Part shown: in pieces, positions 1 to 53,175 of the stretch | How the letters are laid out: each line of letters starts with the position of its first letter | Numbering within the stretch: position 1 is the stretch's first letter | Virus record (IMG/VR): IMGVR_UViG_3300032087_001346 | Location: 1-53,175 of that record | DNA from: a virus | Lineage: Duplodnaviria > Caudoviricetes | DNA length: 53,175 nucleotides | Strand: one strand, 5' to 3' | Translations under genes and position numbers: made by a program | The notes under the pieces: generated by a model | The model's database searches: none | What the model saw: only the letters and a program-made list of their open reading frames with translations | Told to the model about the DNA's origin: nothing

Positions 1-104
1 CATAGTCTTATCCTCTCAAAAGTACCTAAAGGGGCATGTTAAGTAGAGAATAATTCCGAGTAGCACAAATGGAATTGCGCTAATTAGAGATATATCCATA
101 TTTA
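1..104. repeat. Direct repeat copy 1 (circular overlap)
   Basis: Identical to 50961-51064 except one mismatch (tcctCtcaaa vs tcctTtcaaa). Confidence 0.95.
16..99 (-). CDS. 27-aa hydrophobic early peptide, copy 1 (not in ORF track)
   Basis: MDISLISAIPFVLLGIILYLTCPFRYF; AAGGA RBS upstream. Confidence 0.6.
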   Translation of the reverse strand: MDISLISAIPFVLLGIILYLTCPFRYF

Positions 105-130
105 TTCCTTTTTGAATGTTAAGCAAGCAC

Positions 131-197
131 AATTTACACATATAAAAAGTGCCACTACCAGCTATGCCAGCAGCGACACTTTTCCTATTTGTAAACC
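131..197 (-). promoter_or_regulatory. Long G-U-rich intergenic hairpin (RNase III-type processing site or terminator)
   Basis: On -: GUUUACA..AAAAGUGUCGCUGCUGG..CUGGUAGUGGCACUUUU..UGUAAAU pairs over more than 20 bp. Confidence 0.5.
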
Positions 198-215
198 GGG
201 ATTGGTGCGGAGGGA

Positions 216-698
216 CTAAGCGGCAATCAGCTTGCTAAATTCCGCCATGCGAGCCACAAAGGCTTGCTTATCGCCCTTAATTTCCCAGCCTTCCTCTTGC
301 GCCTTTTCGATCCGCTTGTTCGCAAGTTCGAGTAATTTTTCCGCGACAAGTAGCTTGTCAAGGTCTATCGTGGGCATTGTTTCTTCGGAAAATTCCCAGA
401 ACGGCACTTCCTCCGCCTTGCCTATGTTTTCTTCCTGCCACGCCTTGCCTTTTTTCTTCGCAAACGCTTGTTTTTCTTCATCCCATTTAAGCGGGGAATG
501 TGAGACAATGTGAAGGATAAGCGCCTTGCGCCGCATTCCTTTAGACACTGCGTTCGCAAGATTAGTCAACGGCGTGTGATTGCCATGCTCCGCCGCGTGG
601 CGCATCGCGGCAATCTCCACTGCATGGATTTTATCCTGCAAGGTTTTGCTGGTACGTTTAATCTCACCGATTTTTCGGTTGATCGTTTTAATGTCCAT
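216..698 (-). CDS. Conserved early phage protein (first early gene)
   Basis: Likely start MDIKT at 698 with AAGGG RBS; HAxEHG...KGxRRxAL...PFW pattern resembles podovirus early proteins. Confidence 0.7.
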   Translation of the reverse strand: MDIKTINRKIGEIKRTSKTLQDKIHAVEIAAMRHAAEHGNHTPLTNLANAVSKGMRRKALILHIVSHSPLKWDEEKQAFAKKKGKAWQEENIGKAEEVPFWEFSEETMPTIDLDKLLVAEKLLELANKRIEKAQEEGWEIKGDKQAFVARMAEFSKLIAA

Positions 699-734
699 TA
701 TTCTATTCCCTTTCGCTTGGTTTATTTGGTGCAA

Positions 735-1253
735 CACATTGCTGCAATAAACCCTACCCATTATTAAACAGGGTTTATTGCAACACCGCGCGCCGTGTCA
801 TTGGCGCATTGCGGCATTGCCGTTCAAATTAGAATAGCTTACCTACCATTGTCGCGGCGCATAAGCCCCGTCGTCTAAGACAATAGAAGAATAAGCTAGA
901 CTTGATTTAAACGAAGATTTTTTCGGGAATTTCAGCCCTAGCATCTTACTGCTAATCGCATTCAATTTCCGCCCAATGCTAGGCGGGAAAATCTTTTCTA
1001 GTCGATTTTCTAACTAACCGGCGAACCGACCCGCCATGTGCGGTAGGATATCGTTTTCCTTGGCGCTTGCTAACACGCCCTTGTAAGGTTTTGCCCTTCC
1101 TTTCCCGCGCCGGTACATGGGCAGTCTTATGCCTAACCCATGGGCGATCACGCGGCGATCATGACCCGAACCTTGCCTTTTTATCCTTACCATGCATGAG
1201 GCATTGGCAAGCGTGAGGATTTATCCTATCTGTTAGCCTTTCATCATTTCGAT
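735..1253 (-). ncRNA. Candidate long structured ncRNA or 5' leader
   Basis: No ORF of 60 aa or more; more GC-rich than the upstream flank; many nested inverted repeats; starts right after a sigma70 promoter. Confidence 0.5.
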
Positions 1254-1259
1254 GGTGAG

Positions 1260-1288
1260 AGACTATCAAAGGCTGATTAGGCTGTCAA
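1260..1288 (-). promoter_or_regulatory. Sigma70-type early promoter
   Basis: TTGACA-17 nt-TAGTCT on - strand. Confidence 0.75.
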
Positions 1289-1470
1289 AACTTTTTAGGC
1301 TAATTTTATTTTTTTGTTTATGCTCTTTTTGTAATAATATTTCAAAAATATCTAATCTTTTGGATTGTCTTATATATATACAAAAGATATTTTTTATTCT
1401 GCTAGGCTATGCAAAACCCGTGCTAACCTTTGGCGGAATTGTGGGAATTTTTCACGCAAAAGGATATTAA

Positions 1471-1556
1471 ATATAAAGATGCTCTTATATAAGGATATCT
1501 TTATATTCATACCGATATACATATAAAGATTTCTTTATATAAGGATTTCTTTATAT
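1471..1556. repeat. Palindromic repeats of about 16 bp, ATATAA(A/G)GAT...CTTT
   Basis: Four near-identical self-complementary units at 1471-1506 and 1521-1556. Confidence 0.85.
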
Positions 1557-1659
1557 TTAAAAGAGGAAGGAGGGGTGGGGGTATACTCTCTTTGAGCATA
1601 AGGGGGTTTTTGGATGTTCACTTTTTGTTCTAGAAACTGCATTTGCAGTTAAGACAATC

Positions 1660-1750
1660 CAGAACAAACAAGGAACAAACCAAGAACAAAACAGGAGAAT
1701 TTTAAATCGGAAGAACAAAGAGTGAATTTTCGCAGAACAAAACAAGAACA
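1660..1750. repeat. Short GAACAAA repeats
   Basis: About six GAACA(AA) copies in 90 bp. Confidence 0.6.
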
Positions 1751-1811
1751 CCCTACCCAAAAAAAATGACCTGTTTGTATTATATATATATGCCACTGAG
1801 ACATATAGACC

Positions 1812-1883
1812 AAAAATACAAGGCTTGCTAACAATAAAAAATACAGGGTTTGCTAACAGCTAAAAATACAAGGCTTGCTAACA
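1812..1883. repeat. Three iteron-like direct repeats, 25-bp period
   Basis: AAAAATACA(A/G)GG(C/T)TTGCTAACA x3, followed by a very AT-rich tract at about 2000-2120. Confidence 0.9.
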
Positions 1884-2194
1884 ATTAGAATTTTGAAATA
1901 AAAAAAGAGGCATTTCCAATATTAGGAAACACCCCCTTAGTTTATTTTAGCTATTTGCAGTTCTGAAAATTACAACTAAAATTGCGGCTTGTTAAACAAT
2001 ATTATATATATCTATATAGACTTATGTAACAATATTAAAGACTTTATAATTATTATTTTCTTTATTTTATAATAACATTAAAATTATTATTTTAATTATC
2101 TTTTACAATATTTATTTTAATGTTAATGAATGATGTAATGAATGATGTAACGAATGGTGCTAAGACTCTGTTCCGTATTGTCTCTATAGAATAT

Positions 2195-2223
2195 ATTATA
2201 ACAGATAACAATAACCATTTCAA
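2195..2223 (-). promoter_or_regulatory. Sigma70-type promoter pointing into the non-coding repeat region
   Basis: TTGAAA-17 nt-TATAAT on - strand. Confidence 0.55.
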
Positions 2224-2449
2224 GCAACAAAACAACAAATAAAGCAAAAAAATAAAAATAAATTTTTAGTGTTGCATTTATGCAACTGTGCTACTATCAG
2301 AAATATGAAAAAAGACAACTAAGGAATAGCACAGGGTTGTCTTCCTTTAAAGAGGGTGTTAGTATGATGAGGAATAATGTAAATGAATGGTGTAAACGAA
2401 TGGTGTAAACGAATGGTGCAAATAAATAAAATAGTGAGGAGCAAAAAAC

Positions 2450-2623
2450 ATGGCTTGTAAAAACCCTAACTGTAAAAACAAAGAGTATTGTAACTGTAAA
2501 AGCTGTAATGAAAAGTCAGGCAGAAAGACATCCAATGGTATAGTTCAAAATGTAAAAAATGCCTGCTGTAACTGTAATTGTTGTCTTCCTGTTACGCCTC
2601 GCGATACAGTTAAAAAAAGATAA
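2450..2623 (+). CDS. 57-aa cysteine-rich metallothionein-like protein (not in ORF track)
   Basis: MACKNPNCKNKEYCNCKSC...ACCNCNCCLP; 10 Cys; GAGGAG RBS at 2436-2441. Confidence 0.7.
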   Translation: MACKNPNCKNKEYCNCKSCNEKSGRKTSNGIVQNVKNACCNCNCCLPVTPRDTVKKR

Positions 2624-2653
2624 ATAAATGGTGCAAACGAATGGTGCAAACGA

Positions 2654-4261
2654 ATGGTGAATGAAGAAGAAGTAGATAACAATCAAAAGCTGACTGCAAG
2701 ACAAGAAGAGGCATTACAAGAGCAGGAGTTTCGTTATGCTACTTTGCTACAAGTAAGAAACGGTCTAAGAGATTTAGTATCTCTAAAGTGTGAAAAGGAT
2801 TTTCTTACGTTTGTTAGAATGATTGCGCCTACGCTTATTTCTGACTGGCAGATGGGTAAGCACATTGAAGTATTGTCTGATAAGTTACAAAAGGTAGTAG
2901 ATGGAAAAATCAAAAGGTTAATGGTCTTTTTACCTCCACGTAGTAGCAAGTCAGTAATTTGTTCCAAGTTATTTCCTGCATGGTATATAGGTAAAAACCC
3001 TAACCATGAAATACTGACAGTCAGCCACTCGGATCAACTTTCCAGTGACTTTGGTAGATCGGTAAGAGACATAGTAAATACTGAAGAGTTTTCTGATATG
3101 TTTCCCGGTGTAAGTCTAAGACAAGATGCACGAGCGGCAGGTAAGTGGAAGACAAACCTCAATGGTAGTTACTATGCTGCGGGTGTACGATCACAGATTG
3201 CTGGGCGTGGCGCACACGTAGCTATTCTTGATGATGCTATGTCAGAAGAAGATAGTTTTTCTGATGCAGGAAGGAGATACATCAAGGAGTGGTGGCCTTC
3301 AGGCCTTAGAACACGTATTATGCCTAACGGCGCAATTATCATTATTAACACTCGTTATCACTACGATGATTTATGCGGGTGGTTACTTAAGCAACAGGAA
3401 AAGTTTGACGTAGACACAAAGATGCGCTGGGAAGTAATTAGTATTCCCGCGTGGGTAGATGAAAAATCTAGTAGGCTTTTAGGTCTTCCAGAAGGAACAA
3501 GTTACTTTCCTGAATGGAAAAGTGATGAAGTTCTAAGACAGGACGAGATGGAGATACGAGCTACTAACGGGTCTAAGTACTGGGAAAGCCTGTATATGCA
3601 AAACCCTACGCCTGACGAGGGTAGTCTGATTAAAAAGGATTGGATTAATTGGTGGGAGTATAGCGATCCTCCCAGTTGTGATTTTATTCTTCAAACATAT
3701 GATACAGCATTCTCTACCAAGACAACCGCAGACTACTCTGTTATTCAGACATGGGGTGTATTTTATTTTTATGATGACAATCCAGAAACAGGAGAAGAGA
3801 ATGTAGCTTCTAATCTTATTTTGTTAGGAAGTAAGCGAGGAAGATATGAATATCCTGATCTTAGGCGTATAGCACAAGAAGAATACAGAAAGCATAAACC
3901 AGATTTTTGTCTCGTGGAAAAGAAGGCTAGTGGTCAGTCTTTGATACAGGATATGAGACGTAGTGGTTTACCAGTATTGGAATATACTCCTGACAGAGAT
4001 AAAGTAAGCAGAGTTATCTCTGCATCTCCTATGCTTGAGTCAGGAAGAGTATTTTTACCCGATGGAAAAGGTTGGTCAACAGAACTGTATGAAGAGATGA
4101 TAATGTTTCCTTACGGTAGACATGATGACCAAGTAGATGCTATGACTATGGCTATTCACTACGTCAAAGATAGTTGGAGATTAGAACATCCAGATGACCC
4201 TGATTGGGAAGATGATGTAAACCCGCGAAGGCAGAAGCGAGTTGCATACTGGCGAGTTTAA
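2654..4261 (+). CDS. terL: Terminase large subunit
   Basis: PPRSSKS Walker A, AILDD Walker B, DTAF and HDDQVDA nuclease motifs. Confidence 0.97.
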   Translation: MVNEEEVDNNQKLTARQEEALQEQEFRYATLLQVRNGLRDLVSLKCEKDFLTFVRMIAPTLISDWQMGKHIEVLSDKLQKVVDGKIKRLMVFLPPRSSKSVICSKLFPAWYIGKNPNHEILTVSHSDQLSSDFGRSVRDIVNTEEFSDMFPGVSLRQDARAAGKWKTNLNGSYYAAGVRSQIAGRGAHVAILDDAMSEEDSFSDAGRRYIKEWWPSGLRTRIMPNGAIIIINTRYHYDDLCGWLLKQQEKFDVDTKMRWEVISIPAWVDEKSSRLLGLPEGTSYFPEWKSDEVLRQDEMEIRATNGSKYWESLYMQNPTPDEGSLIKKDWINWWEYSDPPSCDFILQTYDTAFSTKTTADYSVIQTWGVFYFYDDNPETGEENVASNLILLGSKRGRYEYPDLRRIAQEEYRKHKPDFCLVEKKASGQSLIQDMRRSGLPVLEYTPDRDKVSRVISASPMLESGRVFLPDGKGWSTELYEEMIMFPYGRHDDQVDAMTMAIHYVKDSWRLEHPDDPDWEDDVNPRRQKRVAYWRV

Positions 4262-4321
4262 CTGTATAATAATTTTTATTATTTTATGGTATAATTAACG
4301 AGTGGTGCGAAGAGCAATTAC

Positions 4322-4759
4322 ATGCCTATACCTTTAGAATTAATTACCATGATAGGATCAGGCTTACTGTCTGGCTTACTATCTATTTGGTCACAAAGTA
4401 TGCAAGCAAAGCAACAGGCTTTTGACAGAGCAATTAAAGGTCTTGCTGCTCAGTCTGAAGCTACTGATCTTGCTCGTCGTTATGAAAACAAAGGATTTCA
4501 AATTACTCGCAGGATTATAGCAATTACTGCAGTTTTTGCTATTATTGTTTGGCCTAAAATACTGGGAGTATTCTGGCCTGATCTGGATGTCTATGTAGGG
4601 TATACTCAGTTTAATCCCGGCTTTCTTTTCCTAGAAGGAAAGGAAGTGGTCGAATGGAAACAACTTAAAGGTTTGGTTATTACTCCTCTTGATACGCATT
4701 TAGTATCTGCTATTGTAGGTTTGTACTTTGGCGCTTCTATTGTTAAGAATGCTCGGTAA
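4322..4759 (+). CDS. Holin-like membrane protein (3 hydrophobic segments)
   Basis: Hydrophobic segments; C-terminal IVGLYFG resembles 3-TM phage holin family. Confidence 0.55.
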   Translation: MPIPLELITMIGSGLLSGLLSIWSQSMQAKQQAFDRAIKGLAAQSEATDLARRYENKGFQITRRIIAITAVFAIIVWPKILGVFWPDLDVYVGYTQFNPGFLFLEGKEVVEWKQLKGLVITPLDTHLVSAIVGLYFGASIVKNAR

Positions 4760-4773
4760 AGTAAATAGCACTT

Positions 4774-4935
4774 ATGGCAGAATTTAGTTTTAAAAAAGGA
4801 ATAGACTACTCGTTGGTAAAACCGCTAAGAAAAGATTTTGATTCATGGGATAATTATTTTAAAAATTTAAATAGTTATCTTATCTTGAAGTACAAGGACA
4901 CATACAGTAAGGGCAATATAAAACATGGCAACTGA
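4774..4935 (+). CDS. 53-aa hypothetical protein (not in ORF track)
   Basis: MAEFSFKKGIDYSLVKP...; fills the gap before the portal gene. Confidence 0.5.
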   Translation: MAEFSFKKGIDYSLVKPLRKDFDSWDNYFKNLNSYLILKYKDTYSKGNIKHGN

Positions 4936-7453
4936 ACGCAATCCATTTGATCCTATTCCAGAAATGCATGTTACAAAGATTGAAATAGAAACAGAGCAGG
5001 AAGATACGGATCAAGAAGCTACTATTGAATACGATGAGTCAGACGGTGGTGTAGTAGTAGAGTTTAAAAATTCTCCTGAAGAATTTCTGTCTGAAGAACA
5101 AATAGAAGAAACAGACGAAGAGTTTTATCGTAACCTCGCTGACGACATTGATGATGATGTACTGGAAGACATTGCACAAGATGTATATGATAACTTTGTA
5201 GCAGACAAAGATAGTCGCGCTGAATGGGAAAGTATGTTTGAGCGTGGCTTTGATCTTTTAGGTCTAAAGCTGGAAGAAGCATCAGAGCCATTTGAAGGTG
5301 CTTGCACGGCAGTACATCCTATTTTAATTGAGTCTGCAGTTAAGTTTCAATCCAAAGCAACTCAGGAATTATTCCCTGCCAGCGGACCAGTCAAGTCTCA
5401 GATTATTGGTGATGTGTCAGAAGAAAAAGAAAAACAGGCACAGCGTGTTCAACAGTTTATGAACTACCAAGTAACTGATCAGATGACAGAATACTTCGAT
5501 GAGTTTGAACGTATGCTGTTTCATCTTCCTCTCATTGGTTCAGCCTTTAAAAAGATTTACTTTGACTCAGGACTGAATCGTCCTGTTTCAGAGTTTGTTC
5601 CTATTGACCAGTTTTATGTGTCTTACTATGCTACTGACCTACGTAGGGCAGACCGATACACTCATGTTATTTATCGTTCACCAGTTGAAATGCGTCGAGA
5701 CATTGCAGCAGGAATGTATGCAGATGTAGAACTTCCTAAAGCATCTGTTCCTGAATCAACACCAATGTCACAAAAGATGGATACTATTATGGGTCTATCT
5801 CCTTCCAGTGATAATGATCCACAGTATGTTCTTCTTGAACAGCACTGCTACTTGGACCTAGAAGGTTATGAAGATGACGATGGATTGGCTCTGCCCTACA
5901 TCGTAACTATCGAAGAAAAAAGTCGTCAGATTTTGTCTATTCGTAGAAACTACGATAAGGAAGACAGGCGCAGAGAAAAGAAAGTATTCTTTACTCACTA
6001 TCGTTTTGTACCGGGCTTTGGTTTTTATGGTCTAGGTTTAATTCACTTCCTTGGTAATCTTACCATGACTGCAACTGCAGCTATGCGTAGTCTTGTAGAT
6101 GCTGGTCAGTTTGCTAATCTACCGGGTGGATTTAAAGCAAAGGGTATGCGTATTGTAGGAGATAATGATCCTATTGCTCCGGGTGAGTTTAAGGAAGTAG
6201 AAGCAACTGGTAATGATCTTTCAAAGATGATTATCAATCTACCCTATAAAGAACCATCACAAACACTTCTACAGATGCTTACGTTTATTACTGGCACAGC
6301 ACAGAAGTTTGCCGACACAACAGAGCAGGTTGTGGCTGAAGGTGTAAACTATGGGCCTGTCGGAACAACAATGGCGCTGTTAGAAGCAAGCAGCAAATTC
6401 TTTAGTGCAATTCACAAACGTCTGCACAAGTCTCAGAAAGATGAGTTTAAACTTTTAGGACGAATTAACTACGAGTATCTTCCTGATGAATCAATGTGTG
6501 ACATTCCAAATGGAACACTAAAGATTTATCGTAGTGACTTTGATGGCAGGATTGATATTATTCCTGTTTCTGATCCAAACATTCCTTCATCTGCTCACCG
6601 CATGATGATGGCACAGCTTGCACTACAGCTTGCTCAGTCTTCACCACCGGGAATGTTTGATATTGAAGAATTAAATAAAACAATCCTTAATGCAGCAAAT
6701 ATTCCTAATCTTGATAAGATTATGCCAAGCAAGCCAAAACCTGTTCCGCTTGATCCTGTCAGTGATATTGCTGCTTCAGTTAAGGGTATGCCAATTAAAG
6801 CATTTCCCGGTCAAAACCATGATGCTCACATTCAGGTTAAGACTATGTACCTACAAGACCCTGCTAATGGTGCTAATCCGTTAATGCAACGTATTGCTCC
6901 AATTTTAGAAGCAAACATGCAGGAACATTTAATGCTGAAATATCAGGAACAAATTACTGGTATTACAGAAAACATTGTTACTGCATATGGCGATCAAGCA
7001 GAACAGCAGGGCATTAATCCCAACGATCCTCAAATTATTGAAGCGGTTATGGCTACAGCCGCACAGCAAGTTATGCAAGCAAATCAAATTGCAGCTATGC
7101 AGCAACAGGCCATGTCTCCTGAAGCGCAGCTTGTTCAGATTGAAGGACAGAAACTTGGCATTGAGCAACAGAAGATTCAGGCACAAGCCGCTAAAGAAGC
7201 AGTTAATGCTGTTAATAAAGAGCGTGAACTTGACCTTAAAGAGTTACAAATTCAGTTGGATATGTTCAAAGAAGGTGCTAACATTACTGCTAAAGCAGAA
7301 GATTCAGAACGTGATAGAGAATCTAAGAAGGCTATTGCGGCTATGGAGGCACTGCTTGAGTTGGCAGACACTGAAGCAAACATTGATCGAGACAAAACTC
7401 TTAAAGCTGCAGACATGTTGAGTAAGTTTGTTTCTGAACGTAATAAAGGATAA
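4925..7453 (+). CDS. Portal protein (P22-like, long helical C-terminus)
   Basis: 842 aa after TerL; PFEGAC..HP and FVPGFGFYGLG motifs; Gln-rich coiled-coil tail. Confidence 0.92.
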   Translation: MATERNPFDPIPEMHVTKIEIETEQEDTDQEATIEYDESDGGVVVEFKNSPEEFLSEEQIEETDEEFYRNLADDIDDDVLEDIAQDVYDNFVADKDSRAEWESMFERGFDLLGLKLEEASEPFEGACTAVHPILIESAVKFQSKATQELFPASGPVKSQIIGDVSEEKEKQAQRVQQFMNYQVTDQMTEYFDEFERMLFHLPLIGSAFKKIYFDSGLNRPVSEFVPIDQFYVSYYATDLRRADRYTHVIYRSPVEMRRDIAAGMYADVELPKASVPESTPMSQKMDTIMGLSPSSDNDPQYVLLEQHCYLDLEGYEDDDGLALPYIVTIEEKSRQILSIRRNYDKEDRRREKKVFFTHYRFVPGFGFYGLGLIHFLGNLTMTATAAMRSLVDAGQFANLPGGFKAKGMRIVGDNDPIAPGEFKEVEATGNDLSKMIINLPYKEPSQTLLQMLTFITGTAQKFADTTEQVVAEGVNYGPVGTTMALLEASSKFFSAIHKRLHKSQKDEFKLLGRINYEYLPDESMCDIPNGTLKIYRSDFDGRIDIIPVSDPNIPSSAHRMMMAQLALQLAQSSPPGMFDIEELNKTILNAANIPNLDKIMPSKPKPVPLDPVSDIAASVKGMPIKAFPGQNHDAHIQVKTMYLQDPANGANPLMQRIAPILEANMQEHLMLKYQEQITGITENIVTAYGDQAEQQGINPNDPQIIEAVMATAAQQVMQANQIAAMQQQAMSPEAQLVQIEGQKLGIEQQKIQAQAAKEAVNAVNKERELDLKELQIQLDMFKEGANITAKAEDSERDRESKKAIAAMEALLELADTEANIDRDKTLKAADMLSKFVSERNKG

Positions 7454-7455
7454 CA

Positions 7456-7647
7456 ATGGAATTTTGGGACGAATTAAATTTAAAGTATGATGAAAAATTA
7501 GAAGAAACAAAAAAATCTCTTGCGTATGGCAATGCTTCTAGTTACGATGAATATCGTCAAGCAGTAGGTCTTATTGAAGGAATTGAATGGGCAAAGGACT
7601 TACTGAAACATATAGTAAAACATCGTATCTATGAAGAAGAGGATTAA
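7456..7647 (+). CDS. Small conserved head-module protein
   Basis: LAYG..SYDEYR..VG pattern; RBS; sits between portal and GroES. Confidence 0.75.
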   Translation: MEFWDELNLKYDEKLEETKKSLAYGNASSYDEYRQAVGLIEGIEWAKDLLKHIVKHRIYEEED

Positions 7648-8067
7648 ATGCAAGCAGTACCTATGGAAAAGTCTATTAATAATTCAGACTGGGCAAATGA
7701 AGACACACAGTTAATTGATGTAAATGATTTGCCTGAACTTCCCGGTTATCACGTTTTAGTACAGCCGGTGCATGTAAAAGAAAAAACAAAGGGTGGAATT
7801 ATTATTCCTGAAAAGACACAGGAAGATATTTCTTATCTTACTACAGTTGGTAAGGTCTTAAAGCTAGGTGATCTGGCTTATCAAGACAAAGAAAAATTCC
7901 CATTAGGAAAGTGGTGTTCAGAAGGTGACTATGTTTCCTACGGAAAGTTTAATGGTCAAAAGATGGTTTACAAAGGAGTAAAGCTGCTTCTTTTATTTGA
8001 TGACCAGATTATTATGAAAGTACAAAGTCCAGAAGTATTAGACCCGACTTTTAATCTTTCAAACTAA
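7648..8067 (+). CDS. groES: Co-chaperonin GroES/Cpn10-like
   Basis: PGYHVLVQP..EKTKGGIIIP..GKVLKLG..GDYV. Confidence 0.9.
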   Translation: MQAVPMEKSINNSDWANEDTQLIDVNDLPELPGYHVLVQPVHVKEKTKGGIIIPEKTQEDISYLTTVGKVLKLGDLAYQDKEKFPLGKWCSEGDYVSYGKFNGQKMVYKGVKLLLLFDDQIIMKVQSPEVLDPTFNLSN

Positions 8068-8105
8068 ATTTGTATATTTTTATTATTTATAATAAAATAT
8101 ATATA

Positions 8106-8139
8106 GGCGAAGGATAAACCTCAATTCGTTAGGTTCGCC
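8106..8139 (+). promoter_or_regulatory. Leader hairpin upstream of the scaffold gene
   Basis: GGCGAA..AACCU..AGGUUCGCC, a GC island after an AT-rich promoter-like tract. Confidence 0.5.
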
Positions 8140-8165
8140 ACTAGCGGGTATGTAAAGGAAAATAA

Positions 8166-9179
8166 ATGAGTATTGATAACGAGGAATGGTCAACCATTGA
8201 AATAAAAGACCAAGAAGAAAAAGAAGCTGTTGAATTTGAAGTAGAAGATGAGGAAGAGCAAGAACCTTTAGAAGTTGTTCAAGAAGAAGAAAAAGAAGAG
8301 GTTCAAGCAAAACCAGAGCAAGTAGAAGCTACTAATGAAAATACACAGCCAGAAGCAAAAGAATTAGAAGGTATTGAAACAAAAGGCGCAGAGAAGCGTA
8401 TTCGTCAGTTAATTCGTCAGCGTAAAGAACGTGATGAAAAACTACAACAGATGGAAGAGCGTCTTAGTAGTCTTCAAAGTGAACTAAATCAAAAAGAAGA
8501 ACAACTTTCTAATTCACTTAAAAGTTCTATTGATAGCAGTGAAAATCAACTAAACTTAAATCTTGAGTCTGCTAAAACTATGTATCGTCAGGCTGTGGAG
8601 AATGGCGATATTGATGCTCAAATTGCAGCACAAGAAACTATAAGTAAAGCTCATGCCGAACTAAATCAAATTAATAGTCAACGTGAGGCATGGGAAAATT
8701 ATAATACACAGTTAGAACAGCAACAGCCTGTACAACAGGAGCAGACAAACAAAACTCCTAAGTATGATCCTAAAGCTGTTGAGTGGGCAACACGTAATGA
8801 CTGGTTTGGTAAAGACCAAATTATGACAACCGCTGCTTTAGCTGTTGACCAAGAATTAAAAGAAGAAGGATACGATCCTTCTGATGATGACTTTTACGAG
8901 GAAATCGACAAGCGTTTACATAGTCGTTATCCTCAAAAGTTTCAGGGCGAAAATACCCAAGAACCTGAAACACCTCGTTTGCAGGATACATCGTCAAATT
9001 CTGCTCAAGTTGTTGCTGGTGCGTCACGCACACCAAAAACCTCTAAGGGTAATAAAATTAAACTAACACAAGAAGATGTTCGTTTAGCTCAAAAGTGGGG
9101 TATATCACTTGAAAAGTATGCTGCTGAAAAGTTGAAAGTCGAAAAGGCTGACGGCGAATATACTAGCATTTTTAATTAA
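8166..9179 (+). CDS. Capsid scaffolding protein
   Basis: Acidic N-terminus, coiled coil, W..RN.WFG, C-terminal LT......A...GI..E.YA. Confidence 0.8.
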   Translation: MSIDNEEWSTIEIKDQEEKEAVEFEVEDEEEQEPLEVVQEEEKEEVQAKPEQVEATNENTQPEAKELEGIETKGAEKRIRQLIRQRKERDEKLQQMEERLSSLQSELNQKEEQLSNSLKSSIDSSENQLNLNLESAKTMYRQAVENGDIDAQIAAQETISKAHAELNQINSQREAWENYNTQLEQQQPVQQEQTNKTPKYDPKAVEWATRNDWFGKDQIMTTAALAVDQELKEEGYDPSDDDFYEEIDKRLHSRYPQKFQGENTQEPETPRLQDTSSNSAQVVAGASRTPKTSKGNKIKLTQEDVRLAQKWGISLEKYAAEKLKVEKADGEYTSIFN

Positions 9180-9181
9180 GC

Positions 9182-9682
9182 GTGGAAGGAAAATTTACAA
9201 TGACACGAGAAACTAACTCACGTACTGCAACTACTAGGGAAACTCAAACACGCCGGACGTTTGAAGAACCTAATTGGTTACAAATTCCAGAAACTGTTAC
9301 TAAGCGTTTTCAGAATGAAGGCTTGGCCTTACGATGGATACGCATGACACTCAAAGGCAATGACGATATTCAAAATATCGGCAAGCGTCTAGCAGAAGGT
9401 TGGGAGTTTGTACAATCTGAAGAAGTTCCAGAGATGTTGCACTCCTCTGTCGTGAGAGAGGAAGGACGTTATTCAGGAGCAGTCTGTCGTGGAGACTTGG
9501 CCTTGGCAAAAATGCCTTACGACCTAGCTGAATCTCGTCAGGAATTTTATGAGCAAAAGAGTAGAGATGCGGTAGACGCTGTAAACGCTCAGTTAATGCG
9601 TAGTTCAGATTCACGTATGCCAATTTCAAACTCTAGCCGCTCGCGAATAACTACAGGAAGGCAAGCTTCTTTTCAAGAATAG
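9182..9682 (+). CDS. Conserved head-module protein
   Basis: RWIR...EGWEFV pattern; located between scaffold and capsid genes. Confidence 0.75.
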   Translation: MEGKFTMTRETNSRTATTRETQTRRTFEEPNWLQIPETVTKRFQNEGLALRWIRMTLKGNDDIQNIGKRLAEGWEFVQSEEVPEMLHSSVVREEGRYSGAVCRGDLALAKMPYDLAESRQEFYEQKSRDAVDAVNAQLMRSSDSRMPISNSSRSRITTGRQASFQE

Positions 9683-9730
9683 CTTTCCTGTTTGTCATAG
9701 TAATTTTAAAACAAGGAAAGGAATAGTGTT

Positions 9731-10318
9731 ATGTCTACTACAAAAGCACTAAACGGCCTTACTCCTTCTCGCAAACGTGGTAGTGGTGCTAACAGCACTG
9801 GTGCTAATTCATATCGCATTGAAAGTGGTTTTGGAACAAACCTTTTTAGCGGCGATATCGTTTGTAATGCAGATGGGTATGTTGTCGGTCTAAGCGTTTC
9901 AACGCAAAAAGCGATTGGTGTTTTCACTGGTTGTCAATACGTTGCTAATGGCGAACAGAAGTTTTCTAACTATTGGCCCGCCAATACTTCAGCCACAGAT
10001 ATTGTAGCTTACGTTGTGGATGATCCACAGGCTACATTTATTGTTCAGGCTGATGCTTCTCTATCCGTTGGTGATATTAACTCACAGAACTTTAGCTGTA
10101 CTTTAGGCGCTGGTTCTACTTATACCGGGCGTTCAGGCTTTGGTATTGAAGCTGGCTCACGTACCACTGGTACTGGCGGTATGCTTCGTCCAATCGCTGT
10201 CCTAGACGAACCGGGCAATGATATTGACGTTGATACAGAACGTGCCTTCCCCAAGGTTGAAGTTCGTATTGTTCGTCATGTCGATGCGTACATTTCTGCT
10301 GACGCATCTGCCAACTAA
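9731..10318 (+). CDS. Putative capsid decoration / minor capsid protein
   Basis: Beta-rich, Gly/Ser/Thr-rich; immediately before MCP. Confidence 0.65.
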   Translation: MSTTKALNGLTPSRKRGSGANSTGANSYRIESGFGTNLFSGDIVCNADGYVVGLSVSTQKAIGVFTGCQYVANGEQKFSNYWPANTSATDIVAYVVDDPQATFIVQADASLSVGDINSQNFSCTLGAGSTYTGRSGFGIEAGSRTTGTGGMLRPIAVLDEPGNDIDVDTERAFPKVEVRIVRHVDAYISADASAN

Positions 10319-10336
10319 GGAAGGGAGTAATTAGAT

Positions 10337-11281
10337 ATGGCTATTAATCGCTCTAGTATTGCGAAGGAACTACTCCCCGGTCTAAATGCAGTATTTGGCA
10401 TTGAATACAATGACGTGGACAACGAACATGCTCCACTCTTTGATGTCGAACAGTCAGATCGTGCATTTGAGGAAGAAGTTCTATTCACCGGCTTTGGTAC
10501 TGCACCTGTTAAGGGTGAAGGTGCTGCAGTTCAGTATGATGACGCACAGGAAGGTTACACTGCTCGTTACACTCACGAGACAATCAGCCTTGCCTTTGCT
10601 GTTACTGAAGAAGCTATGGAAGATAACCTTTATGACACTTTTGCCAAGCTACGTGCGCGTGGTCTAGCACGTTCAATGGCAAACACCAAACAGGTTAAAG
10701 CTGCAGATGTTTTCAACAACGGCTTTAACGCTGCTTATACTGGCGGTGATGGTGTGGCACTATTTAGTGGCTCACATCCAGTTGTTGGTGGTGGTACTCA
10801 GTCAAACACTCTAGGTGCTACTGACCTTTCAGAAGCTGCTCTAGAAACTGCTCTGATTACCATTTCAAAGGCAAAGGATGATCGTGGTATTCTTATCGGT
10901 CTTCAGGCTGAATCACTACATGTACCACCTGATCTTGCATTCACTGCAGATCAGATTCTTAACAGTGCAATGTCAACCACGATTGGCGTAAACCCAACCA
11001 CCCCAGCAAACGGTGCAACTAACGTCAATGACATTAACAGCATTCGTAATCAGGGTCTAGTTCCGGGCGGTTTTTTCGTAAATCGTCGGTTCACTGATAC
11101 AAATGCATGGTTCATTCGTACTGATGCTCCAAACGGCACAAAGTGTTTTGTTCGTGCGCCACTTCAAACCAAGATGGAACCTGACTTTGATACAGGCAAT
11201 CTTCGGTTTAAGGCACGTGAGCGTTACAGCTTTGGTTGGTCCGACTGGCGTGGTTTTTATGGCGCTTCAGGTTCTTCCTAA
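10337..11281 (+). CDS. Major capsid protein (HK97 fold, Mu gpT-like group)
   Basis: MAINR...KELLPGLNAVFG, EEAMEDNLY, KARERYSFGWSDWR; followed by a terminator. Confidence 0.92.
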   Translation: MAINRSSIAKELLPGLNAVFGIEYNDVDNEHAPLFDVEQSDRAFEEEVLFTGFGTAPVKGEGAAVQYDDAQEGYTARYTHETISLAFAVTEEAMEDNLYDTFAKLRARGLARSMANTKQVKAADVFNNGFNAAYTGGDGVALFSGSHPVVGGGTQSNTLGATDLSEAALETALITISKAKDDRGILIGLQAESLHVPPDLAFTADQILNSAMSTTIGVNPTTPANGATNVNDINSIRNQGLVPGGFFVNRRFTDTNAWFIRTDAPNGTKCFVRAPLQTKMEPDFDTGNLRFKARERYSFGWSDWRGFYGASGSS

Positions 11282-11306
11282 GTTCCATTTAAATTAAGCT
11301 AATTAT

Positions 11307-11356
11307 AGGGTGGAGAGAAAGAGGAACTACAATCTTTTTCTCCACCCTTTGCTTTT
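11307..11356 (+). terminator. Rho-independent terminator after MCP
   Basis: AGGGTGGAGAGAAAGA...TCTTTTTCTCCACCCT followed by TTGCTTTT. Confidence 0.85.
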
Positions 11357-11415
11357 GTAATTAAATATATTGTTATATAATATAGCTAGTTAATTTCTTT
11401 ATAAAGGACTAACAA

Positions 11416-11721
11416 ATGGCAACTAATATTCGTCAAGGATTTGTTACGGGTAGTGGCGCAGTGTTAGATACTGTTTCAAGTGTCACGCTTGCAGATACTC
11501 GTATCCGTTCTGTCTTTGCAACAGGGGTTGGTACATTTCTTATTACTGGTACGTCTACCGATGCTTATGGAACAGTAAAAGGAAATAATATTAAGTTTGT
11601 AAATACTACTGCTTCTGATGCTAATGAAATCTTTTTTAATGACCTTGGTATTCAGATGGCAGGACCAGTTAAAGTTTCTGCACCAACATCTGCAGCAACA
11701 GTAGCAGTTTTCTATGGCTAA
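11416..11721 (+). CDS. Small virion protein
   Basis: Beta-rich 101 aa after MCP; RBS present. Confidence 0.7.
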   Translation: MATNIRQGFVTGSGAVLDTVSSVTLADTRIRSVFATGVGTFLITGTSTDAYGTVKGNNIKFVNTTASDANEIFFNDLGIQMAGPVKVSAPTSAATVAVFYG

Positions 11722-12370
11722 TTATTCTTACCTAGTCAACGATATTATTCAAGCATGTGAAAACGATGGGACTGAGTTTTACAACTACATTCCCAACATG
11801 GTCAATCGTGCAGAGGATCGCCTGACAAAAGACCTAGACGATTATGGTTTAGTGTCTTATACGTCAGTTGCAGTGTCTTCTGGAAATAATATTCTTACAC
11901 TTCCATCAGGAACTAGAGTAGTTAAGAACATTAACATTGTCAGTAACTCGACCAAGATTAATTTACTGCAGCGTACAGACGAATATATCAATGACTATTG
12001 GCCTGTAAGTTCCTCTACTGGTGAACCTAAGTATTATGCACCACGAAATAATTCTACTGTTCTAGTAGCTCCTACGCCAGCATCTACTTATAATGGTCAG
12101 GTAGTACACGTATCACGACCAGTTACATTAACATCTGCAGCACCTACAAATTATTTTACTGATTTTTGTTATGATCTTCTTTTCTATGCTTCAATGGTAG
12201 AGGCAATGATCTTTCAAAAAGATTACAGTACTGCTCAGTTGTTCGATACTAAGTATCAACAGCTTCTTGAGCTACAACGTAATCAAGCTCGTCGCACACG
12301 TAGGGATGATATGGAAACACCAGCAAGTCCCGGTGGAGCAGACAATCCTCTTGTCGCAAATTCAAACTAA
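11714..12370 (+). CDS. Head-tail adaptor / tail tubular protein A-like
   Basis: GEPKYYA..VAPTP..LLFYASMVEA pattern. Confidence 0.7.
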   Translation: MANYSYLVNDIIQACENDGTEFYNYIPNMVNRAEDRLTKDLDDYGLVSYTSVAVSSGNNILTLPSGTRVVKNINIVSNSTKINLLQRTDEYINDYWPVSSSTGEPKYYAPRNNSTVLVAPTPASTYNGQVVHVSRPVTLTSAAPTNYFTDFCYDLLFYASMVEAMIFQKDYSTAQLFDTKYQQLLELQRNQARRTRRDDMETPASPGGADNPLVANSN

Positions 12371-12384
12371 TCAAGGAGTTTATT

Positions 12385-12726
12385 ATGCCCGGTCCTATTT
12401 TTGATCCGCTTAATCCAAATGAAAGTCCTGCTATGGCTTATCAGCGTCAGCTAGATAAGGATAGTGGGTTTAGTATTAAAAAAAAGAAAGGCAATAAAGA
12501 ACCTTTAACAGAGGAAGAAAAATCTATCATTAAAGATGAAGAAGATGAATCAGATATGATGTATGGTAATCAAGTATTTGATCCAGATACAGGAAAATAT
12601 TCTCAAATGAAAAAAGGTGGGCGTGTTGGTAATGACTACAACCAAGCAGCTAAAAATCGTCCAACCAGTAAAGACTACAAAAAGAAAGCTGCTAAATATC
12701 CCTGTTCACACAACCGCCTATACTAA
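12385..12726 (+). CDS. Basic/acidic internal-protein candidate
   Basis: MKKGGRV motif; ends in RLY; AGGAG RBS. Confidence 0.75.
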   Translation: MPGPIFDPLNPNESPAMAYQRQLDKDSGFSIKKKKGNKEPLTEEEKSIIKDEEDESDMMYGNQVFDPDTGKYSQMKKGGRVGNDYNQAAKNRPTSKDYKKKAAKYPCSHNRLY

Positions 12727-12744
12727 AGTTAAAGGAGATTTATT

Positions 12745-13356
12745 ATGGCCTATAGACCAGAAGATTTAAAGAAAATTCAAGAAAGAGCAAAAAGAGCAGC
12801 AGAGAAAGCGAAGAAGAAGAAAAAACCAAAACCAAAAGCACGTCCTGAGACAAAGAGAAAACGAATTGTGCGCGAAATGCAACAGGATTTAGGAAAAGCT
12901 GTAGAAGTAAAAGGCCCTTTTAAAATAACTCCTTTGAAAAAACAAGCTGATAAACCTAAGACAGGACCTAAGACAGGACCTAAGACAGAACCTAAGCTAG
13001 ATGGTAGTGAGTATGCGCCATATCCCGGTGCTGCTGGAAGGGCAGGGTTTGAGTATGGAAGAGATATAGGAGAAGTTCTAGACGATAAAACTGTTTCTGA
13101 GGAAATTAAAGAAAGGCTAGAAGAAGAAGAAACTTATGAGGGTGATTACAAAGGTGGTCGAGTAGGTAAAGGTAAGAAGATGAAAATGAAAAAGGGAGGT
13201 TCACCCAAAGGCTGTGGTAAAGCTCGGCGTGGCTATGGTAAAGCTATGATGGGCGGTGGTATGGTTAAAACCAAACGTGGCTATGGCAAAGCTATGATGG
13301 GCGGTGGTATGGTTAAAACCAAACGTGGCAATGGCGGTGGTGGTAGGCTTTACTAA
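12745..13356 (+). CDS. Lys/Gly-rich internal-protein candidate with tandem repeats
   Basis: KGG motifs, PKT(G/E) x3, [16 protein letters not shown] x2; ends in RLY. Confidence 0.8.
12953..12996 (+). repeat. 12-bp coding tandem repeat
   Basis: CCTAAGACAG(G/A)A x3. Confidence 0.9.
13228..13329 (+). repeat. 48-bp coding tandem duplication
   Basis: Two copies, one synonymous difference. Confidence 0.92.
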
Positions 13357-13502
13357 TGCCACTAAAAAAAGGTTCAAGCCGAAAAACTATTAGCTCTAAT
13401 ATTCGTAAGCTAAAGAAAGAAAAGTATCCTCAAAAGCAAGCGATAGCAATAGCATTAAGTAGTGCAGGAAAAAGTAAGACAAGGAAGAAAAAACGTGGCT
13501 AA
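13356..13502 (+). CDS. 48-aa basic protein (not in ORF track)
   Basis: [30 protein letters not shown]; TAATG overlap with previous stop. Confidence 0.8.
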
Positions 13503-13905
13503 TACCTACACTAAGCCAGCCTTACGAGAAAGACTAAAGAATAAAATTATGTCTGGAACTAAGGGTGGTAAGGCTGGTCAGTGGTCTGCACGAAAAGCGC
13601 AGCTACTGGCAAGTGAATATAAAAAGGCTGGTGGTGGTTATAAGTCTGGTCCTACTAAAAAGCAAAAAAGTTTAAAGTCTTGGACAAAGCAAAAGTGGCG
13701 TACTAAGTCAGGTAAACCATCTACTCAAGGACCAAAAGCTACTGGTGAGCGTTATCTTCCTGAAAAAGCAATTAAGTCTTTGTCTTCTTCCGAGTATGCT
13801 AGAACTACTGCAGCTAAACGTAAAGGAACTAAGCAAGGCAAACAGTTTGTAAAACAACCTAAGACCATAGCTAAGAAAGTTAGAAAGTACAGGAAGACAA
13901 AATAA
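13495..13905 (+). CDS. Basic phage protein (DUF5872-like)
   Basis: [30 protein letters not shown]; likely GTG start at 13495. Confidence 0.75.
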
Positions 13906-14243
13906 TGGCATTATCTGAGTCAGACAAAAATAAACTAAAGCGCTATGGTTTATCAGGTTTAAATAAACCAAAGAAAACTCCTAGCCATCCTACCAAAAAA
14001 GGTATTGTTGCTGTAAAAGATGGAGAAAAAGTAAAGATTATTCGTTTTGGCGATCAGAAGATGGGTCATAATTATTCTCCTGAAGCACGTAAATCTTTTA
14101 AGGCACGACACGCTAAAAACATTGCACGAGGTAAAACAAGCCCTGCATACTGGGCAGATAAGTTTTTTTGGGCAGGACCAAGTGGTTCTAAAAAATCTCC
14201 ACCTAAAGGACAGAAATTGGTACGCGGAAGGAAGAAACGATAA
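13905..14243 (+). CDS. Basic conserved phage protein
   Basis: KIIRFG..ARKSFKARH..SPAYWA; translationally coupled. Confidence 0.8.
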   Translation: MALSESDKNKLKRYGLSGLNKPKKTPSHPTKKGIVAVKDGEKVKIIRFGDQKMGHNYSPEARKSFKARHAKNIARGKTSPAYWADKFFWAGPSGSKKSPPKGQKLVRGRKKR

Positions 14244-14449
14244 TGGCAAAAGGTATGACACATTTTTCTAAGGACGGAACACCTTACTACGGTGAGGTTC
14301 ATAAAATGCCTGATGGTTCTATTCACAGCGGAAAAACACACACTAAAAGTTCTAAGCGTGTAATGCACTTTAAGGATTTATCTAATACAGCTAAAAATAA
14401 AGCTGGAGATAAAATGGCAAGAGCTATGTATAAGGTAAAGAAAAAGTAA
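14243..14449 (+). CDS. Small His-rich basic protein
   Basis: HKMPDG..HSGKTH; translationally coupled. Confidence 0.75.
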   Translation: MAKGMTHFSKDGTPYYGEVHKMPDGSIHSGKTHTKSSKRVMHFKDLSNTAKNKAGDKMARAMYKVKKK

Positions 14450-14553
14450 TGGCTATTGGTAGATCAAAAGTAAGTCAACAGATTACTAAACCACCAATGA
14501 AAAAGCGTATTAAACGCAAACCCAAACGGAGAATTAAAAATGGAAAATATTAA
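14449..14553 (+). CDS. 34-aa basic peptide (not in ORF track)
   Basis: MAIGRSKVSQQITKPPMKKRIKRKPKRRIKNGKY; TAATG coupling. Confidence 0.6.
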   Translation: MAIGRSKVSQQITKPPMKKRIKRKPKRRIKNGKY

Positions 14554-14731
14554 AGAATATACTTATAACTGGATTAAAAATCCACGTACAGATAAAGACA
14601 TTGATGCAATGACAGGTCGTCCTACTGGTCAGGGTTATGGTGCTGCTCGTAAAGGTCCACAGATTAAGGCACAGGAGCAGGATGTTATTGTAGACTATGA
14701 CTATGGTGTTACTGTAGAATACAAAGACTAG
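14540..14731 (+). CDS. Small protein with GxGxARKG motif
   Basis: GRPTGQGYGAARKG; GGAG RBS. Confidence 0.65.
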   Translation: MENIKEYTYNWIKNPRTDKDIDAMTGRPTGQGYGAARKGPQIKAQEQDVIVDYDYGVTVEYKD

Positions 14732-14741
14732 GATAAGCTAA

Positions 14742-15416
14742 ATGGCCACTAGCGGAACATATGACTTCTCAATGGACATTGATGAAGTTATTCAAGAAGC
14801 AATGGAAATGATTGGCGGTGAGCAGACACTAGGACATGAACCTAAGTCTGCTCGTAGGTCAATTAATCTTCTTCTTCAGGATTGGCAAAATCGTGGTATT
14901 CTTCTTTGGACTGCTGGTACAACGGCTATTTCAGTTTCTACCAGTGTAACATCTTATGCGCTAACGTCAAGCACCATTGATATTACTGAAGCAGTTCTTA
15001 ATAGAGACAATGTAGACCTTCAGCTTGAACGTATTACTATGGAAGAGTATTTAAAAATTCCTCGTAAAAGTCAAACAGGAAGACCTACTCAGTATGCTAT
15101 TCGTAGAGATAGAAACAATCCTACTTTGTTCCTTTGGCCTATTCCAGAAAATACAACAGATATTGTTAAACTAGAACAGGTAAAGTATACTGAAGATGTA
15201 AATAAATCTGCAGGACAGAACGCAGATATTTCTCGTAGGTTTTATCCATGTCTCACTACAGGCTTGGCTTATTACATGTCAATGAAACGTCCCGGCATAG
15301 ATACAGGTCGTATTACATTATTAAAGGCTGAGTATGAAGAAAGATTAATGCACGCTATGGACGAAGACAGAGAAAGGGCAAGTGCTTATTTTTTACCTAG
15401 ATTAAATAGAGTATAA
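14742..15416 (+). CDS. Second head-tail adaptor / connector-like protein
   Basis: MATSGT.DF..ARRSINLL..WQNRG..GRPTQY..LWPIP..GLAYY. Confidence 0.75.
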   Translation: MATSGTYDFSMDIDEVIQEAMEMIGGEQTLGHEPKSARRSINLLLQDWQNRGILLWTAGTTAISVSTSVTSYALTSSTIDITEAVLNRDNVDLQLERITMEEYLKIPRKSQTGRPTQYAIRRDRNNPTLFLWPIPENTTDIVKLEQVKYTEDVNKSAGQNADISRRFYPCLTTGLAYYMSMKRPGIDTGRITLLKAEYEERLMHAMDEDRERASAYFLPRLNRV

Positions 15417-15418
15417 TA

Positions 15419-15697
15419 ATGGCAAGCAACAAAAACGCTAAAGCTATATGCGATGTGTGTGGTTTTCGATATCCACACAGAGTAATGCGTATGAACAGCT
15501 ATGGTATGCTTGTTTGTCCTACTGATTATGAGGGTGGTTATGATTTGAAAAACCATCCACAGAATAAAACACCAAATGTAAGAGATGATGAAAATATTCG
15601 TAATCCCCGCCCACCGTCAAACTCAGATCGTGGTATAGAGTGGCAAAATGCTCGCACGAATTGGGAAGACACAGATAGTTATTGGAACACAATATAA
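15419..15697 (+). CDS. Small conserved Zn-binding virion-module protein
   Basis: AICDVCGFRY..LVCP..HPQ..NPRP. Confidence 0.75.
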   Translation: MASNKNAKAICDVCGFRYPHRVMRMNSYGMLVCPTDYEGGYDLKNHPQNKTPNVRDDENIRNPRPPSNSDRGIEWQNARTNWEDTDSYWNTI

Positions 15698-17082
15698 TGG
15701 CAACACTTACTGGTAAACTTATATCTAACACTTATAAAGATTTGCTTCAAGTAAGCAATGGTAATAGTGGCATTGACACTACACTACGTCCAATCTCTGA
15801 CGGTGAAGGAACAGACTCTGCACTGCAGATAAGTAACTCAGAAGTTTTAACTACAGGTAAACTAACAGTTCAAGGTGATGTAAGTTCTTCTGGAAAGATA
15901 ACCGCAGACTCAGCGGTAATTGCTAGTCAGGTATGTGCGTCTACCTATTATGGTGATGGTTCTAATTTAACAGGTATTACAGCATCTGCTCCAACATCTG
16001 TTTCTGCTTACACAGTCAATCAGCTTACAGTAGTTAGTGGTGCTTCTTTCTTAGGTAAGGTTAGCGGCACTGCCGCAGAATTTAGTGGTGCAGTTTCAGC
16101 ATCTACTTATTATGGTGATGGCTCTAATTTAACTAATCTTCCTACAGCACCTTCATCTGTTTCTGCATTTACAATTAATCAACTTACTTTAGTTAGCGGA
16201 GGTTCTTTCTTAGGAAAAGTTAGCGGCACAGACTTAGAAATGAGTGGTGCAGTTTCTGCAGCTAATATTTATGCTACAACAGGAATATTTGTAGGTGGAG
16301 ATGCAGTAGCAACATCAGCAGATATTCAGGCTGTCTCTGCTCTTGCGTCAGCTAATGCCGCAGCTATTACATCTATTAACACGGTTGTAGCTAATGTATC
16401 CGCTTTAACCAGTGTAAATGCTGCAGCTATTACCAGTATTAATTCAGCTATAACCTCAATTAATACGGTTGTAGCAAATGTTAGTGCTTTAACAAGTGTT
16501 AATGCTGCAGCTATTACCAGTATTAATTCAGCCATAACCTCAATTAATACGGTTGTAGCAAATGTATCTGCTCTTACCAGCGTTAATGCTGCAGCTATTA
16601 CATCCATCAATACTATCCTAGAAGGAGACATATCTGCGGATAGTGGTACATTTAATACGCTTGTAGTTAAAACATCCGCGTCTGTTAGTGGCGATTTAAA
16701 GGTTGGTGGATTAATTGGTGTTGGTCAAGCTACACCATTAAAACAAATTCATATTACTAAGTCTGCATTGGCAGAGATAAACGCTTTAACTGATGGTGCA
16801 AATATTGCTGTAGACTTTGATGCAGGACAAAATTTTGCTGTTACTCTCGCAGGAAATAGAACACTAGATAATCCAACCAATGCTGATGCTGGTCAGGTAG
16901 GAAGTATCTTTATTGTTCAGGACGGAACAGGAAGTAGAACATTGTCTTATGGAACAAGCTGGGAATTTCCCGCTGGTACAGCACCTACACTATCTACCTC
17001 TATCAATGCTGTTGACAGACTAGACTATATAGTTTACAGTTCCACAAAAATTCATTCTGTCTTGACTAAGGAATACTCGTAA
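15697..17082 (+). CDS. Tail fibre with Ser/Ala-rich repeats and coiled-coil shaft
   Basis: TYKDLLQ N-terminus, YYGDGSNLT x2, heptad repeats, C-terminal VTLAGNRTL..QDGTGSRTL domain; likely start 15697. Confidence 0.8.
   Translation: MATLTGKLISNTYKDLLQVSNGNSGIDTTLRPISDGEGTDSALQISNSEVLTTGKLTVQGDVSSSGKITADSAVIASQVCASTYYGDGSNLTGITASAPTSVSAYTVNQLTVVSGASFLGKVSGTAAEFSGAVSASTYYGDGSNLTNLPTAPSSVSAFTINQLTLVSGGSFLGKVSGTDLEMSGAVSAANIYATTGIFVGGDAVATSADIQAVSALASANAAAITSINTVVANVSALTSVNAAAITSINSAITSINTVVANVSALTSVNAAAITSINSAITSINTVVANVSALTSVNAAAITSINTILEGDISADSGTFNTLVVKTSASVSGDLKVGGLIGVGQATPLKQIHITKSALAEINALTDGANIAVDFDAGQNFAVTLAGNRTLDNPTNADAGQVGSIFIVQDGTGSRTLSYGTSWEFPAGTAPTLSTSINAVDRLDYIVYSSTKIHSVLTKEYS
16350..16620 (+). 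repeat. 84-nt coding repeats (AAAITSINSAITSINTVVANVSALTSVN)
   Basis: Two full and two partial copies of heptad-based repeats. Confidence 0.9.
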
Positions 17083-17607
17083 ATGGTATTTAATACTAAC
17101 ATATTGTTAGGTTCGGGTGGTCAAGGAGAAGAAGCACTTACCGTTACTAAAGCAAGAGTATATGCAAACGAAACGGCTAGTAATTCATTTGTTGAAATTT
17201 GGACACATGATGGTGTTTCTAGCCCTGATACTTTATTAGAAAGAAGTGTAACAATCGCCACACAGGCTGGAAAAAACGAGTATACATTTAATACTGATCC
17301 TGTAGTAACAGGAGAAAGTAAAATTTGGTTAGTTATTCGATCAATAGGAGACACTGACTTTCAGAGAAACGGTAGTCCAACTGGTGAATTAATTGGCGGT
17401 GGGTTGAATGCTACTAATGGAGATGCTACTCAGATAATTTTAGGCAATTTTAGTGGCGTTATTAATCCTGATTGCAATTTAGACCTTTCAGATGGAAGAA
17501 CTTCAATAGGAACTGGTACAAACGGTGGTATAGGTGTTGGAGTTGGTGGTAGTGGAACTGCTCCTGATTATTATCCTGTAATGGGTGGTTTGGTAAGTAT
17601 AGCTTAA
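17083..17607 (+). CDS. Tail-associated protein
   Basis: Gly-rich, beta-rich; abuts the fibre gene. Confidence 0.6.
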   Translation: MVFNTNILLGSGGQGEEALTVTKARVYANETASNSFVEIWTHDGVSSPDTLLERSVTIATQAGKNEYTFNTDPVVTGESKIWLVIRSIGDTDFQRNGSPTGELIGGGLNATNGDATQIILGNFSGVINPDCNLDLSDGRTSIGTGTNGGIGVGVGGSGTAPDYYPVMGGLVSIA

Positions 17608-17625
17608 TAAGGGAATATTTATATA

Positions 17626-18123
17626 ATGTGGGCATTAGTAAAAAATAATACAATAGTAAAAGTTATAGATAAACCAGAACCTATTACTATTGATGATGTT
17701 CAGCATTCCAGTCAAGTATTTACTTTATGGAGTGATGAGGAAAGAGAAGCTATAGGTCTTTATAAAATACAAGAGAATGGTTCAAATAAGTCTAATACTT
17801 TTTATAGCAATTCTTATTTCGATACGTTTGAAAATGGAATTGTTACTAGAACATATATTAATACGCCTCGTTCTGTAGAAGATGTTAAGTCAGCAATGCT
17901 ATCTAGCATTAATAATACTTTGTTTTTCCTGTTACAACAAACTGATTGGATAGTAATTCGTGAGCAAGAAATATCAGAAGCTAAACCCAGTAACTTAGTT
18001 ACATGGCGTACAAATTTAAGAAATAAACATGCAGAGTTAGAAACGGCGATTAATAATGCTAGCAGCGTTTCAGAACTAGAAACAATTGATATAAAAAATG
18101 GATGGCCTGAAGATCCGAGATAA
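17626..18123 (+). CDS. Tail fibre assembly chaperone-like
   Basis: LWS..ER..IG, LQQTDW.VIR..E, WR..LR, WP motifs. Confidence 0.65.
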   Translation: MWALVKNNTIVKVIDKPEPITIDDVQHSSQVFTLWSDEEREAIGLYKIQENGSNKSNTFYSNSYFDTFENGIVTRTYINTPRSVEDVKSAMLSSINNTLFFLLQQTDWIVIREQEISEAKPSNLVTWRTNLRNKHAELETAINNASSVSELETIDIKNGWPEDPR

Positions 18124-18485
18124 TGTTAAAATATTTTACAATTTTTTATCTGTTTCTTTTTTCTTTAAATAGTTATGCAAATGAATTTGATGTAGATAAT
18201 AATAGAGATATAATAACATATAAAAGTTTCTGTGTAGAAGAAGGGGCAATACTGGCTGTAGCTTATGGTCTAACAAAATCAAAAAAAGAAGCTGATGAAA
18301 TATTTTGGAAGTTGTCCTTAGAAGAAAGATGTTATTACAGTTCTTTTATTTTAAGTGGCAAGGTATTAGAAGAGACATATAAATTTAATGACTTTGCAGG
18401 AAGGTCTATAGGCGTAATTAAAATAAATATGGGCGAAAATAACATAGGCTATGTCCTGATTATTTATCCAACTTTAGGGGTTTAA
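18123..18485 (+). CDS. AT-rich exported protein (moron-like)
   Basis: Signal peptide MLKYFTIFYLFLFSLNSYA; two Cys. Confidence 0.6.
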   Translation: MLKYFTIFYLFLFSLNSYANEFDVDNNRDIITYKSFCVEEGAILAVAYGLTKSKKEADEIFWKLSLEERCYYSSFILSGKVLEETYKFNDFAGRSIGVIKINMGENNIGYVLIIYPTLGV

Positions 18486-18488
18486 AGA

Positions 18489-19673
18489 ATGGCAAGCACG
18501 TACACTACAAATATTCGACTAGAAAAACAGGCTGATGGTGAAAACCCTAACTCTTGGGGTGATATTCTAAATCAGAATGTTATTGATCTTGTCGATCAGG
18601 CAGTAGCAGGTTATCAGATTGTCTCTGTTAGCGGAACTACCCCTATTACTTTAACAGAGCTAGATGGTGTAACAGATCAGTCGCGTAATGCGGTACTGTC
18701 TTTTGATGGAACATTAACCGCAGAAACTTCAATTATTATTCCTTCAAACGATAAGACATACTTTGTTAGAAATAATACTTCTGGTTCATTTGCTCTTAAA
18801 ATTAAAACTCTTGGTAATACTGCCAGTGTTTTAGAGCAGGGCCAAAACATTATGATTGCTACGGATGGAACTAATATCTATCAAAGTTCTTTCCCTACAT
18901 CAGTTAGTGCATTTACTGTTAATAGCCTTACTGCTACATCAGTATCTACTAGCGTTCTTAATGCTACAGAAGTATCTACCAGTATTTTTAGCGCAACTCA
19001 GATCAACGCCACCTCAGTGTCAGCAGTATCTGGCAGATTTTCAGGAACAGTGTCTGCTTCTGCTTTTGATGGTTTGGGAAATAACTTAATTTATGGTGGT
19101 GATGCTCAAGGAGATATTCTTTATAATAACGGGACAAACATACAAAATTTAGCTGCAGGAACTTCAGGTCAGTTCTTAAAAACACAAGGCTCAGGAGCTA
19201 ATCCTGTATGGGCAAGTCCATTACCTTCTCCTGTTTATGTTGAAAGTGCCGCTGCTGTAAGTTTAGGCGCTTCTCCTATTCCTTCCGATAATACTATTCC
19301 TCAAATTACAGAAGGAAATCATATTACACAGTTAGAATGTTCAATTACCCCTGAAAGTTCTGGCAGTAGAATTGAAGTGAATGCACTTGTAAATTTAGGA
19401 ACTGCGGTTGGTGGTAATATAACATTAGCCTTATTTAAAAATTCTGTCACAGATGCAGTTGCATCTTATCCTTTTCAAATAGCTACTGCAAACAATGGCG
19501 TTCATACGGCTTATATTCGATATAGTGTTTCAGTATCTAATACAAATCCTATTCAATTTAGTTTTAGAGCAGGAGAAAATACCTCGCAAGAAATTTTCTT
19601 GAATAGGGGCGGTATTATACAGGGAGGTGGTACTGTCATTTCATCAGTGAAAATAAGCGAATTTAATCAGTAG
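18489..19673 (+). CDS. Tail fibre / tail spike-like protein
   Basis: MASTYT..LEKQ.DGEN..WG N-terminus; QGDILY..LAAGTSGQFLKTQG.GANPVW knuckle. Confidence 0.75.
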   Translation: MASTYTTNIRLEKQADGENPNSWGDILNQNVIDLVDQAVAGYQIVSVSGTTPITLTELDGVTDQSRNAVLSFDGTLTAETSIIIPSNDKTYFVRNNTSGSFALKIKTLGNTASVLEQGQNIMIATDGTNIYQSSFPTSVSAFTVNSLTATSVSTSVLNATEVSTSIFSATQINATSVSAVSGRFSGTVSASAFDGLGNNLIYGGDAQGDILYNNGTNIQNLAAGTSGQFLKTQGSGANPVWASPLPSPVYVESAAAVSLGASPIPSDNTIPQITEGNHITQLECSITPESSGSRIEVNALVNLGTAVGGNITLALFKNSVTDAVASYPFQIATANNGVHTAYIRYSVSVSNTNPIQFSFRAGENTSQEIFLNRGGIIQGGGTVISSVKISEFNQ

Positions 19674-19679
19674 ATATAC

Positions 19680-21548
19680 ATGGCAAGCACTGCAGCAAAT
19701 CTTTTTAAGCTCAATCTAAGACCGGGCATTCATCGAGAGTCTACTTCTTACTCAGAAGATGGCTCTTGGTATGATTGTGATCGTGTTCGTTTTAGAGAAG
19801 GTAAGCCAGAAAACTTTAGAGGATATGAAAAGCATCTTAACTCTACATTTGATGGTGTATCCAGAGACTTAATAACATGGCAAAGTAATAATACTGAAAA
19901 GTTACTTTCATTTGGTACAGAACAAAAATTATATGTTCTTACCAACGATATTATTTATGACATAACTCCTATTGTCAGTACCGTAACAGTAGGTACAGAC
20001 GGAACTGTAGGTAGTCTAGCAACAAGCGTTGGTTCTAATAAAATCGAAGTTAGTTTAAATTCTCATGGTGTGTCAGTAAATGACTACATTTTCTTTACTA
20101 GCGCATCAATTAATAATTTTGCTACAACTGACTTTGCTGCAAGTAGCTTTGGTGGGCCTGTTTACAGGGCTGTAAGCACCAGTGGATTAAACCACTTTTA
20201 TATTAGTACAACAAGTGCAGCAACAGGTACAGATACAAACGCTGGCACAGCAACACTAAACTTTCTTTTACCTACAGGAAATTTAAATAACATTCAGGGT
20301 TTAGGCTATGGTGCTGGCGTATATAATGCTGGCGCTTCGATTACTGGTGAAAGAGCATGGAATAGTCCAGCTAATTCTTCTAACATTACGTTCTTAGCAA
20401 CTCAATGGTCATTAGATAACTATGGCGAAGACATGCTTGCTGTTCGTCGTGGTAGTCAATTATTTCACTGGGATGCAGATGCTAGCACCTCACCAGAAAG
20501 AGCAACTATTGTAGCTACTGCGCCAACAAGTATAAACAGTATTGTTGTTTCTCCTAATGATAGACATGTTATTGCTTTTGGTACAAATGAGTTTGCTTCA
20601 GGAACTTTTAATCCACTGCTTATTAGATGGTCAGATCAAGAAGACTATACCAACTGGACACCTTCAGTGTCATCTACATCTGGTGAAATACAAGTAGTAG
20701 ATGGTACTACATTAAAGGGCGGTGTTCGTACACGTAATGCAATACATGTCTGGACAGATAAGGCAATGTATGCGCTACAGTATGTTGGTCCACCATTTAT
20801 CTTTTCTCTTGCACAGCTAGGTTCTAACTGTGGATTAATCTCACCACATGCCGCAGTAAATGTAGATGGTATTTCATTTTGGATGAGTGAGAATAACTTT
20901 TATATCTTTGATGGTAGAGTTAAAAAACTAGACTGTACTGTTCGTAGATACTTGTATGATGATTTTAATATGACTCAATCAGATAAAGTCTATGCCGCAG
21001 TAAACTCAGAGTTTCATGAAGTTATCTGGTTTTATCCTAAAGAAGGATCACAAGAACCAGACGCTTATGTAATTTATAATTATGAAGAAGATACGTGGGC
21101 ATATGGTACTAGCTTCTATACGACATTTAAAGATGCTACTGTCTTTACTAATACGATTGCTCTAGGACAAGTATCTGCAGCGGCTGACCAATATATCTGG
21201 GATAATGAACCTACATCTGTCTTTACTGGCGATGGTCAGGCATTGACATCTTTTCTACAGTCCGCAGACTTTGATATAGAAGATGGTAATAATCTTATGT
21301 TCATGGATAAAATTATTCCTGATTATACTATCAATCAAGGTGCTATTCAATTTTCTGTTAATCTAAAAGAATACCCTGCTTCTAACTACTCTGAAAAAGG
21401 ACCGTTTGAAATTAATACTGTAACTCAAAAGGTAGACTTTAGAGCCAGAGGAAGACAGGCTAATGTAAGAGTATCCTGTGATAGTTTTAATACTTCATGG
21501 AAGTGGGGTAGTGTACGCTTGGCAGTTCAGTCAGATGGTAAACGCTAA
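19680..21548 (+). CDS. Tail tubular B / head-closure (stabilisation) protein
   Basis: PGI..WYDCDRVRFR, IRWSDQE, NCGLI motifs; 622 aa, beta-rich. Confidence 0.8.
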   Translation: MASTAANLFKLNLRPGIHRESTSYSEDGSWYDCDRVRFREGKPENFRGYEKHLNSTFDGVSRDLITWQSNNTEKLLSFGTEQKLYVLTNDIIYDITPIVSTVTVGTDGTVGSLATSVGSNKIEVSLNSHGVSVNDYIFFTSASINNFATTDFAASSFGGPVYRAVSTSGLNHFYISTTSAATGTDTNAGTATLNFLLPTGNLNNIQGLGYGAGVYNAGASITGERAWNSPANSSNITFLATQWSLDNYGEDMLAVRRGSQLFHWDADASTSPERATIVATAPTSINSIVVSPNDRHVIAFGTNEFASGTFNPLLIRWSDQEDYTNWTPSVSSTSGEIQVVDGTTLKGGVRTRNAIHVWTDKAMYALQYVGPPFIFSLAQLGSNCGLISPHAAVNVDGISFWMSENNFYIFDGRVKKLDCTVRRYLYDDFNMTQSDKVYAAVNSEFHEVIWFYPKEGSQEPDAYVIYNYEEDTWAYGTSFYTTFKDATVFTNTIALGQVSAAADQYIWDNEPTSVFTGDGQALTSFLQSADFDIEDGNNLMFMDKIIPDYTINQGAIQFSVNLKEYPASNYSEKGPFEINTVTQKVDFRARGRQANVRVSCDSFNTSWKWGSVRLAVQSDGKR

Positions 21549-21817
21549 TGGCTTTTCTTTATCCAGAATTACCTCGATATACAAACACAGAGGATTTGAC
21601 TAAAGTTTATGATACTCTTCTTGCTTATGCTGGACAGTTAAAGTTTTTGCTTGAGGCAAGAGACATACAGGTAGATGCAGCGCCAGCTACGAAAGTGTAC
21701 ACTGTCGTTAGTGTGTCTGAAATAGGAAGACCTGCTAATGGTGACATAGCCTTTTCTGCTAGCGCAAGTAAGTTTAGAGGATATGTAGAAGGTACTGGAT
21801 GGGTGGACTTTAACTAA
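21548..21817 (+). CDS. Small tail protein
   Basis: C-terminal GDIAF..KFRGY..GWVD. Confidence 0.65.
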   Translation: MAFLYPELPRYTNTEDLTKVYDTLLAYAGQLKFLLEARDIQVDAAPATKVYTVVSVSEIGRPANGDIAFSASASKFRGYVEGTGWVDFN

Positions 21818-22032
21818 TGTATGACTATAAGAAAGTTTTAGAAGTAATAAATCAAAATACATTTATAGAAAATGTAAACAAAGGCATAGTACAACCACCT
21901 GATTTTTTTGGTGCTACAAAGTCTGAAGGTATGGCATATTCAAAAGGTTCACTGTATAATAGTGAGAATACATTACATGCAGACATGACTGTACCTCAGT
22001 CTAACTACATGGATATTAGGAGATGTTTATAA
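21817..22032 (+). CDS. Hypothetical protein
   Basis: Coupled ORF in the operon. Confidence 0.55.
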   Translation: MYDYKKVLEVINQNTFIENVNKGIVQPPDFFGATKSEGMAYSKGSLYNSENTLHADMTVPQSNYMDIRRCL

Positions 22033-23339
22033 TGGCTTTACCATTCGAGGGTTTAGACAGGCTTGCAGATATTCAGCAACTACGAGAAGCTGCTCAACGC
22101 CCTGCTCAAGTACAACAAATGCAAATGCCATCTCCTGATGCTGGTCTACAGAGTTTAGGCCAACAAGAAGTAGATGTAGCTACTGGCGTACCTGTTGGTT
22201 TTAATCCCTCTGATGCTATGGGTCAGGTTATGAATACTGCTGGTCAATATGCTATGGCTAATCCACAAAAGACAGGACCATTTGCTGCGGCGCTAGCTGC
22301 TTTTGGTGCTGGCAGTGAAGCTGCTAATATGATTGATAACCGTGTAAGGGAAGAGTCTGAAAGAGAAGACTTGTCTGCGGTTAGAGACATGGCGCAAGGA
22401 TTACCAGACCGTACTAAAACTGTAATGCCTACAACAACTATGCGGCAAAACATTCCTTTTGAAATTCAGGAAGAAGTACAAGTAAGCGAAATGTCTCCCC
22501 AAGAGAGTTTGTCTGGTATTCTTACAATGCAAGATGGTGGAAAAGTAGACTCAAACTCTAATGAGGAATATTTTGAAGAGGTTGTAAGGCCATTAGAGTT
22601 TGGAGATGCTTACTTTAACGTCCCAAAATATTATAATAAAAATACTAATTCATATGTTGCTTATGAAGATTCTGAAGGAAAACTAACATTTGGTGCTGGT
22701 GTTTTAGTAGACAAAGATTTAATGAAAAGCATGGGCAAAAAGAGCTTTAAAGTTGGTGATGAAATAAGCCAATCTACTATTGATAATGAAGCTCTTAAAA
22801 GATGGAACAGTTCTGTAAGACAAGCAAAAGAGCTTTATCCTAACTTAACTAATAAGCAAGTAAATCCCATTGCAGAAATGGTATATCAAATGGGTAAAGC
22901 GGGTGTTAATCAGTTTAAAGACATGAGAAAAGCTATTGAAGCTGGAGATGCAGATGCTGCTAAAAAAGCAGCTTTAGCCTCTAAATGGGCAAAACAAACT
23001 CCAAAAAGAGCAAAAGAAGTTGCAGAAAGACTTAGAGCATCATTTCGTAAGGGCGGTGATATAGGAAAATATTTTGAAGGTCAAGTAGAAGGTGAAGGTG
23101 ATGGAATGTCTGATGAGATTACCTTTAGGGTTGAAGGTGGTAATCCAGACTATGCCCTTCTAAGTAAGGATGAGTATGTCTTACCTGCAGATGTAGTTTC
23201 TATGTTAGGTAATGGTTCTTCTGATGCTGGTTCAGATGAGTTGGATCAGTTTGTAAAAGACACACGCAAGCAAGCCTTTGGCAGAGAGGAACAGCAAACG
23301 CAGATTGATGCAGAGGAAGGATTAAGTTCGTTAGTATAG
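22032..23339 (+). CDS. Internal virion protein with T4-type (GH24) lysozyme domain
   Basis: AYEDSEGKLTFG.G, EMVYQMG..GV..F..M, SKWAKQTPKRAKEV; C-terminal GDGMSD..EYVLPADVV..LGNGSSDAG domain. Confidence 0.8.
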   Translation: MALPFEGLDRLADIQQLREAAQRPAQVQQMQMPSPDAGLQSLGQQEVDVATGVPVGFNPSDAMGQVMNTAGQYAMANPQKTGPFAAALAAFGAGSEAANMIDNRVREESEREDLSAVRDMAQGLPDRTKTVMPTTTMRQNIPFEIQEEVQVSEMSPQESLSGILTMQDGGKVDSNSNEEYFEEVVRPLEFGDAYFNVPKYYNKNTNSYVAYEDSEGKLTFGAGVLVDKDLMKSMGKKSFKVGDEISQSTIDNEALKRWNSSVRQAKELYPNLTNKQVNPIAEMVYQMGKAGVNQFKDMRKAIEAGDADAAKKAALASKWAKQTPKRAKEVAERLRASFRKGGDIGKYFEGQVEGEGDGMSDEITFRVEGGNPDYALLSKDEYVLPADVVSMLGNGSSDAGSDELDQFVKDTRKQAFGREEQQTQIDAEEGLSSLV

Positions 23340-23768
23340 ATGGAAGTAACACAGATTAGGTCTAATTGCATAGAAGTTACATGGCCGTATGTAAAGGATT
23401 TACTGGCCAAACCATTAGAAAGAAATTCAGGGGAATATAATTTAGAAGATATCTATAAATTACTTGTAAACGAAAGTATGCAGCTATGGTTGGGGTTAAG
23501 TGAAAAGAATGGAATTGTAGTTGCTGCTATAACACAGTTAAATAAATATCCTAGAATGAATACCGTTACTATTGCTTTAGTAGGAGCAAAGACAAATACA
23601 ATAGATGAGTGGTTAGATTATTGTGTCTCTGACGAATCAGCTATTGTAAAGTATGCCAAAGAAAACAATGCAAAGCATATAGAAATAATTGCCAGAGATG
23701 GATGGAAAAGAAAACTAGAAAAGTTTAATTATAAAAAATACGCCACTGTATTAACCAAGGAATTGTAA
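23340..23768 (+). CDS. GNAT-like protein in the ejection module
   Basis: QLWL..AAIT..YP..RDGW.R.L pattern; position typical of podovirus acetyltransferase-like genes. Confidence 0.55.
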   Translation: MEVTQIRSNCIEVTWPYVKDLLAKPLERNSGEYNLEDIYKLLVNESMQLWLGLSEKNGIVVAAITQLNKYPRMNTVTIALVGAKTNTIDEWLDYCVSDESAIVKYAKENNAKHIEIIARDGWKRKLEKFNYKKYATVLTKEL

Positions 23769-23770
23769 TA

Positions 23771-25729
23771 ATGAATATGGAAAACAAATTCTCTAAACTA
23801 CTTTCAGACTACTCTACAGAGGAAAAGATATTTCTTTATAACTCTTTGTATGAAGAGTTGTCTGGTAAAGGTATTTGTGGTGATACAGAACTGGCTCATG
23901 TCAATAAACATGAGATGGCTGTTCTTCGTGCTATGGGTGGTTCAGGCACGATCAACGAGAATACTCAGTGTGTGCAGTTCTTTGGTTCACCTCCTCCACC
24001 TCCTCCAGTTACAACAACTTCTGTCCAGACAAGAGAAATTCCTGAAGAACTAAGGCCATATGTAAGAGAAGTTTTATCTGAAGCGCAGGATATTTATAAG
24101 ACAAGGAAGGAAGAAGGTTATGTTCCTTACACTGGCGAAGAGATTGCACCATTCTCGCCAGAACAGGAAAGAGCTTATACTCTTACTGCGGAACAGGTAG
24201 GTCAGGCGCAAAGGTATGCAACACCCGCCGCAGCTTTTGCTACAATGGCGGGAATTGCTCCAAGTGGACAAGAAATTGCCAGCTACATTGATCCTTTTAC
24301 TCAGCAAGTAATTGATATTCAGGAGCGAGAAGCTCGTCGTGCGGCGGATATTCAGGCACAGGAACAAGCTGTTAGAGCAGTTCAGGCTGGTGCTTTTGGT
24401 GGAAGTAGAGAGGCTATTCTTGAAGCAGAACGGCGTAGAGGCTTAGAGCAAGAGATTGGTGATATTCGAGCAAGAGGTTTAAGCGCAGCATATCAACAGG
24501 CATTGGAACAGGCGCAAGCACAGCGTCAGCGTCAATTAGGTGCAGCATCTGCGCTTACTGGATTAGCACAAGTTGCTCCTGCTGCTACTGCAGAAGAAAT
24601 AGCAAGGTTAGAAGCTGTAGGTGCAGCAAGGCGTGGACAAACTCAAGCTGGCCTTGATATTAGCCAGAGAAAGTTTTTAGAGGAAAGAACTTTTCCAGAA
24701 GCTACTCTTGCTCAATATTCCCAGTTTATTCAACCTACACAGCAAACACTTGGCGCTGCAGGAACAACAACAGCAACAGGACCGGGACAAGCACAGCCTA
24801 CTTACCTACAACAAGCGTCTGGGTTTTTGGGTAGTTTGGGGAAGGCTTATGCTGCATATAAGAGTGATCCTAGAGAAAAAACAGATATTAAAAAAATAGG
24901 AACGGATGATGCTACTGGTTTAGCAATGTATTCGTTTAGATATAAAGATGATCCTAAAACTTATCCTAAAGTTGTTGGTCCTATGTCTGATGAAGTTAAA
25001 GAAAAGTATCCTGAACTTGTATCAGAAATTGATGGTGTAGAGGTTGTTGATTTTGGTGGACTAGCTTCTATTGCTAATATGAATAAAGAAGAAAACTCAG
25101 TTGCTCTACAGGCGGGAGGTTTAGTAGGTGATCCTAGATTTTCTTATATTCCTGATCCAGAAGATGAGCCATATGAATTTACTAAAGAGGAACAAGCAAT
25201 TTTAGACGAAGCAAATGAACGAGGATTTCTTGAAACGGTAAGTTCAGGCCTTTCTTCACTAGGTGATTTTTTGATGGAACGTCCTAAGACTGGTGATCCG
25301 TATCGAGAAGCTATGCAAGGATCGACACGGCTAGATCGTATTAGTGATTTATTAATTGGTTATTCGCAAGCTGACCCGTCTAAACCTTTAGGTATTCAAT
25401 TAGGACAAGCTGCTGCTGTTGCATCTAAAAAGGAAGAAGCAGAAAGACAGCGCAAATTACTAAACGCTATTAAGCGGGAAGAATTACGGCAAGCCGGAGA
25501 ACTATTGGGGATTAGAGCCAAGACGGCAGGTGTACTAACCCCAATACAAAGACAAGAGGTAGTAAAGAAAATAAGAGAAACTTTTGATAGGGATTTGTTA
25601 TTAGCTAACAGAATTAATTATGGTGCTGATCCACAGGTAGTAGCTGAAATAAACAAACAGTTGAGAGAGATAGGCGAAGAAAAACCTAAAACACCTCCAA
25701 AAGATTTAGTATTTAAAACATCGAGGTAA
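23771..25729 (+). CDS. DNA ejection/transfer protein with internal peptidase S74-like domain
   Basis: GDTELAHVN..E..L..GGSGTIN; AGAFGGSR; SDPREK.DI..Y.FRY..G.M..EV...PE.V. Confidence 0.75.
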   Translation: MNMENKFSKLLSDYSTEEKIFLYNSLYEELSGKGICGDTELAHVNKHEMAVLRAMGGSGTINENTQCVQFFGSPPPPPPVTTTSVQTREIPEELRPYVREVLSEAQDIYKTRKEEGYVPYTGEEIAPFSPEQERAYTLTAEQVGQAQRYATPAAAFATMAGIAPSGQEIASYIDPFTQQVIDIQEREARRAADIQAQEQAVRAVQAGAFGGSREAILEAERRRGLEQEIGDIRARGLSAAYQQALEQAQAQRQRQLGAASALTGLAQVAPAATAEEIARLEAVGAARRGQTQAGLDISQRKFLEERTFPEATLAQYSQFIQPTQQTLGAAGTTTATGPGQAQPTYLQQASGFLGSLGKAYAAYKSDPREKTDIKKIGTDDATGLAMYSFRYKDDPKTYPKVVGPMSDEVKEKYPELVSEIDGVEVVDFGGLASIANMNKEENSVALQAGGLVGDPRFSYIPDPEDEPYEFTKEEQAILDEANERGFLETVSSGLSSLGDFLMERPKTGDPYREAMQGSTRLDRISDLLIGYSQADPSKPLGIQLGQAAAVASKKEEAERQRKLLNAIKREELRQAGELLGIRAKTAGVLTPIQRQEVVKKIRETFDRDLLLANRINYGADPQVVAEINKQLREIGEEKPKTPPKDLVFKTSR

Positions 25730-25735
25730 AAAATA

Positions 25736-28700
25736 GTGGCTGAAGCTCAAGAACAGACTCAGGAAGTACCTTCTGAAAATGAAAGGTCATATGAAAGTAT
25801 AATCGCTGATAACGATTCAACTGACAGAATCTATTCTATTCTAAGAGATTTGAATGTAGATGTAGACTACAACAATAAAAAAGATATTGTTGATTCTTTC
25901 CTTACAATAAGAAGATTTTTTGAAAATAACTTACTTGCTGCACCGTATGCCAAGGGTGTTGTCGATGATATGAGTGACGACAACAAGATATTGCTTGGTT
26001 ATGCCCTAAAAGAAACTGATAAAATTCCTACTATCGGAGAAGGTTCTGCTCCTCTCGCTCCAAAGCTACGTGATTATTTTCTAGCTGGTGTTAGTGATCC
26101 TACAAATTTATTGTCTGCAGTTGCAGCGGCATTTACTTTAGGTTCAGGTGGTGCTGCAGCATTAGCAGCAAAAGAAGCTGGTAGGCAGGGTCTTAAAAAA
26201 TATATTAATGCAAAGATTAAAGCTGCAGTAAGCAAGCCAGCGTTAGCTAGTTATGCCGTTGAAGGTACTGTTGCTGGTACTGGTGGAGTAGCAACAAATG
26301 TTATAAATCAAAAGATTCAGCAAGAGGTTGGTCTAAGAGATAAAGACGATGGCCTTGATATTTCTGAAGCTGCTCTTCAAGGCATTATTGAGGGTGTAGC
26401 ATCACCTGTAATTGGTGTGGTTGGTAATGTTGCTGGCGGTGCTGGATATCAGCTAGGAAAAAGAGCAGGTAGAAAAACTTTAGATTTACTTCCTGAAAAT
26501 GCAAGAGAAGGAGTAGAGTCGGGCGTTGCATGGATGGAACGTAATCTACTTCCTGCCGGTGCTACTACTGAAGACCAGCGCCGTTTAATTGAAAGACAGG
26601 CAGGACAAGTATCTTCTCTAAAGGATGAGGCGGAAAACTTACAACAACAATTTACTACTGTTCTTGAAAGAGATTTTGAGAAAGGAGATTATGCTTCAGA
26701 AGCTAGCCTCATAAATAAAGCACTAGAGGGAGATAGGAATAGTCTTACAGCCGTAGCGGAAAAGAGCGAAGAGGCTGGTAAAGTAATAAATGATTTCTTT
26801 AATCTTAGAGAAAGAGCATATACCTTTGCAAATGAATCTGGTTTAAATAAGAAGACTAAGGGTTTGTTTGAAAAAGACCCTAATTATGTCAGGAATGTTC
26901 CTGAGAAGTGGGTTGTTACTAAACGTGCTGAAAAGTATGAAGATTTTATAAAACGTAATCCAGATATACTTGATGATTTACGTGAGGACATGCTGTTAAA
27001 TCCTGAAAATAAATCGTGGGTTAAATATACAAACAGGTACATATCAAAGAATGATGCTGGTGAAAATATAGAGACACTAGCAAATGACGAAGTTGAAAAA
27101 ATTGTAAGGTCTGCGGGTAAAGATTTATACGCGCCAACAAAAAGATTTAAAAAAGAAACTGGCGCGTTTGACCCACGCAAGACTGTAATGGAAAATAGAC
27201 AGCAAGTCTATGACATAGAGCTTCAAAGATTAAAAGACATGCCATCCAATAAGAATGTGTCTGTAAAAACTTTGGAAAAGAAAGCAGACAAAGCTACTGA
27301 TAAACTTATGAAGAGTGCATTAACTCCTACAATAAAAAAGTTTATTGGTTACAATCAAATTCCTGCTCTTCGTTTAACAGAAACTATTAATGGTATTGTA
27401 GATACTGCTTCAAGAGTTAATGTGGCTAGGGATGTAGCGGCTGATGGTGTTAGAAGGGGCATTGCTGTTTCTGTGCCAGTTGATGCTGTAAATCCAGAAG
27501 CTATTGCAAGACAGCAACTAGGAGAAGATGTTGTTCCTCTTGTTGGTTCATTTAAAAAAATAGCTGGTGGAGAAAGAGAAAAGAATGCAGCAATGAAACT
27601 GCCACTCCAAGCTATAGATGATTCGTTAAAGAATGTCTACATTACAAAGACAGAAGGAAATCGAATTAAAGAACTTTTTAATGAAGGTTTTGCAAACGAT
27701 ATTTATACTAGGTCTGATTTGATAGGAGCTACAGCCAGAATATTTTCCGGTACGCAAGGTTTAGCAAAGTCTGGTAAGACCTTTTATTCTCCTTTAGGTA
27801 GTGTTAGAAATATTGTTGGTGGTGCTGGGTATGTAGTAACAAGCGGAAATTTGCGTGGTCTTGTGGATGGTGCTAAATATTTGTCTTCTTTAAATAAAGA
27901 AGCGAGACAAGAAATAATAGATGAGTATACCGCGTTAGGTATTAGAGGATCGAATATTGATTTAAACCAAACTCTAAAACAATTTGGAGATATTTCTGAT
28001 AAAATAGATGATGGAACTATAATTGAACGTCTAGTTAAAAGCGGTGGTTTAGCTGCTTTTGGAAAACCCGGATCAAAACTTGCAAAGAAAGCCAGAGACT
28101 TTTATGGGGGAGTTGATGACTACTTCAAAGGAGTAGCTGTCTTTGCCAATGAAAAAAGAAAAGCAACAAAGGTATTTGATTCATATTCTAAAGAACAACA
28201 AGCAGCTAAGTTAGCTGAGTTTGACCAGACATTTAATGTTGGTAGAGGAACTTCTACCAAAGAAGATTATATAAAGGAAATAGCTGCTCAGAAAACTTTG
28301 AACTTAACTCCGGTGTATGGCCGTATTCCAAAGATATTAGAGAAGATGCGAGCAGTTCCAGTTCTAGGTTCTTTCACTGCCTATCCTGCAGAGCGTATTC
28401 GCAATACATATAATCTGTTTAAGATTGCAACGGATGAAATGCGTGAGGGTTTTGAAACTGGAAATAAACAACTATATAAGCAGGGAATATCGAGGCTAGG
28501 GCAGTGGTCTGCTGCACAAGGCGCGTTGTATACTGCTGCATATGCTATTAATGAGATGAATGGATTTAGCGATGCTGTTGACGCTCTTCGAGGGGTTATA
28601 CCTGAGTGGGACAAAAACGCTGCAATAGTTATAACTGGTAAAGATAGTAAGGGAATGCCTAAATATGTGAACCTAAGTTATCTTCATCCTGATAGTCAGT

Positions 28701-29617
28701 TTCTATCAGCAATCGCGCCAGTAATGCTAAAAGCATCAAGGGGAGAGGATGTATCAGAAGACCTGTTAAAGACAATGGGTCAGTCTTTTGTAGATTTAGT
28801 TGAACCATATGTTGACCCTAGCCTTGCATTTCAATTCTCTGAAAACATGGTTGAGTTTGCAAAGAGTGGTTTTCAAGATGAACAGTATCTCTCAAGGGCA
28901 TTAGGTTCTATATCTCCCGGTTATCTTTCAATCCTTAGTGATGTAGCAAAAGATTCTGGTGTATACAGAAAGTTTGGTGATGCAGGTAGTCAGGTAGAAC
29001 AGTTTATCTACCCAGAAATATTCCAAACATCAGACACAAATCCAGAAGGGCTTTATGAACTTTTAGCCAAGAATGGGCTTGTCTTTGCTGGAGCAAAAGA
29101 AAAAACCTTTAATCCTGAAAGAACAATGTCTTTTGTCTTTAACCAGATTAATAAAAATTATGAGGGAGATAGAAACAAGTTCATCAGAGATTTAACCAAT
29201 GATCTATCTGACCCTAGAACAGAGATTAATGCAGAGAAAATCTTAGAACAGTACGATGATATTCTTCAGCAACAGTTTGTTGCACAACAAGCTATGATGA
29301 ACCTTACAAGAGATATGGAAAAGCTGATAGGTAAACAGGACTTATTTAAAACTCTTAAAGCCATGCAAAGAAAATCAGCCTTTTTACCATCTAAGAAATC
29401 TTTATACTCTATTATAAATAGTGAGAAGTTTTCTCCTGTTCGTGTCTCAGACAAGGCTAGTCGGTTTAGAGATATAAATCAAACTCTAATCGAAAAAACC
29501 GGGTATAATTATTCCAAGGAATTAAATTATCTTAAACGACAAATGTATAATCTGGAAAAGTTTTATGTAGGTAGAACCTTAAATGGAAAACCTCCAGAAA
29601 TTAGTATAGGAGAATAA
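25736..29617 (+). CDS. Large internal virion / ejection protein
   Basis: 1293 aa, helical; DPTNL Ala/Gly-rich segment, G.F.AYPAE..R; typical position. Confidence 0.75.
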   Translation: MAEAQEQTQEVPSENERSYESIIADNDSTDRIYSILRDLNVDVDYNNKKDIVDSFLTIRRFFENNLLAAPYAKGVVDDMSDDNKILLGYALKETDKIPTIGEGSAPLAPKLRDYFLAGVSDPTNLLSAVAAAFTLGSGGAAALAAKEAGRQGLKKYINAKIKAAVSKPALASYAVEGTVAGTGGVATNVINQKIQQEVGLRDKDDGLDISEAALQGIIEGVASPVIGVVGNVAGGAGYQLGKRAGRKTLDLLPENAREGVESGVAWMERNLLPAGATTEDQRRLIERQAGQVSSLKDEAENLQQQFTTVLERDFEKGDYASEASLINKALEGDRNSLTAVAEKSEEAGKVINDFFNLRERAYTFANESGLNKKTKGLFEKDPNYVRNVPEKWVVTKRAEKYEDFIKRNPDILDDLREDMLLNPENKSWVKYTNRYISKNDAGENIETLANDEVEKIVRSAGKDLYAPTKRFKKETGAFDPRKTVMENRQQVYDIELQRLKDMPSNKNVSVKTLEKKADKATDKLMKSALTPTIKKFIGYNQIPALRLTETINGIVDTASRVNVARDVAADGVRRGIAVSVPVDAVNPEAIARQQLGEDVVPLVGSFKKIAGGEREKNAAMKLPLQAIDDSLKNVYITKTEGNRIKELFNEGFANDIYTRSDLIGATARIFSGTQGLAKSGKTFYSPLGSVRNIVGGAGYVVTSGNLRGLVDGAKYLSSLNKEARQEIIDEYTALGIRGSNIDLNQTLKQFGDISDKIDDGTIIERLVKSGGLAAFGKPGSKLAKKARDFYGGVDDYFKGVAVFANEKRKATKVFDSYSKEQQAAKLAEFDQTFNVGRGTSTKEDYIKEIAAQKTLNLTPVYGRIPKILEKMRAVPVLGSFTAYPAERIRNTYNLFKIATDEMREGFETGNKQLYKQGISRLGQWSAAQGALYTAAYAINEMNGFSDAVDALRGVIPEWDKNAAIVITGKDSKGMPKYVNLSYLHPDSQFLSAIAPVMLKASRGEDVSEDLLKTMGQSFVDLVEPYVDPSLAFQFSENMVEFAKSGFQDEQYLSRALGSISPGYLSILSDVAKDSGVYRKFGDAGSQVEQFIYPEIFQTSDTNPEGLYELLAKNGLVFAGAKEKTFNPERTMSFVFNQINKNYEGDRNKFIRDLTNDLSDPRTEINAEKILEQYDDILQQQFVAQQAMMNLTRDMEKLIGKQDLFKTLKAMQRKSAFLPSKKSLYSIINSEKFSPVRVSDKASRFRDINQTLIEKTGYNYSKELNYLKRQMYNLEKFYVGRTLNGKPPEISIGE

Positions 29618-29618
29618 T

Positions 29619-30365
29619 ATGGCTATACCTTCATCAGTTACAAGGTTTGGAAAACACGAGCCATTTGAATTACAGGTGGTACGTGATCAAATAGAAAACC
29701 ATAAAACGGTTTTCAAATTTGGCTTTAATCCAGACATAAACAGTGTGGAAGAAACTGTATGGGATGTAGGAGGTATTTACGCCTATCCTAGTTCTGCAGT
29801 TGCTATGACTGTAACAACAACCGCAGCTACACCAGCAAACGATAATGGTGTAAAGGTGATAGTCTTTGGTTTAGATGAAGATTACAACGAAGTTAATCAA
29901 GAAGTAACTCTTGCTGGGGCTGGTACAGCCACTACAACACAGACATTTCTTCGGGTCTTTCGTGCTTATGTTAGCGGATCGCAAGCACCTACTGGCAATC
30001 TAAACATCACCAATGGCGCAACGACATATGCTCGCATTACCCTTAATGAGAATCAGACCCTGATGGCTATGTGGACTGTTCCTGCTGGATACACAGGATT
30101 TATAGATCATGTCAACATTGCTACTGGTACGACTAATGCCAATCAATATATAACTGCTCAGTTGGTTCAGCGCACACAGGGTGGAGTATTTCGAGTTATG
30201 ATGAAACAGACACTTGGTTCTGGCGGTGTTGCAGATTTTCTTATACGTTATCCAATTTCAGTGCCTGAAAAAACAGACCTAGAAGTAAGAGCAGAATCTT
30301 CTGGAGCAAACAACCTTGTTTCTGCAAACTTTTCTATTGTTTATATTAAGAATGAGTCTGCATAA
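29619..30365 (+). CDS. Conserved virion-associated protein
   Basis: KFGFNPDI..ETVW..FLRVFRA..QTLMA.WTVPAG..PEKTDLEVRA. Confidence 0.7.
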   Translation: MAIPSSVTRFGKHEPFELQVVRDQIENHKTVFKFGFNPDINSVEETVWDVGGIYAYPSSAVAMTVTTTAATPANDNGVKVIVFGLDEDYNEVNQEVTLAGAGTATTTQTFLRVFRAYVSGSQAPTGNLNITNGATTYARITLNENQTLMAMWTVPAGYTGFIDHVNIATGTTNANQYITAQLVQRTQGGVFRVMMKQTLGSGGVADFLIRYPISVPEKTDLEVRAESSGANNLVSANFSIVYIKNESA

Positions 30366-30712
30366 TGGAGGTTGATGCAAGACTACTGTTCCAAATTGGC
30401 GCAGTTATTGCATCGCTGTCTGGAGCATGGGCGTTGGTACGCTCACAGGTCAACACTCTAAAACAAATACAGGAAGAACAGAAGAACTACGTCGATGAAC
30501 TTAACAGAGAATTAGACGAGGTAGAAAACGCTGTGTCAGTTCTTCGTAGTCAGATTACAGTCTTGTCTGGTATTCTTAGTCCCGACAATCTTAAGGAACA
30601 AAACAAATGGAGAGGGGCTGTTTCTGAAAAGCTGCAACAGATAGAGAAAGATATAGATACTCTCCAGCATATGCACAATGGTCGTCATCCAGACATAAAA
30701 CAGGCTAGTTAG
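30365..30712 (+). CDS. Membrane-anchored coiled-coil protein (lysis-related?)
   Basis: N-terminal TM segment plus coiled coil; last gene of the + arm. Confidence 0.6.
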   Translation: MEVDARLLFQIGAVIASLSGAWALVRSQVNTLKQIQEEQKNYVDELNRELDEVENAVSVLRSQITVLSGILSPDNLKEQNKWRGAVSEKLQQIEKDIDTLQHMHNGRHPDIKQAS

Positions 30713-30741
30713 GAAAAAATAAGGCTTAAAATTAGCCGTAC

Positions 30742-30765
30742 GGTAGGGGCAATGATACTCCTACC
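30742..30765. terminator. Hairpin between the convergent arms
   Basis: GGTAGGGG..CTCCTACC in the 120-bp convergence gap. Confidence 0.45.
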
Positions 30766-30832
30766 TACCCTACCCCCAAAATATACCCTAATCTCGTGTG
30801 CGTTTAATTATCAGGCTTACAGAGGATTTAGC

Positions 30833-31342
30833 CTATTTTAGCACATGTCCTTCCCTGCTTTTTCTATACTCAGCGGCAGGATCGTGTTTTGGCTGGACCT
30901 TCTCTCTGGTAAGAGCCTCTTCATCTTCTTCATCAAAGAAATCACACTTCAAAAACAACTTTGATGTTTCATCCTCACCAAGAACTTCAAGATATTTTAC
31001 TATCTCCTGTTCAAGTTCTGCTATTGACTTAGGTGTTTCATCCTCTTTAGCTGAACGAATGCGAGACAAAACTTCCAGTGCCTTGATGGCGCTGTTGGTA
31101 TGTCCATTATTTTTGGCATAGGTGTACTGATTTTCTATTTCAGATACAACATCAATACGAGTCTCAACTTCTTTCTCTAGCTCTTCGATGCGCTGCTTTA
31201 TGTCTTCGCGCTGAAGTAGTCTGTGTCCCTGTGTGTGAGCAGACCCTTCTGAGTATCCAGCAATCTTTGCTGACTCTGTAGCGTTACGGTAAAGAACGTA
31301 TGCCTGACAGAACTTTTCTTGTCTGACCTTTAGCTCTTTCAT
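30833..31342 (-). CDS. terS: Terminase small subunit
   Basis: L..RQEKFCQAY....NAT.SA..AGYS..SA..QG.RLL...I..RI.EL, the Terminase_2-type HTH signature. Confidence 0.85.
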   Translation of the reverse strand: MKELKVRQEKFCQAYVLYRNATESAKIAGYSEGSAHTQGHRLLQREDIKQRIEELEKEVETRIDVVSEIENQYTYAKNNGHTNSAIKALEVLSRIRSAKEDETPKSIAELEQEIVKYLEVLGEDETSKLFLKCDFFDEEDEEALTREKVQPKHDPAAEYRKSREGHVLK

Positions 31343-33639
31343 GCTGCATCTTTCTCCAGAATAAAGTCTGTATAGTGAGGAGGATTATATTGCTTTGACA
31401 GTTTATAAACTTGAGACATGAGGGTATTATCGCCATAAAAGTTTATCTTCATTTCGATCTGGGGTTGATCGAATAGTTTCTCACAGTCTTGTGCCATAGC
31501 GAGAAGCTCACCCGTAGTCCAGAAGTGATGCTCGTTAATTTCGACTGGCATATACTTAGGACGTACACCGTCATCTAATTTCTGTTTCTTCTGCTCGTCT
31601 GTAAGACCGTCGATAGAACAGTCAAATCCAAACAAATGGAAATTCCTAAAGCCAAACACATGCATCATACCGATTGAACGCATTGCAGAGCATGTTCCGC
31701 CAGTGACAAATGTGGTAGACTCTTTGTCGATATTAATCTCTTGAGCAGCTTCTACCTTACCGCTGACAATATCAGCTACTGCTTGTGAATATGCATGCCA
31801 ACCGTATACGTTTTTTGTCTTCTCTAAGATAAACCGAGTTACTGTTGGGTCAGTCATAGAAGCGATAAAGAATTTGGTATGAGGGTCAATCTCTTTGAAT
31901 AACTCCTGACGCACAATTCCATGTGTGCTTGTTCCTGTTATTGGACGAGGATCAAGGATAACACATGCCCACGGTTGAATGCCAGCTTCTAACAGCATAG
32001 GATAACTGTGCTTAACGCAGACAATCTTTGCGTCATATTTCTTCTGCACCTGTTTAAGTTCATCAAAGTCAATAGAAGGACCGGCTGATGCAATAATAAT
32101 ATGTTCTTCATTCATTGCACAGTTTTGAACAAAATCCCAGCTATCTATCAGGTCTATATTCTCGTTAATGTTATCGAATATTTCCTGTTTAGGCACACAG
32201 TCCTTTGGTTGGATTATGATAGGTGTACGGCTAAGAGACTTAGGCAATCCATCAAGGTCTTCTGTCTTCAATCGAACAGCAAGATGAACAGTTCCACCGC
32301 CCTTAACTTTATCCTGTGAAGGAAGAACAAAGCACCTCATGTCTTCCTTTCCAATAGATTCAATAAGACGATTAGTTCCTAGAAACTCATCTTCAGGAAC
32401 TTTTCCATCTTTATCTTTGGCATAATAATCGTCAAACGTAACTACAGGAACATGGCTGAGATGCTTATAGTCAGAAAGAATAGTCTCTTCGCTATGACCA
32501 CCATCAATAAAGGCAAAGTCAATCTTCTTTAGTTCTTTTTTTGCAAGAGGCATAGTCTCTTTTGAATCACCCCTATGAAGAGAGAAGGTAAATTTCTTTT
32601 TCTGCTCCTTCATCTTAGCAGCAAAGTCATTTAGACGTTTTGTTACAGCATCAAAAGAATTATGCGCCTTTGCATTGTGTTCTTTTTTATCTGTCTCATC
32701 AGTTGCATCTTCAAACAAATCAAAGCCTACGTAGTGTACTTTGTTTACATTTTCAAACGCCGCAAGAGCCATCTCTACAGCCCGACCACCATTCCATGTT
32801 CCTACCTCTACGATATTCTTCGGTTTGTAATTACGAATAAGTTCTGCAAGCTGGCTATATCGAGGCAGTTTAATATCTGGTGAAACTGCACCATCATTAA
32901 TTTTGTTTTTTCGATTACCCTTATAGTGAATCATAAATTTACCGAGATTAGATTGAGGGAAGACATCTAAACCATCAGCACCTTCACTAAGATTATGAAC
33001 CTTCATGCCATGAGCGGCATAAATTTTAATGAATCGAGTAATAATAAAAGCGTCTGTCCACTCACGGTAAGCAGTAACTTCACCAATGTCATAACAACCA
33101 CGAATGTCTGCAAGGAAGTAGTGGCTATGCATGTTGTCTAAATTAAAACCTACAAAGCCTGTCTCACTAAAGTCAATATCCTTACGACCAAGATGTACCA
33201 AGTCTGCATCTTTTGGAAAAGCATCAAATAAAATTTCTTCAGATACTGGCGCTGTCGTTATAACATCAGCGTCTACCCAGATAAGCCAACCACCCTGCGC
33301 TTCTTTCTCTGACACTTCAAGAAAGTAGTCAGTAAGAGCATAAACCTTATGGCAAAATCTAGTAGCATCTAAGCGAAAATTATATTCTATTCTTCCACCT
33401 TCAGTTCCATCATGTTTAGCCATAATCTCTAAGAATTTTGATCTGTCTTCTACCTCATCCAGATCACGATATTCAATAATAGGAGATTGAGGAAAGTCTT
33501 TCTTCTGTTCTTCAGTTACAGTATCATAGTAGACAATCAATTTAAGATCATCAGCCCAATGCCGCACAACAGACTCAAGCATTTTTTTAGCGTAGACATC
33601 ATAGTGTTTGCCACAGAAGGACGTTACAAATCTAACCAT
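31339..33639 (-). CDS. Three-domain fusion: GT-A glycosyltransferase + class I SAM methyltransferase + Maf/DUF115-like domain
   Basis: RFCHKVYA..WVDAD..ETGF; VEVGTWNG..GFDLF..FIDGGHS..FDDY; IIASAGPSI..GIQP..LDPR..GGTC..GFRNFHLFGFDCS. Confidence 0.8.
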   Translation of the reverse strand: MVRFVTSFCGKHYDVYAKKMLESVVRHWADDLKLIVYYDTVTEEQKKDFPQSPIIEYRDLDEVEDRSKFLEIMAKHDGTEGGRIEYNFRLDATRFCHKVYALTDYFLEVSEKEAQGGWLIWVDADVITTAPVSEEILFDAFPKDADLVHLGRKDIDFSETGFVGFNLDNMHSHYFLADIRGCYDIGEVTAYREWTDAFIITRFIKIYAAHGMKVHNLSEGADGLDVFPQSNLGKFMIHYKGNRKNKINDGAVSPDIKLPRYSQLAELIRNYKPKNIVEVGTWNGGRAVEMALAAFENVNKVHYVGFDLFEDATDETDKKEHNAKAHNSFDAVTKRLNDFAAKMKEQKKKFTFSLHRGDSKETMPLAKKELKKIDFAFIDGGHSEETILSDYKHLSHVPVVTFDDYYAKDKDGKVPEDEFLGTNRLIESIGKEDMRCFVLPSQDKVKGGGTVHLAVRLKTEDLDGLPKSLSRTPIIIQPKDCVPKQEIFDNINENIDLIDSWDFVQNCAMNEEHIIIASAGPSIDFDELKQVQKKYDAKIVCVKHSYPMLLEAGIQPWACVILDPRPITGTSTHGIVRQELFKEIDPHTKFFIASMTDPTVTRFILEKTKNVYGWHAYSQAVADIVSGKVEAAQEINIDKESTTFVTGGTCSAMRSIGMMHVFGFRNFHLFGFDCSIDGLTDEQKKQKLDDGVRPKYMPVEINEHHFWTTGELLAMAQDCEKLFDQPQIEMKINFYGDNTLMSQVYKLSKQYNPPHYTDFILEKDAA

Positions 33640-34405
33640 TTCTTTTTACCATCTCAGAATAGAGTGTTGTCCACTCTTTTGCATACTTATTATCTATTTC
33701 TCTTTTGCCGTCCCAGCTATTATAGATAGGTCCACCAGTAGTAAAGTGAACGCACTTTGCATCAATCTTTGGATTTGAATGAGCATCTAGCCAGTTCCAT
33801 TCTTCGGGAATACTGCCAATGAGATTGTCTTCATTTTCTTTTTCAAGAAAACCAAATCTGTGCAGATAAGAACCGCTCTTTGTGCTTACGTCGTGGACAG
33901 TAAAATCTTTTAGCGCCTCATGCTCACAGTTCCAAAGAACTAAACTTGACCAGTTCTTTCTGAAATAGTTGGACTGAATGCGCCGGTCCATCTTAAAGTG
34001 ATGTTGTGGAGTATGATCGTGATGTACACAACTAACTGCATACTTAGGATCACAGTACCGCTCAAACAATTCTACTATGTCTGACTTAACAAACATATCG
34101 CAGTCCATAAACAGGGCATAACCCTCAAACTGATTTAGAAAAGGAACTAAAAAACGAGTGAAACTAAATTCAGTTGAGAAAGGTTTATCGTCAAAACAAT
34201 CCACAAATTGATTGTCTTCATTAATATACTGCGAACGAAAGTAAAGACCTGCTCGGCGTAGATTAGTTTGTTTTAAGGGAATAATATCTACAGGACTTGT
34301 AGCATATTTTCTAATGCTGTAGGACAAAACATCGAAGTAAGTCTTCTCTTTATCGTCGTATCCTACATATACTTTATATGGTGTATCGTACATGCTGTCT
34401 TTCAT
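33632..34405 (-). CDS. GT-A fold glycosyltransferase (GT8-like)
   Basis: YVGYD..STEFSFTRFLVP..ALFMDCD..RKNWSS..EWNWL..HFT.GGP; start 34405 or 34393. Confidence 0.85.
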   Translation of the reverse strand: MKDSMYDTPYKVYVGYDDKEKTYFDVLSYSIRKYATSPVDIIPLKQTNLRRAGLYFRSQYINEDNQFVDCFDDKPFSTEFSFTRFLVPFLNQFEGYALFMDCDMFVKSDIVELFERYCDPKYAVSCVHHDHTPQHHFKMDRRIQSNYFRKNWSSLVLWNCEHEALKDFTVHDVSTKSGSYLHRFGFLEKENEDNLIGSIPEEWNWLDAHSNPKIDAKCVHFTTGGPIYNSWDGKREIDNKYAKEWTTLYSEMVKRNG

Positions 34406-34439
34406 AAAATGGTGGGGTGAAGACAATCCTCACCCCACT
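34404..34439 (-). terminator. Terminator after hsp20
   Basis: GTGGGGTGA..TCACCCCAC stem followed by a U-rich tract on -. Confidence 0.7.
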
Positions 34440-34447
34440 TAACATAC

Positions 34448-34876
34448 CTAGTTAATTGTAATTACTTTTTTGTTTTCTTCGGCTTTTTTACCAGCGAGAT
34501 AAACTTTGAGTAAACCGTCTTGCATTTCTGCGTTAGTAACTTCAAAGTCTGAACTAACCGAGAAAGTACGTTTGAAGCTACGCTTTGAAATGTTTTGTAC
34601 AACTGTTTCATCTTCTTTCTCCTTGGTTTTAATGCATGAGGATACTGTTAGAAATCCATCTGATTCTTCGACCTGAACATCTTCTTTGTTGTATCCAGCC
34701 AATGCCATTTCAATGACATACCCATCATTAGATTTATAGATATTATGAAATGGAAAACTGTTAGACATATTAGAATGGAATAGAAAGAAGGGGTGTTGTG
34801 TAACATCTTCCCACCGATCAAATCCAAGACTGAAATTACGGAATAGTTTATCTACTTGAGCTAGTGCATTGTTCAT
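34448..34876 (-). CDS. Small heat-shock protein (Hsp20/IbpA family)
   Basis: GFD..FPFHNI..IEMALAGY..IS.RSFKR.F..A.M.DGLL.V.L. Confidence 0.92.
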   Translation of the reverse strand: MNNALAQVDKLFRNFSLGFDRWEDVTQHPFFLFHSNMSNSFPFHNIYKSNDGYVIEMALAGYNKEDVQVEESDGFLTVSSCIKTKEKEDETVVQNISKRSFKRTFSVSSDFEVTNAEMQDGLLKVYLAGKKAEENKKVITIN

Positions 34877-34933
34877 TTTTTTCTCCTGTTTAAAGCGAGT
34901 TGAAATGCAGACGCGCGTATGCCACGCCTGTAC
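34874..34933 (-). promoter_or_regulatory. ROSE-like RNA thermometer
   Basis: 5' hairpin CAGGCGUG/CGCGUCUG, then CUCGCU-UUAAAC-AGGAG (bulged-G anti-SD) before the AUG. Confidence 0.65.
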
Positions 34934-34937
34934 ACAT

Positions 34938-34966
34938 ATGATATAATATCGTTAAGTAAAAGTCAA
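34938..34966 (-). promoter_or_regulatory. Sigma70-type promoter for hsp20
   Basis: TTGACT-17 nt-TATCAT. Confidence 0.7.
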
Positions 34967-35529
34967 GAGAATTTTTCTCCTCTGAACCAGCAAGTTAAAG
35001 CACATCTCTCTCCCTCTTTTACTTTAGTGACGCGGTGAAAGATAAAAGATGGAAAGACAATTATACTTCCCCTTCTTCTCATTTCCTTTACTGTCTTAAA
35101 TTTATTTGGTGCTTGCGGGTGGACAAAGTTTTGAACCTGAAAATCTCCACCCTTAAAGTCATCATTCAAAGTAATAGATATAGCCATCTTTCTAAGATAA
35201 GGATCGCTAGGTTTTTCTACTCCAGTATCTACGTGCCAGTCATAGAACTGACCCTTGCCGTAAAAAGATATTTGTGGAATTTCAAAAGAGTTTATATTGA
35301 AATCCCACCCAGCCTTCTCATTGGCTATGTCGATGTACAACTCTAGTATTTCTGAGAGTTCAGGGTTAGACAACCAAGCTACTCGATTGTTTCTAATTTC
35401 AGAAAGAACCTTGTCATCGCCATCTTTGTAAACCTCTGCCTCTTTACTGTCCAATTCTTTTGCAATAGAAATAAGACCGTCACAGAATGCCTTGGGCAGA
35501 ACCTCTTTAAAGCAGTAATACGTTAGCAT
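34963..35529 (-). CDS. 2OG-Fe(II) oxygenase (prolyl-4-hydroxylase-like)
   Basis: YDWHVD..RK..LND.F.GG..FPSF..HRVT.V..G.R..L..W. Confidence 0.92.
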   Translation of the reverse strand: MLTYYCFKEVLPKAFCDGLISIAKELDSKEAEVYKDGDDKVLSEIRNNRVAWLSNPELSEILELYIDIANEKAGWDFNINSFEIPQISFYGKGQFYDWHVDTGVEKPSDPYLRKMAISITLNDDFKGGDFQVQNFVHPQAPNKFKTVKEMRRRGSIIVFPSFIFHRVTKVKEGERCALTCWFRGEKFS

Positions 35530-37215
35530 TTACACCCCGCAACTTCCACCATGACCCGTAATGTCACAGATATCGTGCGTCTCTACACCTTCTTCAAACT
35601 CTTCGCCCAGTTTATCTACTGCTTCAGAGTATGGCACATTGGTTAGTGGTTGTCCACCACGACATGAATCAGGGTAAACAGTAAAGCCACGTAGGCGATG
35701 TGCGTAAGAAGCAAGAGTATTAGCAAAGTCTTCAACAGTGTCTTCATTATTTAACTTACTCCCCCATGCCGGAAGGTTAATGGTTGAGGAGATAGACATA
35801 TCAACGTAGTCCTGTACGTCAGCCTGAAATTTAATTCTACGTTTGTAGTCATCAGCTAGATCAAGAGCAGATTCAATCTTTTCTGGATCAACCCCATAAA
35901 GATCAATCAACTCCTGCGCTGCACTGTCAACTACGTACTGATAATGCCAGCGTGTACCGCCCTTCAAATAGCGGCGTTTATAAGCCACGGCAAAGATTGG
36001 TTCTACTCCAGTGCTTGTTCCTGCGAGAATACCAATCGAGCCAGTCGGCGCAATCGCTCTGTTAGCTACAGGACGACTAATGCCCAGAGTGTCAGCAAAT
36101 TTCTGAGACGTTACATCACTCATTCCTTTGTACACAGACAACCACTGATGCAATTCATCAGTAACTTCGTACTTAGAACCACGCTTGATAAGCCATTCAT
36201 GCATACCCATAAGGCCAAGACCAAGCCTACGGTTTTTCTCTCTTACATCGTAGACCTTTCGGTAGGGCAGTTTTGCCCGTAGTGTGCCACAGAGAAGAAA
36301 CTTTGTAGCAAGTTCTACAATGTCGTTAAATTCTTTGAGAGTTTCAATACGACCAAGGTTTAAAGAACCAAGATTACATACATCAGAATCATCAGCGGAA
36401 CAGACTTCCGTACAAGCGTTGCGAAGCGTCTCATTTTCTTTTTCAAAGAAGTTGAAACTAAATCCCGGCTCTGCTGTGCTAAGAGCTTGCTTGACATTCT
36501 TTGCAAAGACATCCCCCACCTCTCCAGTGCGCCAGTATTTTATTAGCCACTCAGTGTCATAGTTTACGCTGATGTTTGTCATGTCTAAAGGAGCAATGAA
36601 ATTAAAGTCCTGCTCCTTAACCTGACCAATAGAAAAGCCGGTACTACCCACCGGCATATCATACCAGTTCTTACACTCAAGAAACTTATCTATGTCTCTG
36701 TGTTGCCAATTAAGGCTGGCATAAATGGCAGACCTTCGTGATCCACCCTGCATAACTCTACGACCAATCTCGTTAATCATCTGCATCTTAGGAATAGGAC
36801 CAGAGGATAGCCCACCAGTTCCAGCGAGAATACGCCCCTCTTCACGATAGACAGAATAATCTATACCAATACCACCGCCAGTCATAAGACAAGATTCTGA
36901 CTTCCATGATATGTTGGCCCAGTCTTCTCGCGTATCTTCCTCGGCCTTTAACAGATAACAATTATTGAAGAACTTGTTTGGTCGGCCAGCATAGTACAAA
37001 TATCTACCGCCGGGAATAAACTTTAGATCAGTGATGTATTTAGTAAGGTCTGCTTTGTCTTCCTTACTCATCTTGTGTTGGCATACATCCTCTACAAGAA
37101 CTGCCGCTAGGCTAGACCAAGTTTCACACCCTGTATGAGCGTACTTGTGTTTGAAAATATCTTCGCTAAACTTTGAGCGGAACATTGGGTTTTCATTGGA
37201 ACGGAATGAAGGCAT
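35530..37215 (-). CDS. nrdJ: Ribonucleotide reductase, probably class II (B12-dependent)
   Basis: NNCY, NACTE, CNLGS, IAPTG; C-terminal Cys motifs; no small subunit in the genome. Confidence 0.85.
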   Translation of the reverse strand: MPSFRSNENPMFRSKFSEDIFKHKYAHTGCETWSSLAAVLVEDVCQHKMSKEDKADLTKYITDLKFIPGGRYLYYAGRPNKFFNNCYLLKAEEDTREDWANISWKSESCLMTGGGIGIDYSVYREEGRILAGTGGLSSGPIPKMQMINEIGRRVMQGGSRRSAIYASLNWQHRDIDKFLECKNWYDMPVGSTGFSIGQVKEQDFNFIAPLDMTNISVNYDTEWLIKYWRTGEVGDVFAKNVKQALSTAEPGFSFNFFEKENETLRNACTEVCSADDSDVCNLGSLNLGRIETLKEFNDIVELATKFLLCGTLRAKLPYRKVYDVREKNRRLGLGLMGMHEWLIKRGSKYEVTDELHQWLSVYKGMSDVTSQKFADTLGISRPVANRAIAPTGSIGILAGTSTGVEPIFAVAYKRRYLKGGTRWHYQYVVDSAAQELIDLYGVDPEKIESALDLADDYKRRIKFQADVQDYVDMSISSTINLPAWGSKLNNEDTVEDFANTLASYAHRLRGFTVYPDSCRGGQPLTNVPYSEAVDKLGEEFEEGVETHDICDITGHGGSCGV

Positions 37216-37224
37216 TTAATACTC

Positions 37225-37491
37225 CTATTTCTCTTGCTGGTCGTGGACATGAAGCATAATTATGGCATAGTGGATTACCTTTAACAAATCCTTTCTATTC
37301 TTACCGTCCTTTTTGCCATATCTCTTACAGTATTTCAGTATGTTACCTACGCAAAACCCTTCACCATATCCAGCGTCAAGAATTATATCAGTTGCTTGAT
37401 ATTTATCTTGTGCATAATGCTGGCTATAAGTTTCTTTTATATACTCTCCAATCTCGTGTAGATAGAAGTTTTCATTGAAGTTGTAATTCAT
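37225..37491 (-). CDS. DUF3310-like protein
   Basis: HY....GFCVGNILKY..RYGKK...DL.K..HY. Confidence 0.8.
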   Translation of the reverse strand: MNYNFNENFYLHEIGEYIKETYSQHYAQDKYQATDIILDAGYGEGFCVGNILKYCKRYGKKDGKNRKDLLKVIHYAIIMLHVHDQQEK

Positions 37492-37501
37492 GCGTTGCTC
37501 C

Positions 37502-37846
37502 TTAACTGAACGTCAAAACAGTATTGATCCTCTTCCTTACAAAGTCAACCTCTTTTGAGCGAAGAACCTTGAAGGCAAAAGACTTAACATAGTCAGGGTC
37601 AATGTCTGCTATATCACAGACGGTGATAAAGTCTTCGGCTGTTACACCGATAGAAGAAAAGAACCATGCCTGTGCAGATCGTCGTGCAACAGCCGCATCT
37701 TCAGATTCTTTTTCTGTCTCTGGTTTAGTAGCGTCAAGCATTGCTTGTAGAATGACGCTCATGAATAAAAGCTGCTCTGGGTCAGCCTTTCTTTTTTTTA
37801 TTATTTCTTCTATTTCGAGAAGGATTTTTGTTTCTTGTTTTTCCAT
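37502..37846 (-). CDS. Conserved phage protein
   Basis: LF..VI.QA.LDA..A.AWF..DF..VC..A.IDP. Confidence 0.75.
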   Translation of the reverse strand: MEKQETKILLEIEEIIKKRKADPEQLLFMSVILQAMLDATKPETEKESEDAAVARRSAQAWFFSSIGVTAEDFITVCDIADIDPDYVKSFAFKVLRSKEVDFVRKRINTVLTFS

Positions 37847-38207
37847 TTAGCCATCCTTCAGGAATGCCATCAGATAATTTGCAATATAAAAACCCGTGCT
37901 TAACACACCAGTCAGCGTATGTGGATTTTGCTCCTTTGTACAGCTTTGAGTTTGGATTGTTGAAGACAAACCTTACATCCAAGTCTGGATTACTCTCGCG
38001 AAGAAAAAGATGTTTCTTTCTATCCTGAAGTGTAAACCTGCCCTTTACCTCAAGAAGTATTCCATTGTCCAGCACAAAGTCTGGAAGATATTTCTTACTT
38101 TCAATCCACATGTATTTTATAAAGTAAGGTTCAAAAGAAAAATTAATGCCCTTATCCAAGAGAAAGTCATTGGTTATTCTCTCGGACTTAGACCGGAACT
38201 TAGTCAT
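37782..38207 (-). CDS. T7 gp3-like endonuclease I (resolvase)
   Basis: FRSKSE..YLPDF..EVKG.F..DR.KH..Y.DWC..GF. Confidence 0.92.
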   Translation of the reverse strand: MTKFRSKSERITNDFLLDKGINFSFEPYFIKYMWIESKKYLPDFVLDNGILLEVKGRFTLQDRKKHLFLRESNPDLDVRFVFNNPNSKLYKGAKSTYADWCVKHGFLYCKLSDGIPEGWLNGKTRNKNPSRNRRNNKKKKG

Positions 38208-39072
38208 GTATTTCCTCTACATCTGGCATACGACCAATGCGAGTCAAGTACCTCGGACCAGTAGAATAGTTAAACTTTTTAAGGCCCTGCCCGTTGTTAC
38301 TATCAGACCAGCAATCATGCTTATAAGAACAATAAACACAGCCAATGTGTAGCTTATAATTGCCAGACTTACCATCAGGAACGTCACTATAACAACGAGA
38401 GGGAGGTGTGCTAGTTTTAATAACTGACTTGAGATGGTTGATTCGTTCTTCTGCATTTATCATTTCCATTTCATGTACAGGACAATAGCAAATCTCTCCA
38501 GATGATTTATCTATAGCAACAAAGCCAGCCTTCTTTACGTTGTTTGCCTTTGCATAGGCAGATATTTGTGCAATATATCCAAACGGATCATCTGTGTGTA
38601 TAGATGCTTCTTTAAACTTTTTAAATCCATATGGTGATGCGCTTTTAAAATCTACTAACACACCGTCAACCATTGCATCTTGATGTCCGACAACTCCATT
38701 CACAGAGACTTGCTTCTGTTCATCCGTAACGGCATGACCTGCAGTGCGAGAGAGAAAGATCAAAAGAGATTCGAGTATGTCTCCATACAAGAACTTAATC
38801 TTGTCCTGTCCAGACAGCTTCTGCTTGTTAGCAGTGCCTTCATCCCTGACAGAATACCAAATCTTTCTGTCTGGCTGTCCGATAAGAGACAGTCTAAGAT
38901 TTCCTTTTGACCTTTCTCGCTCTTTAAGTGAAGACACAACAGAATCAACAACACCCTTTACAAACCTCTCTAGGTCTGCCTCTTTTACTTCCACTTCTTC
39001 ATCACACTCAAAGATATTATAGATATCTTCGATCAGAGTGTCTATAGTTTTTCCTGTCACTATCTCCACCAT
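38200..39072 (-). CDS. PD-(D/E)XK exonuclease
   Basis: LRLS.IG..R..WY; GH.D..DFKSAS; Y..Q...Y; C-terminal CxYCxxxxxCW. Confidence 0.85.
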   Translation of the reverse strand: MVEIVTGKTIDTLIEDIYNIFECDEEVEVKEADLERFVKGVVDSVVSSLKERERSKGNLRLSLIGQPDRKIWYSVRDEGTANKQKLSGQDKIKFLYGDILESLLIFLSRTAGHAVTDEQKQVSVNGVVGHQDAMVDGVLVDFKSASPYGFKKFKEASIHTDDPFGYIAQISAYAKANNVKKAGFVAIDKSSGEICYCPVHEMEMINAEERINHLKSVIKTSTPPSRCYSDVPDGKSGNYKLHIGCVYCSYKHDCWSDSNNGQGLKKFNYSTGPRYLTRIGRMPDVEEIHD

Positions 39073-39080
39073 ACTCAGAA

Positions 39081-39305
39081 CTAAACAGCCATTAGTTCTG
39101 GCTTATCAGACATAAGTTTATAACGTGTGTAATTCGCACCGTCTGGACGTTTTGCGGTTACAGCGTCGATAAGATAACCAGACTTACGAAGGTCTGAGAT
39201 TGTTGCTGTGAGATTTTCACACCACCCATTCTCAATGGCAGTCTTACGAGTGACACGCATACCCTTCTTCAGTGCGCGTAGAACTTTAATCTGATTGTTA
39301 ATCAT
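39081..39305 (-). CDS. Winged-HTH DNA-binding protein
   Basis: VL..L..G..VT...A...L.A.ISDLR..GY.I. Confidence 0.75.
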
Positions 39306-40321
39306 GTTAGTTTTCCTTCACTTTGATATAGAAACATCTCATCAATCAACTGATGAAATGACACTTTTGTTTGCCAACCCAACTTCTGTTTGGCTTTGGT
39401 TGAATCTCCAAGAAGAAGATCAACCTCTGTTGGTCGATAGAATTTAGGACTACAATCGACAAGAACTTTGTTGCCATCTTTGCCCACGGTGTTTACTCCT
39501 TCGCCTGACCAAGACAAAGAAATACCAAGAAACTTTTCAAAGGAATAGTCAATCAACTCTTTGATGGAGTGTGTCTCTCCAGTAGCAAGAACATAATCTT
39601 CTGGATTGTCTTGCTGTAACATCAGCCACATTCCCTCTACATAATCCTTTGCACTTCCCCAATCACGCTTGCTGTATACATTACCAACAGTCAACTTGTC
39701 AAGTCTTTTTTCTTTAATATCATTCACAGCCTTGACAATCTTTTGTGTTACAAAATTATCCCCTCTCATCGGAGATTCGTGATTAAACAGAATACCGTTA
39801 CAGGCGTACATGTTGTAAGCCTCTCGATAATTCTTAACCATCCAATAGCTGTACAACTTAGCCACGCCATAGGGCGAGCGAGGATAGAAGGGAGTAGTCT
39901 CGGTCTGCGGAGTTTCTACTACCTTCCCATACAACTCTGAAGTAGATGCTTGATAGAACTTACAACTGTCAATCATTCCAAGTGATCTAATTGCCTCAAG
40001 CAATCGAGTAGTACCAAGACCGTCAACATCACCAGTGTATTCAGGAATATCAAAACTAATACGAACATCAGACTGTGCAGCAAGATTATAAATCTCCTGT
40101 GGCTCAACTTCACTTATGATTCTGAGAAGGCCAGAAGTGTCTGTCAAATCTCCATACAGAACTTCAAAATGCTCGCCCTTGTTCAGCTTGTTGATACGTG
40201 TGAAGTTATCTACTGAAGACCTACGAACAACAGAATATACATCATAACCCTTGTCCATCAGGAGTTGAGACAAATAATATCCATCCTGTCCAGAACCGCC
40301 AGTTATTAACGCTCGTTTCAT
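39302..40321 (-). CDS. gmd: GDP-mannose 4,6-dehydratase
   Basis: [46 protein letters not shown]. Confidence 0.96.
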
Positions 40322-40339
40322 TTATAAATCCTAGTTTGT

Positions 40340-40403
40340 AAAAAGATGTTAGCCACCCTCCCGCACTGCTAACTCAGTTGTCTCAAGACCTAAGTGACAA
40401 CCC
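40340..40403 (-). terminator. Twin hairpins after SSB (terminator/processing site)
   Basis: GUUGUC..GACAAC and GUUAGC..GCUAAC followed by AUCUUUUU. Confidence 0.55.
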
Positions 40404-40419
40404 CTATTTGTGTGTCTAC

Positions 40420-40887
40420 CTAGAAAGGAGCATCTTCGGTAGACTCACCACCACCAGCCACATAACCACCATCAACAGGAGAAAAGTCAGATGAACTTCC
40501 TCCATACTCTACAAGGTCAACAACCTGAAGGGCAATAAGATCAGTAGCAATGCCCTTCTTCTTGTTGTATTCCCATTCGTAAGTTGCGAACTTAACATTG
40601 ACCTGACTGCCATTACCAATCAAAGAACCATCCCAAGAATTGTTTTGAGAGTCTTTGATAACAGGAGCATTACGCTGTGTACCGTCACGCTTGTACACCT
40701 TGCGCTTGATCTTGATAAAATCACCACGATCATCTCCTTTGTTCTGAACATTCAGACCAAGACTGTCCATCAGACTTTTGCCATCATCGTCAAGGCAAAC
40801 GTCAACGCACCAAACAGGTTCATAGGTAGTGTTAGGTGCAGTAACACTAGCCCAGTACGCTTTACCAGAAACAATATGAGTATCCAT
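40420..40887 (-). CDS. Single-stranded DNA-binding protein (T7 gp2.5-like)
   Basis: GKAYWA, IGNGS.VNV, LQVVDLVEY, acidic tail ending in F; likely start 40887. Confidence 0.85.
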   Translation of the reverse strand: MDTHIVSGKAYWASVTAPNTTYEPVWCVDVCLDDDGKSLMDSLGLNVQNKGDDRGDFIKIKRKVYKRDGTQRNAPVIKDSQNNSWDGSLIGNGSQVNVKFATYEWEYNKKKGIATDLIALQVVDLVEYGGSSSDFSPVDGGYVAGGGESTEDAPF

Positions 40888-40945
40888 ACTCTTTTCTCCT
40901 TTACGGTTTACCAAGTCTACCTACTTGGTTTGTCACGGTGTGCGA

Positions 40946-40974
40946 ATACTGACACACCCCTCATGCAGTGTCAA
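40946..40974 (-). promoter_or_regulatory. Sigma70-type promoter upstream of SSB
   Basis: TTGACA-17 nt-CAGTAT. Confidence 0.55.
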
Positions 40975-40991
40975 GAACTTTTTTTGACAAC

Positions 40992-41561
40992 CTACAACTT
41001 TTTTACAGCCTCGTCGTAAGACATAAGGTTTTTCTGTTCCATGTTGTAGCACACTCTAGGAAATTTACCATTGGCTGTATTATAATTCTCGTCCTTTAGC
41101 AATAACTTAGCTGGACAAAAGCCTCTAAGAGAAACTCTATTCTTATCCTCTATGACAGCAAGACAAAATAAATCTACAATATCTCCAGCCTTGATTGTCT
41201 TACAGACAAGTCTTCCGGTAGTATACGTTGTTGTCTTAACGTCTATTGTCAGGCCATCTAATTCCAAATCTCCATTGTCAGTCCCTTTAGCCACAGATCG
41301 TGGTTGAATACTAAAGAAATCATAAGGATATTGGTTTACTGCTTTTAAAAAAGCTAGCTCACCATAACAGCCCATTATATCCCAACGATAAGGATCACCT
41401 AAACCTGCCTTATATGAAGTTTGTTTTATTGAATTGGCGCGATTATTGTCATAGCGTTTCTTTGCAATATCCTCACAGAGATAAACTTCCGTATCATTAA
41501 ATTCTACTAATGTGTTTGTGACCAGTTCAGGCCGACTTTGTATTCGCTGTCGAGCGGGCAT
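40992..41561 (-). CDS. PD-(D/E)XK-like endonuclease
   Basis: G..GELAF..D.GD....TIDVKT. Confidence 0.65.
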   Translation of the reverse strand: MPARQRIQSRPELVTNTLVEFNDTEVYLCEDIAKKRYDNNRANSIKQTSYKAGLGDPYRWDIMGCYGELAFLKAVNQYPYDFFSIQPRSVAKGTDNGDLELDGLTIDVKTTTYTTGRLVCKTIKAGDIVDLFCLAVIEDKNRVSLRGFCPAKLLLKDENYNTANGKFPRVCYNMEQKNLMSYDEAVKKL

Positions 41562-43228
41562 TTTATCCTTAACCTCTCTTCTGTTTTCTTCATAGCCAGT
41601 TTAGTTATTTCACCAAACTCTTCAGCCTGATCCTTGTAAACCTCATGCTGATACTCGTCATGGATTGACGCGACAAGATTGGCATTAATTTTATTATGTC
41701 TCATTAAAAGATGTATGTCAACTAACCATTGCTTACAAATAACTGCACCAGCACCTTGAATTAAAAGGTTTACCGCAGAGTGTTTATTTCTGACGATAAG
41801 TTTTCTACCATCAAGACCAAACAAGTATCCTCTGCTTGATGCTGCATCTACTTTTTGTCTCAGAGTTGCTAAAGCAGGGACGTTTGCAAGGAATGTATCT
41901 ATTAGTCTTTGACCATCTGCTGCAGTACCACCAACAACTGATCCTATTTTTGCAGCGCCAGCACCATAGATAAAGGCATAGATAAATGTCTTTGCCTGAT
42001 CGCGAGTCTCAAGACCAGCCGCTTGTTGATTGGCTGTGTGTATATCTCCATCGACAACTTCACTAGTGAATTTAGGATCATTCAGATAGTGCGCTAATGC
42101 TCTGAGTTCCAGAGAAGAAGCATCACAGCCGACAAGACTGTAATCAGGTGATGCAGTTGTCCAACATTCTCTGCACTCTTTTCCATAAGGTGAATAAGAA
42201 GCAGGGACTTGTGCCATGTTGGGTGAATGGTGTGCCATACGTCCAGAGATTGCGCGAAGAGTAAGAACTTGTCCGTGTACTTTTCCATCATTCTTTACTG
42301 CATCTATCCAAGACTGTACCTGTGCTATTCTTTTACGGAGCATTAGAAACTCTGCAATTTTCTTTGCCTCTGGCAAGTCAACATCTTTAAGTACACCCTC
42401 ATCTACGATTGGATGACCCTTGTCTGTAAACTTCTGAGGTTGCCAGCCACGCAACAAGAGACGTTTTACAATCTGTTGTCTGGACGATAGATTAAATTCC
42501 TGATACTCAATAGCTGAGTGATCGCCAGCTACAATAGACTTGTCTTCTATGTGTCGCAGACCAACAGATGACAGCGTACCATCTTTCTTTATTTTAATCT
42601 TAACATCTCTTGTATGGGTGGGAAGGGGAGGAAACATTTTAGTAACCTCACTCTCTATTGAATCAGACTTATCCTTCAGCCTAGCAACAAGACACATAGC
42701 CTTTTGCATATCAAGAGCAAAGCCGTTTCGTTCTTGAGCAGAAACTAAATGCCTGACTCTATATTCAAGATCAATACATTCTCTACTGATTTGTTTTAAT
42801 TCTGGCTGTAGAGTTATATACAGCCTCTCAGTTAGTTCTACATCACGTATACAATAGTCTATCATCTCTTGAGAGAGGCAGGAGAAATCGTGAAAGTCTA
42901 TCTTGTTAAACCCTAGCCTACCTCCCCATGCCTCAAGAGAATGACCACCATCCCTTACAGGATTGGTAAGCTGAGATAAGATCATTGTATCTTCGATACG
43001 ATCTATAGTTATGTTGCATGAGGTTAGTCTGTTAAGAACATCAGCGTCAAAAGATATTCCGTTGTGCATGATAAACTTTGACACACGCTTTGCGAATACC
43101 GGGAATGTCTCGTAACACTGATGTTCTTTCCAGACATGTACCTTTCCAGAAACTCTTTCTTTCGCTACGATGCAATATATTTCCTTTGCATCGAGAGAAT
43201 CAGTTTCGATGTCCAGTACAACTTCCAT
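41507..43228 (-). CDS. polA: Family A DNA polymerase with 3'-5' exonuclease
   Basis: DIETD, HNG..FD, DASSLELR, RDQAKTFIYAFIYG (Tyr at the E. coli 762-equivalent position), HDE. Confidence 0.97.
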   Translation of the reverse strand: MEVVLDIETDSLDAKEIYCIVAKERVSGKVHVWKEHQCYETFPVFAKRVSKFIMHNGISFDADVLNRLTSCNITIDRIEDTMILSQLTNPVRDGGHSLEAWGGRLGFNKIDFHDFSCLSQEMIDYCIRDVELTERLYITLQPELKQISRECIDLEYRVRHLVSAQERNGFALDMQKAMCLVARLKDKSDSIESEVTKMFPPLPTHTRDVKIKIKKDGTLSSVGLRHIEDKSIVAGDHSAIEYQEFNLSSRQQIVKRLLLRGWQPQKFTDKGHPIVDEGVLKDVDLPEAKKIAEFLMLRKRIAQVQSWIDAVKNDGKVHGQVLTLRAISGRMAHHSPNMAQVPASYSPYGKECRECWTTASPDYSLVGCDASSLELRALAHYLNDPKFTSEVVDGDIHTANQQAAGLETRDQAKTFIYAFIYGAGAAKIGSVVGGTAADGQRLIDTFLANVPALATLRQKVDAASSRGYLFGLDGRKLIVRNKHSAVNLLIQGAGAVICKQWLVDIHLLMRHNKINANLVASIHDEYQHEVYKDQAEEFGEITKLAMKKTEERLRIKCPLDSEYKVGLNWSQTH

Positions 43229-43230
43229 AA

Positions 43231-44898
43231 CTAAAGTTCCTGATCTTGAGTATTCTCCTCACCATCATCGCCTAGATTATGTACCTCTGTCAACCGTCCT
43301 GTGTCCTTGTTAAAGAACAGGTGTGCAGCTACACCAGTGTCACCAGCGTATCGGTTCTTCAATACTCTGATCGTAGTGGTGTTGGCAATATTAGGATCGT
43401 CTGACTGTTGATCACGCTCCATAGCTACTACTGCATCAGATAACTGTGCGATGGATTGTGATCCACGCAGATGAGACAGAGTAACTTCTCTACCATTCTC
43501 ATGGCCGTTATCACCCTGTGCGCGGCGCAGGTGAGAGACAAGAAGCATAGCCACGTTAGTCTCTTCAACGATTGACCGTAGCTTGGTCATCAGATTGTCG
43601 ATGTTCCTTCGCTCATCATCTCCCTCAAGACCAGAGACTAGAATAGATAGATGGTCAAGGAAAATCCACTTACAATCAAGCGCCTTCACCATGTAGCGAA
43701 CACGAGACAGTATCTCGTCAGTCTTCATACTTCCAAAGTGATCGAAGGCAAAGAACCGTCGAGTACCTACCGTAGCCTCTTGCCACTTGCGAAGATCGTT
43801 CATGCTAAACTGATCGCGTATCTCCCTGATGTATAATCTGGCGTTAGCCTCGACCGACATGAGATGAAAGATGGTGGACCGAACATTTTCTTCGAGAGAG
43901 ATAACACCAATGTTTTCTTCTGTGTTGTTAAGAACATGGTGCATAAGCTCACGCATCACACTGGACTTACCTGTTCCTGTACCGGCAGTGAACGTCACAA
44001 GTTCGCCAGTACGAATACCATATAGCTTTTCATTCAGCCCATCAAAAGGATATAGACAAGTCTTGTAAGTGCCTTCCTCGTACAACGTATCACCCATGTC
44101 GGCAAGGTTAAGAATACCAGCCGGGGTGTGAACCTTTGCGTTCCACCATGCTTGAGAAAACTGTTCGCGTTTACCTGATTGAAGATACTCAGACGCATCT
44201 TTACCATCTGTCATGCAGACAATGCGGCAAGTGTTTGGCTCGAAAAGGCTTGCAACTTTCTGTGCCGCTTTTCTTCCATGCTCATCAGCATCAAAGCACA
44301 ACACAACATTATCAAACTTTGATAGATATTCTAGGTTTGCCTTGCAATCCTTGTACGCTCCTTGCGCGCCAGTCTTGATTGATACAACAGGCCATTTACT
44401 GCCAAGCATTTCAAATGCAGCAAGAGCATCTAACTCACCTTCGCACACCGTGATGTATTTACCACCGGATGAAAAGAGGTTCTGACCAAACATAACGGCC
44501 TTACCAAGCGCACCTTTCGGCTCGGAAGGAAATGTCTTGTCGGCTAGCACACGCACCTTATCGACAATGTGATTGCCCTGTGCGTCATGGTAGGGATATC
44601 GGTGTTTGATAATATTCCCTGATGAATCTTTTACAATTCTCACATTGTATTTTTTACAAGTCTCTTGGGAAATTTTTCTGTCAGGTATTGCAGAGACAAC
44701 TCCGCTGGCATTGGTGATTGGACTTACATTAGTTTCGATTGGTGTAGACATGATAGGATATTCTCCTTCTCCATCAAATCTCGTTTCACAACTAAAGCAA
44801 AATTCATGTCCATCTGAATAGATTGAACGTGCATCAGATGAACCACAACTATCGCACGGTTGGTGCGACTTAATCAGTACGCTTTCTTCATCGTCCAT
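43231..44898 (-). CDS. T7 gp4-like primase-helicase
   Basis: CxxC..CFSC zinc finger, EGELDA TOPRIM, AGTGTGKS, LRGS. Confidence 0.97.
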   Translation of the reverse strand: MDDEESVLIKSHQPCDSCGSSDARSIYSDGHEFCFSCETRFDGEGEYPIMSTPIETNVSPITNASGVVSAIPDRKISQETCKKYNVRIVKDSSGNIIKHRYPYHDAQGNHIVDKVRVLADKTFPSEPKGALGKAVMFGQNLFSSGGKYITVCEGELDALAAFEMLGSKWPVVSIKTGAQGAYKDCKANLEYLSKFDNVVLCFDADEHGRKAAQKVASLFEPNTCRIVCMTDGKDASEYLQSGKREQFSQAWWNAKVHTPAGILNLADMGDTLYEEGTYKTCLYPFDGLNEKLYGIRTGELVTFTAGTGTGKSSVMRELMHHVLNNTEENIGVISLEENVRSTIFHLMSVEANARLYIREIRDQFSMNDLRKWQEATVGTRRFFAFDHFGSMKTDEILSRVRYMVKALDCKWIFLDHLSILVSGLEGDDERRNIDNLMTKLRSIVEETNVAMLLVSHLRRAQGDNGHENGREVTLSHLRGSQSIAQLSDAVVAMERDQQSDDPNIANTTTIRVLKNRYAGDTGVAAHLFFNKDTGRLTEVHNLGDDGEENTQDQEL

Positions 44899-44963
44899 TG
44901 TTACCTCTTGGTGTGTGGTGGTGGTACTTCTTAGACTACTTTATATCTGTTGTCAACCCTCCT

Positions 44964-45140
44964 CTAACAGTCCTGTTGATCCATAATGTTTGAGACAAAA
45001 TTAAAGTCACCTGATTTTATTTCTTCAGTTTCTTCAGAAGCTAATCGTCTAGCTTCTTTCCTAGAGTATCCTTCCTCAAGATAAAGGTCGAGTAACTCTT
45101 TGTAGATTGTCTTTCTATCTTTCTCCCATAGGTGTTTCAT
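44964..45140 (-). CDS. 58-aa hypothetical protein (not in ORF track)
   Basis: MKHLWEKDRK..EEGYSRKEARRLA; coupled. Confidence 0.65.
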   Translation of the reverse strand: MKHLWEKDRKTIYKELLDLYLEEGYSRKEARRLASEETEEIKSGDFNFVSNIMDQQDC

Positions 45141-45283
45141 TTTCCCTGTCCACGATATTTTTTATAGTTTCTACGTTTATGTTTATTTTTTGGATTAGTA
45201 TTTATTGAATGACCAATGCTTGTCTGCATGTGTCGTGTTATCTCAATCTTGGATTTAAGTCCAATCTCTTTCTTGCTTGCCAT
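45137..45283 (-). CDS. 48-aa basic conserved phage peptide (not in ORF track)
   Basis: TSIG...NKHKRR..KKYRGQGK. Confidence 0.75.
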   Translation of the reverse strand: MASKKEIGLKSKIEITRHMQTSIGHSINTNPKNKHKRRNYKKYRGQGK

Positions 45284-45984
45284 TAGTGAATAACTTTCTC
45301 ATTTACTTTTGTAGTCAGTGCCTTCCAACTTTCGGGATACAGCACAGAAATAATATTATTCCATTTGTCTGCCAAGTCCCTTATCTCTTTCTGTGCATCA
45401 AAGCTACTGCGTAGTTTATATGCTCTAGCAAAAGCAGCTAATGAACCAGTCACATAATAGCTGGTATAAGTAGACTGTGGAAGGACCATCCTCGCCTGTT
45501 CAGGACATACTCCAACATGCAATAGGTAGTCATAAGTCCATAAACAATTATCTATAGCCGCTTTATAATTATCTACAAGAAGTTTTTTTCCATTACCCAA
45601 TGTTGGATTTACATCAATGATAGTATTGCTACTTCCCTGCTTTGCATCCTCAGACTTTCCTCTCCACTCGTCGGGAATATAAAACTCAGGATCGTCATCT
45701 ACATACCGCCTACTTACTTCGTTGTATGTAAAACCAATAGTATGCTTGAACCTTTGCCTCGCTACGAATATAGGTACTTCTTCTCTAAGAGTAATTGAAC
45801 AGTGAGTGAATGGAGTGAAGTGATTATTCTTTGCAAGGTATGAAATTAACTTCTTGTCCTTGTCGTGAAGCTCTTTTCCTGTCAGCGTATTCTTTTTCCA
45901 GTCAGACTCTTTGTCGAAAGATACTCTTGCTGAATTAACAACGGTAAGATCATCACCAAGACAAGAAATAAGTTCAGCTTTCAT
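45283..45984 (-). CDS. thyX: Flavin-dependent thymidylate synthase
   Basis: VVNSARVS, H.TPF.H, PIFVARQ..KH, NEVSRRY, EQAR.VLP, AQ.EIR. Confidence 0.95.
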   Translation of the reverse strand: MKAELISCLGDDLTVVNSARVSFDKESDWKKNTLTGKELHDKDKKLISYLAKNNHFTPFTHCSITLREEVPIFVARQRFKHTIGFTYNEVSRRYVDDDPEFYIPDEWRGKSEDAKQGSSNTIIDVNPTLGNGKKLLVDNYKAAIDNCLWTYDYLLHVGVCPEQARMVLPQSTYTSYYVTGSLAAFARAYKLRSSFDAQKEIRDLADKWNNIISVLYPESWKALTTKVNEKVIH

Positions 45985-46141
45985 TGAGTTTTCTTTCTGA
46001 TAATTGTTCTAGTTTGTCTTCTAATTTATTTACTTTTTCTTTTAAGTAAGTGTTCTCTTCTTTTAATTCCATTATTCTTTTATACAATGAATAAGTATTA
46101 TCTGTCATTTGTTTTATCTGGTCTTTTAACAGCTTCTCCAT
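45974..46141 (-). CDS. 55-aa coiled-coil protein (not in ORF track)
   Basis: MEKLLKDQIK...; GAGG RBS. Confidence 0.6.
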   Translation of the reverse strand: MEKLLKDQIKQMTDNTYSLYKRIMELKEENTYLKEKVNKLEDKLEQLSERKLNES

Positions 46142-46153
46142 AACTTATTCCTC

Positions 46154-46411
46154 TTAGTTTTTTAAAACCTCGTCCCTTAAAACAGACAATCTAGTAGCAA
46201 CGTCGTGTAGTTGTTGTTCTTGTCTTAGATTTAGAAAACTAATTTCATTAACCTTATCAAGAACTTCATTGATTGTTGCTACATAATATCCTTTATTATT
46301 TCTATGTTCTTTTAACAAATCAGACAACACTATCTTAACTCTTTCTGTCTCTAACTTATTATTGTTAGCTTTAGAAACTCCATCAAGAATAACTGTTAGT
46401 CTTTTTTCCAT
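46154..46411 (-). CDS. Hypothetical protein
   Basis: Coupled ORF. Confidence 0.65.
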   Translation of the reverse strand: MEKRLTVILDGVSKANNNKLETERVKIVLSDLLKEHRNNKGYYVATINEVLDKVNEISFLNLRQEQQLHDVATRLSVLRDEVLKN

Positions 46412-46713
46412 TAAAAAGAATCTCCAAAACCAGAGTCAGGATATTCTTTTTTATTATCTAGAGAAGAAGAATAACTTTCTAATTCACGTTTAATATTATC
46501 TATATCTTTAATAACATTATTGATATAGTCTTTATTAAGATTATTAAAGTCTTTGTCTTGAATACTATCAAGAATTAAATCTTTAATAGTATTAATAGAA
46601 ACTATACTAGGCATATAGTCTAAGTTATCACGGTATAAAGTTAGACAAACGCCGTCCTTTCGTAACTCACAAACAAGAAAAAGGTCGGTGTAAATCTTTA
46701 TGTTCTTCCTCAT
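46411..46713 (-). CDS. Hypothetical protein
   Basis: Coupled ORF, AT-rich. Confidence 0.65.
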   Translation of the reverse strand: MRKNIKIYTDLFLVCELRKDGVCLTLYRDNLDYMPSIVSINTIKDLILDSIQDKDFNNLNKDYINNVIKDIDNIKRELESYSSSLDNKKEYPDSGFGDSF

Positions 46714-47126
46714 AACTTCTCCAGTTCTCCATTGAGGTTAGTATAAAAAACATTTTTAATTCCAAACTCAACAATACACCTATAACATCCCGAACAAGGT
46801 TTGGCAATAGTCTTCTCGAAAATATTTTTCCTTGGCTGATGTGATTTTCTTTTGACACGAACAACAATTAATGTACACTTCGACAGGTCGTCCATCTGCC
46901 TTGCTGCGTTCTTGATTGCAGCTATCTCTGCATGTAGGTGTATTGCATGTTCATGCTTGCCATACTTGGCTTGAAACGGATCGGTCTTGTACGAATTAAC
47001 ACCAAGACCTACAAGATTATTCTTATACCATACACCTGCCGCAAGACGATAGCAACGAACTGGATCGGTGATATCTTCTGCCACTCTGGCAAGCAGATCA
47101 ACCGCCTTTTCCATTCGGACAGTCAT
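46710..47126 (-). CDS. Zn-dependent cytidine/dCMP deaminase-fold protein
   Basis: HAE.AAI and PCSGC; likely start 47126. Confidence 0.85.
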   Translation of the reverse strand: MTVRMEKAVDLLARVAEDITDPVRCYRLAAGVWYKNNLVGLGVNSYKTDPFQAKYGKHEHAIHLHAEIAAIKNAARQMDDLSKCTLIVVRVKRKSHQPRKNIFEKTIAKPCSGCYRCIVEFGIKNVFYTNLNGELEKL

Positions 47127-47153
47127 TGTCCTTCTCCGTTCATAAGTAGTGAA

Positions 47154-47213
47154 GGGCAAGCCTACTACACTAGTGTAATAGACCTGCCCCGTTTCATCAC
47201 TAGGGTCTAGTGA
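47154..47213. promoter_or_regulatory. Hairpins with CACTAG(TG) cores
   Basis: GGGCAAG-CCTACTACACTAGTGTAATAG-ACCTGCCC and CACTAG-GGT-CTAGTG. Confidence 0.6.
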
Positions 47214-47383
47214 ATGGTAGGCATACTAAAATCAATCTCGCCCATCCATTCTTCAAGACCATTGAGAAAGTCGTTTATGTCCTGAATATCAATCTGTTCT
47301 ACAGACTCACTATCAGAGACATCTAAGATGTAGTCCCGCATGTATGTAGGGATTTCATCGTGGGTTTTGTATTTGTAAACCAT
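47207..47383 (-). CDS. 58-aa acidic protein (not in ORF track)
   Basis: MVYKYKTHDEIPTYMRDYILD...; 14 D/E; AGGA RBS. Confidence 0.7.
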   Translation of the reverse strand: MVYKYKTHDEIPTYMRDYILDVSDSESVEQIDIQDINDFLNGLEEWMGEIDFSMPTIH

Positions 47384-47410
47384 AGCAACTTTCCTTTCTC
47401 AGTGTTGTGA

Positions 47411-48304
47411 TTAAGCTGCTTCAAGATAGTCTGCAAATGCGTTAGAGTTAAGCCATTTACGGACAGTCTCTTGACGCTTGAACAGACTATCACTGTCTGA
47501 ATTACTACGCAACGGAAAACGATCATCGTCATGGCTTGCGTAGTGTGTCATTGAAGAGACAAGAGAGAAGATATTATTTCCTCTCACGTTAGCCTCGTCA
47601 ATGTATTGAGCAAACAACTTTCCAGACAGGCCGTTCTTCTTCTTCGGCTCTTGCTCACTACCAGTGGTGAGTTTACGGAAGAGACGTACAACCTTATCGG
47701 TGTTGTAGATTTTCTTATCTGCCCAGCGCTGATACTGCATGACAATATCTTGATGACGCTCAATAGAGTTATCGAAGGCAGAGATAAACCCATCGACATT
47801 AAAGTTCTTCGTATGCCTACGCCGAGTAACATCATAATCACCAAGGATCATTCCGTTAGTGCAGAAGAAGTCAATCGCTCCACCGTGGAACACAACAGAG
47901 GAAGAGCCATCGAAGGTGTTTTTCAGAACAAACCGCAGGCCAATATTTGTCTTGTGTCCTGTATCAGTTTCTACCTCCTTCTGCATACGAGGAAGAATAT
48001 ATTCTGAGTAACAGACAGCGCCATTCTTCGCAATGTGATCCTTGATCTTGATATTTTCAAGGACAACAGGATCGAAGTGGTTTATCATCTGGTGCTGCAT
48101 AGGCATGAGAATTTCTTCATTCTCTACAACCCGATACTTTCTATTGACGATAGACAACAAAGTATCTTGCTCCGAAATACCATCACCACGGGTGAGCATC
48201 TTGTAGTTGTCTCCCGCAATGCCTGTACAAGCACCAATAACATCTTGCTCGTACACCTTAAAGAAAACTTCTCTGTCGTTGGTAGTGGTAAGTTGATTCA
48301 ACAT
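47411..48304 (-). CDS. DUF932-like protein
   Basis: IV..KY.VV.N, N.FDGS, FCTNG, R.HT; likely start 48304. Confidence 0.8.
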   Translation of the reverse strand: MLNQLTTTNDREVFFKVYEQDVIGACTGIAGDNYKMLTRGDGISEQDTLLSIVNRKYRVVENEEILMPMQHQMINHFDPVVLENIKIKDHIAKNGAVCYSEYILPRMQKEVETDTGHKTNIGLRFVLKNTFDGSSSVVFHGGAIDFFCTNGMILGDYDVTRRRHTKNFNVDGFISAFDNSIERHQDIVMQYQRWADKKIYNTDKVVRLFRKLTTGSEQEPKKKNGLSGKLFAQYIDEANVRGNNIFSLVSSMTHYASHDDDRFPLRSNSDSDSLFKRQETVRKWLNSNAFADYLEAA

Positions 48305-48317
48305 GATGTGATTCTCC

Positions 48318-48557
48318 TTAGTTTTCACACTTTTCAGGTACAACAATTATAGTCTCGTTTAGTTTATTTTCAAGATGTTTTATTCTTTCTTTTAAGGTAA
48401 GAATATCAGCATCTTGTGCAGCGTCATCGACTATACCCTTAACGCTAGTTGCTGCTCCACCCACCAATGCTGCGGCAGGTAGAACGGCACAGCCGGATAG
48501 ACTAAAGATCACAGCCGACCCGACAATGAATGGTGCAAGCAATGGTTTATGCTTCAA
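48318..48557 (-). CDS. Early lipoprotein
   Basis: Signal peptide with LSGC lipobox. Confidence 0.65.
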   Translation of the reverse strand: MKHKPLLAPFIVGSAVIFSLSGCAVLPAAALVGGAATSVKGIVDDAAQDADILTLKERIKHLENKLNETIIVVPEKCEN

Positions 48558-49056
48558 GAGATTTCTCCGTCGCTAGTTCTTGTTCATACCAGAATGGTAT
48601 TTCACTGTAGTTCCACTTAGCAATTTCTCTTTTACTCCCTACGTAGTAGTTGTGATATGCTTTGACCGTTGAGTTATGCTTGTATTCATCTGGCATACAC
48701 TGCGGCGGTTCTCTCCACTCACCCTTGGGAATTTCATACGGCAGGTTAGACAGGTTCTGTACTATGCCTTTGCGTTCTGTCGCATGAACTTTACCATAGC
48801 GGCGAGTGTATTCTTTACAAGTCTCGTAAAGTAATGCCCACAACCATTTGTAATGCTTATCGTTTTCTCTTGCCCATACAGCGGATGGGTGGTTTTTGTG
48901 GGTTGACTTGTAACATTCGATTGATGGTACACCGTCTAGTTCATGGTGTGCTGTTGATAGTAGTTGTGCATACTCAAGGATCATCTTGACTATGTGTTTA
49001 TCGCAATGCCATTGAGCAGCAGTTTGCGGGTGTGGTGAGAGATAAAATATATTCAT
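48547..49056 (-). CDS. Pyrimidine-dimer DNA glycosylase / DenV-like family protein
   Basis: MNIF.L..A..HCDKH.VKM.LE.AQLL..H.NHP..W..PQCMP. Confidence 0.8.
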   Translation of the reverse strand: MNIFYLSPHPQTAAQWHCDKHIVKMILEYAQLLSTAHHELDGVPSIECYKSTHKNHPSAVWARENDKHYKWLWALLYETCKEYTRRYGKVHATERKGIVQNLSNLPYEIPKGEWREPPQCMPDEYKHNSTVKAYHNYYVGSKREIAKWNYSEIPFWYEQELATEKSLEA

Positions 49057-49062
49057 TGATGA

Positions 49063-49413
49063 TTACCTCTTTACTGCATCGCCAATCCATGAGAAAGTGA
49101 CAATTTCTTTTGTCTTGTCTGGTGTTTCACCATTCACAGGACAACGCTTGATAATAATATTATCCCTAGTACCTATTACCAAGTTTATCATCTTAGCTAT
49201 GAATGCAGACCGTTCGCTATCCTCATCATCTTTCCAGAATATTCTCGAACATACCTCTCTCATTTTATATTCTGGATAAAACTCTATGTAAGCGGTTATT
49301 TGCTCCTTGGCTGTTGTCATTTCTCCAAGTACAAACTCTTGTCCTTTCCGCTGATGCCTTCTACAGGTCATCGACTCGTACCTTTCCCTCAATAGTGAGA
49401 GATGAATTTTCAT
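49063..49413 (-). CDS. Hypothetical protein (start uncertain)
   Basis: ORF in the early operon. Confidence 0.55.
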   Translation of the reverse strand: MKIHLSLLRERYESMTCRRHQRKGQEFVLGEMTTAKEQITAYIEFYPEYKMREVCSRIFWKDDEDSERSAFIAKMINLVIGTRDNIIIKRCPVNGETPDKTKEIVTFSWIGDAVKR

Positions 49414-49543
49414 TCATAAAGAATGTTACTTCCTCACGATTGCCATCGTCACAAGTAACTTCTACTGTTAAAGTAGAATAACCGTCTCGTTGTGTTTGCT
49501 TCATAACAACATCTTCGACTCGGTGAATACTGATATTAGCCAT
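49361..49543 (-). CDS. Small hypothetical protein
   Basis: AAGGAG RBS; ISIH.V. Confidence 0.7.
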   Translation of the reverse strand: MANISIHRVEDVVMKQTQRDGYSTLTVEVTCDDGNREEVTFFMNENSSLTIEGKVRVDDL

Positions 49544-49635
49544 TGTCTTTTCTCCTTGATGGTTACGCTAATGCTATGTAAATGATGAGAAAAATTAAGG
49601 TTATTCCCACTGCTTGCAGGTACACTCCTAACATC

Positions 49636-49779
49636 CTACACCTTCCCCGTCAAACAAAACATACGAAAAGAATCGTATTCTTTCTTACGCAACTCCTCAT
49701 TATTCCACCATGAGGGTAGTGGTTTGATATTCTTTTCGTAAGCGTTGATCCAGTCTTTGTAAGTTATTTCTACTTTCAT
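49636..49779 (-). CDS. 47-aa hypothetical protein (not in ORF track)
   Basis: MKVEITYKDWINAYEK..; ATGA coupling. Confidence 0.55.
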   Translation of the reverse strand: MKVEITYKDWINAYEKNIKPLPSWWNNEELRKKEYDSFRMFCLTGKV

Positions 49780-49982
49780 TCTTCATACTCCTTTGCAGAT
49801 GGATAATCTTCTAGCAGTTCAGCCAAATCGTTATAGTAATCCTCGACGACAACCCGCCCCGTACCATGACAGGACAGACAATCATTCTCCTGTGAGGATG
49901 GGTCGTTGGGATGACCTATAGTATATTTACCATGCCCTTCACACTCCCAGCAATCTACTGTAAATCTCTTTACCATTTCCAT
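49776..49982 (-). CDS. Small CxxCxGxG zinc-finger protein
   Basis: CWECEGHG..CLSCHGTG. Confidence 0.75.
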   Translation of the reverse strand: MEMVKRFTVDCWECEGHGKYTIGHPNDPSSQENDCLSCHGTGRVVVEDYYNDLAELLEDYPSAKEYEE

Positions 49983-50080
49983 TTACCTTTCGTTTTTACT
50001 ATTCGTGTTAGGTCATACAATATCCATATTAGATAGGGAATAAGTGTAGCAAGACAGATTACACCAAGTATTTCTATCAT
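49970..50080 (-). CDS. 36-aa membrane peptide (not in ORF track)
   Basis: MIEILGVICLATLIPYLIWILYDL...; ATGA coupling. Confidence 0.55.
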   Translation of the reverse strand: MIEILGVICLATLIPYLIWILYDLTRIVKTKGKWKW

Positions 50081-50244
50081 GTTAGTTTGTACTCCCAAAA
50101 TAGCTTGGCAAAGTACATTTTGTCGTCTTCGTATAGTTCTTCCCATTGTCTTGTAAACCCTCTATCCTCTGCTGCATCTTCCTCGAGTTTATAGTAAAAT
50201 TCTTGTATCTCCTCGTCTATCATCTTTTCCGATTCGCTCATCAT
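50077..50244 (-). CDS. 55-aa highly acidic protein
   Basis: 17 D/E; AGGAG RBS; likely start 50244. Confidence 0.7.
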   Translation of the reverse strand: MMSESEKMIDEEIQEFYYKLEEDAAEDRGFTRQWEELYEDDKMYFAKLFWEYKLT

Positions 50245-50257
50245 GTAACATCTCCTG

Positions 50258-50275
50258 TATTTCACTAGTGTAATT
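50258..50275. repeat. 18-bp quasi-palindrome, inverted copy of 51093-51110
   Basis: TATTTCACTAGTGTAATT. Confidence 0.85.
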
Positions 50276-50963
50276 AGTCGATTACAAATCCAGTTACATC
50301 CTTTTTCGCTTTGCCTTTGGCATACAGCGCCACGACCACGTTATCAGGATCAAGAAAGCGTAGGTCGTCCGCATCGCCGTTGATAACTTTACGGCCTAGA
50401 AAAGTATCTGGAATATTGTTCTTGTCTCGAAACACTACGGCTAGGTTTGCGCCGTAAGTGTTTGCATATTCTACTACTTTGTCTCGATATGTATCGTTCG
50501 CCTCGGAATAAGAAAGTGTGAGGTGATAATTGCTAGGCCAATGCTTCGCGACTCGATTGTAGACCTTGGTGTAGTCATAGAATTGAATGCGTGGGTAATC
50601 CTCTATGATCTTGCGCCAGTGGTAGTCGCTTGTTCCGTTTAGTCTCACGACAGGCTGTATGCCTTTGCGTTCGCAATACTTTTGAAACTTGTCCAAATCC
50701 TTGCGGAGTAGCGCATCAAACTCCTCTGGTAGTCGCAGCAATAGTTTTGCTTTTCTATGCCGCGCGGCTTGTACTGTATTGAGTGCGCCTCGCCCCGCCG
50801 TGTTAAGACAACCCGCCTTACATCCCGCTTGCCTTGCCATAGGACATAGAAAATCGTCGGGTAGTAGATACATGATTGCCGTGAGATATTCTGACCCATC
50901 ACCCTTGATTGTCTTTGCGTTATTTCCTACGCCTAGCAGTTTCAATCCGTTTACTTTAGCCAT
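50274..50963 (-). CDS. GP88-like protein (radical-SAM-like Cys triad)
   Basis: N.KT.K, CP.A...GC...CL..AGRG, VRLNGTSD, QFYDYTK, NYHLT.S, GD..DLRFLD. Confidence 0.8.
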   Translation of the reverse strand: MAKVNGLKLLGVGNNAKTIKGDGSEYLTAIMYLLPDDFLCPMARQAGCKAGCLNTAGRGALNTVQAARHRKAKLLLRLPEEFDALLRKDLDKFQKYCERKGIQPVVRLNGTSDYHWRKIIEDYPRIQFYDYTKVYNRVAKHWPSNYHLTLSYSEANDTYRDKVVEYANTYGANLAVVFRDKNNIPDTFLGRKVINGDADDLRFLDPDNVVVALYAKGKAKKDVTGFVID

Positions 50964-51064
50964 AGTCTTATCCTTTCAAAAGTACCTAAAGGGGCATGTT
51001 AAGTAGAGAATAATTCCGAGTAGCACAAATGGAATTGCGCTAATTAGAGATATATCCATATTTA
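50961..51064. repeat. Direct repeat copy 2 (circular overlap); includes the 27-aa peptide ORF at 50976-51059
   Basis: Matches 1-104. Confidence 0.95.
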
Positions 51065-51092
51065 GTTCGCCTCACATTGTTGTTTGATGGTG

Positions 51093-51110
51093 AATTACAC
51101 TAGTGAAATA
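51093..51110. repeat. 18-bp quasi-palindrome
   Basis: AATTACACTAGTGAAATA. Confidence 0.85.
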
Positions 51111-51112
51111 GA

Positions 51113-51277
51113 CTAGTCTCTTAGCCATTGTTTGAACGTCTTTGGGTATTCATCCCGCGCCACGCACCACACATAGCATTCGTACCGCTCTACCAATTTG
51201 GGCGGTGCTTCTGGTTCTGTCTGTAGTTGAAGCGCCACAAAGCGCCTAATACTTGCGTCGGTTTTCATTCCTGTCAT
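51113..51277 (-). CDS. 54-aa phage early protein (not in ORF track)
   Basis: MTGMKTDAS..ERYECY..PKTFKQWL; AAGGA RBS. Confidence 0.7.
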   Translation of the reverse strand: MTGMKTDASIRRFVALQLQTEPEAPPKLVERYECYVWCVARDEYPKTFKQWLRD

Positions 51278-51325
51278 TATGTTATCCTTTTCTGTTTTTT
51301 TACCCTTCTGGATGTTAAGAAAGCA

Positions 51326-51697
51326 TAATTTACACTCAAGATTTTCTGCAAAACAAAGGATTTATAAATATATAATTTTTAATCAAATCAGTGCTCCAGT
51401 TATTGAAAAAAAAAGAGGATGGCATGTTAGAAAACCTTTGGATTTAGATTTAATTAAAAAGGGAGCAAAAAAATTAGTTGGAACTCATGATTACTCTACT
51501 TTTAGATCTTCAAGCTGCCATGCTAAAAGTCCAATTAAGACAATTAAATCAGTGAAAGTTAAATCATTGAAAAGTAAAATAGAAATTGAATTTAACTCAC
51601 AATCTTTTTTACAGCAACAGGTTAGATCTATGGTTGGTTGCTTAAAATACTTAGGTGAAAAAAAATGGGATTTACAAAAATTTAATAAGGTGCTCTC
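51326..51697 (+). pseudogene. truA: Internal fragment of tRNA pseudouridine synthase A (bacterial, very AT-rich)
   Basis: HSRFSA..R.Y.Y, GTHDYSTFR, SFLQQQVRSMVG; both ends missing. Confidence 0.85.
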
Positions 51698-52085
51698 TAA
51701 TTCTTCTTTCTCAGAAACTAGTACTTTTATTAAATTATTCTCTGCAGTAGATTCATCAAATTCAGCAATTTTAATAGTATTTTTATAAATAGATTTTTTC
51801 TTTTTGTAATGAACTTTTATCTCATAATTACCTGAAAGTAATTCAATTTTAAAAACTGTATTTCTTGTATTTTGTGAAATTAACAGAGTCATATCTTTAA
51901 AATTCTGAGAAATTAAATATACCATTCTCCATTTCCAAAACTGAAACTTCTTTGTAACTGTATAAAGTTTATTTTCTTTAGCATCTTTAATTTCTGCACA
52001 AGTTTTTCCAAACTCCATATACCAAAAAGAACTAAAAATAAGTTCTTTAGCATTTTCTTTAGTTAAATAAAGTTCATTGTTATTC
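51690..52085 (-). pseudogene. Fragment of an unrelated AT-rich bacterial gene
   Basis: Open frame ELYLTKEN..KKFQFWKWRMVY..KIAEFDE with abrupt composition and homology changes at both ends. Confidence 0.5.
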
Positions 52086-52801
52086 TGTTCTATTTCGTAC
52101 CACCAGTTGTAGTCGTAATAACCTTTATCAAATACATAGGTGGCACCCTCTTCTATTTCTGTTTCTCGCCCAACTTCCACGTCATTAATATTGGGCGCTG
52201 TCATCTTCATTTGCACCGGCAATTCCTGTTTAGGTGCGTAGATCATGTGGACTTTTAGCCCTTGCGTTCGATAATTATGATTATCCTTTGTCCATTCATC
52301 ATACCCTAGGCCCTTAAGGGGAATGGGGCTTGAGTCAATCAAGTACAGCAAGTCTTTTAACTCACTTCTAACCTGCCTGTGAGCTTCGCCTATTAGCCTC
52401 CCGCAAACATGTTCGAACAACTCACAGCTTCGATTTCTATTGGCATCAGCCAATGTAGAGCGCTTAATTTCGCGAGTGCCCAGATGGTAATGCTGCTCTT
52501 TATGACCGTTAAAGCTTGCTTTCAATTCTCGCAAACTTTCGCACCCCGAAACCTGTGCATATATCATCGCAATCAGTTGATCCCAACTGGTAAACCCTTT
52601 GTTGTGTTTGTCATTACCTTGCTGATCAACTATTTTTTCAAAACTTCCTCGAGGAAGGCCTTTCATTAGATCTCTAAATCGTGTATTTCTATACATCTTG
52701 CAGCACCTAAGTTTCGAGTCGTGTCTTAACTTTGTACCTTTATAGGTCAGGTGCTGCAACCCTTCTTAATCAATCCCCCAATTTTATTCCGGACAGTAGT
52801 G
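52085..52801 (-). mobile_element. Truncated IS4-family element (DUF4372 + DDE transposase N-terminal half)
   Basis: FTSWDQL.AM.YAQ..ESLREL, RSTLADAN, IDSS, LKVH, YVFDKGY; start about 52696; left end CACTACTGTCCGG at 52801. Confidence 0.85.
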
Positions 52802-52820
52802 CGCCTACGCGGGAATGACG
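52802..52820 (+). repeat. REP-like half element abutting the IS end
   Basis: CGCCTACGCGGGAATGACG resembles the widespread ..CCCGC..GCGGGAATGAC proteobacterial repeats. Confidence 0.5.
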
Positions 52821-53175
52821 ACGGTGGGATATTATAGTGTAAGGGGTAAACCTCTATACATGAATTTGTCAGCTATCGGGAACATATTTAGCCAATTTCA
52901 GATGTAGTGTCTGAGTCTCAAATTAGCACACATTCGTCATTACCACGTAAAGCGGCAAAATACAGAATTCATTGTTTTAAAAAGGCTTAGTGCCTGTCCA
53001 CTTCGAACTAAAAATCAAGCACATAGCCAGTACAAGTTGACTATGAACTACGGTTTTACACCTCAAGCATAACTAATCAGGCTTTCATCACCATTTTCCA
53101 GTAAATGATTCACTTGGTTAAAAGTCAGCAAGTCGGTTTTATGAGGTTTTACTAATAGTTCACTAAAGCTTGTGT

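Follow-up and report, generated by a model that had tools for sequence, protein, structure and literature searches.

A conserved large structured RNA, with a fold selected on the strand of the gene that follows it, is encoded at the left end of the window, by which is meant the whole 53,175 nt of a linear IMG/VR viral contig with a completeness estimate of 91%. This leader RNA of approximately 545 nt (699-1243, minus strand) has a 5' end inferred from sequence and a 3' end set by the start codon of a 160-aa gene at 216-698 on the same strand. Comparison with relatives indicates that it belongs to a new family, the phrog_1448 leader RNAs, which would comprise RNAs of 550-850 nt in marine phages with a 3' module and a loop-loop contact in common. 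A sequence-only reading of the window had proposed a highly structured, leftward-transcribed non-coding RNA with several domains, and this was borne out by folding energy, by the lack of any Rfam match and by covariation both within the window's own lineage and among relatives.

The leader RNA of the window

Approximately 590 nt without a credible ORF lie upstream of gene 216-698. The longest ORFs in 699-1290 were of 59 aa (1014-1193, minus strand), 49 aa and 40 aa, in agreement with the earlier statement that no sizeable ORF precedes the start at 698, and the 59-aa ORF matched nothing in Pfam or PHROGs. The gene itself lies in an ORF of 181 aa (216-761), the start of which was reset from 761 to the ATG at 698 because of the aligned starts of 11 homologues. 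GC content was 0.44-0.54 over 701-1300 compared with 0.26-0.29 at 1201-1500, so that the leader is indeed richer in GC than its upstream flank. When folded, the minus strand gave a minimum free energy (MFE) of -193.9 kcal/mol compared with -163.8 +/- 6.3 kcal/mol for 100 dinucleotide shuffles (z -4.77), a comparison that the sequence-only reading had suggested. The plus strand likewise folded better than its shuffles (z -3.69), and the strand is therefore not fixed by folding energy alone.

Searching the whole window against Rfam 15 (4227 models) produced no family at gathering score, and the riboswitch, ribozyme, intron, RNase P and tmRNA classes among those models were unmatched. A permissive search of 1-3000 with E up to 10 gave 20 sub-threshold matches, all microRNA or snoRNA noise and neither GOLLD nor ROOL among them; the best in 699-1290 were mir-653 (19.6 bits, gathering score 77), Plastid-psbA-2, snoR134 and sok, far below gathering. 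Nothing relevant, and again no GOLLD or ROOL, was found in eight related loci searched with E up to 1. ARAGORN detected 0 tRNA genes and no tmRNA over the 53,175 nt, and together with the Rfam 15 search this upholds the view that the RNA is not a tRNA, tmRNA, RNase P RNA or intron.

A promoter-like site (1250-1278, minus strand), consisting of TTGACA (1278-1273), a 17-nt spacer and TAGTCT (1255-1250), is located at the boundary between AT-rich and GC-rich sequence. It had been described as a near-consensus sigma70 promoter, and this holds for the -35 hexamer (6/6) and the spacer but is overstated for the -10 hexamer, which agrees with TATAAT at only 3/6 positions. The site was missing from a scan for consensus promoters because that scan needs 4/6 at the -10 position. 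Transcription would start near 1243. At the corresponding boundary of the related locus L016 a similar TTGACT-17-TACGGT was read by eye. One RNA-library run (X20) yielded a single 152-nt contig (1154-1304) that spans the proposed promoter; it does not give a start, an end or a strand, and may be DNA.

The predicted leader fold contains approximately 30 helices (MFE helix table), all described here as minus-strand RNA. A 5' kissing hairpin at 1117-1141 has a stem of 1141-1133 paired with 1124-1117 and a loop, CAUAAG, at 1131-1126 (mean pair probability 0.90). A central multi-branched domain of about ten hairpins, closed by UUCGGG/CCCGAA (1170-1165/927-922), is predicted at 922-1170. It is followed by a long irregular hairpin domain (821-913; probabilities 0.94-0.98) with a closing helix of 9 bp (913-905/829-821), within which a stem of 18 pairs (898-879/853-835) carries an apical hairpin with the loop CUUAUG at 865-860. 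The 3' module begins with hairpin Ha (780-820; 820-811/789-780 and 807-803/794-790, with probabilities of 0.88 and 1.00) and has as its core the long hairpin Hb (746-779), which has 15 pairs in the MFE structure, was aligned to the covariance model R1 described below and corresponds to an inverted repeat, I11, with arms (740-755/770-785) that are 94% complementary. Within 707-745 there follow a small hairpin GCAGCA/UGUUGC (745-740/736-731), a tail ACCAAAUAAACC and, near the 3' end of the leader, a Shine-Dalgarno sequence AGGGA (711-707).

The helices listed in the sequence-only reading were recovered in part. TAGCTTA/TAAGCTA, ATTGTC/GACAAT, CATGGG/CCCATG and the 13-bp stem, which is hairpin Hb, were all present in the MFE structure, whilst ATCCT/AGGAT was seen only in the form of 4-bp AGGA/UCCU hairpins. 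Four others, AAGATTTT/AAAATCTT, CCTAGCAT/ATGCTAGG, AAGGTT/AACCTT and TTCTAA/TTAGAA, were absent from it, having been superseded by competing local hairpins or by better-supported helices. The last of these clashes with helix 913-905/829-821, which is backed by three compensatory pairs.

Covariation in natural variants and relatives

At least part of the stretch was present in 20 public sequencing runs from 9 studies, with at least half of the sampled words held by 12 of the 20, and the samples containing the leader came from seawater, biofilm, sediment and other marine sources. Variants were obtained from contigs of three DNA runs placed at 80% likeness, including a form approximately 10% divergent over 721-926. 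Among 112 differences the 40 listed comprise 33 in the leader, at 754-986, and seven in the gene. All seven of these gene differences fall at the third codon position; the 33 leader substitutions are distributed 13/11/9 by position modulo 3. Twelve of the 33 listed sites make up six pairs that had changed on both sides and were nevertheless kept (754/771, 756/769, 822/912, 824/910, 828/906 and 838/895), although in run X15 position 838 was changed and 895 was not. Seven further listed sites (766, 768, 779, 780, 837, 847 and 909) had changed on one side only and remain paired on minus-strand RNA only, as at 780 in Ha, where a G-U pair is retained on that strand. Pairs were broken at five of the 33 (841, 844, 870, 905 and 986; five of 24 sites paired in the MFE structure) and the remaining nine were unpaired. 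These variants cover the 3' ~200 nt of the leader, the central domain (922-1170) being a prediction from folding.

A search of 5.8 billion proteins with the 160-aa sequence identified 12 proteins, including the window's own, at 56-100% identity, and from their alignment one viral locus (L003) and 16 metagenome loci were obtained. A near-identical contig, L002, holds only the end of the gene and what lies downstream, its upstream part being absent. A GC-richer, ORF-poor leader of 600-850 nt directly preceded the gene wherever 500 nt or more of upstream sequence was available (14 of 14 loci). Where 1000 nt or more was available (11 loci), GC content beyond the leader dropped to 34% or below in 10 loci and only to 37-38% in the other, L018. 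In the window and in all 17 loci that hold the gene start, a phrog_1448-type gene is located directly downstream on the same strand with no intervening terminator.

Comparison by blastn divided these leaders into types A (L003-L012 and L014), B (L013, L017 and L019) and C (L015 and L018), with L016 and the window each standing apart. The window leader showed no blastn similarity to any other type, and nhmmer profiles of type A and of B/C/L016 did not bridge the types, matching the tail alone at E ~1. No match was obtained when the leader was compared by blastn with 50,697 phage records or when viral contigs were searched for an exact 40-nt match, and a scan of genome contigs for the 160-aa protein produced no relative. 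A degenerate 16-nt motif found at 118 viral-contig loci was rejected as chance, none of these loci having the protein or any leader-like sequence. MFE abstract shapes were too variable between sequences and were dropped as a means of comparing architectures. Synteny anchored on a protein can thus recover RNA families that have diverged past the reach of BLAST and nhmmer.

Gathering homologous leaders and checking them for covariation, as had been advised, gave clear compensatory change. In a type A set of eight sequences (five of full length, 80-99% identical), the consensus structure of 187 pairs was paired in 98.6% of 1288 cells. Changes on both sides were observed in 32 of these pairs, compared with 1-4 when partners were slid by 1-3 columns, and the observed number was reached by 0 of 500 shuffles. 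G-U cells numbered 166 and A-C cells eight, with 98.6% of cells paired on the gene's strand and 86.3% on the opposite strand; because G-U cells so far exceed A-C cells, the type A structure belongs to the gene's strand. Variable columns were spread 75/66/64 by position modulo 3, with no three-base periodicity. In an imperfect block alignment of types B, C and L016, 49 of 117 pairs had compensatory changes. Four of the five full-length type A leaders (L003 at 2332-2800, L005, L009 and L010) can be read on the antisense strand for 151-165 codons without a stop. This frame is interrupted in L007 and lacks any third-position excess, a 127-aa part of it in L003 that begins with ATG/GTG had no Pfam match, and the stretch is read as a probable by-product of composition.

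The 3' module was observed in every type as 94-105 nt comprising Ha, long Hb (15-23 pairs across the family), a short spacer and a UUGCAUAACC-like tail, of which the window tail ACCAAAUAAACC is the counterpart. The tail lies approximately 20 nt ahead of the ribosome-binding site, and the module is followed by an A-rich stretch and then the Shine-Dalgarno sequence. A joint MAFFT alignment of the modules of type A with those of B/C/L016 misplaced the Hb 5' arm and for this reason was not used to build a model. A covariance model, R1, was instead derived from six B, C and L016 sequences, excluding the window and type A, and was run on both strands of 74,854 nt. With E of 3e-4 to 0.012 it picked out seven of the eight type A loci, in each case where the module was expected, and missed L008; its one match in the 53-kb window was to minus-strand positions 720-814 (18.4 bits, E 0.03-0.04). 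As these E-values are rough, the weight of the result lies in this being the sole match in the window, at the right place and on the right strand.

A second feature in common is a six-base loop-loop pairing between the 5' hairpin loop and a hairpin loop located 167-194 nt before the start codon. The paired loops are CAUAGG/CCUAUG in type B, L016 and L007, CAUGGG/CCUAUG (with one G-U) in the other type A leaders, CUUAGG/CCUAAG in type C and CAUAAG (1131-1126)/CUUAUG (865-860) in the window. In an end-anchored alignment of 11 sequences all 66 cells were paired, and two of the six pairs showed double-sided changes, of which the window carries one; the slid controls were paired in 25-55% of cells and one of 500 shuffles reached the observed score. 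When the window's upstream part was shuffled 5000 times, the partner hexamer arose by chance in 561 shuffles (~11%), and the evidence for the contact is therefore its joint change rather than its presence. This conserved long-range contact indicates a compact tertiary fold and not a string of hairpins.

Genome setting and distant homologues

The plus strand of the window from approximately 2450 to 30,700 encodes the terminase large subunit (2654-4261), the portal and structural proteins, whilst the minus strand from approximately 50,960 to 30,830 encodes a T7-type primase-helicase, a family A DNA polymerase, ribonucleotide reductase, ThyX and sugar-modifying enzymes. The last region includes a 766-aa methyltransferase/MptE-like fusion (31339-33639) and a GDP-mannose 4,6-dehydratase (39302-40321), the sequences of which suggest modification of sugars or of a surface. 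In L002, gene 216-698 is followed by the equivalent of window positions 51,335 to 48,415, that is, by a GP88-family gene and the remaining minus-strand genes. The same order of leader, gene, small genes and GP88 is found in L003, and the gene order of these two contigs places the leader at the head of the whole leftward operon. The earlier description of the region as the first early transcript is consistent with this position and with the early placement of homologous genes, but no transcript start was seen. Early timing in the window phage is suggested by position and by analogy with distant relatives.

Beyond the leader an AT-rich, repeat-rich stretch extends up to the terminase gene. This region between the two (1290-2650) is a divergent control region dense in repeats, with 13-nt units AACGAATGGTG(C/T)AAA in three clusters (2125-2163, 2382-2422 and 2614-2672), three 25-nt direct repeats at 1812-1890, GAACAAA-type repeats at 1650-1770 that are present again in relatives, and a 45-nt inverted repeat at 1467-1560; its role may be in packaging, as an origin or in the binding of regulators. 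Directly before the terminase large-subunit gene there is a small cysteine-rich ORF with many CxC/CxxC motifs (2450-2623 in the window, 57 aa; 962-1195 in L003, 77 aa), and no small terminase subunit was recognised.

Positions 1-104 of the window are a 99% copy of 50961-51064, and L002 connects the downstream flank of gene 216-698 to 51335, including approximately 232 nt missing from the window's left end. The genome is probably circularly permuted or terminally redundant, with the contig ending inside the repeat. The right end (51336-53175), a stretch absent from L002, carries a 422-aa transposase-like ORF (DUF4372 and DDE_Tnp_1) overlapped by a pseudouridine-synthase fragment. Residues 1-227 of this ORF match Oleiphilus (90%), 221-359 Polaribacter (63%) and 356-422 Pelagibacter (88%), and because its parts match three organisms separately this end of the contig looks chimeric. 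A guess at the host from the same ORF was dropped, since its three parts point to these three different organisms.

The 160-aa protein (216-698, minus strand) was assigned to phrog_1448 (E 3e-26). It is basic over residues 1-95 (pI 10.1) and acidic over 96-160 (pI 4.6), its AlphaFold model has a pLDDT of 72, no PDB fold match (best E 0.67) or Pfam family was found for it, and its Atlas neighbours are viral clusters without names. Distant homologues (105 records, 28-33% identity) occupy the left end of Autographiviridae genomes, where they are gp01 or another early gene. Four host promoters annotated by the depositor precede the homologous gene of Ralstonia phage phiAp1, and the leader of that phage gave z -2.5 in sense compared with +0.7 in antisense (20 shuffles each). 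In Xanthomonas phages, covarying hairpins occur right before the homologous gene. R1 found nothing in eight Ralstonia, Aeromonas and Xanthomonas phage loci, and the exact kissing pair was not found in cultured Autographiviridae relatives.

The last 160 nt before the gene in the Xanthomonas Pradovirus loci (L140-L145) contain a GCAA-loop hairpin, a long hairpin and a small hairpin CGUGC-N-GCACG, followed by the ribosome-binding site. The arms of the long hairpin vary between phages with their complementarity kept, whilst the small hairpin is conserved, and the layout resembles that of the marine 3' module, although it is not matched by R1. In the early non-coding region of Xanthomonas phage XAJ24 (L144 327-500; record positions 863-1036) a 174-nt 'tRNA-Trp' has been annotated, which is far too long for a plain tRNA. 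The phiAp1 locus (L138, ~1300-1335) contains a hairpin GAUUGUG-AUGCAUAGGCG-CACAAUC at a distance from the gene similar to that in type B, where the 5' kissing hairpin GGAUUGA-UGCAUAGGC-UUCAAUC is closely alike; the exact partner hexamer is absent downstream of the phiAp1 hairpin.

Possible roles and comparison with known RNAs

Of the linkages found for the leader, the closest is that with the adjacent gene and the ribosome-binding site of this gene, a connection absent from the proposals of the sequence-only reading, and the best-conserved part of the leader adjoins that site. The reading to which we would give about an even chance is that the fold influences, in cis, how the adjacent gene or operon is expressed. 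Host polymerase would transcribe the leader from the promoter-like site (1278-1250) as the first product of the leftward operon, and the 3' module would set translation or stability of the adjacent gene or operon. The CC(U) stretch of the tail could pair weakly with the Shine-Dalgarno sequence (3-bp pairings; helix 28 in type A), and by eye the tail could alternate between the strand that closes the module and the Hb 3' arm, giving two conformations. We infer this cis-regulatory step from those 3-bp pairings to the ribosome-binding site and from the alternatives read by eye. At approximately 20 bp, Hb is a plausible double-strand RNase site, cleavage of which would detach the folded body from its message. 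The 160-aa protein, because of its basic N-terminal half and acidic tail, would be the first candidate partner of the RNA. Known translational operators manage with less than this size and tertiary contact, a point in favour of a role for the RNA body itself.

This last point also bears on a somewhat less probable explanation, held here as tentative, that the leader is a stand-alone, trans-acting large RNA of the GOLLD/ROOL sort, a decoy or sponge that is cut at Hb and acts, possibly as an oligomer, on a host or phage factor, its leader position merely supplying early transcription. Approximately 30 helices and a conserved loop-loop contact are beyond the needs of an operator, the length of Hb fits a double-strand RNase substrate, and a conserved 3' region with a variable 5' region is reported for GOLLD too (PMC12286853). 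Set against these are the absence of a terminator or gap between RNA and gene in 18 of 18 loci, the position of the best-conserved part against the ribosome-binding site, and the lack both of a match to the GOLLD and ROOL models and of nearby tRNA genes, the latter being the usual neighbourhood of these RNAs (PMC12286853). A bolder proposal, speculative and a shade less probable again, is that the family constitutes a new class of large compact phage RNA of GOLLD/ROOL rank, the earliest product of infection, which would be detached from its mRNA at the twin-hairpin module and act as an RNA particle or as an RNP with the 160-aa protein in host take-over or counter-defence. If this were true, the module would be an ancient early cassette shared with T7-like phages.

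Placement directly behind a promoter-like site and at the head of a long operon would suit a put-like, cis-acting processive antiterminator ensuring read-through of the ~20-kb leftward operon. We consider this analogy unlikely, since conservation is at the 3' end and not the promoter-proximal end, the leader exceeds known elements of this type in size many times over and Rfam gave no put-like match. Least probable is that the region is no RNA element at all but functions as DNA (an origin, a packaging or an entry region), is the remnant of a decayed gene or contains genuine small ORFs. The proximity of the repeat-rich AT region and terminase gene, the plus-strand z of -3.69 and the antisense stop-free stretches in four of the five full type A leaders could be cited in its favour. 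It is made less likely by the large excess of G-U over A-C cells on the gene's strand, by the seven one-sided changes, among those listed for the window lineage, that pair as minus-strand RNA only, by substitutions without three-base periodicity and by the failings of the antisense frame itself, broken in L007 and with neither third-position excess nor, in its 127-aa part, a Pfam match.

The family falls within a known kind, that of large phage RNAs and structured early leaders, and in the literature searched no large phage leader RNA of this description was encountered. To our knowledge few natural RNAs longer than 500 nt have a conserved fold backed by covariation, the phage examples being GOLLD and ROOL, which have no assigned function; the present RNA, tied as it is to a single protein gene and to the start of an operon, offers a direct handle on its function. 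Like GOLLD and ROOL it is phage-encoded, 550-850 nt in length and rich in covarying helices, and the division into conserved 3' and variable 5' regions recalls that reported for GOLLD. The leader differs in matching no Rfam model, in coming from a window without tRNA genes and in running into a protein gene with no gap or terminator. A screen of IMG/VR intergenic regions for covariation (Fremin et al. 2023; PMC10690425) is alike in data source, in its use of covariation and in the constant place of candidates upstream of one gene family. Those candidates were of 29-151 nt and the pipeline required three IMG/VR regions, the number of IMG/VR contigs found here for the leader family being three, one of them without a leader; a fragment of the leader RNA may nonetheless be among the candidates.

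The leader also resembles put RNA in being a structured RNA that lies near the promoter and opens a long phage operon, but its conserved part is promoter-distal and it is much larger. Processive antiterminator RNAs such as put of HK022 measure approximately 70-120 nt. The lambda N leader and the T7 early leader with site R0.3 are early-operon leaders with double-strand RNase hairpins. The present leader is 2-5 times longer than these, multi-branched and equipped with a conserved tertiary contact, and nut-type boxes as in lambda N were not seen in it. Like both it would be a non-coding stretch between an early host-type promoter, here a motif match with a weak -10, and the first early gene, and it ends in a long hairpin near the ribosome-binding site. 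Distant homologues of the downstream gene are first or early genes in T7-like phages.
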